Shown: positions 1 to 51,958, counted from the first letter of the stretch. The stretch: DNA of 51,958 nt from Rickettsiales bacterium (GCA_002689325.1 NZFP01000038.1:1-51958), one strand, 5' to 3'. Numbers and translations are program-made. The notes: generated by a model from the sequence alone, not told the origin.

Positions 1-668
1 AGTTTACAGTTAAAATTAGATACTTTGTAATTTTCTTTAATAAATATTTCAACTAAATCAGTTAAATAAAATTCTTTTTTTTTATTCTTATTCTTAATCT
101 TTTTTAATTTTTCAAAAAGATTTTTTGTTTTAATAATCATTATACCAGAGTTACATAATTGAATCTTTTTTTCTTCACTAGTTTGTTCTGTTTTTTCTAT
201 AATTTTGTTGAGTTTACCTTTTTTAATTAATAATCTTCCATAGGAATTATTTAAATCTTTTACAATCATAGAAATAACAGATAGATCGAGTTTTTTTTTA
301 TCAAAATCTCTCAAAGCAGCGTTTAAAGTTTTAAATGTCACAGCAGGAGTGTCACCATACAAAACCAAAGTAGTATCAGTTTCCTCTATTTCACTGTTTT
401 TAGAAGCCTCTAAAACCGCATGGGCAGTACCCAACTGATTATTTTGGTAACAAAATTTAATATGATGGTATTTTGATAATAATAATGTTTTATAATTATC
501 AAGTTTTTTTGAAATGACTAAAGTAGTACTTTTTGCTTTTAATTTTTGACTAAGATCAAGTACATGAAATATCATTGGGTAGTTTCCAACTTCGTGAAAA
601 ACCTTGGGTATATCAGAGTTCATTCTTGTACCTTGGCCAGCAGCTAAAATAATAACGGAAAGAATCAT
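1..668 (-). CDS. glmU: Bifunctional UDP-N-acetylglucosamine pyrophosphorylase / GlcN-1-P acetyltransferase, N-terminal part (runs off the window edge; absent from the ORF track)
   Basis: Manual translation from ATG 668 gives MILSVIILAAGQGTRMNSDIPKVFHEV...QLGTAHAV...LYGDTP...YGRL...CNSG, the GlmU uridyltransferase motifs. Divergent from gph. Confidence 0.93.
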   Translation of the reverse strand, partial: MILSVIILAAGQGTRMNSDIPKVFHEVGNYPMIFHVLDLSQKLKAKSTTLVISKKLDNYKTLLLSKYHHIKFCYQNNQLGTAHAVLEASKNSEIEETDTTLVLYGDTPAVTFKTLNAALRDFDKKKLDLSVISMIVKDLNNSYGRLLIKKGKLNKIIEKTEQTSEEKKIQLCNSGIMIIKTKNLFEKLKKIKNKNKKKEFYLTDLVEIFIKENYKVSNFNCK

Positions 669-728
669 TGTACTTTTAGAAATAGTTAGAGTTATTATAA
701 ATATTTTTTAAAAAAGGTTTAGGAAATA

Positions 729-1382
729 ATGAATAAAAATTTGAAATGTGTAATTTTTGATCTTGATGGTACTTTGATTGATAGTGGACCAGATCTTTTA
801 AACACACTAAATTATATTCTTACTGAGAATAATCTAAAAGAGATAGACCGTTCTGTAATAGGTAATTTAGTTGGAGGAGGAGCAGAGGCAATGATAAGAA
901 GAGGATACAAACACTTAAATGCACATCTTGATGAAAAAGAAATACCTTCACTAATTGATCTTTTCATTAACCATTATTATAAAAATTGTACAAATCAAAC
1001 AAAGCTTTATAATGGAGTCTTAGATATCTTAAAGTTTTTAAGAAAAAAAACTATAATTTGTTTGTGTACTAACAAAAAACAGTTTTTAGCTGAAAAAATA
1101 CTTGAAGAATTAGGGTTAATAAATTTTTTTAATTATATTCTAGGTTCTGATGGAAAAACTCCTTTGAAACCCGAGGTTGAAATGCCAAAAAAATGTCTTA
1201 AAAAATTTAGAATACCGGCCGATCAAGTAGTATTTGTCGGTGATAGTGAAAATGATATTTTACCTGCTAATCATCTAGGTATGTTCTCTGTTCATGTAAC
1301 CTATGGTTACGGTAAAATAGGAGACAACGTTAAAGCTGACCTAGTTATCAAAGAGATAAAGGAACTAAGAAAAATTTTTTAA
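729..1382 (+). CDS. gph: HAD-family phosphoglycolate phosphatase
   Basis: FDLDGTLIDS motif I, TNK, KP and VGDS..D motifs; AGGA ribosome-binding site upstream. Confidence 0.85.
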   Translation: MNKNLKCVIFDLDGTLIDSGPDLLNTLNYILTENNLKEIDRSVIGNLVGGGAEAMIRRGYKHLNAHLDEKEIPSLIDLFINHYYKNCTNQTKLYNGVLDILKFLRKKTIICLCTNKKQFLAEKILEELGLINFFNYILGSDGKTPLKPEVEMPKKCLKKFRIPADQVVFVGDSENDILPANHLGMFSVHVTYGYGKIGDNVKADLVIKEIKELRKIF

Positions 1383-1383
1383 T

Positions 1384-1509
1384 TTAAATTTTAATTCTTT
1401 CTGTAAAAAATTTGTTAATTTCGCTGACTCCCTCATATATAGTAATTATTGCTATTATTAGCGCGCAAAAAGCAATTACATATAAAAACTTATAAAATTT
1501 AGGGTCCAC
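1384..1509 (-). CDS. Putative 41-aa single-pass membrane protein
   Basis: GTG start; MDPKFYKFLYVIAFCALIIAIITIYEGVSEINKFFTERIKI; one hydrophobic stretch; TATAAT 6 nt upstream; stop lies 1 nt from the gph stop. Confidence 0.5.
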   Translation of the reverse strand: MDPKFYKFLYVIAFCALIIAIITIYEGVSEINKFFTERIKI

Positions 1510-1620
1510 GAGTTTATTATATTAAAAAAATTCAATAATTATCATTAATAATGCAAATAAATTTTATCAATATTAGCTATAATTTTATATTTACCTTAGG
1601 TAATCAACTAGGAAGAAAAA

Positions 1621-1836
1621 ATGAAAAAAAATACGATACTTACTTTTTTACTTAGCTTAGCTTTTAATACAGATATTGCTACAGCAGAGACCAAACAAAA
1701 AGCTGCACAAAAAAATTGGAAACTTATACAAGTTGCAAACGGAAAATCTTCATATCAATGCAAATTAGATATACCAAAATCATTACTTAAGTATTATACT
1801 CAAATTATTCATAAAAAAAAAAGAAGAGTATATTAA
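1621..1836 (+). CDS. Small putatively secreted basic protein (may extend to 1856 if the A10 run is miscalled)
   Basis: AGGAAG ribosome-binding site; signal-peptide-like N-terminus (MKKNTILTFLLSLAFNTDIATA); followed by a hairpin. Confidence 0.6.
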   Translation: MKKNTILTFLLSLAFNTDIATAETKQKAAQKNWKLIQVANGKSSYQCKLDIPKSLLKYYTQIIHKKKRRVY

Positions 1837-1857
1837 AATATTATTGTTTAAAATAGA

Positions 1858-1890
1858 TTAAAGCCCTGAATTCAGGGCTTTAAATTTTTC
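1858..1890. terminator. Perfect 26-bp palindrome, likely intrinsic terminator
   Basis: TTAAAGCCCTGAA|TTCAGGGCTTTAA (1858-1883) followed by ATTTTTC. Confidence 0.75.
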
Positions 1891-1908
1891 ATATTTTTTC
1901 ATATATTA

Positions 1909-2866
1909 TTGCAAATGAATAACATTTTAAAAGAATCGTCATATTCAATAAATAAAGCAGTAAGATTATTGAATACAAACAAACTAGTATCACTTAAAGC
2001 AGAGACTGTATATGGACTTGCATGTGACCCTAGTTCAATCAAATCAATAAAAAAACTTTATGACCTAAAAAAAAGGCCTTATAACAACCCTCTCATAATT
2101 CACATATCTTCAATACAAATGTTAAATTCAATTTGTCAGACGAATGAACTTACAAAAAAAATAATTAGTCAATTTTGGCCTGGCCCATTAACTATTATAT
2201 TACCAAAAAAAAAAAAATAAAAATATACTTGATTTAGCAGTTTCAGGGTTGGATACAATCGCTGTGAGGATGCCTAAATCTTCTGTTTTTCTTTCAGTTA
2301 TAAAAAAATTTGGAAAACCAATTGCCGCACCTAGTGCAAATGAAAGTGGTTATATCTCTTCTACAAAAGCAATTCATGTATTTCATTCATTTAAAAAAAA
2401 AATTGATTTAATAATTGATTCTGGACAGTCAGATTTTGGGTTAGAATCAACAATAATTGATTTGTCATCAAACAAAATAATTTTAAAAAGACCTGGAATT
2501 ATAGATATAGAATCACTAGAAGTTTTCATTGGGAAAAAAATTTATGAGTCAAAAACAAACACTAAAAAACCAAACTCTCCAGGTCAATTTTTAAAGCATT
2601 ATTCTCCAATCACCCCTTTAAAGTTAAATGTAAAACTACCAAAAGATGGTGATGCTTTTCTAGGTTTCGGGAAACTTAATTTTAATCACAACCCTTCACT
2701 TAACTTATCAAAAAAAGGTGATTTAAACGAAGCCGCTTTTAATTTATTTAATTTTTTAAGAAAACTAGATAAATTAAATAAGAATAATATTTCCGTTTAT
2801 CCAATTCCAAAAAAAGGTATTGGCAAAGCTATAAACGAAAGATTAGCAAGAGCAGAGTGTAAATGA
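1909..2866 (+). CDS. sua5: L-threonylcarbamoyladenylate synthase (Sua5/TsaC with C-terminal Sua5 domain), split by a frameshift in an A13 run at 2205-2217
   Basis: First half has ETVYGL, K.RP..NPLI.H and FWPGPLT; second half has AVRMP, AAPSAN.SG, GLESTI and PG....HY.P. Removing one A joins them (PKKKNKNILDLAVSGLDTIAVR). Confidence 0.92.
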
Positions 2867-4257
2867 GTCAGATTTATAAGAACCTTCTAAAAGAATTAAA
2901 AAGTTCTGAGTATAGTCTAGATAAGGATACAATAAATAATTATTGTGTAGATTGGAGAGGTAAATATAAAGGTTCTTCAGAAATAATTTTTTTTCCAAAG
3001 TCAGTTTCGTCAGTTATTAAAATAGTTAAATTTTGTTACAAAAAAAATATCCCGATTGTTCCTCAAGGAGGAAATACAAGTCTTGTAGGGGGCTCAGTTC
3101 CGAGATTAAATAAGGGAGAAATAATTATTAATCTTTGTAAATTAAATAAAATCAGAGAAATAGATACTTTTAGTAATACAGTTACAGTTGAAAGTGGTTG
3201 TATTTTACAAAGTATTAATGATCAACTTGAATGTTATAATTTACAAATGCCAATTTCACTAGGATCAAAGGGTAGTTGTCAAATTGGTGGAAATATTGCT
3301 ACAAATGCAGGTGGCTTGAACGTTATAAAATTTGGTTCCATCAGAAGTAATATTTTAGGAATTGAAGCAATCCTTCCAAACGGCGAGTTTTATAACGATT
3401 TAAAAAATGTCAAAAAAAATAATACAGGCCTAGATTTAAAGCAATTATTTATAGGATCTGAGGGAACACTCGGAATAATAACTGCAGCAACATTTCAAAT
3501 TCATAAAAAAAGTAATGATAGAATTGTAATAATAATTTCTTTAGAAAAGTTTAGGCAGGTTCTCACTGCTTATCAAAGATTTATTTATATTTTTAGTGAA
3601 TTTATTACTGCCTTTGAATTGATGAATAAATTTTCATTAGACTTAACGGAAAAATTACATGGTTCTCTTAATCTTCCGCTTAGCGGAAATTATTATTGTC
3701 TTATTGAACTGACAAATTTTATTGAAATTGAAAATTTCAATAACTTTGTTTATTCAAAGCTCGAATATTTAACAATAAAAGAAATGGATTTGATTATGGC
3801 AAAATCGGAATATGAAAATAAAAATTTTTGGCAAATCAGAGAAGAAATACCCTTAGCAGAAAAGTTATTAAAGAATGTTATTCAACACGATGTTTCTTTA
3901 CCATTAAATAATATTGAAAGTTTCATATATCAAAGTTCTGAATCATTAAAAAAATATAATAAAAATATTTCAATAGTAAATTTTGGGCATCTAGGAGATA
4001 ATAACTTACATTTTAATGTATGTATTGATGAAAGCCTCAATAAAAAACAATTTGAAGGTTTTAAAAAAAATGTTAACGAAATTATTTTTTCTAACGTAAA
4101 AAAGTTTAATGGATCTATCAGTGCAGAACATGGAATTGGCCAGCTTAGAAAAGATGAATTAAAAAAATATAAAAGTTTTGAAGAAATACAAAGAATGAAA
4201 AAAATAAAAAAGATTTTTGATCCAAAAAATATAATGAATCCAGGTAAAGTGCTCTAG
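2863..4257 (+). CDS. FAD-binding oxidoreductase, D-2-hydroxyacid dehydrogenase (GlcD/D2HGDH-like)
   Basis: PQGGNTSLVGG, IGGNIATNAGG, IGSEGTLG, GHLGDNNLH, SAEHGIG and DP..IMNPGK motifs. Confidence 0.88.
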   Translation: MSQIYKNLLKELKSSEYSLDKDTINNYCVDWRGKYKGSSEIIFFPKSVSSVIKIVKFCYKKNIPIVPQGGNTSLVGGSVPRLNKGEIIINLCKLNKIREIDTFSNTVTVESGCILQSINDQLECYNLQMPISLGSKGSCQIGGNIATNAGGLNVIKFGSIRSNILGIEAILPNGEFYNDLKNVKKNNTGLDLKQLFIGSEGTLGIITAATFQIHKKSNDRIVIIISLEKFRQVLTAYQRFIYIFSEFITAFELMNKFSLDLTEKLHGSLNLPLSGNYYCLIELTNFIEIENFNNFVYSKLEYLTIKEMDLIMAKSEYENKNFWQIREEIPLAEKLLKNVIQHDVSLPLNNIESFIYQSSESLKKYNKNISIVNFGHLGDNNLHFNVCIDESLNKKQFEGFKKNVNEIIFSNVKKFNGSISAEHGIGQLRKDELKKYKSFEEIQRMKKIKKIFDPKNIMNPGKVL

Positions 4258-5162
4258 TCTAAAAAAGACTCATAGATTTTATTTGCCTGTCTACAAACTT
4301 TTAAAGGCTGAATATTTATCCTTAACAAACCAATAAAATACAAAAAAAAATACTTCAGATATAAACTTTTTATCTTTTTATTCCTTGCAAATCTCCAAGC
4401 CCTTGCAGTTAACCTTCGTTGAGCATATAATCTTACATTAATTGGTAGGTCGGTATTCTCATTGATAAAAAATTCCAATGCTTTTGAAACCCTAAAAATT
4501 TGATTATTTTTTTTTTCTGATATTTGGCCTGGTGCACTTAACGGCAATATAGCAATAGGATAATTAAGTTTAATAAAATTTCCAATTCTAGATAGCCTTA
4601 AAGTTAAAGAATATTCTTGGCTATGAATCACTCGTTCATCGCAACCACCAACCATTTGACATACTTTTGTTCTCACCAAAAACTGAGACGGGTTAAACAT
4701 AGAATTTCTCATAGCTAGGAAAATTGGCTTTTCTATAATAAAAGTATCATTACAGTCAAAAACTTCATCTAAATCTACAGATTTAATGTTTTCAACCTTT
4801 CTTTGAAGCCCATACGCCAAAACAGACTCCCTATTTTTTTCTAGAAGATTTAAAAGACAAAGGGTAGCATTACTCAAAATAACATCATCTGCATCAAGAA
4901 ACTTTATGTATTTCATCTTGGCCATACTAATTCCAATATTTGTCGCATTAGCAGAGCCTTTATTTTTTTGGGTTATAATTTTACAATTTTTAAGGCCTCT
5001 TGTTTCTTTTTTTAAAATTTTTATAGAATCATCCGTTGAACCATCATCGATAAAAATATACTCCTTATCAAAATCTCCTTTTTGAGACAAAATTGAATTT
5101 ACTACATGTTTTAGGTATAAAGATTTATTAAAAACTGGGACTACAAAACTAACAGAAGACAT
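4254..5162 (-). CDS. Glycosyltransferase family 2
   Basis: VVPVFN, IDDGSTD and FLDADD motifs. Confidence 0.88.
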   Translation of the reverse strand: MSSVSFVVPVFNKSLYLKHVVNSILSQKGDFDKEYIFIDDGSTDDSIKILKKETRGLKNCKIITQKNKGSANATNIGISMAKMKYIKFLDADDVILSNATLCLLNLLEKNRESVLAYGLQRKVENIKSVDLDEVFDCNDTFIIEKPIFLAMRNSMFNPSQFLVRTKVCQMVGGCDERVIHSQEYSLTLRLSRIGNFIKLNYPIAILPLSAPGQISEKKNNQIFRVSKALEFFINENTDLPINVRLYAQRRLTARAWRFARNKKIKSLYLKYFFLYFIGLLRINIQPLKVCRQANKIYESFLD

Positions 5163-5870
5163 TTATTCTTTAAAATTTATCAAAACTTTTTCTAAACTCA
5201 TATTTCCAAATGCTGAAGCCTTGGTATTTTCTTGTCTTTGTTGTTTAACAATACCTACCCCAGGACAAACCCATTCTTTTGTAAAAATATTAACTTTTAT
5301 TGGTCCCGAACGTGTATCAGCAATAAATTCTGACTCCCCTTTTCCTTCAATATAAATACAATTTTTAAAATGGCCTGCTTTGACATTTATCGATACATTT
5401 CTTTTTTTTATTGAATAAAAGATATTGAAAAGTGCTGAAGGCACAAAATCTCTTAAAGGTGGTTGGAAACCTTTTGTGATACGTAACTGACTTTTTGTTT
5501 TCCAATTATCAATTTTAAAACCAAGTGATGGATAAATTATTTTTTCAATAGGCTCGTCGTAACCAGATTTTGATACTACTTTCGCAGCAGTTCTTATTAA
5601 ATTATCCTCAAACTTATCTTTGAAAAAAGACAGCATATTACCATTAGAGTATATTTTAGAAAAAACAACCCCTTTTCCCATATTATTTGAAGCGATGTTT
5701 GTAGTAGTTAATCTTTTAATTTGTGTTAAACCGGTGTAGTCAGAATTAATTTTTATTTCATAATTCCAGATAAGACCCTGCTGATGTGGAAAAAAATTTT
5801 TGTCTTCTTTACAACCAACTATCATCAATACAAGGCTGAGGTTAATCATTAAAAATAAAATTTTTCTCAT
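5163..5870 (-). CDS. Uncharacterised lipoprotein, paralog of 33595..34287
   Basis: Lipobox-like LMIVGC; motifs AGHFKNC and EWVCPGVGIVK. ATG 5870 preferred to GTG 5876, which is 1 nt from the tRNA end. Confidence 0.75.
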   Translation of the reverse strand: MRKILFLMINLSLVLMIVGCKEDKNFFPHQQGLIWNYEIKINSDYTGLTQIKRLTTTNIASNNMGKGVVFSKIYSNGNMLSFFKDKFEDNLIRTAAKVVSKSGYDEPIEKIIYPSLGFKIDNWKTKSQLRITKGFQPPLRDFVPSALFNIFYSIKKRNVSINVKAGHFKNCIYIEGKGESEFIADTRSGPIKVNIFTKEWVCPGVGIVKQQRQENTKASAFGNMSLEKVLINFKE

Positions 5871-5877
5871 AAACACG

Positions 5878-5953
5878 TGGTGCCCAGGGGAGGAATTGAA
5901 CCACCGACACAGCGATTTTCAGTCGCTTGCTCTACCAACTGAGCTACCTGGGC
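5878..5953 (-). tRNA. tRNA-Phe(GAA)
   Basis: Reverse complement GCCCAGGTAGCTCAGTTGGTAGAGCAAGCGACTGAAAATCGCTGTGTCGGTGGTTCAATTCCTCCCCTGGGCACCA; 76 nt with encoded CCA. Confidence 0.97.
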
Positions 5954-5997
5954 AATTTGATTTATAAATAAAGTTATTACAACAGGAAAAAAAAAAT

Positions 5998-6588
5998 TCA
6001 ATTTTTAAATCCTATATTAATCAAGATTTTATACAAGTTGTTTAAACAAAGTCCAACAACATTTGAATATGAACCTCTAATTTTCCTCACGAATTTTCCT
6101 CCATTACCTTGAATAGCATAACCTCCAGCTTTACCGATACCTTCATTAAGTAAAATTGGATTAGTAAGCTCTTTACTGGATATGAAATCAAAATATACTT
6201 CTGATTTAACCAACCTTTTATAAATCTTTCCACTATTATCAATTATACAAATACCCCCATATACAAAGTGTTTTCTACCTGATAGTTGGGAAAGGTGACT
6301 TTTTACATCATCTTTAGAAAAACACTTGCTAAAAACTTTTCCACATCTAAAAACTTCAGTATCAGCTGAAATGATAATTTCATCGTTTATTTTGCTATTG
6401 GTTTTAATTGAATTAGCTTTTAAATATGAAAGTTCTATTACCTTTTTTGCAATTGGAAGTTTAACTTTGTAATTATCTTCGTCAAAAAGAGGTGGCATGG
6501 TTTTAAAATCATTTATTCCTAACTGTCTTAATAACAATTGCCTTTGCTTTGATGACGAGGCTAAAATAATTTTTTTTTTTTTATACAA
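5998..6588 (-). CDS. maf: Maf-family nucleoside triphosphate pyrophosphatase
   Basis: ILASSS, ISADT, LSGRKH, GKAGGYAIQG and GSYSNVVGL motifs. Confidence 0.9.
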   Translation of the reverse strand: MYKKKKIILASSSKQRQLLLRQLGINDFKTMPPLFDEDNYKVKLPIAKKVIELSYLKANSIKTNSKINDEIIISADTEVFRCGKVFSKCFSKDDVKSHLSQLSGRKHFVYGGICIIDNSGKIYKRLVKSEVYFDFISSKELTNPILLNEGIGKAGGYAIQGNGGKFVRKIRGSYSNVVGLCLNNLYKILINIGFKN

Positions 6589-6590
6589 AT

Positions 6591-6809
6591 TTATTTGTGT
6601 CTAAATGTTATTCTTCCCTTAGTAAGGTCGTATGGTGTCATCTCAACCGTAACTCTATCGCCAGCTAAAACCCTTATACGAAACTTTCTCATTTTTCCAG
6701 CAGTATGAGCGATTATTTCATGATTATTATCCAATAAAACTCTAAACATGGCATTAGGTAATAATTCTTTAACCGTACCATTAAATTCCAATAATTCTTC
6801 TTTAGCCAT
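6591..6809 (-). CDS. infA: Translation initiation factor IF-1
   Basis: [24 protein letters not shown]...[13 protein letters not shown]. Confidence 0.99.
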
Positions 6810-6821
6810 AATTAATAATAT

Positions 6822-8117
6822 CTAATTCTTAATCCTGCATTCTATTGATAAAGCATGAGCTTGTAAACCCTCTTGGTTAGCAAGAACTATAGCGTCTTTT
6901 CCAATTTTTTTTAAGTTTTGACTATTACAACTTACAATTGAGGTTCTTTTAAAAAAATCTAATACGCTTAGTCCAGAAGAAAATTTTGCAGTTCTATCTG
7001 TTGGTAAAACATGGTTAGGACCAGCAACGTAATCACCAATTGCCTCAGGAGTATATTTTCCAAGAAAAATTGCACCTGCGTTTTTAATTTCTTTTAGATA
7101 TTTTTTTGAGTTATCAATCGCTAATTCTAAATGTTCTGGTGCAATTTGATTCGCAAGTGAAATTGAACTTTGAATAGTTTTACTTATAATCACGACACCA
7201 TAATTATTCCAGCTCTCACTTGCTATATCTTTTCTATCGATTTTTTTCAAAAGAATTTTAATATTTTGAATAACTTTTTTAGCAAAACTCTCATCGTCTG
7301 TAATCAATATTGACTGGGCTAACTTATCGTGTTCAGCTTGGGATAAAAGATCAATTGCAATATGTTCTGGGTTATTTTTTTTGTCAGCAATTATTAATAT
7401 TTCTGACGGACCAGCAATCATATCAATTCCAACTAATCCAAATAATTTTTTTTTCGCAGTGGCAACATAAGCATTTCCAGGACCCACTATTTTATCAACT
7501 TTTTTAATTTTTTTTGTTCCGATAGCAAGTGCAGCTACTGCTTGTGCACCTCCTATTTTATAAATTTCTTTTATACCGAGAAGATTAGCACAGGCTAATA
7601 TTACAGGATTTAAAACACCATTGATTGCCGGAACAGTAATAACAATTCTTTTCACCCCAGCAACTATTGCTGGTACAGCATTCATTATTAAAGAAGACGG
7701 ATAAGCTGCTGTCCCACCTGGGACATATAAACCAACTGATTCAATTGGGTTCCATAACCCTCCAAGTAAAATTCCGTGCTTATCTTTGAAAAAGTCGTTC
7801 TTAGGAATCTGTCTTTTGTGATAATCCTTAATTCTCTTTATGGCAAATTTCAAAGAACTTAAGATTTTTCGATCTATTATTTTTTTAGATTCTTCAATTT
7901 CTTTTTTTTGAACAAGAAGCTGGTTTATATCTGAAACTGAAAAATTATCGTACCTCTTTGTTAACTCTATTAATGCTGAGTCCTCTCCAACTTTTATCTT
8001 TTTTATTATATTCTCTACGACCAGATCAACTGAAGAATCTATATTTTCTCTTTTAATTAAAATTTTTTTAAAATTATCAGTGAAACCTTTTTTATTTTCG
8101 TACAAAATTTTTGCCAT
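6822..8117 (-). CDS. hisD: Histidinol dehydrogenase
   Basis: VGLYVPGG.A.YPS, GPGNAYV, IDMIAGPSE, DLLSQAEHD, APEHL and GPNHVLPT. Confidence 0.97.
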   Translation of the reverse strand: MAKILYENKKGFTDNFKKILIKRENIDSSVDLVVENIIKKIKVGEDSALIELTKRYDNFSVSDINQLLVQKKEIEESKKIIDRKILSSLKFAIKRIKDYHKRQIPKNDFFKDKHGILLGGLWNPIESVGLYVPGGTAAYPSSLIMNAVPAIVAGVKRIVITVPAINGVLNPVILACANLLGIKEIYKIGGAQAVAALAIGTKKIKKVDKIVGPGNAYVATAKKKLFGLVGIDMIAGPSEILIIADKKNNPEHIAIDLLSQAEHDKLAQSILITDDESFAKKVIQNIKILLKKIDRKDIASESWNNYGVVIISKTIQSSISLANQIAPEHLELAIDNSKKYLKEIKNAGAIFLGKYTPEAIGDYVAGPNHVLPTDRTAKFSSGLSVLDFFKRTSIVSCNSQNLKKIGKDAIVLANQEGLQAHALSIECRIKN

Positions 8118-8751
8118 TTAAAACCCTTTTAAATTTATTCAGTATTTTTGTTATATCATCATTCATCAATTTATAAGCAATCTTATTAATAATAAGTTTT
8201 GATGTGATTTGCATTACTAAACTAGATTCCTCCAGGTTATTTTCCCTAAGTGTTTTCCCAGTTGAAACTAAATCCACAATTGTTGAACATATTTTTAACT
8301 TTGGGGCTAATTCAATAGCGCCATTCAACTTTATACATTCAGCTCTTACGCCTTTTTTTGCAAAAAAATTTGTTGTAATATTTTTATACTTTGTGGCAAC
8401 AACAATATGACCTTTGTTATCTGATGTTTTTTTTTCTTTTATTTTTGCAACGGATAATCTACATTTACCTATTTTTAGATCATAAAAATTATATATTTCA
8501 TCATAATTAAATTCATTTATTACATCATCCCCCGCTACCCCAATTTGAGCAGCTCCTAATGCAACAAATGTTGCTACATCAAAGGACCTTACTTTTATTA
8601 TTGATAATTTTTTTTGATTAGTTTTAAACAATAGTTTCCTAGAACTAGTTCTAAAAAACTCTTCCTCAGGTACAATTTCTGCCTTTTGTAGCAAAGGTAT
8701 TAATTCATTTAAAATTCTACCCTTTGGTAATGCCATAATAATTTTGTTCAC
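8092..8751 (-). CDS. hisG: ATP phosphoribosyltransferase, short form (HisZ-dependent)
   Basis: ALPKGRI, VATKY, GAIELAP and IVDLVSTGKTLRENNL; 219 aa with no C-terminal regulatory domain. Confidence 0.95.
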   Translation of the reverse strand: MNKIIMALPKGRILNELIPLLQKAEIVPEEEFFRTSSRKLLFKTNQKKLSIIKVRSFDVATFVALGAAQIGVAGDDVINEFNYDEIYNFYDLKIGKCRLSVAKIKEKKTSDNKGHIVVATKYKNITTNFFAKKGVRAECIKLNGAIELAPKLKICSTIVDLVSTGKTLRENNLEESSLVMQITSKLIINKIAYKLMNDDITKILNKFKRVLNGKNFVRK

Positions 8752-10016
8752 TCAGAAAATCTCCTTATTTTTACTCCACAATTCTTCAGTTTCTCTTCCA
8801 ATTTTTCATATCCTCTGTCAAGATGATATACCCTATTAACTGTTGTATTACCAGAAGCCATTAATCCAGCAATAATTAATGATGATGAAGCTCTTAAGTC
8901 AGTTGCCATAACCTCCGCTCCATGTATTTCTCTTACTCCATTTATAATTATTTTTGACCCCTTTTGTTTTAAATTAGCACCCATCCTTCTTAACTCACTT
9001 ACGTGCATAAATCTATTTTCAAAAATATTTTCTTTAATTACCGACTGAACCTCAGATTTAATTAGTGATGCAATAAGTTGAGCTTGTAAATCTGTTGGAA
9101 ATCCAGGATATTCTTTGGTAGAAAAAATTACATTATCAAGAAATTTATTAGTTTTTTTTACTATTAATTTTTCACCATTATCTTTTTTATTTAGTGATAA
9201 AACATTCAAGGGTTCAAAAATTTTCTTCAAATGATCACAAATTAAATCATTTACATTTTCTAATATTATTTTTCCGGAACACCCCATCACAGATAAAGCA
9301 AAAGTCCCAGCTTCAATTCTGTCTGGCATAACTGAAAATTCAGATCCTCTTAATTTTTTTTTTCCCTTAATTTTAATAACATTCGTCCCATGACCATAAA
9401 TTTCTGCACCCGCACTTACTAGAAAGTTTGACAAATCTGAAATTTCAGGTTCGCATGCAGCGTTTTTTATAATTGTTTCACCTTCAGCCAAAGTCGCCGC
9501 CATAATTATATTTTCCGTCGCCCCAACAGAAATTTTTTTTAAAGTAATTTCACAACCCTTTAATCTTCCCTTTACTTCTCCTTTTATATAACCATCCTTA
9601 ACAACAAACTCAGCGCCCATTTTTTCAAAACCATTAATATGCAAATCAACTGGTCTAGTTCCTATTGCACATCCACCTGGTAAAGAAACTTCTGCATAAC
9701 CATATTTAGCTAATAACGGACCTAAAATTAGGAAGGAAGCTCTCATTTTTCTAACTAGATCATATGAAACTTTTAGATTAGCTGGTTGATTGGATTTTAT
9801 TTGACAAATGGAGTCTTTAAAATTTATTTTAGAATCTAACGATTCCAAAATTTTTATCATAAAAATCACATCTGAAAGATTAGGAACATTTGATATAATT
9901 ATCTTTTCATCAATTAATAAGGAAGATGCCAAAATAGGTAAAGAAGAATTTTTTGAACCACTGATTTGGATAGCTCCCTCTAACCTATTAATACCTTCAA
10001 CTTCTATTTTATCCAT
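8748..10016 (-). CDS. murA: UDP-N-acetylglucosamine 1-carboxyvinyltransferase
   Basis: GSKNSSLP, MRAS, LPGGCAIGTRPVDLH, PGFPTDLQ and HLDRGYE. Confidence 0.98.
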   Translation of the reverse strand: MDKIEVEGINRLEGAIQISGSKNSSLPILASSLLIDEKIIISNVPNLSDVIFMIKILESLDSKINFKDSICQIKSNQPANLKVSYDLVRKMRASFLILGPLLAKYGYAEVSLPGGCAIGTRPVDLHINGFEKMGAEFVVKDGYIKGEVKGRLKGCEITLKKISVGATENIIMAATLAEGETIIKNAACEPEISDLSNFLVSAGAEIYGHGTNVIKIKGKKKLRGSEFSVMPDRIEAGTFALSVMGCSGKIILENVNDLICDHLKKIFEPLNVLSLNKKDNGEKLIVKKTNKFLDNVIFSTKEYPGFPTDLQAQLIASLIKSEVQSVIKENIFENRFMHVSELRRMGANLKQKGSKIIINGVREIHGAEVMATDLRASSSLIIAGLMASGNTTVNRVYHLDRGYEKLEEKLKNCGVKIRRFSE

Positions 10017-10017
10017 A

Positions 10018-10572
10018 TTAAAGTTTTGGAAGTGTTACTTCTTTTTGGTGCATATATTTTCCTTTTCTGTCAGCATAAGAAAGTTCACAGTTTTCTACCC
10101 CTTGTAAAAATAAAAATTGAGCGGCACCTTCATTAGCATATATTTTAGCAGGAAGAGGAGTCGTATTTGAAAACTCTAATGTAACATGTCCCTCCCATTC
10201 TGGCTCAAGTGGTGTTACATTGACAATTATACCGCATCTTGCATATGTTGATTTACCTACACAAATAACCAGTGTTTCTCGTGGAATTTTAAAATGCTCA
10301 ACAGTTTTTGCTAAAGCAAAACTATTAGGTGGAATTATGCAATAATCTACGTCTCTATCTACGAAACTAGATTCAGAAAAATCTTTGGGATCAACAGTTG
10401 CTGAATTCACATTTGTAAAAATCTTAAAACTACTGGATACTCTTGCATCATATCCATAAGAAGACAGCCCGTAAGATAAAACGTTTTTCTTGACTTGGTT
10501 CTCAACAAAAGGATCAATCATTTTCCTTTCAATTGCCATTTTTTTTATCCATGAATCAGGCATTATTCCCAT
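10018..10572 (-). CDS. dcd: dCTP deaminase
   Basis: [33 protein letters not shown] and YANEG. Confidence 0.97.
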
Positions 10573-10654
10573 TTTTACTTTCCTTTCTTTTCTTAATATT
10601 TCTTTTTAATGCTTCTGATAAGCGTTGTTCACGTGTATTTTTTTTTTTATTCAT
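10556..10654 (-). CDS. Putative 32-aa basic protein
   Basis: [32 protein letters not shown]; ATG directly abuts the upstream stop and the ORF overlaps the dcd start. Confidence 0.65.
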
Positions 10655-11008
10655 TTATTTAAGTAAATTATATTTTGTGGCTTTTCCTTTACTTAAAGAA
10701 ACAGGATATTTCTTTTCATTTTTTTTTATTTTTTTTAAACAGCACTTTTCAATATCGATTTTTGCTAAATCCGAAAATCTTAATAAATAAAGCATTATAT
10801 CAGCAACTTCATCAGAAATTTTTTCTTTGATTGTTTTTTTTTTCAAATCTGACTCAATTTCAGCATCATTTTTCCATTGAAAAATTTCAAGTAGCTCTGA
10901 AGTTTCAATATTTATAGAAATAGCAAGGTTTTTAAGATTATGAAATTGTTCCCACTCTCTTTTATGTGCAAATTCCCTCAGAATTTTTTGTAGTTTCTTT
11001 TCATTCAT
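10655..11008 (-). CDS. MazG-like nucleotide pyrophosphohydrolase (DCTPP1-type)
   Basis: F..KREWEQFH..KNLA.SI..E..ELLE.FQW, DEVAD and K..KN..KYP. Confidence 0.88.
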   Translation of the reverse strand: MNEKKLQKILREFAHKREWEQFHNLKNLAISINIETSELLEIFQWKNDAEIESDLKKKTIKEKISDEVADIMLYLLRFSDLAKIDIEKCCLKKIKKNEKKYPVSLSKGKATKYNLLK

Positions 11009-11146
11009 AGGTTAACAACTATTGTCAAGATTAAAATTCTACCTCTATGATTAACATATTGAAATTTTTTTTTAATAAATATTTTAATAAAAATAATTCT
11101 ATAATTTTCATTCTTTCTTTTTCCTATATAATTGTTATAAATTATT

Positions 11147-12766
11147 ATGAATGAAATAATTTGGGGCAGATACTCTTTATTAGTTTACACTGCAATAGTT
11201 TCAATTTTTTCCTTAACTTTATCCTTTTATGTAAAGGGATTTCTTGTAATTTTTTTTCCAAGCTTTTTACTTTTTTTAATATCTTTAAAAGATTTTCTTC
11301 AAAAAAAAAGATCTATTCTTTCAAATTTTCCTTTACTGGGAAGATTTAGATTTTTTCTAGAAAGCATTAGACCAGAACTAAGACAGTATTACTGGGAATC
11401 GGATGATGATGAGGTTCCTTATTCTAGAAATCAAAGATCTATGGTTTATCAAAGATCCAAGAATGAAGGTGGGGTGAGGCCTTTTGGCTCATTGGAAAAG
11501 TTTTATAAAAATGACTTTGTTTGGCTTAACCATTCAATATCCCCATCTCATATAAAAAATAATGATTTTCGAGTAAAAGTTGGGTTAGGAAAAAAACAAT
11601 ATCAAATGTCTGTACTAAATATTTCTGGAACATCATTTGGTGCAATTTCTCCTCCTGCTGTTACATCACTTAACAAAGCAGCCAAAATGGGTGGGTTTGC
11701 TCATAATACTGGCGAAGGTTCATTATCACCTTATCATGAAAAAGGGGGAGGCGATTCAATATGGCAAATTTCAACAGGATACTTTGGTTGCAGAGATAAA
11801 AATGGTAATTTTTGTCCTAAAGCTTTTTCAGAGAAAGCTAAAAAAGATCAAGTAAAAATGATTGAAATTAAATTAAGTCAGGGAGCTAAACCAGGACATG
11901 GGGGAATGCTTCTTGCTCCAAAAGTTACTGAGGAAATTGCACGAACTCGTGGTATAGAAGTTGGAAAAGATTGTATATCACCAGCTAAACATAAAGAATT
12001 TTCCACTCCATTACAATTACTGAAATTTGTTGAAAAATTAAAAAAATTATCAGGAGGTAAGCCAGTAGGAATTAAACTGTGTATTGGTCATCCGTGGGAG
12101 TTAATTTCTATAGTTAAAGCTATGGTCACTGAAAAAAAATACATTGATTTTGTAACTGTTGACGGTGCTGAAGGAGGAACTGGAGCAGCTCCGGCAGAAT
12201 TTACAGATCATCTCGGATGTCCTTTAAAAGATGCTTTGGTTTTCGTTGACAATGCTCTAATTGGTGCGAATCTGAGAGATAAAGTAAAAATAGGTGCATC
12301 AGGAAAAGTAGTCTCAGCGTTTGATATTGCACACATGTGTGCTTTAGGTGCCGATTGGATTAATATGGCTAGACCATTTATGTTCTCAATAGGGTGTATT
12401 CAATGTAGGTCTTGTCATACAGGTGAGTGTCCAACTGGAATTGCCACAATGGATCCCATGAGATATAGAGCAATTGATATTGATGATAGATCTAATAGAG
12501 CTTTCAACTTTCACAAAAATACATTATTTGTTTTAAAAGAACTTTTAGAATCAGTTGGAGTTAATCATCCAACTGAACTTAACAGACGACACATTGTTAG
12601 GAGACTATCGGAAAGTGAAATAAGGTTAGCAGATCAAATTTATCCAAGAGCCGAAAAGGGTGAACTTCTTAAAAGAGGGAAAAAAATAATTGCCGATCCG
12701 CGTATTGATGTTTACTGGAATAAAGTCACTCCCAATAGTTTTAATTACATACCAGGCTCAATTTAA
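11147..12766 (+). CDS. FMN-binding glutamate synthase family protein with N-terminal membrane segments
   Basis: S.GA.S, HNTGEG, EIKLSQGAKPGHGG, VDGAEGGTGAAP and the cysteine motif CIQCRSCHTGECPTG. Confidence 0.92.
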   Translation: MNEIIWGRYSLLVYTAIVSIFSLTLSFYVKGFLVIFFPSFLLFLISLKDFLQKKRSILSNFPLLGRFRFFLESIRPELRQYYWESDDDEVPYSRNQRSMVYQRSKNEGGVRPFGSLEKFYKNDFVWLNHSISPSHIKNNDFRVKVGLGKKQYQMSVLNISGTSFGAISPPAVTSLNKAAKMGGFAHNTGEGSLSPYHEKGGGDSIWQISTGYFGCRDKNGNFCPKAFSEKAKKDQVKMIEIKLSQGAKPGHGGMLLAPKVTEEIARTRGIEVGKDCISPAKHKEFSTPLQLLKFVEKLKKLSGGKPVGIKLCIGHPWELISIVKAMVTEKKYIDFVTVDGAEGGTGAAPAEFTDHLGCPLKDALVFVDNALIGANLRDKVKIGASGKVVSAFDIAHMCALGADWINMARPFMFSIGCIQCRSCHTGECPTGIATMDPMRYRAIDIDDRSNRAFNFHKNTLFVLKELLESVGVNHPTELNRRHIVRRLSESEIRLADQIYPRAEKGELLKRGKKIIADPRIDVYWNKVTPNSFNYIPGSI

Positions 12767-14598
12767 TTGACTCAAATTATAAAAAGCAACCAAATCACAA
12801 ATAAATATTATTTACTTGCTTTAACAAATTTTGAAAAAAAAGATTTTAAATTAGCTAAATTTCATTTTTTGGAATATCTAGAGAAAAATGACGATTTTCA
12901 AGCACTAAATTTACTTGGAATTTGCTACCTAAATTTAAAAGAATACATATCGGCAGCAAAAATTTTTAAGGAATTAATTTCTAAAAAAATAATTACCGAC
13001 TCAATACTAAATAATTATGGTGTTGCATTAAAAAATTTAAAGGAATTCAATACTTCAAAATATTACTTTAAAAAATCTATTAAGATTAATCAGAAAAATT
13101 TCCTTGCTTTTTTTAATTTAGGAAATTTAAATTGCGAAATTGGGAAAGAAAAAGAAGCTGAAATTCTTTTCCTAAAATGTATGGAATTAAAAAAAGGTTA
13201 TCTTCCAGCAATCCTAAACTTATCAATGTTATATTTAAAAAATTATAATTTAGATAAGTGCTTAAAACTGCTTAAAAACTCTTTAAATATTTTTCCAAAT
13301 AATAACACAGTAATTGAAAATATAGCTAAAATTTATTTAATAAGAAAAAACTTTAATTTAGCAGAAAAGTATCTAATTAAACTTATACAACTATCAAAAG
13401 AAAATATCAAAAAGATAATACCTCTTGCCTTAGGATACTCCTATGAAGGAAAAGAAAAGGAATATAAAAAAATTTGTAAGCTTTATATCAAAAATTTAAC
13501 TAAAGATTCTTCAATATTTTCCTTAAACACAATTAAAAAAAAAATGCCTATAATATCATTTCTTTCGCCCGATATAAGAAATCACCCTGTTGGATTCTTT
13601 ACCAAAGACATGTTACCTGAATTATCCAAAAGATTTAAAATAGTTATTTTTAACACATGCGAATTTGAAGATGAGATTTCAATATACACTAAAAACTTTT
13701 GTCACTGGATAAATTTAAAGACGAACAATGAATATGAAATAGCTGATGCCATTTTCAAAAAAAATGTAGATGTGTTAATTGACTCTTCTGGTCTAACGAG
13801 AACGAACAATTTGGGAGTCTTTAAATTAAAGCCCAGTAAAAATCAAGTATCATGGGCAGGTTGGCTTGCTTCTACGAATTTAAAAGAAATGGATTATGTG
13901 ATTAGTGACCATTTTTGTACACGCCAAAAAGATGAAAAGTTTTTCACAGAAAAAGTATTAAGAATGAAAAATATTTGGTGTACTTATTCTTTATCAGTCT
14001 TAGAAAGTCTAAATTTAAAAAAAATAAATAACTCAGAATCTTTCATAATTTATGGGTGTTTTCAAAGACCAGAAAAAATTAGCAAAAAAGTATTACGAAC
14101 ATGGGCGGAGATACTTATAAGAGTCAAAAAAAGCAAAATTTTCTTTATTAATCAGTCCTTTAATGAATATGAAAAAAAAAGTTAATCTCCTATTTTAACA
14201 ATAATGGTATTTCAAACAAAAGATTAATTTTTATACAACCCAAAAATCGTAGGGAATATTTAAATTCTTATAATTTAGTTGATATAAACTTAGATACCTT
14301 TCCTTATAATGGCGGTACCACACTGTTTGAATCATCTTATATGGGGGTTCCAATATTAACAAAAGAGAACAACTCATTTTTGTTTCGATGCGGAGAGAGT
14401 ATTAATAATAATCTCAATATGAAAGATTGGATAGCAAAAAATACAAGTGATTATGTAAACAAAGCAGAGGATTTTTCAAACAAAAAGTATATAAACGAAT
14501 TAAAAAGAAAATTAATAATTGATTCAAATAAATCTATCCTATTTAATTCAAAAGTCTTTGCTAATGAATTTGGAAAAATGATTATGAATATTCTTTAA
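12767..14598 (+). CDS. TPR-containing O-GlcNAc transferase / SPINDLY-like GT41 protein, split by a frameshift in an A9 run at 14172-14180
   Basis: N-terminal TPR-like helices, then SPD.RNHPVG.F, QVSWAGW..ST and FQRPEKI. The alternative frame continues KLISYFNNNG...DINLDTFPYNGGTT...MGVPILT. Confidence 0.87.
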
Positions 14599-14638
14599 AA
14601 TTTTTGATTTTTAAACTATTCTTTATTTTAGTATTCTG

Positions 14639-14712
14639 GCCCTCTTAGTTTAATAGTAAAACAGGGTCTTGGTAAGACTCAGCCACTGGAGCGTAACCAG
14701 TAGAGGGCACCA
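14639..14712 (+). tRNA. tRNA-Thr(GGT) with non-canonical D- and T-loops
   Basis: Acceptor stem GCCCTCT/AGAGGGC plus ACCA; D-stem GTTT/AAAC; anticodon arm GGGTC-TTGGTAA-GACTC; T-stem ACTGG/CCAGT with loop AGCGTAA. Confidence 0.9.
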
Positions 14713-14716
14713 TTTT

Positions 14717-15928
14717 ATGAAGGAAGATTTACAAAAATACATATTTTATAGTTTTCTTGTTGGAATTATCTTAGGGATTTCATTAAACAACTTATCAATC
14801 TATTATCCAGAAATAATAAAACTAACTTTAAATGTACTTCAATTTGGTGGAGATGTTTTCTTAAAAATTATAAAAATGCTTGTAGTACCTATTGTTTTCT
14901 TTTCATTATTAATTGGTGTTGCTAATCTAAAAAATATTTCAACTCTAGGCAGAATTGGAGCTAAAACTCTGTCTTTATATTTATTCACAACAATGATAGC
15001 TATTTCTTTGTCTCTTGTCATTGGGCATATTTTAAACCCAGGTCAGGGGGGCAACATCAGTCTTGAAAATACTCAATTAAAAATCAATGAAGCTCCTTCT
15101 TTTTTCGAAGTTTTACTTGATATCATTCCTGAAAACCCTTTTAAATCTCTAAGTGAAGGTAATATGTTACAAGTAATTTTTTTCTCTCTCATCCTTGGTG
15201 GATGTTTGTCAAATCTAAAAGATAATAAAAACTTACTTAATTTTTTTAATAGTATGAATGAGCTCGTTTTAAAGATGCTTTCGGCACTAATGACAATCGC
15301 ACCAATTGGTATTTTTTGTTTGATCTCTAAAACATTTGCTACGCAAGGCTTATCATCTATTTTAGAACTACTAAAATATTTCCTTGGAGTTGTACTAATA
15401 ATATTTATTCACTTCTTAATTGTTTACATCCCCTTAGTTAGGTTTTTGGGGAAAGTTAATATTAGAACTTTTGTAAATGGGATAAAACAAATTGTTCTAT
15501 TTGCTTTTTCAACATCAAGTAGTAGTGCAACGATTCCAGTCACACTACAAAATTTAAATAAGAATTTTAATGTGAAATCAAAGATATCGTCTTTTACAGT
15601 TCCTCTGGGTGCAACAATAAATATGGATGGTACAGCAATTATGCAAGGTATGGCTACCATTTTTATAGCAAATATTTATAATATAGATCTTTTATTCTCA
15701 GATTATTTATCAATCATTTTAACAGCGACTTTAGCCTCAGTTGGAACTGCCGGGGTTCCCGGTGTGGGAATAATTATGTTAGGTATGGTTCTAAATCAAG
15801 TTGGATTACCTCTTGAAGGAATTGCAATAGTAATAGGAGTAGATAGATTACTTGATATGTTGAGAACATCTTTAAACGTATCAGGAGATGCAATGGTAAC
15901 ATTAGTTGTAAATAAATCAGAAAAATAA
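14717..15928 (+). CDS. Dicarboxylate/amino acid:cation symporter (DAACS, GltP-like)
   Basis: AFSTSSSSAT.P, PLGATINMDG, AS.G.AGVPG and GVDRLLDMLRT..NV.GD. The true start is ATG 14717; the track start lies inside the tRNA. Confidence 0.93.
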   Translation: MKEDLQKYIFYSFLVGIILGISLNNLSIYYPEIIKLTLNVLQFGGDVFLKIIKMLVVPIVFFSLLIGVANLKNISTLGRIGAKTLSLYLFTTMIAISLSLVIGHILNPGQGGNISLENTQLKINEAPSFFEVLLDIIPENPFKSLSEGNMLQVIFFSLILGGCLSNLKDNKNLLNFFNSMNELVLKMLSALMTIAPIGIFCLISKTFATQGLSSILELLKYFLGVVLIIFIHFLIVYIPLVRFLGKVNIRTFVNGIKQIVLFAFSTSSSSATIPVTLQNLNKNFNVKSKISSFTVPLGATINMDGTAIMQGMATIFIANIYNIDLLFSDYLSIILTATLASVGTAGVPGVGIIMLGMVLNQVGLPLEGIAIVIGVDRLLDMLRTSLNVSGDAMVTLVVNKSEK

Positions 15929-16104
15929 TGCTCTTATTTGTAGTTGAATTAGAAATTATCTTTTTTGGAAAAGAGACAAAGTACGTACATGCTTATGATA
16001 AAAGTGATGCTGAATTTATAGCAATTCAAAAAACAATAAAAGAACTTAGTTGTTCAAAAGAAGATATTTCAATTATTCTTGTAAAAAAAGTTAATCATAA
16101 TTGA
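15928..16104 (+). CDS. Putative 58-aa protein, translationally coupled to the transporter
   Basis: TAATG overlap; MLLFVVELEIIFFGKETKYVHAYDKSDAEFIAIQKTIKELSCSKEDISIILVKKVNHN; fills the gap to the convergent pyrC. Confidence 0.65.
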   Translation: MLLFVVELEIIFFGKETKYVHAYDKSDAEFIAIQKTIKELSCSKEDISIILVKKVNHN

Positions 16105-17425
16105 ATAAAACAGGTTCGCCTATTGGTGGTGATGCTATTTCAGAATCCTGCATCACAATTTTACCATTAACAACTGTAAAAACTGGCAAACCCTTAATTT
16201 TTAAACCATCGTAAGGAGTCCAACCTGATTTACTTGCGATCCATTCATTGGTAATTGTAAATTCTTTATTTAAATCAACAATAGAAAAGTCTGCATCGTT
16301 TCCAATCTTAATTTCTCCTTTGTATTTCATATTATAAATTTTCGCTGGGTTATAACATAGAAGTCTAACCAAATCATTGATACCAAGTTTCTTTTTATTA
16401 ACAAAATCAAGCATTATTGGTAATATCGTTTGGACTCCTGTCATACCAGAGGGACAATTGGGATATTTTTTTTTCTTTTCCTCTAATGTATGAGGTGCGT
16501 GGTCAGAACCAATTACATCTACTATTTTTTCTTCAATACCTTTCCAAAGACCAATATTATGACTTTTATCCCTAATTGGTGGATTCATTTGAGCCAAACT
16601 ACCTAAATTTTCATAACAATCTGGAGCGTGGAAAAATAAATGTTGAGGTGTCACCTCACAGGTTGAAAAGTTCTTATATTTTTTAAGGATTAATATTTCA
16701 TCTTTAGTCGAAATATGTAAAACATGTATTTTTCGATTAGTTTCTTGAGCAATCTTTAATAATCTCTCTGTACTTCTTATTGCTGTCTGCGAGTCTCTCC
16801 AAAAAGGATGACTGGAGACGTTTGCTTTTGGGTCTTCAACAAGGTGTTTTCTTTCTCTTAATCTATATTCATCTTCACTATGAACAGCAACTCTCCGACT
16901 ACCTGATGCTAAAATTTTTCTTAAACTTTCATCGTCTTCAACTAAGAGGTCTCCAGTCGAGGACCCCATAAAAATTTTCACACCGCAACATCCTGGTAAT
17001 CGCTCTAAGTTTTTTAAGTTTTCTATATTTTCCTTAGCAGCACCTACAAAAAAACTATAATTACAATAAGCATTTTTTTGTGCTATTAAAAGTTTTTCAT
17101 TAAGAGCTGCTTTGGTAGTTGTTGAAGGGTTAGTATTAGGCATTTCAAAAATTGACGTTATGCCACCAAGTATTGCTCCTTTGGTTCCGTTCATAATATC
17201 TTCTTTATGAGTCAAACCAGGTTCTCTGAAATGTACCTGAGTATCAACTGCTCCAGGTAAAACAATTAAATTGTTAATAACTATTTTTTTTTCACAATCT
17301 TTTTTTGAAAGATTTCCCAACTCAACAACTTTTGAACCTTTAACTCCAATATCAATTTTTTCTATAGATGAATTTGGCAGAACAACGTCTCCACCTGTAA
17401 TAATTAGATCTAGTTGTTTTTTCAT
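16091..17425 (-). CDS. pyrC: Dihydroorotase (long amidohydrolase type)
   Basis: DTQVHFREPG, EMPNT.P, EVTPQHL, MNPPIR and IGSDHAPH. Confidence 0.88.
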   Translation of the reverse strand: MKKQLDLIITGGDVVLPNSSIEKIDIGVKGSKVVELGNLSKKDCEKKIVINNLIVLPGAVDTQVHFREPGLTHKEDIMNGTKGAILGGITSIFEMPNTNPSTTTKAALNEKLLIAQKNAYCNYSFFVGAAKENIENLKNLERLPGCCGVKIFMGSSTGDLLVEDDESLRKILASGSRRVAVHSEDEYRLRERKHLVEDPKANVSSHPFWRDSQTAIRSTERLLKIAQETNRKIHVLHISTKDEILILKKYKNFSTCEVTPQHLFFHAPDCYENLGSLAQMNPPIRDKSHNIGLWKGIEEKIVDVIGSDHAPHTLEEKKKKYPNCPSGMTGVQTILPIMLDFVNKKKLGINDLVRLLCYNPAKIYNMKYKGEIKIGNDADFSIVDLNKEFTITNEWIASKSGWTPYDGLKIKGLPVFTVVNGKIVMQDSEIASPPIGEPVLFNYD

Positions 17426-17440
17426 TATTCTAATAAAATT

Positions 17441-19168
17441 TTAGTTAGATATTATATCAAAAAAATTACCGTCAGTTTTTACATTTTTAAAAGTTACATA
17501 ATACCACGTTGAAATAAAAATCATATGCCAAACACATCTAATAGCTTTTTTATTATGAGTAATAGATTTACATAAATCTTTGATTTCATTAGGATCAAAA
17601 AATATCCTGAGAATTTCAATTTTAGGTAAAAACTCTGAAAAAAATTTCCAATGTTTGGGAAGCCACTTTTCAATGGGAACAGTAAATCCCTCTTTCTTTG
17701 TGAAAGCATCATAATATTTAACTCTAGATCTTATAAAATTTCTTATCAAAAACTTTCCGAAACCATTATTGATTTTATACTTATCTTTTATAAAAAAAAA
17801 ATTTTCAAACAATTTTTTATCAATCAAAGGAGTTCTTCCTTCCATACCGTAACTCATTAGACATCTGTCTAACTTTACCAACAAATTATTAGGCAACCAA
17901 TTATAGTAATCAAAAAATTGATGTTTTTGAACTCTAGTTAAATCTAAATTTTCAATAAAAGTTTCGTTAGTTTCAAATTTCCAATAATTATCAGTAAATT
18001 TTCCTAACTTTCTAAAAGCACCTTTAAAGAATTTTTTTTTAAAAAAATTATAATGCCTATATCTTCCATATCCTCCAAATAATTCATCTCCCCCCTCTCC
18101 TGTTATTGCAACTTTAAATTTTTTTGAGGCTACGGCAGCTAATTTAAATGTTGGTAGAATCGCATAATCTGCTATTGGGTCATCTATTTTTTTTGCAGCA
18201 AAGGGAATAGTATTCCAGAAATCATCCTCAGTAAAACTTACTTCGTTGAACTTAATTTTATAATCATGGGATATTTTTTTTAACAAGGTATTATTTGAAT
18301 TATTTTTTTTATCATCTATGTTAACTTTAAAGGCTTCAATTTTACTTCCCAAATTAAGTTTACTCATGAAGTACATAATTAACATTGAATCAATGCCTCC
18401 AGAAAAGAACAAACAATAAGGTACGTCACTTCTTAAATGAACTGACACACTTTCTTCTAATTTTTTTTCAATAAATTTATTATCTATGTTAGGTGATCTT
18501 TTCTTTAATAAATTTAGTTTTTGCAGTTTACTATTTATGATTTTACCGTTCTTAATGGTTAAAAATTCTCCAGGTCTTAATCTAAAAATACCCTTAAAAA
18601 TAGTTTTTTTTCCAGTAGTATATTGTAATTCAAAGTATTCAATTAGTTTTTCTTCAGAAATACTTTTTTTAATGATCTTAGTGTTTATTAATGGTGTTAT
18701 TTCCGAACTAAATATAATTCCATCATTAATTAAGGAAAAATATAATGGCTTAATTCCAAAAATATCTCTGCCCAAAATTGTGCAGTCTTTTTTTTTGTCG
18801 TAAATTGCAAAAGCATACATACCCCTCAACTTTTCTAACCCAACCACCCCCTCTTGATGATATAATGTCATAATCGATTCTGAATCTGATTCTGTCTTAA
18901 AGTTATATGTTTTGTAAGTTGCCCTTATCTCTGGGTCATTATAAATTTCACCATTTGCAACTAGAATTAAATCATTATTTATTATTGGTTGTTTTCCTCC
19001 TTTTAAATCAATTATTGATAACCGAGTGTGAATAAACAAGTTTTTAGAATTTTTATAAAAGGAAGATGAATCAGGTCCTCTATGTAATAGTTGATTAGAA
19101 ATTTTCTGAAATTTTTCAATTAATTTCTTATTAGAATTATTCAATAAAATTCCAGCAATTCCACACAT
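17441..19168 (-). CDS. asnB: Asparagine synthase-like glutamine amidotransferase
   Basis: N-terminal MCGI, RLSIIDL, NGEIYN, SGGIDS and GEGGDELFGGY. Confidence 0.92.
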   Translation of the reverse strand: MCGIAGILLNNSNKKLIEKFQKISNQLLHRGPDSSSFYKNSKNLFIHTRLSIIDLKGGKQPIINNDLILVANGEIYNDPEIRATYKTYNFKTESDSESIMTLYHQEGVVGLEKLRGMYAFAIYDKKKDCTILGRDIFGIKPLYFSLINDGIIFSSEITPLINTKIIKKSISEEKLIEYFELQYTTGKKTIFKGIFRLRPGEFLTIKNGKIINSKLQKLNLLKKRSPNIDNKFIEKKLEESVSVHLRSDVPYCLFFSGGIDSMLIMYFMSKLNLGSKIEAFKVNIDDKKNNSNNTLLKKISHDYKIKFNEVSFTEDDFWNTIPFAAKKIDDPIADYAILPTFKLAAVASKKFKVAITGEGGDELFGGYGRYRHYNFFKKKFFKGAFRKLGKFTDNYWKFETNETFIENLDLTRVQKHQFFDYYNWLPNNLLVKLDRCLMSYGMEGRTPLIDKKLFENFFFIKDKYKINNGFGKFLIRNFIRSRVKYYDAFTKKEGFTVPIEKWLPKHWKFFSEFLPKIEILRIFFDPNEIKDLCKSITHNKKAIRCVWHMIFISTWYYVTFKNVKTDGNFFDIISN

Positions 19169-20205
19169 TAATCTATGATTTTGTTAAAAAAGTTAAGGTA
19201 TTTTTTTATAATAAGTTCTTCGGAATAATTTTTTTTGAAATCTTTATAACCGTTAGTAACTATTTTCTTTTTTAAGGTTGGATTTGAATCTAATAATTTT
19301 ATTTGATTAACTAGACCAAATATATCCTCCTTTCCAAACTTAAGTCCATTAATTTTATTTTTTACCATTATTTTAGGGCCACCAGTATCAGCAACAATTA
19401 CTGGAACCTTGTGAGCCCAGGCCTCAACTATTACATTTCCAAAAGGTTCATGTCTAGAAGGGCAGATTAACAATGATGAAACATTTAAAAACTTAGAAAT
19501 ATTATCTGTCCATTCAAAAAAGCTAACTTTCTCTTCAAGTTTGTAATCTGAGATTATTTCATCATACAAATTTTTTTCATCTCCTGAACCCACTATCCAT
19601 AATTCAAAACCATTTATATATATCATCGCTTTTAATAAAATATCTATACCTTTATTTTGATGGAATCTTCCAAGACATAAAATTATTTTTTTATCAGTTT
19701 CTTTTTCTAACTTTTCTCTATTATTATCATCCACAAAATTTGGGATAAATTCAACTTTATTAGAATCCCAACCATGACCAACGATGTAATTTTTTAAATC
19801 TAATGTATTTGTAATTAAATAGTCACAGTTAACATAATTTTTAATCTTATAATATCCACCAAGTCTTCCAACATTTATAGAATTATACTTTCCACTTTGT
19901 GGTAAAAGTCTTGATGCCCTATTCATCCAAGTTAGAACAATATCTGGTTTAAATTTCTCAAAAATTAAAGCTATTTGTCTGTGACAAAAAGGATTAAAGA
20001 AATAGAAAAACTTAATTTGGTGAATTTTTTTTATTTTGTCTTTAAGTCTTTCAAATCTTTTTTTACTTTTTCTAATTATTATTTCTTGATCAACATTATT
20101 ATTTTTTGCCAAAGACAAGGAGATCCTCTCAAAAAATTTTTCTGCCCCTCCCTCTTTTGCTCCTCCAAGAATATTTAAAATTCTTAATCTATTATTTTTT
20201 GCCAT
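19168..20205 (-). CDS. Glycosyltransferase family 4
   Basis: GGAEKFF and PSRHEPFGNVIVEAW (EX7E). Start ATG 20205 preferred. Confidence 0.9.
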   Translation of the reverse strand: MAKNNRLRILNILGGAKEGGAEKFFERISLSLAKNNNVDQEIIIRKSKKRFERLKDKIKKIHQIKFFYFFNPFCHRQIALIFEKFKPDIVLTWMNRASRLLPQSGKYNSINVGRLGGYYKIKNYVNCDYLITNTLDLKNYIVGHGWDSNKVEFIPNFVDDNNREKLEKETDKKIILCLGRFHQNKGIDILLKAMIYINGFELWIVGSGDEKNLYDEIISDYKLEEKVSFFEWTDNISKFLNVSSLLICPSRHEPFGNVIVEAWAHKVPVIVADTGGPKIMVKNKINGLKFGKEDIFGLVNQIKLLDSNPTLKKKIVTNGYKDFKKNYSEELIIKKYLNFFNKIID

Positions 20206-21215
20206 CTTTTTGCAACTTCCGTCCAATTTTCATGATTATTATTTTTAATAAGGTTTTTATGCATTCTCATCCAAGTCTTATCATCTTTCAAGAGTTTTAT
20301 AGTTTTTAATGAAAAATCTTCATCATTTTCGCAAACATAACCAGTATGATTATTTTTAACGCGTTCTTTTAACGAACCAAAGTTGCAAACTACAGCTGGA
20401 ACACCTAATACCTGGGCCTCTGCAACAGCCATACAAAAAGTTTCATCATTTGTTCCTCTATAAAGCAAAACTCTAGATTTGGAAATTTGTTTTTTTAATT
20501 CATTTCTACTTACTGGGGGACTCAAGTTAATGCCCTTTTTTTTTGCACTCTTAACACGAGATAAAATTTTATTTATAGACTTCTCATGCTTTAATCCAAA
20601 CTTTCCATATGTCTCTAATCCAGTAAATAAGTTTAATTTAGCGCCAGTGACGTAGGAAAAAATATTTTTTTCCCACTGCTCTAATAACCAATCTAGTCCG
20701 CGCATAGGGTTTGAGGTGAAAATTGAGATTGGTTTCGGAGCTATATTTTTTTTTGAAAACAATTCATTTTTTACTCCATAAGGAATAACAATTTTTTCTG
20801 AAGCGGGAGCCCACTTAGGATAGGTTGAATAATGATAATTACTCGAGAAAACAATTTTAAATTTATTTAAAAATAATTTTGATAAGTACCTATACTTTAG
20901 AAGATATTTAGCCGGATTATGTATCCAAAAAATTCTTTTTTTACATCCTTTTTTAAAGTCAAGGAATTTATCACCTCTATTAACTATAAGAACATCAAAT
21001 TTTTCTTCAAATATCCTTGAATCAAGTTTTTTCCATTCAACACCATTTATTTTACCTTCGTTTAGACAATTATTATATATACATACTTCATAATTTAATT
21101 TTGCTAGGGCTTCAACTAATGATACAAACGCAACTTCAGCACCACCAAAAGGTTTTTTTTTTAGTAATATAGAATCAAATTCTATTCCATTATCAACAAA
21201 TAAAAGTTTGGTCAT
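20184..21215 (-). CDS. Glycosyltransferase family 4
   Basis: GGAE, S.P.RGL and ETFCMAVAEAQ.LGVP. Confidence 0.88.
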   Translation of the reverse strand: MTKLLFVDNGIEFDSILLKKKPFGGAEVAFVSLVEALAKLNYEVCIYNNCLNEGKINGVEWKKLDSRIFEEKFDVLIVNRGDKFLDFKKGCKKRIFWIHNPAKYLLKYRYLSKLFLNKFKIVFSSNYHYSTYPKWAPASEKIVIPYGVKNELFSKKNIAPKPISIFTSNPMRGLDWLLEQWEKNIFSYVTGAKLNLFTGLETYGKFGLKHEKSINKILSRVKSAKKKGINLSPPVSRNELKKQISKSRVLLYRGTNDETFCMAVAEAQVLGVPAVVCNFGSLKERVKNNHTGYVCENDEDFSLKTIKLLKDDKTWMRMHKNLIKNNNHENWTEVAKRWQKIID

Positions 21216-21967
21216 TTCTTTTGTTCAAATTTATATTTTAAGTAAGATATTAGAGGAAACAAACAAGCAACCAAAGCTATGATTATTCCAACCCTCTTTT
21301 CTTTATAGCCTTTTCTTAAGAAAAAAACTTTCCAAAATCTAGAAAAAATTCTCCTCAGATTAATTAGTAAGTTTTCTTTATCTGGTTTTTCTTTGAGATC
21401 TTTTGCTCTCGCTGTTGAATAACTATCAAGCTTATTTATGAGATCTGAGATTGATTTACAATAATAATGTTCAATTGAATTCTTGAGTGTTTCTCCTTGT
21501 TTTCCTTTAAGAAAAACCTTTGGATGAACTCTTTGCTTTCCCCAAGTCTTGGTATCTTTTTTAAAAAGGCCTGCATATGAGGATTTACCTATATATGCTC
21601 CCCATCCATTTTTTATAATTTTTTTTCCTAAATAATTATTTACATTAATTAGATGCCAACAATTTGTACTTGTTTTTGTAACTTCTAAAATTTCTTTTGC
21701 CAATTTTTTTGGAATTCTTTCATCTGAATCAATTTCTAAAATCCACTCGCAATTACATTTATTAATACCAAAGTTTCTTCTGTCTCCTTCAATTTCCCAA
21801 GAACCAGAAAATATTTTTTTTGTAAACTTTTTTGCTATTTGTTTAGATTTGTCAGTACATTTATCTAAAATTACAACTAATTCATCACCAAATGATATGG
21901 TTTTAAGACAACTCTCTAATTGTTTTTCTTCATTATGAACTACTATTAAAATTGATAAATTAGTCAT
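21212..21967 (-). CDS. Glycosyltransferase family 2 (LPS core WaaE-like)
   Basis: HNEE, D..TD, RRNFG, WIL.IDSDER and VH motifs. Confidence 0.88.
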   Translation of the reverse strand: MTNLSILIVVHNEEKQLESCLKTISFGDELVVILDKCTDKSKQIAKKFTKKIFSGSWEIEGDRRNFGINKCNCEWILEIDSDERIPKKLAKEILEVTKTSTNCWHLINVNNYLGKKIIKNGWGAYIGKSSYAGLFKKDTKTWGKQRVHPKVFLKGKQGETLKNSIEHYYCKSISDLINKLDSYSTARAKDLKEKPDKENLLINLRRIFSRFWKVFFLRKGYKEKRVGIIIALVACLFPLISYLKYKFEQKK

Positions 21968-22922
21968 AACAAGTTTTGTAAAATTTTATTAATTCTTTAA
22001 AAACATAATTCACTGTCAAATCCTTCATTAGTGAATTAACTTTTTTGGGGTTAAATTCCTTATGTCCCATCAATTGATTTGGAGATTTAGGACTTTTTAT
22101 AGCTAGAGTTTTTTTGCCCCAGGGATGATATCTTTTTGAATCACTAGGTCCAAATAAACCAACTGTTGGAGTGTCTGCCAATGCAGAAAGGTGCATGAGT
22201 CCTGAATCATTACCAATAAATAGTTTTGATTTTTTCATTATTAAAAATATCTCTACTAGATCAGTTTTTCCTACTAAATCAAAAATTGGTACATCTTTTA
22301 GTTTCAATAGACTTTCAATAGATTTTTTTTCATTTTTAGGTCCCACAATTATAAAACACGAATTTTTAAAATTTGTATTTTTAAATAATTTTTTTAACAG
22401 TGAACAAAAATTTTGAATTGGCCAGGTTTTACCAATCCAGTTGGCGCTTGGAGCCACTATAACTAATTTTTTATTTGAAGCAATTCTTTGGGTTAACTTC
22501 AAGAAGCTGTTATTTTTAACATTATTTTCATTCAAAAATATATTGGGTGAAAGATCTCTACCAGGAAATAAACTTGAAATTTCCTTTACTTTGTGAAGGT
22601 TTGACCTAACACTGTAAACTTTTCTTGTTTCTGCAAATAAAAAAAAACTTATCAAAGTTCCCCTTAGATCAACTATACAATCCCAATAATTAAAAAATAT
22701 TTGCTTCCAAAGGTAAAACCAATGTAAAGAAAATTTTCTTTTTTTTAGAATTATAAGTTTATCAATATTTTTACAAAATTTAAAAAAATCGCCAGGAATA
22801 GGTCCACAAACAAAATAAACTTTTGCATTATTAAATTTATTTTTTAAAAAACTGTTTAAACCTGATGATAGTATACAGTCGCCTAGCCTGTTTGATGAAA
22901 TTACTAAGACTTTTTTTGTCAT
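21960..22922 (-). CDS. Glycosyltransferase family 9 (heptosyltransferase-like)
   Basis: RLGDCILS, K.WP, GNDSGLMHL and PTVGLFGP. Confidence 0.9.
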   Translation of the reverse strand: MTKKVLVISSNRLGDCILSSGLNSFLKNKFNNAKVYFVCGPIPGDFFKFCKNIDKLIILKKRKFSLHWFYLWKQIFFNYWDCIVDLRGTLISFFLFAETRKVYSVRSNLHKVKEISSLFPGRDLSPNIFLNENNVKNNSFLKLTQRIASNKKLVIVAPSANWIGKTWPIQNFCSLLKKLFKNTNFKNSCFIIVGPKNEKKSIESLLKLKDVPIFDLVGKTDLVEIFLIMKKSKLFIGNDSGLMHLSALADTPTVGLFGPSDSKRYHPWGKKTLAIKSPKSPNQLMGHKEFNPKKVNSLMKDLTVNYVFKELIKFYKTCYD

Positions 22923-22965
22923 TATGAACTTGTTAAAAAATTTAAAAATTTATAAATTAAATAAC

Positions 22966-23823
22966 ATGTTTGACGACAAAGAATACTACCTTTTAAAAAA
23001 AAGAGGAATAATTTTAATTGAAGGTAAAGACAGATTTAAATTAATTCAAGGAATAATTTCCAATGATATAGAATTGTTAAGAAGAAAACCATCAATTTAT
23101 TCATCTCTTCTGACCCCTCAAGGAAGGTTTCAGCATGATTTTTTCATTTCTAACTTCAATGAAAAATTTTATTTAGAATGTAACATTAGTGAAAAAGAAG
23201 AAGTTGCAAAAAAACTTATGATGTACAAACTTAGATTAGATATTCAAATTACAATTATTTCTAATTTAAATATTATACTTACAAAAAAAAAATTGAATTT
23301 TTCAGAAATTTGCTCTTCTGAAATTATCAGTTTTTATGATCCCAGGTTTGATAATAGTTTTTTTTCGAGAACATATGCAGATTCAAATTTTCTTACTGAA
23401 ATTAAGAAAAAATTCGTTGAGATAAATGACATTAAATATGAATCTCTAAGACTAAATAATTGTATTCCTGATTTTTCAATAGATGCAATAAAAAAAAAAT
23501 CTCTTTTACTTGAAATGAGGTTTGATGACCTAAATGGTATTTCTTGGACAAAGGGATGTTTCATGGGACAAGAAATTACAGCAAGAATGAAGCACAGAGG
23601 AACTGTAAAAAAACTAATTTTTAAAGTTTTAATTGACTTTAAAAATAACCTGAAAAATGACATTACTTTAGAGGAAAAAATTGTTGGTCAACTAAAAAGC
23701 CACAATAAAAAAGATGGTATTGCTTTTTTTGATATTAATGCGTTAAGTAATCTTAATAAAAAAAAATTTTTTTCAGGTGACTCCAAACTCACAATTCAAA
23801 AACCATGGTGGGTTAAATATTAA
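22966..23823 (+). CDS. ygfZ: YgfZ/GcvT-family folate-binding protein
   Basis: LLTPQGR, DPR and KGCFMGQEITAR. ATG 22966 preferred because 22924 is back-to-back with the divergent start. Confidence 0.88.
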   Translation: MFDDKEYYLLKKRGIILIEGKDRFKLIQGIISNDIELLRRKPSIYSSLLTPQGRFQHDFFISNFNEKFYLECNISEKEEVAKKLMMYKLRLDIQITIISNLNIILTKKKLNFSEICSSEIISFYDPRFDNSFFSRTYADSNFLTEIKKKFVEINDIKYESLRLNNCIPDFSIDAIKKKSLLLEMRFDDLNGISWTKGCFMGQEITARMKHRGTVKKLIFKVLIDFKNNLKNDITLEEKIVGQLKSHNKKDGIAFFDINALSNLNKKKFFSGDSKLTIQKPWWVKY

Positions 23824-24716
23824 TTTTTTAAAACTTTAGAGATTCTAGCTAATTCTGAGAAAGGATTTTTCTTATAATTAATCTTTTCAAACCCTTTTTT
23901 TAAGCCTACCAATCCAAATTCTCGAATAATAGAATTTTTCATCCATTCAATATCTTGCGAGTATCTATTTTTATTAAGTCTATCTTCTCTAATTAACCAT
24001 TTCCATCTACTTTCAATATCTTTTTCAAGAAAATTAAGACCAATATTTTTATGCGAGGAAGTCAAAATTATTTTAATATCCCATTCATTTTTATTTTTAA
24101 AATAAGTACTGCTACCTGATAAGTCAGAAAAAGTTTGATTTGATAGTTTTTCCATGTCACATTTTGTAACTACAACTAGATCTGGAATTTCAAAAATACC
24201 TGACTTCATAAATTGAATAGTATCACCGCTTCCAGGTTGAACACATAAAATAACTGTATCCACAATGTCTTTAATGCTTGTTTCTGATTGACCAACTCCA
24301 ACAGTTTCAACAATTAAAAAGTCGAATTTAGATCTCATTACTGTCATTGTAGGATACGTCAACTCCGAAACTCCACCTAAATAATCTTTGGCAGCCATTG
24401 ATCTCACATAAACTCCACCATCATTTGGATCTAGTTGAAATCTCGTCCTGTCTCCTAACAATGCACCACCAGATTTTGAAGACGATGGATCTATGGCTAT
24501 TACCCCCACAGTCTTTTTTTTTTTTCTTATAATAGCTATTAATTTATCTATTAGGGAGGATTTCCCAGCCCCAGGGGGACCTGTGATTCCTAAAACATGA
24601 GATTTTGGTTTAGAATGAAGGTTATCTAGCAACTTTATATTCTCAGGTGAATGACCGTCAACCTCAATTTTTTCAAGAATATTAGAAAGTTCAATTTTTT
24701 TTTTTAAATTAATCAT
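23820..24716 (-). CDS. meaB: MeaB/ArgK-family GTPase
   Basis: GITGPPGAGKSS, DPSS...GGALLGDRTR, ETVGVGQSE and GD.IQ.MKSG..E. Confidence 0.88.
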   Translation of the reverse strand: MINLKKKIELSNILEKIEVDGHSPENIKLLDNLHSKPKSHVLGITGPPGAGKSSLIDKLIAIIRKKKKTVGVIAIDPSSSKSGGALLGDRTRFQLDPNDGGVYVRSMAAKDYLGGVSELTYPTMTVMRSKFDFLIVETVGVGQSETSIKDIVDTVILCVQPGSGDTIQFMKSGIFEIPDLVVVTKCDMEKLSNQTFSDLSGSSTYFKNKNEWDIKIILTSSHKNIGLNFLEKDIESRWKWLIREDRLNKNRYSQDIEWMKNSIIREFGLVGLKKGFEKINYKKNPFSELARISKVLKN

Positions 24717-26736
24717 CAATTTTCAATATAGAGAAATCAAAAAAATAGCTTAAAACACTTTTACACTCAGATAAAAGTAACTTTCTATTAATTCTCACTG
24801 CTTTTTCCTCAGCATTAACCATTATGTTATCTAGAAAGTTATTGATTGCATGGGATATTTCTTCATGACAAACTTCATCAATTCTTAAATAATTATTTTC
24901 TTTATTTTTTTTAAAATTTTGAATGCTTTCAAATAACTCAATTTCCTCCCTTTTTTTTAAAAGGGAATGATCAGGCCCATAATTATTTTCCGTATTATCA
25001 ACAATTGAATTAAGTCTTTTAAATGCTTTCATAAAATTTATACCCTTTTTGGTATTTAAAAATTTAGTTAAATTTTTGATTTTACTTAAAATAATATAAG
25101 GGTTAAAGCTTTTTGAATTTAAACAAGATTTTATGACTTCAGCTTTATACCCCTCATCAATAAAAAAAACTTCAATCCTTTTATTCAAAAAACTTATAAT
25201 TAGTTGGAGATCATTAACACTATGAATTTTCTGTTCAATGTTTAATTTTTGACAACAATTAAAAATTTGGAAAAGATCAAGGTCCAATTTATTTTCAGTC
25301 AAAATTTTAATTAGTGAAATTGAAATTCTTCTAATTCCAAAAGGATCTCCTGATCCAGAAATTTTTTTTTTGGACGAAAAGAAGCTAAAAATGCTGTCTG
25401 TTTTTTGAGCTAAAGATAAAACAATAGATAAATCAACTTCTTTTCTAAATAGTGAAATTTTATATTGATCAGAAAAAGCCTCCTGAATATCCTTTGGAAA
25501 TCCAAATTTTTTTGCATAAAACCCGCCAGCTAGGCCTTGCAATGAAGGATATTCCTTTACAACTTCTGAGGTTAAATCAATATTGGAGTAAATTAAATAC
25601 TTACTGAATTTTTCGATTTTATAATCTAGTTTTTCAGCAATAATCTCAGATAATTTTTTAATTCTCAATGATCTTTCGTAAAGATTACCAAGGTTTTCAT
25701 AGTAAATTATTGAAGAAAGACTTTTAAGTCTTTGGTTAGCATCAATTTTAAGATCTTCTTTTATAAAAAATTCAGCATCTGAAAATCTTGCTTTTAAAAC
25801 ATTTAAATTACCTTCAACTAGGTTTTTCTTTTTAGATTTTTCTTTATTAGATATGAAAGCAAAGAAATTACTTAGGTCTCCGTTATTTTTTTTGAAACAA
25901 AAGTTATCTTGTTTTTCAGTTATTATCGTTTCTAGAATAAATTCAGGTATCTTAAAATTTTTATTGTCAAAACTACCAAAAAACACATTAGCATGCTCAA
26001 CAGAGTTTGACACCCTTTCAACTAGTGTATCTTCAAAATTGAATTTAAGATTATTATTTCTACAAAATTCTTCTAAGTCATCTAAGATTTTTTCTTTCCT
26101 CTCTTTAGATTTCAATGTAACATATGATTTTTTTAATTGTTTTTTATAAACCTCAGGGTTAAGGCATTTGATCCTTTTTTTTGAGTAGTGATAGTTACCA
26201 TAAGTAAAAAAATCTGAATTAATACCAGCAAATTGGAAGGATAACTTTTTATTTTCAAATATCCCCAAAATACTCTTTATGGGTCTACTCCATTTTTGGT
26301 TATTATATCCCCATCTCATCGATTTGTTCCATTTTATTGAAGAAAGAATGAGGGGAATTTCTGAATTTAAAATATCTCTTAATTTTTGTTGTTTGATTTT
26401 TTTTTTGTAAAAGTAGTATTCTTTATCCTTTATCTTTTTTTTTATAAGTTTTTTTTCATCATTAATATCATTTGATTTCAAAAAACCCATTAATGCCCTA
26501 TTGTCTGCTTCTGTTGAAGGTCCCCTTATTTCAATGAAATTATCTTTTTCATTTTTTGATATTTTTTTTATGACAATTGCAACCCTCCTTGATGTTGAAA
26601 AGGTTTCAATCGAGGAATAATGAATCTTTTTTTTTGTAAATAATTCTAAAAAAAGTTGATAAAGTTGATTTTCACCAATAATTTGTGCTGAACTTGGTAG
26701 CTCTTCACCATAAATTTCTAACAATAAATCATTCAT
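24709..26736 (-). CDS. glyS: Glycine--tRNA ligase beta subunit
   Basis: LLLEI..EELP, SMRWG, ARF.DA.FF, EYP.LQG and GS.DPFG.RR. Confidence 0.95.
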
Positions 26737-27577
26737 TATTTTCTAAAATTAAGTTACAACATTTTTGAACCTGAGACCTTATTTTCAAAATATATGCTTG
26801 TCTCTCTGTTACAGATATTAATCCTCTTGCATCTAGAAGATTAAAGACATGACTGGCTTTAATACAAAGTTCATATGCGGGCAATGGTAAATTATTTTTA
26901 ATTAAATCTTCACACCCTTTGTCAAAAGAAGAGAATGAATCAAATAAAAAATCTTTTTGAGCATGTATAAAGTTATAAGCAGACATTTGCTCTTCATTCT
27001 TTTTAAAAATATCACCATAAGTTATGCCTGAGTCGTCCCATTTGATATCAAATATGTTTTCAACTTTTTGGACGAACATTGCTAATCGTTCTAATCCATA
27101 GGTTAGTTCTAGAGAAACTGGTTTGCAATCTATTCCTCCAACCTGCTGAAAGTAGGTGAATTGACTTATTTCCATACCATTACATTGAATCTCCCAACCA
27201 AGACCAGCAGCACCTAGTGTCGGACTTTCCCAATCATCCTCAATGAACTTTATATCATTTAAATTATGATCTATGCCTACTTTTGATAAACTTTCCAAAT
27301 AAATTTCTTGAGAATCACACGGGTTTGGTTTAATGATCACTTGAAGTTGATAGTAATGTTGTAACCTATTTGGGTTCTTTCCGTACCTTCCATCAGAAGG
27401 TCGCCTACAAGGTTGTACAAAAACAGATTTCCATTCTTTATCTCCTAGACTTTTTAATGCAGTTTGTGGATGAAAAGTTGCTGCTCCCATTTCCATATCA
27501 AAGGATTGAGTTAGCAAACAACCTTTGCTTACCCAAAACTTTTGGAGATTAAAAATTATTTCTTGGAATGATAACAT
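26729..27577 (-). CDS. glyQ: Glycine--tRNA ligase alpha subunit
   Basis: [32 protein letters not shown] and TYGLER. Start ATG 27577. Confidence 0.97.
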
Positions 27578-27680
27578 TTTAATTAATAATTTCTTTCTAC
27601 TATAATTTTTTAAAAACACTATATTAAAAAAATAATAACTTTTAAAATGAATGTGAAATTTATAATGAATCTAAAAGTAA

Positions 27681-28691
27681 ATGAAAATTATCAAACTAAA
27701 AAATTTTAAAGAAAATGATTTTTTTGAAGAATTTTCAAACTGGCTTCAAAAAGATTTAAATCAAGTTAACAAAATTATTCTTGAAATACTAGAAACTGAC
27801 TCATCCCTAATCACAGAACTATCAAACTATATTATTGGAGCTGGTGGAAAAAGAATAAGACCCTTATTAACATTAGCCAGTGCGAGATTATGCCAATATT
27901 CAGGTAATAGACATTTAAACTTAGCATCTGCAATTGAGTTTATTCATACTGCCACACTTTTGCATGATGATGTAGTAGATGGTAGTAAAAAAAGACGAGG
28001 GAAAAAAACTGCTAATTTCATTTGGGGAAATAAGCCTAGTATCTTGGTAGGTGACTTTTTACTAAGCAAGGCTTTTAAGATTTTAATTAATGACGGCTCA
28101 CTCAAATGTATCGATATAGTCTCGAATGTTTCTGAAAAAATTTCTTTTGGAGAAGTTAAGCAATTAATGTCTGTAGGAAACTTAAATATGAGTGAAACAG
28201 ACTATTTGGAAATTATTGGCTACAAAACTGCAGAACTTTTCTCCGCAGCCTGTCAATTAAGTGCTGAAATAAGTGAAATTGAAGAAACAAAGAAAAAATC
28301 TTTAAAGGATTTTGGATATTTTCTGGGTATTTCTTACCAAATTATTGATGATACCCTAGATTATTTTTCTGAAGAAAAAATTTCTGGAAAAGAAGTCGGT
28401 AATGACTTTAAAGAAAATAAGATGACTCTCCCTTTAATCTTAGTGTTTAAAAGAGGAAACAAAAAAGAAAAAAACTTTATTGAACATTTAATTCAAAACA
28501 AAAAATTGAACGATTCAGACCTCGACTGGATTACAGAAAAAATGAAAAAGTACGATGTTTTAAAGGATTGTCTCCAAAAAGCCAGACATTTTTCAATTAT
28601 GGCCAAAGATTCTTTAGGTACATTTATAGATAACAAGGAAAAACAAAAACTTATGAATTTGGCGAATTTTTTAATAAATAGAAAAAGCTAG
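27681..28691 (+). CDS. ispB: Long-chain polyprenyl diphosphate synthase
   Basis: GGKRIRP, LHDDVVD...RRG, KTA and QIIDD.LD. Confidence 0.92.
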   Translation: MKIIKLKNFKENDFFEEFSNWLQKDLNQVNKIILEILETDSSLITELSNYIIGAGGKRIRPLLTLASARLCQYSGNRHLNLASAIEFIHTATLLHDDVVDGSKKRRGKKTANFIWGNKPSILVGDFLLSKAFKILINDGSLKCIDIVSNVSEKISFGEVKQLMSVGNLNMSETDYLEIIGYKTAELFSAACQLSAEISEIEETKKKSLKDFGYFLGISYQIIDDTLDYFSEEKISGKEVGNDFKENKMTLPLILVFKRGNKKEKNFIEHLIQNKKLNDSDLDWITEKMKKYDVLKDCLQKARHFSIMAKDSLGTFIDNKEKQKLMNLANFLINRKS

Positions 28692-28693
28692 AT

Positions 28694-28840
28694 ATGGAAT
28701 ACTTTTTGCACAATTATTGTATGCAAAAACTAAAAATACGAGTTAAAGATCACTATATTGCAATTAAAATGATGGAATTTATTGCTAAAAACTACCTTAT
28801 TTTGTCGTTATTTTTGATTTTTCTGCTAATTTTCATTTAA
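28694..28840 (+). CDS. Putative 48-aa protein with a C-terminal membrane helix
   Basis: ATG 2 nt after the ispB stop; MEYFLHNYCMQKLKIRVKDHYIAIKMMEFIAKNYLILSLFLIFLLIFI. Confidence 0.5.
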   Translation: MEYFLHNYCMQKLKIRVKDHYIAIKMMEFIAKNYLILSLFLIFLLIFI

Positions 28841-28870
28841 TATTTTTTTATTTTCATTAATTTATTCATT

Positions 28871-30202
28871 ATGGATGAATTAAATAAATTTTCGAAAAGA
28901 TTTAAAAGGTATGCTGATTTAGGTACTTCAGCAGGATCTCTTGCTATAAATTTCCTTGGATCTAAAATTTTTAATTCAAAAGATGGAAAAAATGCAGAAG
29001 ATTTATCAAGAATTTTAGGGAATCTTAAAGGACCTATAATGAAGATTGCTCAACTATTATCAACAGTTCCAGATCTTCTCCCAGAAGAATATACTAAGGA
29101 ACTTACAAAACTTCAATCAAGTGCCCCTCCTATGGGATGGAATTTTGTTAAAAGAAGAATGAAAAATGAATTAGGTGATGAATGGTTAAATTTCTTTGAC
29201 TCATTTGAAAAGGAACCTTTTGCTGCAGCATCACTTGGCCAAGTTCACAAAGCGTTATTTAACGGAAATGAGGTTGTTTGTAAATTACAGTATCCTGATA
29301 TGTTGTCTATAGTTGAGGCTGATATCGGGCAGTTAAAATTATTATTTTCAATTTATAAAAAAATAGATCCAACTATTGACACATCAGAGATACAGAAAGA
29401 AATTTCATCAAGAGTCCGAGAGGAACTTGATTATTTTTTAGAACAAAAACATATGGAACTTTTTAACTTCATTTTTAAAAAAAATAAAAAGATTCATATC
29501 CCATATGTTTTAAATGAGATTTCTACTAAAAGACTTCTGACTATGAACTATCTTGAAGGAAAAAAGTTACTTGAGTTCAAAAAAGAATCAAAAAATAATA
29601 AAAAAGAGCTAGCCAAAAATATGTTTGTTGCTTGGTATTATCCTTTTTATAAATATGGTGTTATTCATGGTGATCCACACCTAGGAAATTATTCTGCAAA
29701 TAAGAATTATGAGATAAATTTACTTGATTTTGGTTGTATAAGAATTTTTAAGCCATCTTTTGTTGAAGGAGTCATAAATTTATATCATGCAATTATGCAT
29801 AATGATCAGGATTTAGCAGTAAATGCCTATGAAAGCTGGGGCTTCGAAAATATAAATAAAAAATTAATCGAAATACTAAATATTTGGGCAAAATTTTTGT
29901 ATTCTCCACTTCTAGAAAATAAGGTTAGAAAAATGCAAGAAACTAATTCGACAGCTTATGGAGCAGAAGCAGCAAATAAAGTACATCGTGAATTAAAAAA
30001 AATTGGCGGAGTTAAGCCTCCGAGAGAATTTGTTTTTATGGATAGAGCGGCTATCGGCCTTGGTTCAGTTTTTTTACATCTTGATGCAGAGTTAAATTGG
30101 TACAAAATATTTAATGAACTCATTGATGGTTTCACAGTCAAACAAATTAAACAATGTCAAAAAATAGCTTTAAAAACATCTAAATTGGAAGAAAACTACT
30201 AA
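28871..30202 (+). CDS. AarF/ABC1/UbiB (COQ8-like) atypical kinase
   Basis: KG..MKIAQ, PFAAASLGQVH, K.QYP, EELDY, DPH.GN and LLDFG. Confidence 0.92.
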   Translation: MDELNKFSKRFKRYADLGTSAGSLAINFLGSKIFNSKDGKNAEDLSRILGNLKGPIMKIAQLLSTVPDLLPEEYTKELTKLQSSAPPMGWNFVKRRMKNELGDEWLNFFDSFEKEPFAAASLGQVHKALFNGNEVVCKLQYPDMLSIVEADIGQLKLLFSIYKKIDPTIDTSEIQKEISSRVREELDYFLEQKHMELFNFIFKKNKKIHIPYVLNEISTKRLLTMNYLEGKKLLEFKKESKNNKKELAKNMFVAWYYPFYKYGVIHGDPHLGNYSANKNYEINLLDFGCIRIFKPSFVEGVINLYHAIMHNDQDLAVNAYESWGFENINKKLIEILNIWAKFLYSPLLENKVRKMQETNSTAYGAEAANKVHRELKKIGGVKPPREFVFMDRAAIGLGSVFLHLDAELNWYKIFNELIDGFTVKQIKQCQKIALKTSKLEENY

Positions 30203-30767
30203 CCTTTTGTTGGAAATTTTCAGCTGTAGACAAAAGTTTATCTAATTCAGCCATAGTTTTTGATAAATCTTCAGTATCATCTGACAACCAAGTTTTAAAT
30301 GTAATAGAATAGATAAAAAATAAAAAATTTTTTTTCAAAAAATCAAAAGCATAATTATTATATGAATTTGATAACTCAAGAAAAAAATCCATAGTATTCA
30401 TTACATTTTTAGTAATAATTGAGATCAACAATGGTTTATTTTTAGAAACATCTAATATTTTTACGAGTGAACCTTTAAAACCTTCCATTTCATCAAACCT
30501 CATCATTATTAGTTCAAAAAGAATGTCTTTTTTTGAGGAATCCTTAAAATCATCGATTCTTAATTTTGATTCAATATTTTTGTCAATCATTCTTGAAAAT
30601 TTATCAACAATAGAATTTTTACATTTAAAGAAAACTTTTAGGTCGTTAATTGGAATCTTTTCTTTAGTTGAAAGTTTTTCTAAAGAAAATTCCTCCCACC
30701 CAATGTCATTAATTAGATCAAACCCTTTCTTTATATATTTATTTTCTGTTTCTGTTGAATTATTCAT
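30180..30767 (-). CDS. TetR-fold protein, COQ9-like C-terminus
   Basis: N-terminal GW...S helix-turn-helix-like segment; LFELIMMRFD; WLSDDTEDLSKTMAELD. Confidence 0.65.
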   Translation of the reverse strand: MNNSTETENKYIKKGFDLINDIGWEEFSLEKLSTKEKIPINDLKVFFKCKNSIVDKFSRMIDKNIESKLRIDDFKDSSKKDILFELIMMRFDEMEGFKGSLVKILDVSKNKPLLISIITKNVMNTMDFFLELSNSYNNYAFDFLKKNFLFFIYSITFKTWLSDDTEDLSKTMAELDKLLSTAENFQQKVSSFLPI

Positions 30768-30841
30768 TGATTTTCAGGTTGTTTTTAAAATATATATATA
30801 TATTCTTTAAGTTGTAAATAAATAAATGGAGTATTAAAAAT

Positions 30842-31234
30842 ATGATAAATAGATCTTTTATAATCACATTGCTTGGATTTTTCTTAATTTCCTTAAGTGC
30901 AAATGCTGGTGATGCTGAAAAAGGGAAAAAAGTTTTTAAGAAATGTGCAGCTTGTCACAACGTTGCTAGCGGTGCAAAGCACAAGACTGGTCCAAATCTT
31001 TGGAATATTGTTGGGGCTAAAGCCGGGATCCAAGACGGTTATAAATATTCTGATTGGTTAAAGGGCGCTGGCATTGAGTGGAACGATGAGAACTTAGCAG
31101 CTTGGGTTGGTAAAAAAAAAGAAAAAACAGCAAAATTTGGTAAGGATGTAAAGAAAAGCAAGATGATATTTGCTGGTCTTAGAAAAAAAGAACAAGTTGC
31201 AGATCTTATTGCTTATTTAAAGACACTCAAGTAA
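30842..31234 (+). CDS. Periplasmic class I cytochrome c (c2-like)
   Basis: Signal peptide, GDAEKG, CAACH, GPNL and KM.F axial Met; GGAG ribosome-binding site. Confidence 0.95.
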   Translation: MINRSFIITLLGFFLISLSANAGDAEKGKKVFKKCAACHNVASGAKHKTGPNLWNIVGAKAGIQDGYKYSDWLKGAGIEWNDENLAAWVGKKKEKTAKFGKDVKKSKMIFAGLRKKEQVADLIAYLKTLK

Positions 31235-31244
31235 CTTTTTATTA

Positions 31245-31757
31245 ATGAAAATTGAAGAAATTGAAAGTTTCATAGGAAAGGTTCCTGATTTTCCCAAACC
31301 TGGTATCCTTTTCTATGACATTTCAACTCTTATTTATAACAATGAAGCTTTTGCCTCCTCATTAGAAAAGTTTGAAGAATTATTTGATGAATATAAGTTT
31401 GATACCATAGCAGCAATAGATGCTAGGGGCTTCATATTTGGATCAGCTTTAGCTCACAAACTTAAACTTGGAATGATTATGATTAGAAAAAAAAATAAAT
31501 TACCAGGAAATAAAATTTCGTTTGAATATGATTTAGAATATGGAAAAGATACTCTTGAGATAAATATAAATGTTAAAAATAAAAAATTCTTACTTATAGA
31601 TGATCTTTTAGCAACAGGTGGAACAGCAGATGCCGCGGTAAAATTAATTGAAAAAGCTGGTGGAAAAGTTTCTTGCTTTGGATCATTGATAGAACTATCT
31701 TTTTTAAATGGGCGCGAAAAACTTTCTGTCCCTGTTCAAACGCTTATTAAGTATTAA
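31245..31757 (+). CDS. apt: Adenine phosphoribosyltransferase
   Basis: PDFPKPGI.F.DI, ARGFIFG, LEYG.D and IDDLLATGGT. Confidence 0.96.
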   Translation: MKIEEIESFIGKVPDFPKPGILFYDISTLIYNNEAFASSLEKFEELFDEYKFDTIAAIDARGFIFGSALAHKLKLGMIMIRKKNKLPGNKISFEYDLEYGKDTLEININVKNKKFLLIDDLLATGGTADAAVKLIEKAGGKVSCFGSLIELSFLNGREKLSVPVQTLIKY

Positions 31758-31759
31758 TT

Positions 31760-32470
31760 ATGACAAGAGCACACAAACTTTTTCTAAAGTGGTTACTACA
31801 ATTTAATTTAATTTTTTTTTTCATCTTTTTTGCATTTGACCAAGGCTTAATTTTAAAGATCCTTTCGTCCGACAAAAGCTACATTACAAGCTTAATCTCA
31901 TTAATTTTCATTCTTGTTAGTGGACACTGTGCATTCTTTACGTTTAAGGTTTCAAAAGAACTTAATAAAGCTCATGTTATAAAAAAAAGCCTGCTAAATG
32001 AAAATGTTAAATTAAAAATTATTGATCAAAGCCTTATTCTTACATCGAAAGGCGAGATCGCTGGTGGTATTGTGTGCGATTATTTCAAAGATTTAATTGG
32101 ATTAAAAAAAAGCGGAGCATCCTCTCATGTCCAAATTCTTGATACCTATGTTAAAAAAGCCAATGGGTTTTTTGAGTTTGGGTGGTTTTGTTCAGACATA
32201 ATGCTTAAATTAGGCTTAATAGGTACCGTAATTGGTTTTATAATTATGCTAAGTTCTCTAGCTGATATTACCACTTTTGATGTAACTCTTCTTCAGGGAG
32301 TTCTCACGACAATGGGAAGTGGTATGGGTGTGGCACTTTATACAACTTTATCCGCACTTGTTACAGGGGTTTTAATTGCAATTCAATATTATAATTTAGA
32401 ATCTGGTTGTGAAGAACTTTTTTCTGTACTCAATCAAATTTCAGAAGTAAGTATCGACAAGAGTATGTGA
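31760..32470 (+). CDS. MotA/TolQ/ExbB proton-channel family protein
   Basis: Four hydrophobic segments; LGLIGTVIGF and GMGVALYTTL signature helices. Confidence 0.88.
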   Translation: MTRAHKLFLKWLLQFNLIFFFIFFAFDQGLILKILSSDKSYITSLISLIFILVSGHCAFFTFKVSKELNKAHVIKKSLLNENVKLKIIDQSLILTSKGEIAGGIVCDYFKDLIGLKKSGASSHVQILDTYVKKANGFFEFGWFCSDIMLKLGLIGTVIGFIIMLSSLADITTFDVTLLQGVLTTMGSGMGVALYTTLSALVTGVLIAIQYYNLESGCEELFSVLNQISEVSIDKSM

Positions 32471-32471
32471 T

Positions 32472-33068
32472 ATGTCTTATTCTGGAAGAAGATTAAGGGC
32501 TGACCCTTTCACAGACTTATTATTCAATGTATTGTTATCTTTTACATTATTAATGTTTCTTGCTATAATTTTTATGAATCCAATTCCCAAAACTGGTGTT
32601 ATTAATCCAAAGGCAGAATATATAATAACAGTAAGTTGGGCTGATAATAATCCTGATGATATTGATACTTATGTTCAAAACCCAACAGGAGGGCTGGTTT
32701 GGTTTAGAGGTAAAGAATCAGAATTTGTTCATTTAGATCGAGATGACAGAGGTTTGCTTAATGACACTATTATGGTAAATGGCGAAAAAATACAAAATCC
32801 CCTTAATCAAGAAGTAGTAACATTACGTGCTGTCGTTCCCGGCGAATATATTGTGAATGTTCATTACTATGCAACAAAAACAAATCAACCTATCGATGTA
32901 AATGTTAAAGTTGAAAAGGTCAACCCTCAGCTTGAAGTGATTTATTATGGAACAATTAATTTAGAAAAAAAAGGTGTAGAAAAAACTGCAACAAGATTTA
33001 ATATAACACAAGACGGAATAGTTAATGTGACAGGTAACTTATTCAAAAAACTAGTACCGGAGAACTAA
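32472..33068 (+). CDS. Single-pass ExbD/MotB-like partner with acidic YfaP/DUF2135-like periplasmic domain
   Basis: PFTDLLF helix with an intramembrane Asp; W....DDIDTYVQNP.G, LDRDDRG and PGEYIVNVHYY. Confidence 0.65.
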   Translation: MSYSGRRLRADPFTDLLFNVLLSFTLLMFLAIIFMNPIPKTGVINPKAEYIITVSWADNNPDDIDTYVQNPTGGLVWFRGKESEFVHLDRDDRGLLNDTIMVNGEKIQNPLNQEVVTLRAVVPGEYIVNVHYYATKTNQPIDVNVKVEKVNPQLEVIYYGTINLEKKGVEKTATRFNITQDGIVNVTGNLFKKLVPEN

Positions 33069-33073
33069 GTCAA

Positions 33074-33595
33074 ATGAGCACAGAAGTATTTTTTATTATT
33101 ATATGTTATGTTTTTATTGGTTTTTTACTTATATTATTTAACCTAAGAACAACTTATCACTGGATTATAAAATCCTCACTAATAATTATAACTTTAGTTT
33201 TTTATATATTTACCTACAAATCTTTCACCAATTTAGTTGGTTGGCCCACCAGTGCTTCACTTCCAGAAAGGTTTAGGCTTATATCAGCTCAGATATATGA
33301 ACCAAATACATTACTTAATATTGAGGGAGCAATTTACCTTTGGGTAACTAATATGGATGATCTCGCTGGGCTAGGAGTACCAAGATCATTTAAAATAAAT
33401 TACAACAAAGAATTACATGAAAAAATTTCGAAATCATTAGTTAATCTCAAAAATGGCGTACCCCAAATGGGCGAGAATTTGGATGATGAAAAAAAAGGAA
33501 TAATTTCAAGTCTTTTAAAAAAAGAAAAAATTACTACTGTTAGTACAACATTAAACTTTTTTGATATGCCTAACCAACTATTACCTGAAAAATAA
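33074..33595 (+). CDS. Uncharacterised membrane protein
   Basis: Two N-terminal membrane segments, then a soluble domain with GWP, IYLW and PRSF...Y...LH. Confidence 0.75.
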   Translation: MSTEVFFIIICYVFIGFLLILFNLRTTYHWIIKSSLIIITLVFYIFTYKSFTNLVGWPTSASLPERFRLISAQIYEPNTLLNIEGAIYLWVTNMDDLAGLGVPRSFKINYNKELHEKISKSLVNLKNGVPQMGENLDDEKKGIISSLLKKEKITTVSTTLNFFDMPNQLLPEK

Positions 33596-34287
33596 TGCGT
33601 TTATTAGTATTAATTTTTTGCATAATTTCTTGTTCTGAAAATTCATCTCAATACTTCCCCTTAGATAAAATTAAAAAATGGTCCTACAGCGTAGAGATTA
33701 TCCCTGAGGTTGAGAATAAAGCTTTATATAAAAAGACACATCTTTCAATGGGCGAAAAAAAAGTATCACTAAATGATAAAAAGAAAAACCTGTTTCCTAT
33801 TTTAAGGGAAAATGGAACAACACTTTTTTATGAATTCCTTGATGATGGTATTTACAGAGTTGGAAAAAAGTTTCTTAAAGAAAAGAAAATAACAGCCGAA
33901 ACCAAAAGAATGGTTTTACCAGTCCCACTTACACTTGATAAAACCTGGAATGTAGACAGCGAAACTTATTTGATTTTAAGAAAATATCCATATTATGATT
34001 ATAGAGCCACAACCAATTTTAAGCTCAACTATAAAGTTGCTTCAATGAAAGAAACGGTCAATACACCCTCTGGGACTTTTAAGGATTGTATTCTAATTAT
34101 TGGTAACGGAAAAACAAACTTCATTGGAAACAATGAAATAGGATCTATTGGTATAAAGATTTATTCTAAAGAATGGTATTCAAGAACAATTGGGTTAATA
34201 AAGATGGAAAGAATAGAAGAAACTGATACAGATTTATTTGGAACAACAAAAATGGTTCAACTCCTAGAAAGTTACCAAAAATTTTAA
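33595..34287 (+). CDS. Uncharacterised lipoprotein, paralog of 5163..5870
   Basis: Lipobox-like IISC; TPSGTFKDC and EWYSRTIGLIK; TAATG coupling to the upstream gene. Confidence 0.75.
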   Translation: MRLLVLIFCIISCSENSSQYFPLDKIKKWSYSVEIIPEVENKALYKKTHLSMGEKKVSLNDKKKNLFPILRENGTTLFYEFLDDGIYRVGKKFLKEKKITAETKRMVLPVPLTLDKTWNVDSETYLILRKYPYYDYRATTNFKLNYKVASMKETVNTPSGTFKDCILIIGNGKTNFIGNNEIGSIGIKIYSKEWYSRTIGLIKMERIEETDTDLFGTTKMVQLLESYQKF

Positions 34288-35298
34288 ATGAATTATTTAA
34301 ATATATTAATATCTTCTGTAGTGGTTTTTTTTTTGCTACACCTTGGTAAATTCATTTTTATACCTTTTTTTTTTTCATTATTTTTTTACGTTATTATCAA
34401 TTCAATTTCAAATGATTTAGTTAATGTTTCAAATAAAATAAACATAAAAATTAATGAGTTTACATCCCATTTTATACTATTCTCAATTTTTATTTTTTTT
34501 GTTTATTTTTTTTTTAAAATTTTAAAAACAAATATCAACAATGTGATTCAAAATATTGATGTTTACCAAAACAATTTAAATCAACTTTCATTTTATTTTT
34601 CAAAAACTCCGGTAAACAATTTCTTCAATGAATCAATGATTTTAGAAAACTTAAATTTAATGAATATTTTTAACTATTTATTAAACATGGTAACAAACTT
34701 TGCAGGAAATTTTTCAATGATAATTTTTTTGCTAATATTTTTAGTAATTGAAAAAAAATATTTAAAGCTAAAAATTGCTAAAATAATAACAAACAAGAGT
34801 AAACTCAAAGTTTTCTCAAATATTAATAGTGACATATATAATTATTTTAGAATAAAAGCTTTGACTAGTTTTTTAACAGGAATTTTGACCTTTGTTATTT
34901 TATTTTTTTTTAATAGTGACTTAGCTATTGCTTTTGGGATTCTTTCTTTTTTTCTCAATTTTATCCCTTACATAGGGTCTTTAATTTCTATATTGTTACC
35001 AGTTACTTTCTCTGTAGTAGACAATTATAATTTCATGTACTCAATTATAATCTTCGCTTTACTTTTTCTAAACCATTTATTGATTGGAAATTTTCTGGAA
35101 AATAAATTAATGAGTAAAGCGCTTAATATAAGCCCAATAGTTCTTTTAATTTTCTTATCAATCATGGGAAAACTTTGGGGAATCTCTGGAATGTTTTTGA
35201 GTGTACCAATTATAGTTGTTTTAATTATCATACTTAATAATTTCAAACATACCAAGAATATTGCTATACTATTATCTGAAAAAGGAAATCTGAAATAA
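34288..35298 (+). CDS. AI-2E family transporter
   Basis: Polytopic protein; FFLNFIPYIGS, GNFLE.K and LWGISGMFLSVP. Confidence 0.9.
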   Translation: MNYLNILISSVVVFFLLHLGKFIFIPFFFSLFFYVIINSISNDLVNVSNKINIKINEFTSHFILFSIFIFFVYFFFKILKTNINNVIQNIDVYQNNLNQLSFYFSKTPVNNFFNESMILENLNLMNIFNYLLNMVTNFAGNFSMIIFLLIFLVIEKKYLKLKIAKIITNKSKLKVFSNINSDIYNYFRIKALTSFLTGILTFVILFFFNSDLAIAFGILSFFLNFIPYIGSLISILLPVTFSVVDNYNFMYSIIIFALLFLNHLLIGNFLENKLMSKALNISPIVLLIFLSIMGKLWGISGMFLSVPIIVVLIIILNNFKHTKNIAILLSEKGNLK

Positions 35299-35303
35299 AA
35301 ACT

Positions 35304-36401
35304 TTAAAAATTCGTTTTTAATCCTCTATCCATTGATAAAATTAAACCAAAACCTATAAAGTAAGTAATCATAGAAGAACCACCGTATGAAACTAAAGGA
35401 AGGGGGAGTCCAACAACTGGAAGAAGCCCAATAACCATTGACATATTAATCATTGCTGCAAAAAAGAAATTAGAAATCAAACCATACGCAAGAACTCTAT
35501 TAAAAAAATCACGATTAAATTTATTTGCTATGTTATAGGTAGTTGAAGTAATAATAACAATCAGCCCAACTACTGAAAGTGTTCCTAGAAAACCAAATTC
35601 TTCTCCCAACATTGAAAAAATAAAATCTGTATGTTTCTCTGGTAAAAAATCAAGATGAGATTGAGTTCCTTTCATCCAACCTTTACCAAAGACGCCACCT
35701 GAGCCAATTGCAATTTGAGATTGTATAATATGATAACCAGAGCCAAGGGGATCATTTTCAGGGTTAAAAAGTGTTAAAATTCTTTGTTTTTGATAATTCT
35801 TTAACAAAGACCACAAATATGGTGCAATCATTAACATTAAAAAGCCTATAGAAGCAAAGAATTTCCAACTTAAGCCAGCTATAAAAAAAATTAAAAAACA
35901 AATGAAAAGTATAATAGCTGCAGTACCCAAATCAGGTTGTCTTAAAATTAGTCCAACAGGTAAAAGCACAATAAGTATTGGTAAAACTAAAAAAAAATAG
36001 TCACGAGTGTCTTTAATTTTCTTTTCATCAAAAAACTTAGCTAATGACAAAATAATAAAAATTTTCATAAATTCTGAGGGTTGAAAATAAAAACCTGATA
36101 TTTCAATCCACCTTCTTGAACCCTTTCCTATATGACCATAAAAAGATGCCCAAATAAGTAAAATTAAAAAAATTAAATAAAAGTAGAATGCATTCTTTTT
36201 CCAAAACTCCATATCTATGAGAGAAACTATAATCATAATTATTAAACCAAAAAAAACTTTGCTTATATGATTAAAAAAAATATCCATTTCCATTGCTGAT
36301 GTAGCACTATAAATCATTACAATTCCAACAAATGATAAAAAGCTCACCAAAAAGAAATAAAGCCAATTTAAATTCTTTAATTTAATAAAAATTTCATTCA
36401 T
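35304..36401 (-). CDS. rodA: Rod shape-determining SEDS protein RodA
   Basis: G.RRWI, QPSEFMK, QPDLGT, PEKHTDFIF and LPLVSYGGSS; follows mrdA. Confidence 0.96.
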   Translation of the reverse strand: MNEIFIKLKNLNWLYFFLVSFLSFVGIVMIYSATSAMEMDIFFNHISKVFFGLIIMIIVSLIDMEFWKKNAFYFYLIFLILLIWASFYGHIGKGSRRWIEISGFYFQPSEFMKIFIILSLAKFFDEKKIKDTRDYFFLVLPILIVLLPVGLILRQPDLGTAAIILFICFLIFFIAGLSWKFFASIGFLMLMIAPYLWSLLKNYQKQRILTLFNPENDPLGSGYHIIQSQIAIGSGGVFGKGWMKGTQSHLDFLPEKHTDFIFSMLGEEFGFLGTLSVVGLIVIITSTTYNIANKFNRDFFNRVLAYGLISNFFFAAMINMSMVIGLLPVVGLPLPLVSYGGSSMITYFIGFGLILSMDRGLKTNF

Positions 36402-38182
36402 GAGACTTTAAAGAAATTTTTTAGAGAGAGTTTAATTATTTTTTTTGCAATTGGTGCAGCCACCTTTGAACCACTACCCATGTGCTCCGCAATTACTGTT
36501 ATTGCATATTTTGGTTTATTAAAAGGAGCAAAACCAGTAAATATTGAATGATCTCTGAGTTTATAAATAATTTCTTCGTTTTTTAAAACACCTAACTCTC
36601 TCTCCTCTTTTGAAATTTTTCTCACTTGAGATGTACCTGTTTTACCAACCAATTTATATTTTCCAGCTATTCTAGAGGAATATGCTGTACCTTCATATTC
36701 ATTCACAACCGAATACATAGCATTCCTAATAAAGGTTAAATTTTTTTTTGAAATCTCTATATTTTCAAAAATATCTTCGGGACTATATGAAATTTTTGGC
36801 TTAATTTTTTTTCCACTTGCTAAAATTGCTGTCATGTTCGTTATTTGTAATGGTGTGGACAACATAAATCCTTGACCAATTACTGTGTTGAGTGTCTCTC
36901 CTTTTTGCCATCTTTCACCTTTATTGTTTACCTTCCACTTTCTATTGGGCATTATACCAATTAGCTCGTTTGGAAAATCTATCTTTGTTGAGACACCTAG
37001 AGAGAATTTTTTAGAAAATTTAGACAATGGATCGATTTTTATTTGTTTGGCAAGGTTATAAAAATAGCAATCACAAGATTTTTTAATTGCTCCTTTTAAA
37101 TTGACAAAGCCATGTCCTTCTTCTTTCCAACAATGAAATTTTCTATTACCAAATTCAATGAAACCCTCACAAAAATATTCTGTCTTAGGATCAAAGCCTA
37201 ATTTTTCTAATACATATAAAGCAGTAATTAGTTTAAATGTTGAACCAGGAGAGTATAAGCCTGCAATACATCTGTTTAGTAGCGGTTTTGATTCGTTACT
37301 GATAAGCGATTTCCATTTTTCTGCAGTTACTCCGTTACTGAACTCATTACTATCAAATGAAGGTGTTGAAAGAAGACAGTTAACTCCTCCGTTTTCACAA
37401 TCAATCATAACAACAGCACCATTTATCTCTTTCATCAAAGAATAAGCATATTCTTGAATTGGAGCGATAAGATTAGTTTTAAGGTTTTCTCCAGGAATAG
37501 CTATTTTTTTGTTTAATTCTTTTTTGATTTTTCCCTTTGAATTAGTTTCAAGTTTAATCCAACCATCTTTTCCTAATAATTTTTTATCAAATAGTTTCTC
37601 GATTCCTGAAATACCAAACTTTAAATTATTCAGCTTTTTATTTTTTAAATCTTTTCTATAGCCAACATATCCAATAACGTGAGAAAAAATAAAGTTGTTT
37701 TTATAAGATCTTGTTCTTTCTTTATTAATAATTAAAAAAGGAAAATTATTTGAAATTAGTTCAAAAGCCTCAAGTTGATTCCATCCTAGGTTCTTTTTCA
37801 TAATTATGAAATCAGATAAATCTTTATTATTTATATTCTCCTTTAAATCTACTAAATCTTTTTCAGAAAATTCAACTACATTACGCAAACTAGAAATATA
37901 TTTATTTATAAGGTTTTCTTTTTCTCTAAAAATATTAAGCTGAAAATCTGGTCTGTTTAAAGCAATGGGGTTATTATAAAGGTCATAAATTATGCCTCTT
38001 TGGGGGTAAAGAATTTTTACTTTTATTCTATTTAAATCAGATAATTTTCCATACTTTAATTTATCAAGAATTTGAAGATGATATAATTTCCCAAAAACAA
38101 TTAAAGTAAATAATGTTTTTAATCCTCCCAAAACAAAAGATCTTTTACGAAGTAACTGAGAATTATCTTTTCTATCAATCAT
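36398..38182 (-). CDS. mrdA: Penicillin-binding protein 2
   Basis: PGSTFK (SxxK), SCD.YFY and GKTGTSQ; located in the mre operon. Confidence 0.96.
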   Translation of the reverse strand: MIDRKDNSQLLRKRSFVLGGLKTLFTLIVFGKLYHLQILDKLKYGKLSDLNRIKVKILYPQRGIIYDLYNNPIALNRPDFQLNIFREKENLINKYISSLRNVVEFSEKDLVDLKENINNKDLSDFIIMKKNLGWNQLEAFELISNNFPFLIINKERTRSYKNNFIFSHVIGYVGYRKDLKNKKLNNLKFGISGIEKLFDKKLLGKDGWIKLETNSKGKIKKELNKKIAIPGENLKTNLIAPIQEYAYSLMKEINGAVVMIDCENGGVNCLLSTPSFDSNEFSNGVTAEKWKSLISNESKPLLNRCIAGLYSPGSTFKLITALYVLEKLGFDPKTEYFCEGFIEFGNRKFHCWKEEGHGFVNLKGAIKKSCDCYFYNLAKQIKIDPLSKFSKKFSLGVSTKIDFPNELIGIMPNRKWKVNNKGERWQKGETLNTVIGQGFMLSTPLQITNMTAILASGKKIKPKISYSPEDIFENIEISKKNLTFIRNAMYSVVNEYEGTAYSSRIAGKYKLVGKTGTSQVRKISKEERELGVLKNEEIIYKLRDHSIFTGFAPFNKPKYAITVIAEHMGSGSKVAAPIAKKIIKLSLKNFFKVS

Positions 38183-38672
38183 TTAGTCTTCCAAACATCA
38201 CACTCAATTTTTGTATTAAAGAATAAAAAAGCGGAAACAAAATTATAGATAAAAGAACGCTTATAGAATTTTTAGAGATTGAATAAGAGAAATCTTTTAA
38301 TAAATAATTAATTAAAAAAAGACTCAAAAAATAAAAAAGTAATATAATAGCAAACTTAATCCAAATATTATTTAAATAATTTGTGGCTATAAAACCAATA
38401 TTATTGTTATTCAAATGATACATTGTTAAAAAAAAGAAAGGAGTCACTCCAACAATTCCATCCTTGAGGAAATCGTAGAACAACCCGAAAAAAAGAAGCC
38501 ATAAAGGTCTAAATCTTTCACTATCATGCTGAATCCAACAATAAATAACTGTAAATGTCATTAAAGGTTTTACTAATTCATTGTCATAATAATAAATAGG
38601 GGCTGTTTCTAAATATATAAAAAATATTATAAAAAAAAATGGAAACAGCTTAGTAAAAATTTTATTGATCAT
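38175..38672 (-). CDS. mreD: Rod shape-determining protein MreD
   Basis: Hydrophobic 165-aa protein with GL..D...G..G, between mreC and mrdA. Confidence 0.82.
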   Translation of the reverse strand: MINKIFTKLFPFFFIIFFIYLETAPIYYYDNELVKPLMTFTVIYCWIQHDSERFRPLWLLFFGLFYDFLKDGIVGVTPFFFLTMYHLNNNNIGFIATNYLNNIWIKFAIILLFYFLSLFLINYLLKDFSYSISKNSISVLLSIILFPLFYSLIQKLSVMFGRLND

Positions 38673-38683
38673 TATATCTTTGA

Positions 38684-39523
38684 TTACTCCAAAATATTTT
38701 TAAAATCAAAAATCAAAACATTAACATAAATTGAGTCAGAAACTTTTGCAAAGGGCTTTACATAAACTTCATTTAATGTTTTGACAATTTTCCCAACTGA
38801 TATTCCTTTCTGAAAATAACCTGCAGCACTCGTCGTTAAAACTAGCTCACCATGTTCTAGTCCAAATGGTTTTTCTATGTGCTTCAAAAAAATTTTTTTT
38901 TCTCCACCTTTAATAAAAAATGATTTTTTAGTTTTTTTTGATATTACTGGAATAACTGAATCTTCATCCAAAATAGAAAGAACTTTAGAGGAATATTTTC
39001 CTAATTCAGTAACTCTTCCAATCATGCCATATTCATTAAAAACAACATCGTTAATTTTCAAACCATCTAATTTACCTACATCTATAAAAAAAGTTAAATC
39101 GTTACTTCTATATGGGTTGATTAGAATTCTAGATGTTATCTTTTTAGCATAATCTTTGTTATCTACATCAAGAAGTTTCTTAAGTCTAAAATTTTCAATT
39201 TCATAAGAATCACTAAGTCTTAATTTCTCTTTCAATATATTGTTTTCAAGATTAAGTTTCTTATTTAATTTTTCTAATTCAGTCAAATTACTTAGGTAAT
39301 AAAGAGAGTTATTTATAAATTCAAATGGAAATGAAATGATTTTAAGGCCAGGTTCACTAAAGGAAATTACATTATATTTAACACTTATGAAAAAGTTATT
39401 TTTTTGAATAGATGAAAAAAAAAAAAAAATACAAACTAAAAAACAAAAAAACATCTCTAAGCCATAGGAATTAATTAGACTTGAGTTAAAACTTCTTGAT
39501 GAAAAGGTGGCCTTTCGCGCCAT
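38684..39523 (-). CDS. mreC: Rod shape-determining protein MreC
   Basis: Membrane helix, coiled coil with EN.RLK.LL, then G..DG and G.IGRV; follows mreB. Confidence 0.9.
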   Translation of the reverse strand: MARKATFSSRSFNSSLINSYGLEMFFCFLVCIFFFFSSIQKNNFFISVKYNVISFSEPGLKIISFPFEFINNSLYYLSNLTELEKLNKKLNLENNILKEKLRLSDSYEIENFRLKKLLDVDNKDYAKKITSRILINPYRSNDLTFFIDVGKLDGLKINDVVFNEYGMIGRVTELGKYSSKVLSILDEDSVIPVISKKTKKSFFIKGGEKKIFLKHIEKPFGLEHGELVLTTSAAGYFQKGISVGKIVKTLNEVYVKPFAKVSDSIYVNVLIFDFKNILE

Positions 39524-39524
39524 T

Positions 39525-40571
<1,047 letters not shown>

Positions 40572-40611
40572 CTATTACAAAATATTACATTTATTAAAAA
40601 AATCAATTTAA

Positions 40612-42186
40612 TTATATAACATGTTTGTCGATGGTGCTATTTGAAGAACTTAAAATCTTTTTTGAGTCTTTTGCTTTACTTTTCTTGTTAATTAATTTAT
40701 TGAGTCCGTTAATATAGGCTTTACCTGAGGCCACAATAGTGTCTATATCATTTCCTGTTCCAAGAACACTGACACCATCCTCTTCCAACCTAACACTTAC
40801 TTCCGCTTGAGCATCTGTGCCCTTAGTAATTGCATTAACCTGATAAACAGCCAAATGAGCTTTAGTTGTAATCAAACTTTTAATTGCTTTGAATACAGCA
40901 TCTACCGGTCCAGTACCTTCTAACTCTATTTCAAGCGTCTTATTTAAATATTTTAGCTTTACACGCGCTAAAGATCTTTGATTAGAGCCACATTTAATAG
41001 ATATATCTAAAAGATCGATGTGTTTGAGCTTTGATATAGATTGTTGCTCATCAGCTAAGGCAAGTAAGTCCTCCTCAAAAACCTGCTTTTTTTTATCTGC
41101 AAGTTCTTTAAATTTTTTAAATAATAAATTTATTTTATTTTCGCTAAATTCATATCCCAATTCATTTAGTTTTACCTTGAAGGCGTGCCTTCCAGAATGT
41201 TTTCCTAAAACAAGTTCAGATGATGACAATCCTACGGATTCTGGAGTCATAATTTCATAAGTATTTGAATGTTTCAACATACCGTCTTGATGTATTCCTG
41301 ACTCATGTGCAAAGGCATTTTTGCCAACTATTGCTTTATTCGGTTGAACAGAAAAACCAGTTATAGTAGAGACTAGATGAGAAATATTTGTTATTTTTTT
41401 TGTGTCAACATCAGAATAATAAGGAAGACTATCTTTTCTTGTTTTTAAACACATTACAATTTCCTCGAGTGCGGCATTGCCTGCTCTTTCTCCGATACCG
41501 TTTATAGTACACTCAACTTGCCTTGCTCCACCAATAATCGCACTAAGTGAGTTTGAAACCGCAAGACCTAAATCATTATGACAGTGAACAGAAATTATTG
41601 CTTTATCGATATTAGTTACATTATTTTTAATTTTTTTAATTAGTTCTCCAAATTCACTTGGAATTGCATAACCAACAGTATCGGGAATATTTATAGTAGT
41701 AGCGCCAGTTGAAATAGCAACTTCAATTGATTTATACAAAAAGTCAAGATCAGTTCTGGATGCATCTTCAGGTGACCATTCAATATCACTAGTATATTTA
41801 GCGGCTCTTTTGATACTCTTTTTAATTGCATTTATTACCTCGTCTCTGTCCATTTTCAATTTATATTTCATATGTAAATCACTAGTAGATATAAATGTAT
41901 GTATTCTATTTTTTTTAGCTTGCTTTAAGGCTTTACCAGCTGAATCAATATCATTATTATTCGCCCTGGCTAAAGCGCAAACAGTAGAATGTTTACATAT
42001 TTTAGAAATTTTACTGACTGCCTCAAAGTCACCTTCAGAAGCATAGGGAAAACCTGCTTCAATAACATCAACTTTCATTAAATCTAAATTTTTAGCAATT
42101 AATAATTTATCCTCCACAGACATTGATGCTCCTGCAGATTGTTCTCCGTCTCTGAGGGTGGTATCGAAAACTATTATTTTTTCCAT
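40612..42186 (-). CDS. leuA: 2-isopropylmalate synthase
   Basis: DTTLRDGEQ, HCHNDLG, GERAGN and HESGIHQDG. Confidence 0.98.
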   Translation of the reverse strand: MEKIIVFDTTLRDGEQSAGASMSVEDKLLIAKNLDLMKVDVIEAGFPYASEGDFEAVSKISKICKHSTVCALARANNNDIDSAGKALKQAKKNRIHTFISTSDLHMKYKLKMDRDEVINAIKKSIKRAAKYTSDIEWSPEDASRTDLDFLYKSIEVAISTGATTINIPDTVGYAIPSEFGELIKKIKNNVTNIDKAIISVHCHNDLGLAVSNSLSAIIGGARQVECTINGIGERAGNAALEEIVMCLKTRKDSLPYYSDVDTKKITNISHLVSTITGFSVQPNKAIVGKNAFAHESGIHQDGMLKHSNTYEIMTPESVGLSSSELVLGKHSGRHAFKVKLNELGYEFSENKINLLFKKFKELADKKKQVFEEDLLALADEQQSISKLKHIDLLDISIKCGSNQRSLARVKLKYLNKTLEIELEGTGPVDAVFKAIKSLITTKAHLAVYQVNAITKGTDAQAEVSVRLEEDGVSVLGTGNDIDTIVASGKAYINGLNKLINKKSKAKDSKKILSSSNSTIDKHVI

Positions 42187-42198
42187 AAATTAATGATA

Positions 42199-43744
<1,546 letters not shown>

Positions 43745-45502
43745 TTAAACCAAAACCATTCCGTCTTCAGATATCTCACCATCAACTTTATCATCAGGTC
43801 CTAATAACATCTGGTTATGTGTGGAGCCTGAGGGAATCATTGGAAAGCAATTTTCGCCTGGGTCGACTATTATGTCACAAATTACCGAACCATTAATTTT
43901 AATCATTTCTTTAATCAAATCGTCAATTTCGCTTGGTTTATCAGTTCTCAACCCAGTTGCTCCAAATGACTCAGCTAGTTTTACAAAATCAGGTAAAGAA
44001 TCCATATAAGATTCAGATAATCTATTTCCATGCAAGAGTTCTTGCCATTGCCTCACCATTCCCATGTAATGATTATTTAAAATAAAAACCTTTACCGGCA
44101 ATTTGAACTGTTTAATTGTTGACATTTCTTGAATATTCATGAGGATGGAAGCTTCTCCTGCAACATCAATTACCAATGATTTTGGATGGGCTATTTGTAC
44201 TCCCATTGCAGCCGGAAGACCGTAACCCATAGTTCCTAAACCTCCAGATGTCATCCAATGCTTTGGTTTGTTAAAAGTCAGAAATTGTGCTGCCCACATT
44301 TGATGCTGTCCTACTTCTGTGGTGATGTATGGGTTATATTTTTTTGTAAGATGATCTAACCTTTTAAGTGCATGTTGAGGTTTAATAATTTTATCTGAAT
44401 TTTTAAACTTTAAACAATCTTTAGACCTCCATTTATTTATCTGTAACCACCAATTTTTAATTTTTTTTTCTTTAAAAATTATTTTTTTCTCTTCAATTTT
44501 TTTATTTATAATTTGTAAAATTTTTGATAGATCACCTTGAACAGTTAAATCAACATTTACACTTTTGTTAAAAGAAGATGCATCAATATCAAAGTGAACC
44601 TTTTTTGATTTAGGTGAAAAGCCTGAAACTTTACCCGTAATCCTATCATCGAACCTTGCTCCAACACATATCATCAGGTCACAATTATACATAGTCATAT
44701 TAGCCTCATAAGTCCCATGCATTCCTAACATCCCAACACATTGATTATCAGATGTGGGGTAAGCACCAAGACCCATTAATGTTTGAGTACACGGAAAGCC
44801 GGTTGTTTTTATTAATTTAAAAAGGTTTCTTGACGCTACTTCGCCTGAGTTAATAACTCCTCCTCCAACATAAAAAATTGGCTTTTCTGACTTTTTCAAC
44901 AATTCTATAAACTGTTCAATTTGGTTTATATTGGGCTGTAAATTTGGTTTATAGTAAGAAATTATCTTTGTGTTCTTTTTGCCTCCATAAGTTGCTTTAA
45001 AAGTTTGAATATCTTTTGGAATATCAACTAAAACAGGTCCTGGCCTCCCGTTTTTAGCTATAAAAAAAGCCGAATGTATTACATTAGGTAAAATAGAAAC
45101 ATCTTTTACAAGGTAATTATGCTTTGTACAAGGCCTAGTAATACCAACAATATCTGCTTCTTGAAAAGCATCGTTTCCTATCATATGAGTTGGAACTTGT
45201 CCAGAAATACAAACTAAAGGAACTGAATCCATCATCGCATCTGCCAACCCAGTTACTGTGTTAGTTGCACCTGGCCCAGAAGTAACTAATACAACTCCAA
45301 CTTTTCCGGTTGAGCGTGCATAACCCTCTGCTGCATGAACTGCAGCTTGTTCATGTCTTACAAGAATATGTCTAATTTTTTTTTGTTTGAATAATTCATC
45401 ATATATTGGAAGTACAGCACCACCCGGATAACCAAAAATAACATCAACTTTTTCTTCAATTAATGTTTGGATAACAATTTCTGCTCCTGTTATTTTTTTC
45501 AT
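43745..45502 (-). CDS. ilvI: Acetolactate synthase large subunit
   Basis: FGYPGGA, RHEQ, TSGPGATN and SGGLGTMGYG. Start ATG 45502 (MKKITGAE). Confidence 0.96.
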   Translation of the reverse strand: MKKITGAEIVIQTLIEEKVDVIFGYPGGAVLPIYDELFKQKKIRHILVRHEQAAVHAAEGYARSTGKVGVVLVTSGPGATNTVTGLADAMMDSVPLVCISGQVPTHMIGNDAFQEADIVGITRPCTKHNYLVKDVSILPNVIHSAFFIAKNGRPGPVLVDIPKDIQTFKATYGGKKNTKIISYYKPNLQPNINQIEQFIELLKKSEKPIFYVGGGVINSGEVASRNLFKLIKTTGFPCTQTLMGLGAYPTSDNQCVGMLGMHGTYEANMTMYNCDLMICVGARFDDRITGKVSGFSPKSKKVHFDIDASSFNKSVNVDLTVQGDLSKILQIINKKIEEKKIIFKEKKIKNWWLQINKWRSKDCLKFKNSDKIIKPQHALKRLDHLTKKYNPYITTEVGQHQMWAAQFLTFNKPKHWMTSGGLGTMGYGLPAAMGVQIAHPKSLVIDVAGEASILMNIQEMSTIKQFKLPVKVFILNNHYMGMVRQWQELLHGNRLSESYMDSLPDFVKLAESFGATGLRTDKPSEIDDLIKEMIKINGSVICDIIVDPGENCFPMIPSGSTHNQMLLGPDDKVDGEISEDGMVLV

Positions 45503-45549
45503 AATTATTAAAGTAAACCAAAAAAAATAATTACTCAACTAGGCATAAA

Positions 45550-46452
45550 TTAAAGTTTCAATTCTCTAAGAACGTAATCTTTAATTTTTAAACCCTCTAA
45601 ATGGACAGCCTTCTTGGCTTTGTTATTAAACCAGGTTAATTGCCTTTTAGCATATCTTCTTGTTTCTTGCATGAATTCCGTCATCGTTTCTTCTAATGAA
45701 TTTATTCCCTTTATATGTCTTGTTAATTGACGCAACCCTATAGATTTGTGAATGGGATGCTCTAATTTTTGTTTTACTTCTAAAAAGGATTTTACTTCCT
45801 CTAAAACTCCAAGATTTATCATTGCATCACATCTCTGGTTTATTCTTGAATAAAGTTTTTCCCTTTCTGTTTTAACTACAACATATATAACTTTTTTAAA
45901 AATCCGATTTTTTTCCATCTTATGCCACTCTGATAGACTGGTTTTTGTTGACAGATTAACTTCTAAGGCCCTTATTATTCTTTGTGTATCATTAGGTGAA
46001 AGTTTTTTTGAATATTCTTCATCAATTTTTTTTAATTCTTTAGACAAATAATTAATTCCAAATTTCTTAAACATATAGTCCACTCTTCTTTTAGCCGCAG
46101 TAGATACTTTTGGTATCTTGGAAATATTATTAATAATAGAATCCATGTAAAGACCTGTTCCTCCAACGAAAATTGGAATTTTGTTTTTTTTTTTTCTCAC
46201 TGTAGATAAAGCTTTTTTTTGCCAACTGCCAACATTACACATATCTGGATATTTTGTGTAACTAAACAAATTACAATCATATTTTTCTCTTAATTTCTTG
46301 ATCGGTCTGTTAGTCAATATTTCAAGCTGATCATAAACCTGCATGCTGTCACTATTTACAATAAAACTAGGGAAATGGGACTGAAGGTTAAAAGCTATCT
46401 CTGTTTTGTGAGAAGCAGTTGGACCACCAATAAAAATAGCGACAGGAAACAA
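45550..46452 (-). CDS. miaA: tRNA dimethylallyltransferase
   Basis: GPTASHKT, DSMQVY, VGGTGLY and TRRYAKRQLTWF. Confidence 0.95.
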   Translation of the reverse strand: MFPVAIFIGGPTASHKTEIAFNLQSHFPSFIVNSDSMQVYDQLEILTNRPIKKLREKYDCNLFSYTKYPDMCNVGSWQKKALSTVRKKKNKIPIFVGGTGLYMDSIINNISKIPKVSTAAKRRVDYMFKKFGINYLSKELKKIDEEYSKKLSPNDTQRIIRALEVNLSTKTSLSEWHKMEKNRIFKKVIYVVVKTEREKLYSRINQRCDAMINLGVLEEVKSFLEVKQKLEHPIHKSIGLRQLTRHIKGINSLEETMTEFMQETRRYAKRQLTWFNNKAKKAVHLEGLKIKDYVLRELKL

Positions 46453-46455
46453 AAG

Positions 46456-47928
46456 TTACTTTAATTTAAGAATTAAAAATCTAGAAAAATTATTTTCAAA
46501 AATTTGAATAAGAGCTGCATCGGCCCCTTTTTTTTTCATATTTTCTAATAATTTTTTAACTTCAGACGGTTTTTTGACATTTACTTGAGATATTTGAGAG
46601 ATAACGGTACCAACGTTCAATCCTGCCTTAGCGGCAAAAGAATCTCTTTTTACAGCAGTAACAACAACACCATCTACATTTTTAGGAATGCCATATTCAG
46701 TTCTTGTTTTAGAGTTTAGACCTTTCATCCTGATTCCAATATCATCCATTTCTAATTCATTGTCCTCAACCTCTTCATCTTTTTTCTCATCACTCTTAGC
46801 AGTTTCATCGAACTTTTCACGTTCACCTAGTTTTACTGTAAACTTTTTAACTTTTTTATTTCTCCAGACCTTAACTTCAGCTTTACTTTCTACAGCTGCT
46901 TCAGCAACAGAAACTTGCAAGGATTTTACGTCTTTGATTTTTTTGCCATTAAACTCTAAAATAACATCACCAGCTTTAAGCCCTCCTTTTTCTGCAGGTT
47001 CACCAGGGTTAACCATTGAAATCAAAACACCTTCTTCATTCTTTAAACCTAAGCTTTTTGCAATATCAAGCGTTATTTCTTGTATTCTTACACCAAGCCA
47101 CCCTCTTTGAGTTTTACCAAATTTTTTTAACTGTTGAATAATTGGTTGCGCAAGGTTTGACGGGATTGAAAAACCTATACCAACGCTACCGCCAGTTGGA
47201 GAAAAAATTGCGGTATTAATTCCTAAAACTTCTCCATCTAAATTAAAAAGCGGGCCACCAGAATTACCTCTATTAATTGAAGCGTCTGTTTGAATGAAAC
47301 TGTCAAAAGGACCAGCATTAATATCCCTGTTGAAAGCTGATATAATTCCAGATGTAACCGTACCGCCTAAACCAAAAGGATTACCAATAGCGATTACAGA
47401 ATGACCAACTCTTGCTTTATCAGAATCTGCGAATTTAACAAAAGCCAAAGGTTTTTTTGATTCTACTTTTAATAATGCAAGATCAGTCAGTTTATCTGTA
47501 CCAATTAATTTAGCCTCTAATTCTGAATCATCCTGAAATTTAACTCTTATCTCATTAGCTTGTTCGATAACATGGTTGTTTGTTACTATATATCCAGAGG
47601 AGTCAATTACAAAGCCTGAACCCAGAGCTTGGGGTCTTTCTTGTTGTGGTTGTTGCTGCGGACCTGGTTGAGGTCCAAATGGAAAACCTGGTGGGAAGTT
47701 TTTAAAAAAGTCTCTAAATTGAGGTGGAATATTATCTAAAGGCATTTGATTTTCGTTATTTTTTTTTGGTTTTTGAACTGTGAAAACATTTACTACAGAA
47801 GGAGAAAGCTTATCTACCAAATTGGCAAAATCATCTGAAAGGGGGTGAGTATAAGGGTTTTCAAATGAGAAAAAGTAAATTGGAACAAAAAATATAAAAA
47901 ATATGAATTTTTTTAAATATTTTTTCAT
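46456..47928 (-). CDS. degP: Do/DegP family serine protease with two PDZ domains
   Basis: GSGFVI, TNNHV and QTDASINRGNSGGP. Confidence 0.94.
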   Translation of the reverse strand: MKKYLKKFIFFIFFVPIYFFSFENPYTHPLSDDFANLVDKLSPSVVNVFTVQKPKKNNENQMPLDNIPPQFRDFFKNFPPGFPFGPQPGPQQQPQQERPQALGSGFVIDSSGYIVTNNHVIEQANEIRVKFQDDSELEAKLIGTDKLTDLALLKVESKKPLAFVKFADSDKARVGHSVIAIGNPFGLGGTVTSGIISAFNRDINAGPFDSFIQTDASINRGNSGGPLFNLDGEVLGINTAIFSPTGGSVGIGFSIPSNLAQPIIQQLKKFGKTQRGWLGVRIQEITLDIAKSLGLKNEEGVLISMVNPGEPAEKGGLKAGDVILEFNGKKIKDVKSLQVSVAEAAVESKAEVKVWRNKKVKKFTVKLGEREKFDETAKSDEKKDEEVEDNELEMDDIGIRMKGLNSKTRTEYGIPKNVDGVVVTAVKRDSFAAKAGLNVGTVISQISQVNVKKPSEVKKLLENMKKKGADAALIQIFENNFSRFLILKLK

Positions 47929-47935
47929 TGATTTC

Positions 47936-48802
47936 TTAGTTTAAACCTTTGGAGTTGTTAAAAAATTCTAGAAATTCGCTGTCAGGAGACAAAATCATGG
48001 TAGTTCCTTCCTCACCCAAGACATTTCCATAAGCTTGCATTGATCTATAAAATGAATAGAAATCTGGATCTTTTTGAAATGCATTTGCATAAACATCAAC
48101 AGCTTCAGATTCACCTTCTCCTCTCAGAATTTCACCTTTTTTTGTTGCTTCAGCTAGAATAACTGTTCTTTCTTTGTCAGCCTCTGCTCTTATTTTTTGC
48201 GCTGTTTCGGCGCCCTTTGCTCTAAATTCCTTTGCTTCCCTGACTCTTTCACTAATCATTCTTTCATAGATTGCTTGGCTATTCGCTTCAGGCAAGTCAG
48301 CCCTTCTAATTCTAACATCAACTATTTCTATTCCAAATCTCGAAGCTTCATTATTTACTTCAAGCTTGATGTCTTCCATAATTTTACTTCTTTCCTCTGA
48401 TAAAAGTTCATCTAGTGTAACTCTACCAACGACTCTTCTTAATGATGAAATCACATTTGAATTTAACCTGTTTCTTACATTTGATTCAGTACCAACAGTT
48501 TTATAAAACTCTAATGGATCAGTTATTTTGAACCTAGTGAAAGAATCTAATAACATTCTTTTCTTATCAACGGCGATTACCTCTTCTATAGGAAGGTCAT
48601 ACTCTAAGATTCTTTTGTCATATTTAACTGTATTTTGAATAATTGGTAGCTTTACGTGTAGCCCAGAATCTTTAATTACTCTTTTAGGCTCTCCAAACTG
48701 GAGAACAAGACCTTGCTGTTTTTCACTCATTGTAAAAAGCGAATTAATTCCTAAAAAACCTAAGGCTACAATAATAACAATGAAAATAGTTGATTTACTC
48801 AT
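47936..48802 (-). CDS. hflC: FtsH modulator HflC
   Basis: SPFH domain; RM.SER.REA and FY.FYRS..AY. Confidence 0.96.
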   Translation of the reverse strand: MSKSTIFIVIIVALGFLGINSLFTMSEKQQGLVLQFGEPKRVIKDSGLHVKLPIIQNTVKYDKRILEYDLPIEEVIAVDKKRMLLDSFTRFKITDPLEFYKTVGTESNVRNRLNSNVISSLRRVVGRVTLDELLSEERSKIMEDIKLEVNNEASRFGIEIVDVRIRRADLPEANSQAIYERMISERVREAKEFRAKGAETAQKIRAEADKERTVILAEATKKGEILRGEGESEAVDVYANAFQKDPDFYSFYRSMQAYGNVLGEEGTTMILSPDSEFLEFFNNSKGLN

Positions 48803-49910
48803 TTAATTTTTCCTGATTAGTGTTTCTATCTTTTTTTTTTAACTCCGGTAGTGGAAGATAAGGAACAATTCCACTGCCCGCGTTTTTATCAACAATTATC
48901 TTATCAATTTTTCCAAGAGTTTTTTCTAAAGTTTCTAAATAAATTCTTTCCCTGGTAACGTCTTTAGAATTTTTATAGGAATCATAAACGGATATAAACC
49001 TTTGTGCTTCACCTTGTGCTTTTGCTACTACCTCTTGTTTGTAAGCCTCTGCCTCTTGAACTTTTCTTTCGGCATCACCACGAGCTTTTGGGATTATATC
49101 ATTTCTGTAGGCTTCCGCCTCATTTCTCAATCTCTGTTCATCTGTTTTTGCTCTTTGAACATCTCTGTATGATTCAATAACCAATTCAGGGGGATCTGCT
49201 TTTTGAAGTTGTACTTGTGTTACAAGAATACCAGAGTTGTAATAATCCAATACACTTTGAACTTTATTTTTAACTTCCTCTTCAACTATAGACTTTCCTT
49301 CTGAGAGAATGGGGCCAATAGGAGTTTGACCTATTTTTTCCCTCATCACACTTTCTCCAATACTTTTAATGGTTGCTATTGGGTTTCTAACATTAAATAG
49401 AAAGTCTTTTGCATCATTAATAATCCAAAAAACTGTGAAATTTAAATCTACAATATTTTCATCACCTGTTAGCATTAAAGCTTCTTCCGGGACCTGTCGT
49501 GTTTGCTGATTTTGGCTAAATTGAGACTGAGAAGTTCTGAAACCAACCTCTATTCTATTCACACGTGTCACTTTTGGCTTATTCGCCGATTCAATTGGAA
49601 AAGGCAGGTGGTAGTGAAGCCCTGGCTCTGTTGTCCTGACATACTCACCGAATCTTGTTACTACTCCCTGTTCATCTGTACCTACTCGGTAAAAACCACT
49701 TAGAGTCCAAATTGAAACTAAGATTAGTAATATTAATGAAAAACTTGCGGGATTTTTTTTAGGGAAAAAATTCTTTAATCTATCCTGAAAATTATCAAAA
49801 AAATCGTCACTATTGTTTTTCCTTCCAGAACCATTGTAAGATGATTTAGAATTATCTTTTGAGTTTTTGCCCCATGGGCTATCATCATCGTTATTTGAAG
49901 ACCAAGACAT
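48795..49910 (-). CDS. hflK: FtsH modulator HflK
   Basis: MSW...PWG N-terminus and MLTGDENIV. Start ATG 49910. Confidence 0.96.
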   Translation of the reverse strand: MSWSSNNDDDSPWGKNSKDNSKSSYNGSGRKNNSDDFFDNFQDRLKNFFPKKNPASFSLILLILVSIWTLSGFYRVGTDEQGVVTRFGEYVRTTEPGLHYHLPFPIESANKPKVTRVNRIEVGFRTSQSQFSQNQQTRQVPEEALMLTGDENIVDLNFTVFWIINDAKDFLFNVRNPIATIKSIGESVMREKIGQTPIGPILSEGKSIVEEEVKNKVQSVLDYYNSGILVTQVQLQKADPPELVIESYRDVQRAKTDEQRLRNEAEAYRNDIIPKARGDAERKVQEAEAYKQEVVAKAQGEAQRFISVYDSYKNSKDVTRERIYLETLEKTLGKIDKIIVDKNAGSGIVPYLPLPELKKKDRNTNQEKLNE

Positions 49911-50011
49911 AATTTTAATAGTTAAAAGTACTATTTTTATATAAGAATTGTTTTGACTATGCAAAGAAATATTTTAGATATTAATATAAACTTATTAAAT
50001 TGAATGTACTC

Positions 50012-50785
50012 ATGATTAAAAATATTGTTGTTATTGGATCTGGTAAAGGTGGCGTTGGAAAATCAACAATTACAGTAAATTTAGCAATTTCTTTGGCCAA
50101 AAAAAAATTCAATGTAGGTTTACTTGATGCTGATATCTATGGACCATCAATACCCAGAATGCTTGGAATTAAAGAAAAACCAGAAGTCTCGAAAAAAAAA
50201 AAAATTATGCCATATTTTAAATATGGGATAAAGGCCATATCAATTGGTAACATGATACCCGATAATGGAGCTGTAATTTGGCGTGGAGCAATGGCAACCA
50301 GTGCAATTAAACAACTTTATAATGATGTGGACTGGGGAGACCTCGATTACCTCCTAATTGATCTCCCTCCTGGTACTGGTGATATTCAACTTTCCTTATG
50401 CCAAAGCATGTCATTAAAGGGTGCCGTAATAGTTTCTACACCTCAAGAGATTTCTTTAATTGATGTAAGAAAATCAATCAACATGTTTAAAAGAGTAAAT
50501 GTTCCAATTCTCGGCATTGTCCAAAATATGAGTTATTTTGAAATTGGAGGTCAAAAAAATTATATTTTTGGAAAAAATGGAGTTACCTTAGAAGCAAAGG
50601 AACAAAATTTAGAATTGCTTGGGGATATACCGATTTTACCAAAAATTGCAGAATCAGGAGACATTGGAAAACCTCCAACCGACGATGATACAAGCGAAAT
50701 ATTTATGATTTATAATGAAATAGCTAAAAAAACAGTTAATGCATTAAATAAGGTAAAAATTAAAGACGTCGATATTTCATCTTAA
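50012..50785 (+). CDS. mrp: Mrp/ApbC/NBP35 P-loop ATPase lacking the CxxC motif
   Basis: SGKGGVGKST, DADIYGPS, WRG and DLPPGTGD; NMSYF is not followed by cysteines. Confidence 0.92.
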   Translation: MIKNIVVIGSGKGGVGKSTITVNLAISLAKKKFNVGLLDADIYGPSIPRMLGIKEKPEVSKKKKIMPYFKYGIKAISIGNMIPDNGAVIWRGAMATSAIKQLYNDVDWGDLDYLLIDLPPGTGDIQLSLCQSMSLKGAVIVSTPQEISLIDVRKSINMFKRVNVPILGIVQNMSYFEIGGQKNYIFGKNGVTLEAKEQNLELLGDIPILPKIAESGDIGKPPTDDDTSEIFMIYNEIAKKTVNALNKVKIKDVDISS

Positions 50786-50790
50786 AAGGT

Positions 50791-51720
50791 CTATAAGTCA
50801 AAAACTTCCTTTAAAGTTTGTAATTCTCTTCTACTAAGTTTTGAGTCAGATACTTTTTTTCTATTAAGTTTTTGTTTAATATACTCTATAGCATCAGCGG
50901 AGAGTGTTAGTGAACTTAATCTGTTTTTTACAAAGGCCTCATAAGTTAGGGGCACCCATTTTTTTAAAATTTTAATCATAACATCAGCATATACTCTTAT
51001 TTCATACTGAGCATGAGGATCAAATCTAAGTGCTAAAAAATGCATTAAATTATGCAGATCTATTTTCCAATACCATTGTGTATAGGAATTTAATGGGAGA
51101 ACCATCCTTGCTAATTCTCTGGCAATTCCTGACCTTTTTTCATCTAAAATTTCTCCCTCTTCATCTAAATTTAATAAATGGTGATATGATGAAAAGTTAA
51201 TTTTTGCATTTTCTCTCATCAACGATAGGTAGTGTTTTCCTAGATTCTTATCAATCTCTCCAGATCTACCCTGATTATTTTGCTGTGATTGAGGTTTTAC
51301 ATCATCAATTTTGGGGATGTAAAACTCCTCATCAAGAATTGAATAACGAGCTGAATATTCATTTACATTTGCTGTTCTGTGTCTAATCCATTGTCTGGCT
51401 ACAAATATAGGAAGTTTAATATGAAATTTTATCTCATTCATTTCAAAAGGAGTTGAATGTTTATGACTTAAAAGATAATTAATTAAACTCTTGTCTTGGT
51501 TTAATTTTTTAGTTCCTTTTCCATAAGAAACCCTTGCAGCTTGAACAATTGAAGAATCATCTCCCATGTAATCAATTACTCTTATAAAACCATGATCCAA
51601 AACTTTGTAGGGTTTGTAGAGAATTTTTTCTAATTTAGCAACTGTTGCTCTTTTGGTAGAAAACTTTAAATTACTAATTTCTTCCAGTTGCTTAATTGAT
51701 TGTTTAGTATTTTTTTTCAT
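50791..51720 (-). CDS. thyX: FAD-dependent thymidylate synthase
   Basis: [25 protein letters not shown] and HAQYEIR. Confidence 0.97.
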
Positions 51721-51789
51721 CAAGTTTATAAATTATAGACAATGTAAAAAAAATTATACGTTTAATTTTTTTTTTTTTTATTTATTATT

Positions 51790-51958
51790 GAATTGCTTAA
51801 TAAGCTATAGCAATAAACGTTTGAATTGTGAACCGAGACGGACCCGGGGGCGGTACCCGGCGCCTCCACCAAAAAAATATAACGGGGGCGAAATAGGATC
51901 GACGTGCGTGGAATTTTCAAAAACTTTGCTCGGAATGGTACCAACGTTATCGGACCAA
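51790..51958 (+). ncRNA. ssrA: Circularly permuted two-piece tmRNA (5' boundary approximate; coding piece runs off the window)
   Basis: T-arm CCGGG-GGCGGTA-CCCGG plus CGCCTCCACCA (ends 51871) comes before GGGGGCGAAATAGGATCGAC (starts 51884). The two form a 7-bp acceptor stem with G3:U70. Confidence 0.95.

Follow-up and report, generated by a model that had tools for sequence, protein, structure and literature searches.

A conserved three-gene module, g1-g2-g3, whose first gene encodes a MotA/ExbB/TolQ-family protein, lies at positions 31,760–33,595 of a 51,958-nt stretch of DNA (the window) from Rickettsiales bacterium GCA_002689325.1 (NZFP01000038.1:1-51958), as established by family assignment and gene linkage. 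The three genes are co-linear in 91 of 93 loci, of which 80 were collected by pattern scan (order kept in all 80) and 13 came from an independent genome sample (order kept in 11). We estimate a probability of about 0.5 that they encode a so far undescribed branch of the 5:2 ion motors, with the cell envelope as its site of action.

Five genes on the forward strand follow the adenine phosphoribosyltransferase gene apt (31,245–31,757, also forward; Pfam Pribosyltran, 56 bits). g1 (31,760–32,470) encodes a divergent MotA/ExbB/TolQ-family membrane protein of 236 aa, g2 (32,472–33,068) a single membrane helix with Asp15 followed by a predicted beta-sandwich, and g3 (33,074–33,595) a family-less protein with two predicted membrane helices. 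g4 (33,595–34,287) encodes a DUF3108-like lipoprotein and g5 (34,288–35,298) an AI-2E family transporter. Spacing from g1 to g5 is 1 nt, 5 nt, a 1-nt overlap, and 0 nt. The first-pass annotation described these genes as a five-gene ion-motor operon directly after apt. The open reading frames, gaps, and motifs are present as described; the conserved unit is the g1-g2-g3 core and not the set of five. RNA-library contigs identical to the window cross the apt-g1 (one contig), g1-g2, and g2-g3 junctions, a weak hint of transcription given that such libraries can contain DNA. Parts of the stretch are without cover in the RNA runs. A spike in RNA depth at 34,443–34,583 coincides with AT-rich, low-complexity sequence and was not interpreted. 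The window's genome is 1.3 Mb in length and has small intergenic gaps throughout.

The g1, g2, and g3 proteins

g1 matches Pfam PF01618 (MotA_ExbB) at 32.4 bits over residues 151–219 (cut-off 22.9). Relatives reach 42 bits, and the miniature forms from phages 27.3 and 22.6 bits. The motifs GW..D..LKLGL.GT..GF..ML and M..GMG.AL.TTL are invariant in the alignment of 25 relatives, and the pore-helix pairs G155-T156 and T195-T196 are kept in 25/25 aligned sequences. These threonines are presumably the counterparts of the TolQ/ExbB threonines. The Pfam score and the invariant GT/TT motifs bear out the MotA/TolQ/ExbB signature helices first read from the sequence. g1 likely has four membrane helices, and the loop that would join helices 2 and 3 (about residues 65–140) is poorly conserved. 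Scores against named subfamilies were low throughout, with weak matches to MotP, PomA, and ZorA models, and a search of solved-structure sequences returned PomA and MotA at E 0.3–1.5 only.

The membrane helix of g2 contains the segment DPFTDLLFN, in which Asp15, close to the presumed cytoplasmic end of this single N-terminal helix, is present in 70 of 72 diverse relatives (≤50% identical; alignments A1 and A2). Asp15 is placed by hhalign in register with the Asp of ExbD/TolR and of MotB from the same genome, in alignments that are below significance (probability 4% for ExbD/TolR, over 16 helix columns only, and 0.4% for MotB). These results agree with the earlier proposals that a PFTDLLF helix carries Asp at the proton-binding position and that g1 and g2 resemble a channel of the MotA/ExbB type whose Asp-helix partner is atypical. 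One clade has Val at the Asp15 position (five loci, L114–L118, and 2/72 representatives), and Lys occurs four residues past the Val in all five loci and in representative P0122. This clade provides a natural test of ion coupling. No Pfam family was above cut-off for g2. The ExbD/TolR family PF02472 did not match g2 of the window and matched 3 of the 72 members weakly via the helix (best E 0.005), so that an ExbD periplasmic domain is without profile support. No OmpA-like domain was matched by Pfam at E up to 1, and the model is an all-beta sandwich. The topology of g2 and g3 is not settled by their K+R counts.

An AF2 model of g2 (mean pLDDT 72, moderate confidence) contains a helix at residues 12–35 and strands at residues 49–188. 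A fold search with residues 47–195 of this model returned TerD at Z 9.5 (rmsd 4.0, 131 residues) and a second TerD match at Z 9.1 (rmsd 3.7, 132 residues). The next fold scored 6.4, and several of the matches below TerD are Ca2+-binding sandwiches. Foldseek of the model gave E of about 1e-3. The outer domain is modelled as a beta-sandwich whose closest fold resemblance is to TerD. Alignments reveal a conserved acidic cluster (D63, D65, D91, D92, and E114, with N112 and N129) that probably binds Ca2+, and W56, D63, D65, D91, G94, and E114 are invariant. The acidic motifs quoted in the first-pass annotation (DDIDTYVQNP.G, LDRDDRG, and PGEY.VNVHYY) occur in g2 as claimed. Its YfaP/DUF2135-like assignment was dropped, with a score of 15.6 bits against a cut-off of 22, matches in 2 of 72 members, and a fold search that favours TerD. 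One source gives the YfaP name to 2 of the 120 homologues listed for g2. Archaeal "YfaP" clusters in the Atlas (score 0.83) are treated as leads only. At the sequence level, no relation of g2 to TerD, ExbD, or OmpA was found. Alignment A2 compared by hhalign with 16 TerD sequences gave a probability of 0.4%, the TerD family PF02342 matched neither g2 nor its 72 members and had 0 matches in the window's genome, and the g2 protein or profile found nothing among solved-structure sequences.

g3 is predicted to consist of two membrane helices, a small alpha/beta domain, and a disordered linker (AF2 model, pLDDT 73). Alignment A3 holds 27 sequences with 17 invariant columns, and the C-terminus carries a conserved F-x-D-x-P-x-x-L-x-P-E/D-K motif. 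The gene follows g2 in 91/93 loci. No match to g3 was found in Pfam, NCBIfam, PADLOC, or PHROG. Helical hairpins fill the list of fold matches (best Z 7.5) and do not cover the soluble domain.

Accessory genes and distribution

g4 matches Pfam PF21347 (DUF3108_like) at 29.9 bits (cut-off 27), has a lipobox-like IISC at Cys13 as read from the sequence, and weakly matches the solved structure of a putative lipoprotein, 4fvs (E 0.028). In 42 loci a g4 homologue lies directly after g3, an arrangement termed operon type I; among them are L109, in a gammaproteobacterial genome (E 3.7e-31; 31.7 bits to PF21347), and family f46 (L110–L113, E 1e-14 to 1e-18). The lipoprotein, proposed earlier as an operon member, holds that place in type I alone among at least three operon types. 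Type II encodes an L,D-transpeptidase, a DUF302 protein, and a vWA-TM-FHA protein in place of g4; the last of these is the terminal protein and combines a signal peptide with vWA and FHA domains joined by a membrane helix. Accessory genes vary widely by lineage and include envelope genes, a PqqB-like hydrolase, kinase/phosphatase genes, or phage early genes. This variety points to no single function.

g5 matches Pfam PF01594 at 134.4 bits (cut-off 34.3). Among 36 close loci that extend far enough, 35 have the AI-2E gene and apt beside the core; both are missing from the 44 more distant loci (L037–L080). The AI-2E gene follows g4 in close relatives only (L001–L035), and the transporter is a lineage-specific neighbour and not the system component suggested at first. 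apt was considered as a Ter-like PRTase link and set aside, its synteny being restricted to close relatives.

g1, g2, and g3 occur together in alpha- and gammaproteobacteria and in phages. The first-pass annotation named four points on which its proposal could fail, and it failed on none of them: g2 does not model as ordinary ExbD/TolR, the gene at 33,074 is not a TonB homologue, the Asp is conserved, and g1-g2-g3 co-occur in other genomes. At 50% identity the family falls into 2073 clusters. Of 42 genomes in the window's small-genome order, 39 carry the module, including 9/9 high-quality ones, which argues for a housekeeping role in that order. Among genomes sampled across the phylum, 15 of 401 carry it.

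A g2 homologue was identified in 29 Rhizobium and Sinorhizobium phage records (INPHARED), with a mini-g1 adjoining in the two loci examined. Rhizobium phages encode a g1 core of 113–148 aa, g2, and a protein resembling g3; in phage L090 the third gene matches the g3 profile weakly (probability 14%). Since g1 is reduced to its core in these phages, its variable cytoplasmic part would seem to be dispensable, a hint that output is on the periplasmic side. A viral-contig scan with a single g2 protein found no relative, and the phage matches come from INPHARED only. In PHROGs, g2 matched one family with no assigned function, and g1, g3, g4, and the phage proteins had no match. A literature search found no paper or experiment on this g1-g2-g3 family.

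Proposed mechanism, related systems, and alternatives

In the proposed motor, g1 would form the outer ring, with a presumed 5:2 stoichiometry, and g2 would supply the central pore helix bearing the ion-binding Asp. The predicted TerD-like beta-sandwich of g2, with its presumed periplasmic location, would replace the ExbD-type or peptidoglycan-binding domain, and ion flow via g1 and g2 would turn or pull it. g3, with two helices, a small periplasmic domain, and a C-terminal peptide, may be an adaptor from motor to target. The target in this organism might be the lipoprotein g4, both roles being guesses, and in many gammaproteobacteria it would be the set of L,D-transpeptidase, DUF302, and vWA-TM-FHA proteins. 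The accessory genes encode envelope proteins (a lipoprotein, an L,D-transpeptidase, and a periplasmic vWA domain), and the module most likely works on, or senses, the cell envelope at the peptidoglycan/outer-membrane layer.

MotA-MotB/PomA-PomB and ZorA-ZorB share with this module a probable four-helix A subunit and an Asp helix in the B subunit, and the best NCBIfam and PDB matches of g1, all weak, are MotP, PomA, MotA, and ZorA. Unlike MotB, PomB, and ZorB, g2 has neither an OmpA-like peptidoglycan-binding domain nor a plug. g1 lacks the long tail of ZorA, its cytoplasmic loop is poorly conserved in contrast to MotA, PomA, and ZorA, and no flagellar genes are near g1-g2-g3. The main text of PMC12204202 describes TolQ-like motors, with no assigned function, whose vWA partners bear a pore helix with Asp. 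These motors likewise have a MotA/TolQ-like gene without adjoining tolR/exbD and a partner in which an ExbD-like Asp helix is joined to a periplasmic domain of unrelated type. They differ in having a vWA domain where g2 has a predicted beta-sandwich, and in that g1-g2-g3 has a constant third gene. That main text does not mention the g1-g2-g3 family, and "sandwich" occurs in it 0 times; the part of PMC12505986 used here treats non-flagellar homologues in general terms only. Non-ExbD Asp-helix partners have thus been described already for vWA proteins, and "a separate class of rotary motor", as first suggested, is too strong; the module is better seen as a further branch of this known kind. A TolQ-like/vWA pair is also encoded in the window's genome, on another contig.

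ExbB-ExbD (TonB) and TolQ-TolR (TolA) share the Pfam family of g1, a partner with an N-terminal single helix and conserved Asp, a third membrane protein encoded next, and likely periplasmic-side output. An energiser of this kind, with g3 in the place of TonB/TolA and extending to an outer-membrane transporter for nutrient uptake, would fit the three-gene layout, in which genes for a motor and an Asp-helix protein are followed by one for a membrane protein that has a periplasmic part. g1, however, probably has four helices, as MotA does, and not three, and g2 is without the ExbD-family periplasmic domain. g3 was rejected as TonB/TolA: it has no Pfam or NCBIfam match to either and no relative among them, its model has two helices where they have one, and its sequence has neither a Pro-rich spacer nor a Ser/His motif in helix 1. 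ExbB-ExbD-ExbD and TolQ-TolR sets are already present in the genome, and no TonB-dependent receptor adjoins the trio in the scanned loci. An uptake role is very improbable. Even less credible is a chance association in a compact genome, with g2 as an unrelated membrane-anchored periplasmic protein. Small gaps are the rule in this genome, and apt and the AI-2E gene are equally tight yet unconserved partners, but the g1-g2-g3 order persists in 91 of 93 loci from two classes, and in phages, while the flanking genes differ.

Ter systems pair TerD with vWA, kinase, and phosphatase proteins, and TerD proteins are soluble and cytoplasmic. The g1-g2-g3 module could be a signalling or sensing device with a Ter-stress-like logic, in which the g2 domain would bind Ca2+ or a periplasmic ligand, gate ion flow through g1, and signal to cytoplasmic phospho-signalling proteins (FHA, Ser/Thr kinase, phosphatase, and sigma-54 regulators) and no mechanical work would be done. 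PMC7824862 names TerD as a ligand-binding component of Ter systems and a vWA protein as another component. The TerD family, a Ca2+-binding beta-sandwich family of tellurite resistance (Ter), is the top structural match to the g2 model and resembles g2 in its conserved acidic cluster. Some g1-g2-g3 loci have vWA and phospho-signalling genes close by: type II operons close with the FHA-containing protein, f11 loci have a Metallophos phosphoesterase and a kinase-Usp protein adjoining the trio, and several loci adjoin sigma-54 activators or two-component genes. These partners are inconstant across loci, however, and genes for vWA, FHA, or kinase proteins are absent from the window operon. g2 is membrane-anchored, unlike TerD, and the homology sought between their sequences or profiles was not found; no TerB, TerC, or TelA genes were seen in the scanned loci. 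A purely signalling role is doubtful on this evidence. A Zorya-like system for phage defence or superinfection exclusion, in which the membrane motor would sense envelope perturbation at phage entry, is unlikely. It would suit the weak ZorA matches, the patchy distribution across the phylum (15/401), the 29 phage records with a g2 homologue, and the position of L120 amid phage-context-like genes (trypsin-like peptidase and RNA ligase). All ZorA scores, among them 12.5 (cut-off 100) and 13.5 bits, are nevertheless far under the cut-offs, and PADLOC matches none of g2–g5. ZorA/ZorB above cut-off together with ZorC/D or ZorE effectors, the combination that identifies Zorya, was not found at the window. 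As first reported, the twelve window proteins scanned (28,871–38,672) include no TonB, flagellar, nuclease, or helicase family, and no nuclease, helicase, or other effector adjoins the trio there or in the scanned neighbours of other loci. The fixed syntenic site in 39 of 42 small-genome-order genomes is unlike that of a mobile defence island.

Biological meaning

To our knowledge, ion-driven 5:2 motors are the sole means of energy delivery to the Gram-negative periplasm and outer membrane. Flagella, Ton, Tol, gliding, and Zorya each came to light as a new process through a new type of motor partner. g2 and g3 stand outside all Pfam, NCBIfam, PADLOC, and annotated PHROG families, the family is large, and the module is near-universal in an abundant order of small-genome marine alphaproteobacteria. 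Its minimal three-gene form in cultivable Rhizobium phages is a tractable system. More tentatively, the module may represent a 5:2 motor lineage whose axle bears a Ca2+-binding TerD-like sandwich and which would drive a new process across the envelope, for instance one that tethers or remodels the layer of outer-membrane lipoprotein and peptidoglycan. The module would then be too important to be lost even from a marine genome of 1.3 Mb, and a pared-down form may have been taken up by rhizobiophages as a means of manipulating the envelope or membrane potential of the host.

Operon layout and the conserved unit

Five co-directional ORFs are located directly downstream of apt in the window, as called from the sequence. 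They are g1 (MotA/ExbB family; 31760-32470, +), g2 (Asp-helix partner; 32472-33068, +), g3 (two-helix membrane protein; 33074-33595, +), g4 (DUF3108-like lipoprotein; 33595-34287, +), and g5 (AI-2E transporter; 34288-35298, +). Successive genes are separated by 1 nt (g1-g2) and 5 nt (g2-g3), overlap by 1 nt (g3-g4), and abut with a 0-nt gap (g4-g5). The window has a G+C content of ~28%, and the host draft genome is 1.3 Mb and 88.8% complete. The closest relatives are assemblies of marine single cells and metagenomes, labeled Alphaproteobacteria, Rickettsiales, or Pelagibacteraceae. The upstream flank encodes an ABC1/UbiB-like kinase, a 195-aa ORF, cytochrome c, and apt. The 195-aa ORF (30180-30767, -), between the kinase and cytochrome c, has no Pfam match with an E value of 0.001 or below. 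Downstream of g5, rodA, a PBP2-type transpeptidase gene, and mreD are found on the opposite strand (35304-38672, -), and this peptidoglycan-elongation cluster converges on the operon end. Versions of the module in other lineages include an L,D-transpeptidase, and the proximity of the cluster may be coincidental.

Scanning one genome per species for a sequence pattern gave 80 loci: 36 in close relatives, two in other alphaproteobacteria, and 42 in assemblies that are gammaproteobacterial or unclassified. By tblastn, g1, g2, and g3 were co-linear in 80/80 loci where the contig allowed; the contig of locus L036 ends inside g2. Identity between classes is 61-68% for g2 and only 28-41% for g1 and g3. 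The g2 profile matches 2073 clusters (50% identity) at E up to 1e-3 and 435 at E up to 1e-30. Within the order of the window organism, g2 is present in 39/42 genomes, including 9/9 high-quality ones, and in 13/14 genera. Phylum-wide it is sporadic, occurring in 15/401 genomes of an independent sample and concentrated in a few families. Thirteen of the 16 matched places in that sample were taken for locus analysis, and 11 of these 13 proved to contain the complete trio in profile searches.

Two architectures predominate among 93 loci. The order g1-g2-g3-g4 (type I) occurs at 41 loci and, with an over-extended ORF call, at one more (L110). The order YkuD-DUF302-g1-g2-g3-vWA/FHA (type II) occurs at 32, and partial versions of it at 11. 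The remainder are bare g1-g2-g3 (5 loci), g1-g2 at a contig end (1 locus), and g2 alone (2 loci). One gammaproteobacterial genome (G274) has both main types about 40 kb apart on contig C4 (L108 and L109). Only close relatives have apt and g5 beside the trio. These architectures and the lineage-limited occurrence of apt and g5 therefore define g1-g2-g3 as the conserved unit. Accordingly, g4 is a regular fourth member of one operon type, and the AI-2E gene is a neighbor. The first-pass annotation had proposed a five-gene unit; it does not stand as five, and holds for the trio, joined by the lipoprotein gene in the lineage of the window.

Some contigs assembled from marine RNA libraries share parts of g1-g4 with the window at full identity and span the apt-g1, g1-g2, and g2-g3 junctions (X2 record 9, X1 records 2 and 5). 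Since such libraries can contain DNA, these contigs are a weak hint of transcription only. Within the AI-2E gene, an AT-rich segment (34443-34583) has extreme, thousands-fold contig depth in all four marine RNA runs, most likely reflecting low-complexity sequence common to many organisms.

The g1-g2 pair and other MotA/ExbB-family genes of the genome

The g1 protein scores above the Pfam MotA_ExbB cut-off (32.4 vs 22.9 bits), whereas its matches to the named subfamilies MotP, PomA, and ZorA have E values no better than 0.002. The helices GW..D..LKLGL.GT..GF..ML and M..GMG.AL.TTL are invariant in an alignment of relatives, and N-terminal positions W11, D38, S40, and H56 are also conserved; conservation is low across residues 65-140. 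Read from its sequence, g1 is predicted to have four helices with both termini in the cytoplasm. The g3 protein has no match in Pfam, NCBIfam, PADLOC, or PHROGs. Alignment and modeling indicate that two helices, a GWPT turn, and a small three-stranded, single-helix domain recur in its relatives, which also share a disordered linker and conserve the C-terminal motif F-x-D-x-P-x-x-L-x-P-E/D-K. The g4 protein exceeds the DUF3108_like cut-off (29.9 vs 27 bits), and g5 matches AI-2E transporters at 134 bits.

Asp15 of g2 is retained in 70/72 representatives, chosen at a mutual identity of at most about 50%. Using hhalign, it aligns opposite the Asp of ExbD/TolR (TPFVDVML; probability 4%) and of MotB (TFADMAT; probability 0.4%) from the same genome, both alignments being short and not significant. 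Relatives lacking the Asp form one clade that includes proteins P0122, P0141, and P0186 and loci L114-L118. The latter, from large-genome alphaproteobacteria, have the sequence FDPLGVMLFK here, in which Val replaces the Asp and a Lys comes four residues later. P0186, a 411-aa metagenome protein, is an apparent single-chain g1-g2 fusion (MotA_ExbB at 160-230, g2-like part at 270-410); as its N-terminal part resembles mistranslated sequence, a gene-calling error or frameshift may have produced it.

No Pfam family reaches its cut-off on g2: PPC scores 14.4 vs 25.9 bits and DUF2135, to which the protein had initially been likened, 15.6 vs 22 bits, making that label weak. Beyond the helix, the AF2 model (mean pLDDT 72) is an all-beta sandwich. 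An exhaustive structural comparison is topped by two TerD structures, 2qz7_B (Z 9.5, rmsd 4.0, 131 residues) and 2kxt (Z 9.1, rmsd 3.7, 132 residues), with the next fold at Z 6.4. Foldseek likewise places TerD entries in its top rows (E about 1e-3). Sequence comparison does not bear the link out: 0/72 g2 members match Pfam TerD, hhalign of the family against 16 TerD sequences gives a probability of 0.4%, and a scan of the window's genome detected no TerD match. The modeled outer domain is therefore termed TerD-like in fold only. W56, D63, D65, D91, G94, and E114 are invariant in the alignment, and D92, N112, R119, and N129 nearly so; cation sites typically show such a pattern, so that a putative one may be present here.

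The 1.3-Mb genome encodes six MotA/ExbB-family genes. Besides the g1-g2 pair, the genome has TolQ-TolR, an ExbB set containing two ExbD genes, and a MotA/MotB-like pair that carries MotB_plug and OmpA domains. The last two genes are MotA-like: one is paired with a coiled-coil vWA protein (N-terminal helix SFLDIM), and the other follows a Lys/Glu-rich repeat protein and is paired with an OmpA protein that has an Asp helix and a coiled coil. Loci of this family elsewhere in the genome are on contigs C10 (L084, 1114-2943), C23 (L086, 83-3155), and C1 (L082, 186-2148). PMC12204202 describes TolQ-like motors without tolR that are partnered by vWA proteins bearing an Asp in a "transpore helix," and states that further such systems remain undiscovered; the SFLDIM partner is of the kind described there. 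The main text of that paper makes no mention of a beta-sandwich partner. Non-flagellar homologs are widely diverse according to PMC12505986, whose general treatment of them does not describe the g1-g2-g3 family. Literature on DUF2135, TerD, DUF302, or DUF3108 combined with motors yielded nothing on the module. The operon in the window is a real, non-random arrangement. The core of the initial proposal, in which a MotA/ExbB-type motor has an atypical Asp-helix partner and no accompanying TonB, flagellar, or nuclease genes, is retained; the separate motor class it envisaged is better described as a new branch of a known kind.

Accessory genes, phage versions, and possible roles

Type II operons start with a small secreted YkuD-type L,D-transpeptidase, whose top NCBIfam match is LdtF/DpaA-like and far under the cut-off, followed by a DUF302 protein. 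The protein encoded last carries a signal peptide followed by vWA, membrane-helix, and FHA segments. In family f46 (L110-L113), the trio and a g4 homolog are directly downstream of a PqqB-like hydrolase gene (metallo-beta-lactamase fold), which in L111 exceeds the PqqB equivalog cut-off (311.8 vs 245 bits); the trio is further preceded by a GAF-PAS sigma-54 activator. In L112 a PqqC-family gene is nearby. In family f11, and at the L114-L118 loci lacking the membrane Asp, the genes after the trio encode either a Metallophos phosphoesterase plus a Ser/Thr kinase-Usp protein or LuxR-TPR regulators. Envelope and signaling proteins are the common theme of these context genes, and a single pathway is not apparent. 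That the module is a sensor is unlikely.

Homologs of g2 (33-38% identity by tblastn) occur in 29 Rhizobium and Sinorhizobium phage records. At two phage loci, the gene upstream encodes a 113- or 148-aa protein that matches the MotA_ExbB core only (27.3 and 22.6 bits). By hhalign, the downstream gene of one phage aligns with the g3 profile over 107 columns (probability 84%, E 8e-6), and that of the second only weakly (probability 14%). In both phages these genes are located among early and DNA-metabolism genes. Uroviricota-labeled look-alike clusters for g2 and g3 in a protein atlas are leads only. The most divergent g2 matches, L120 (genome G287) and L119 (genome G164), lie amid phage-like genes, which include a trypsin-like peptidase and an RNA ligase in L120 and DUF1353 in L119. 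In L120 g1 is detected weakly (E 2.7e-4), and in L119 it is not detected; both loci probably represent prophage versions of the phage-type module. Phage-borne Ter components have been proposed to act in superinfection exclusion (PMC7824862). A phage-conflict system is quite improbable for the module as a whole. As to mechanism and function, we infer, at a probability of about 0.5, that g1-g2-g3 would form a motor acting on the envelope.
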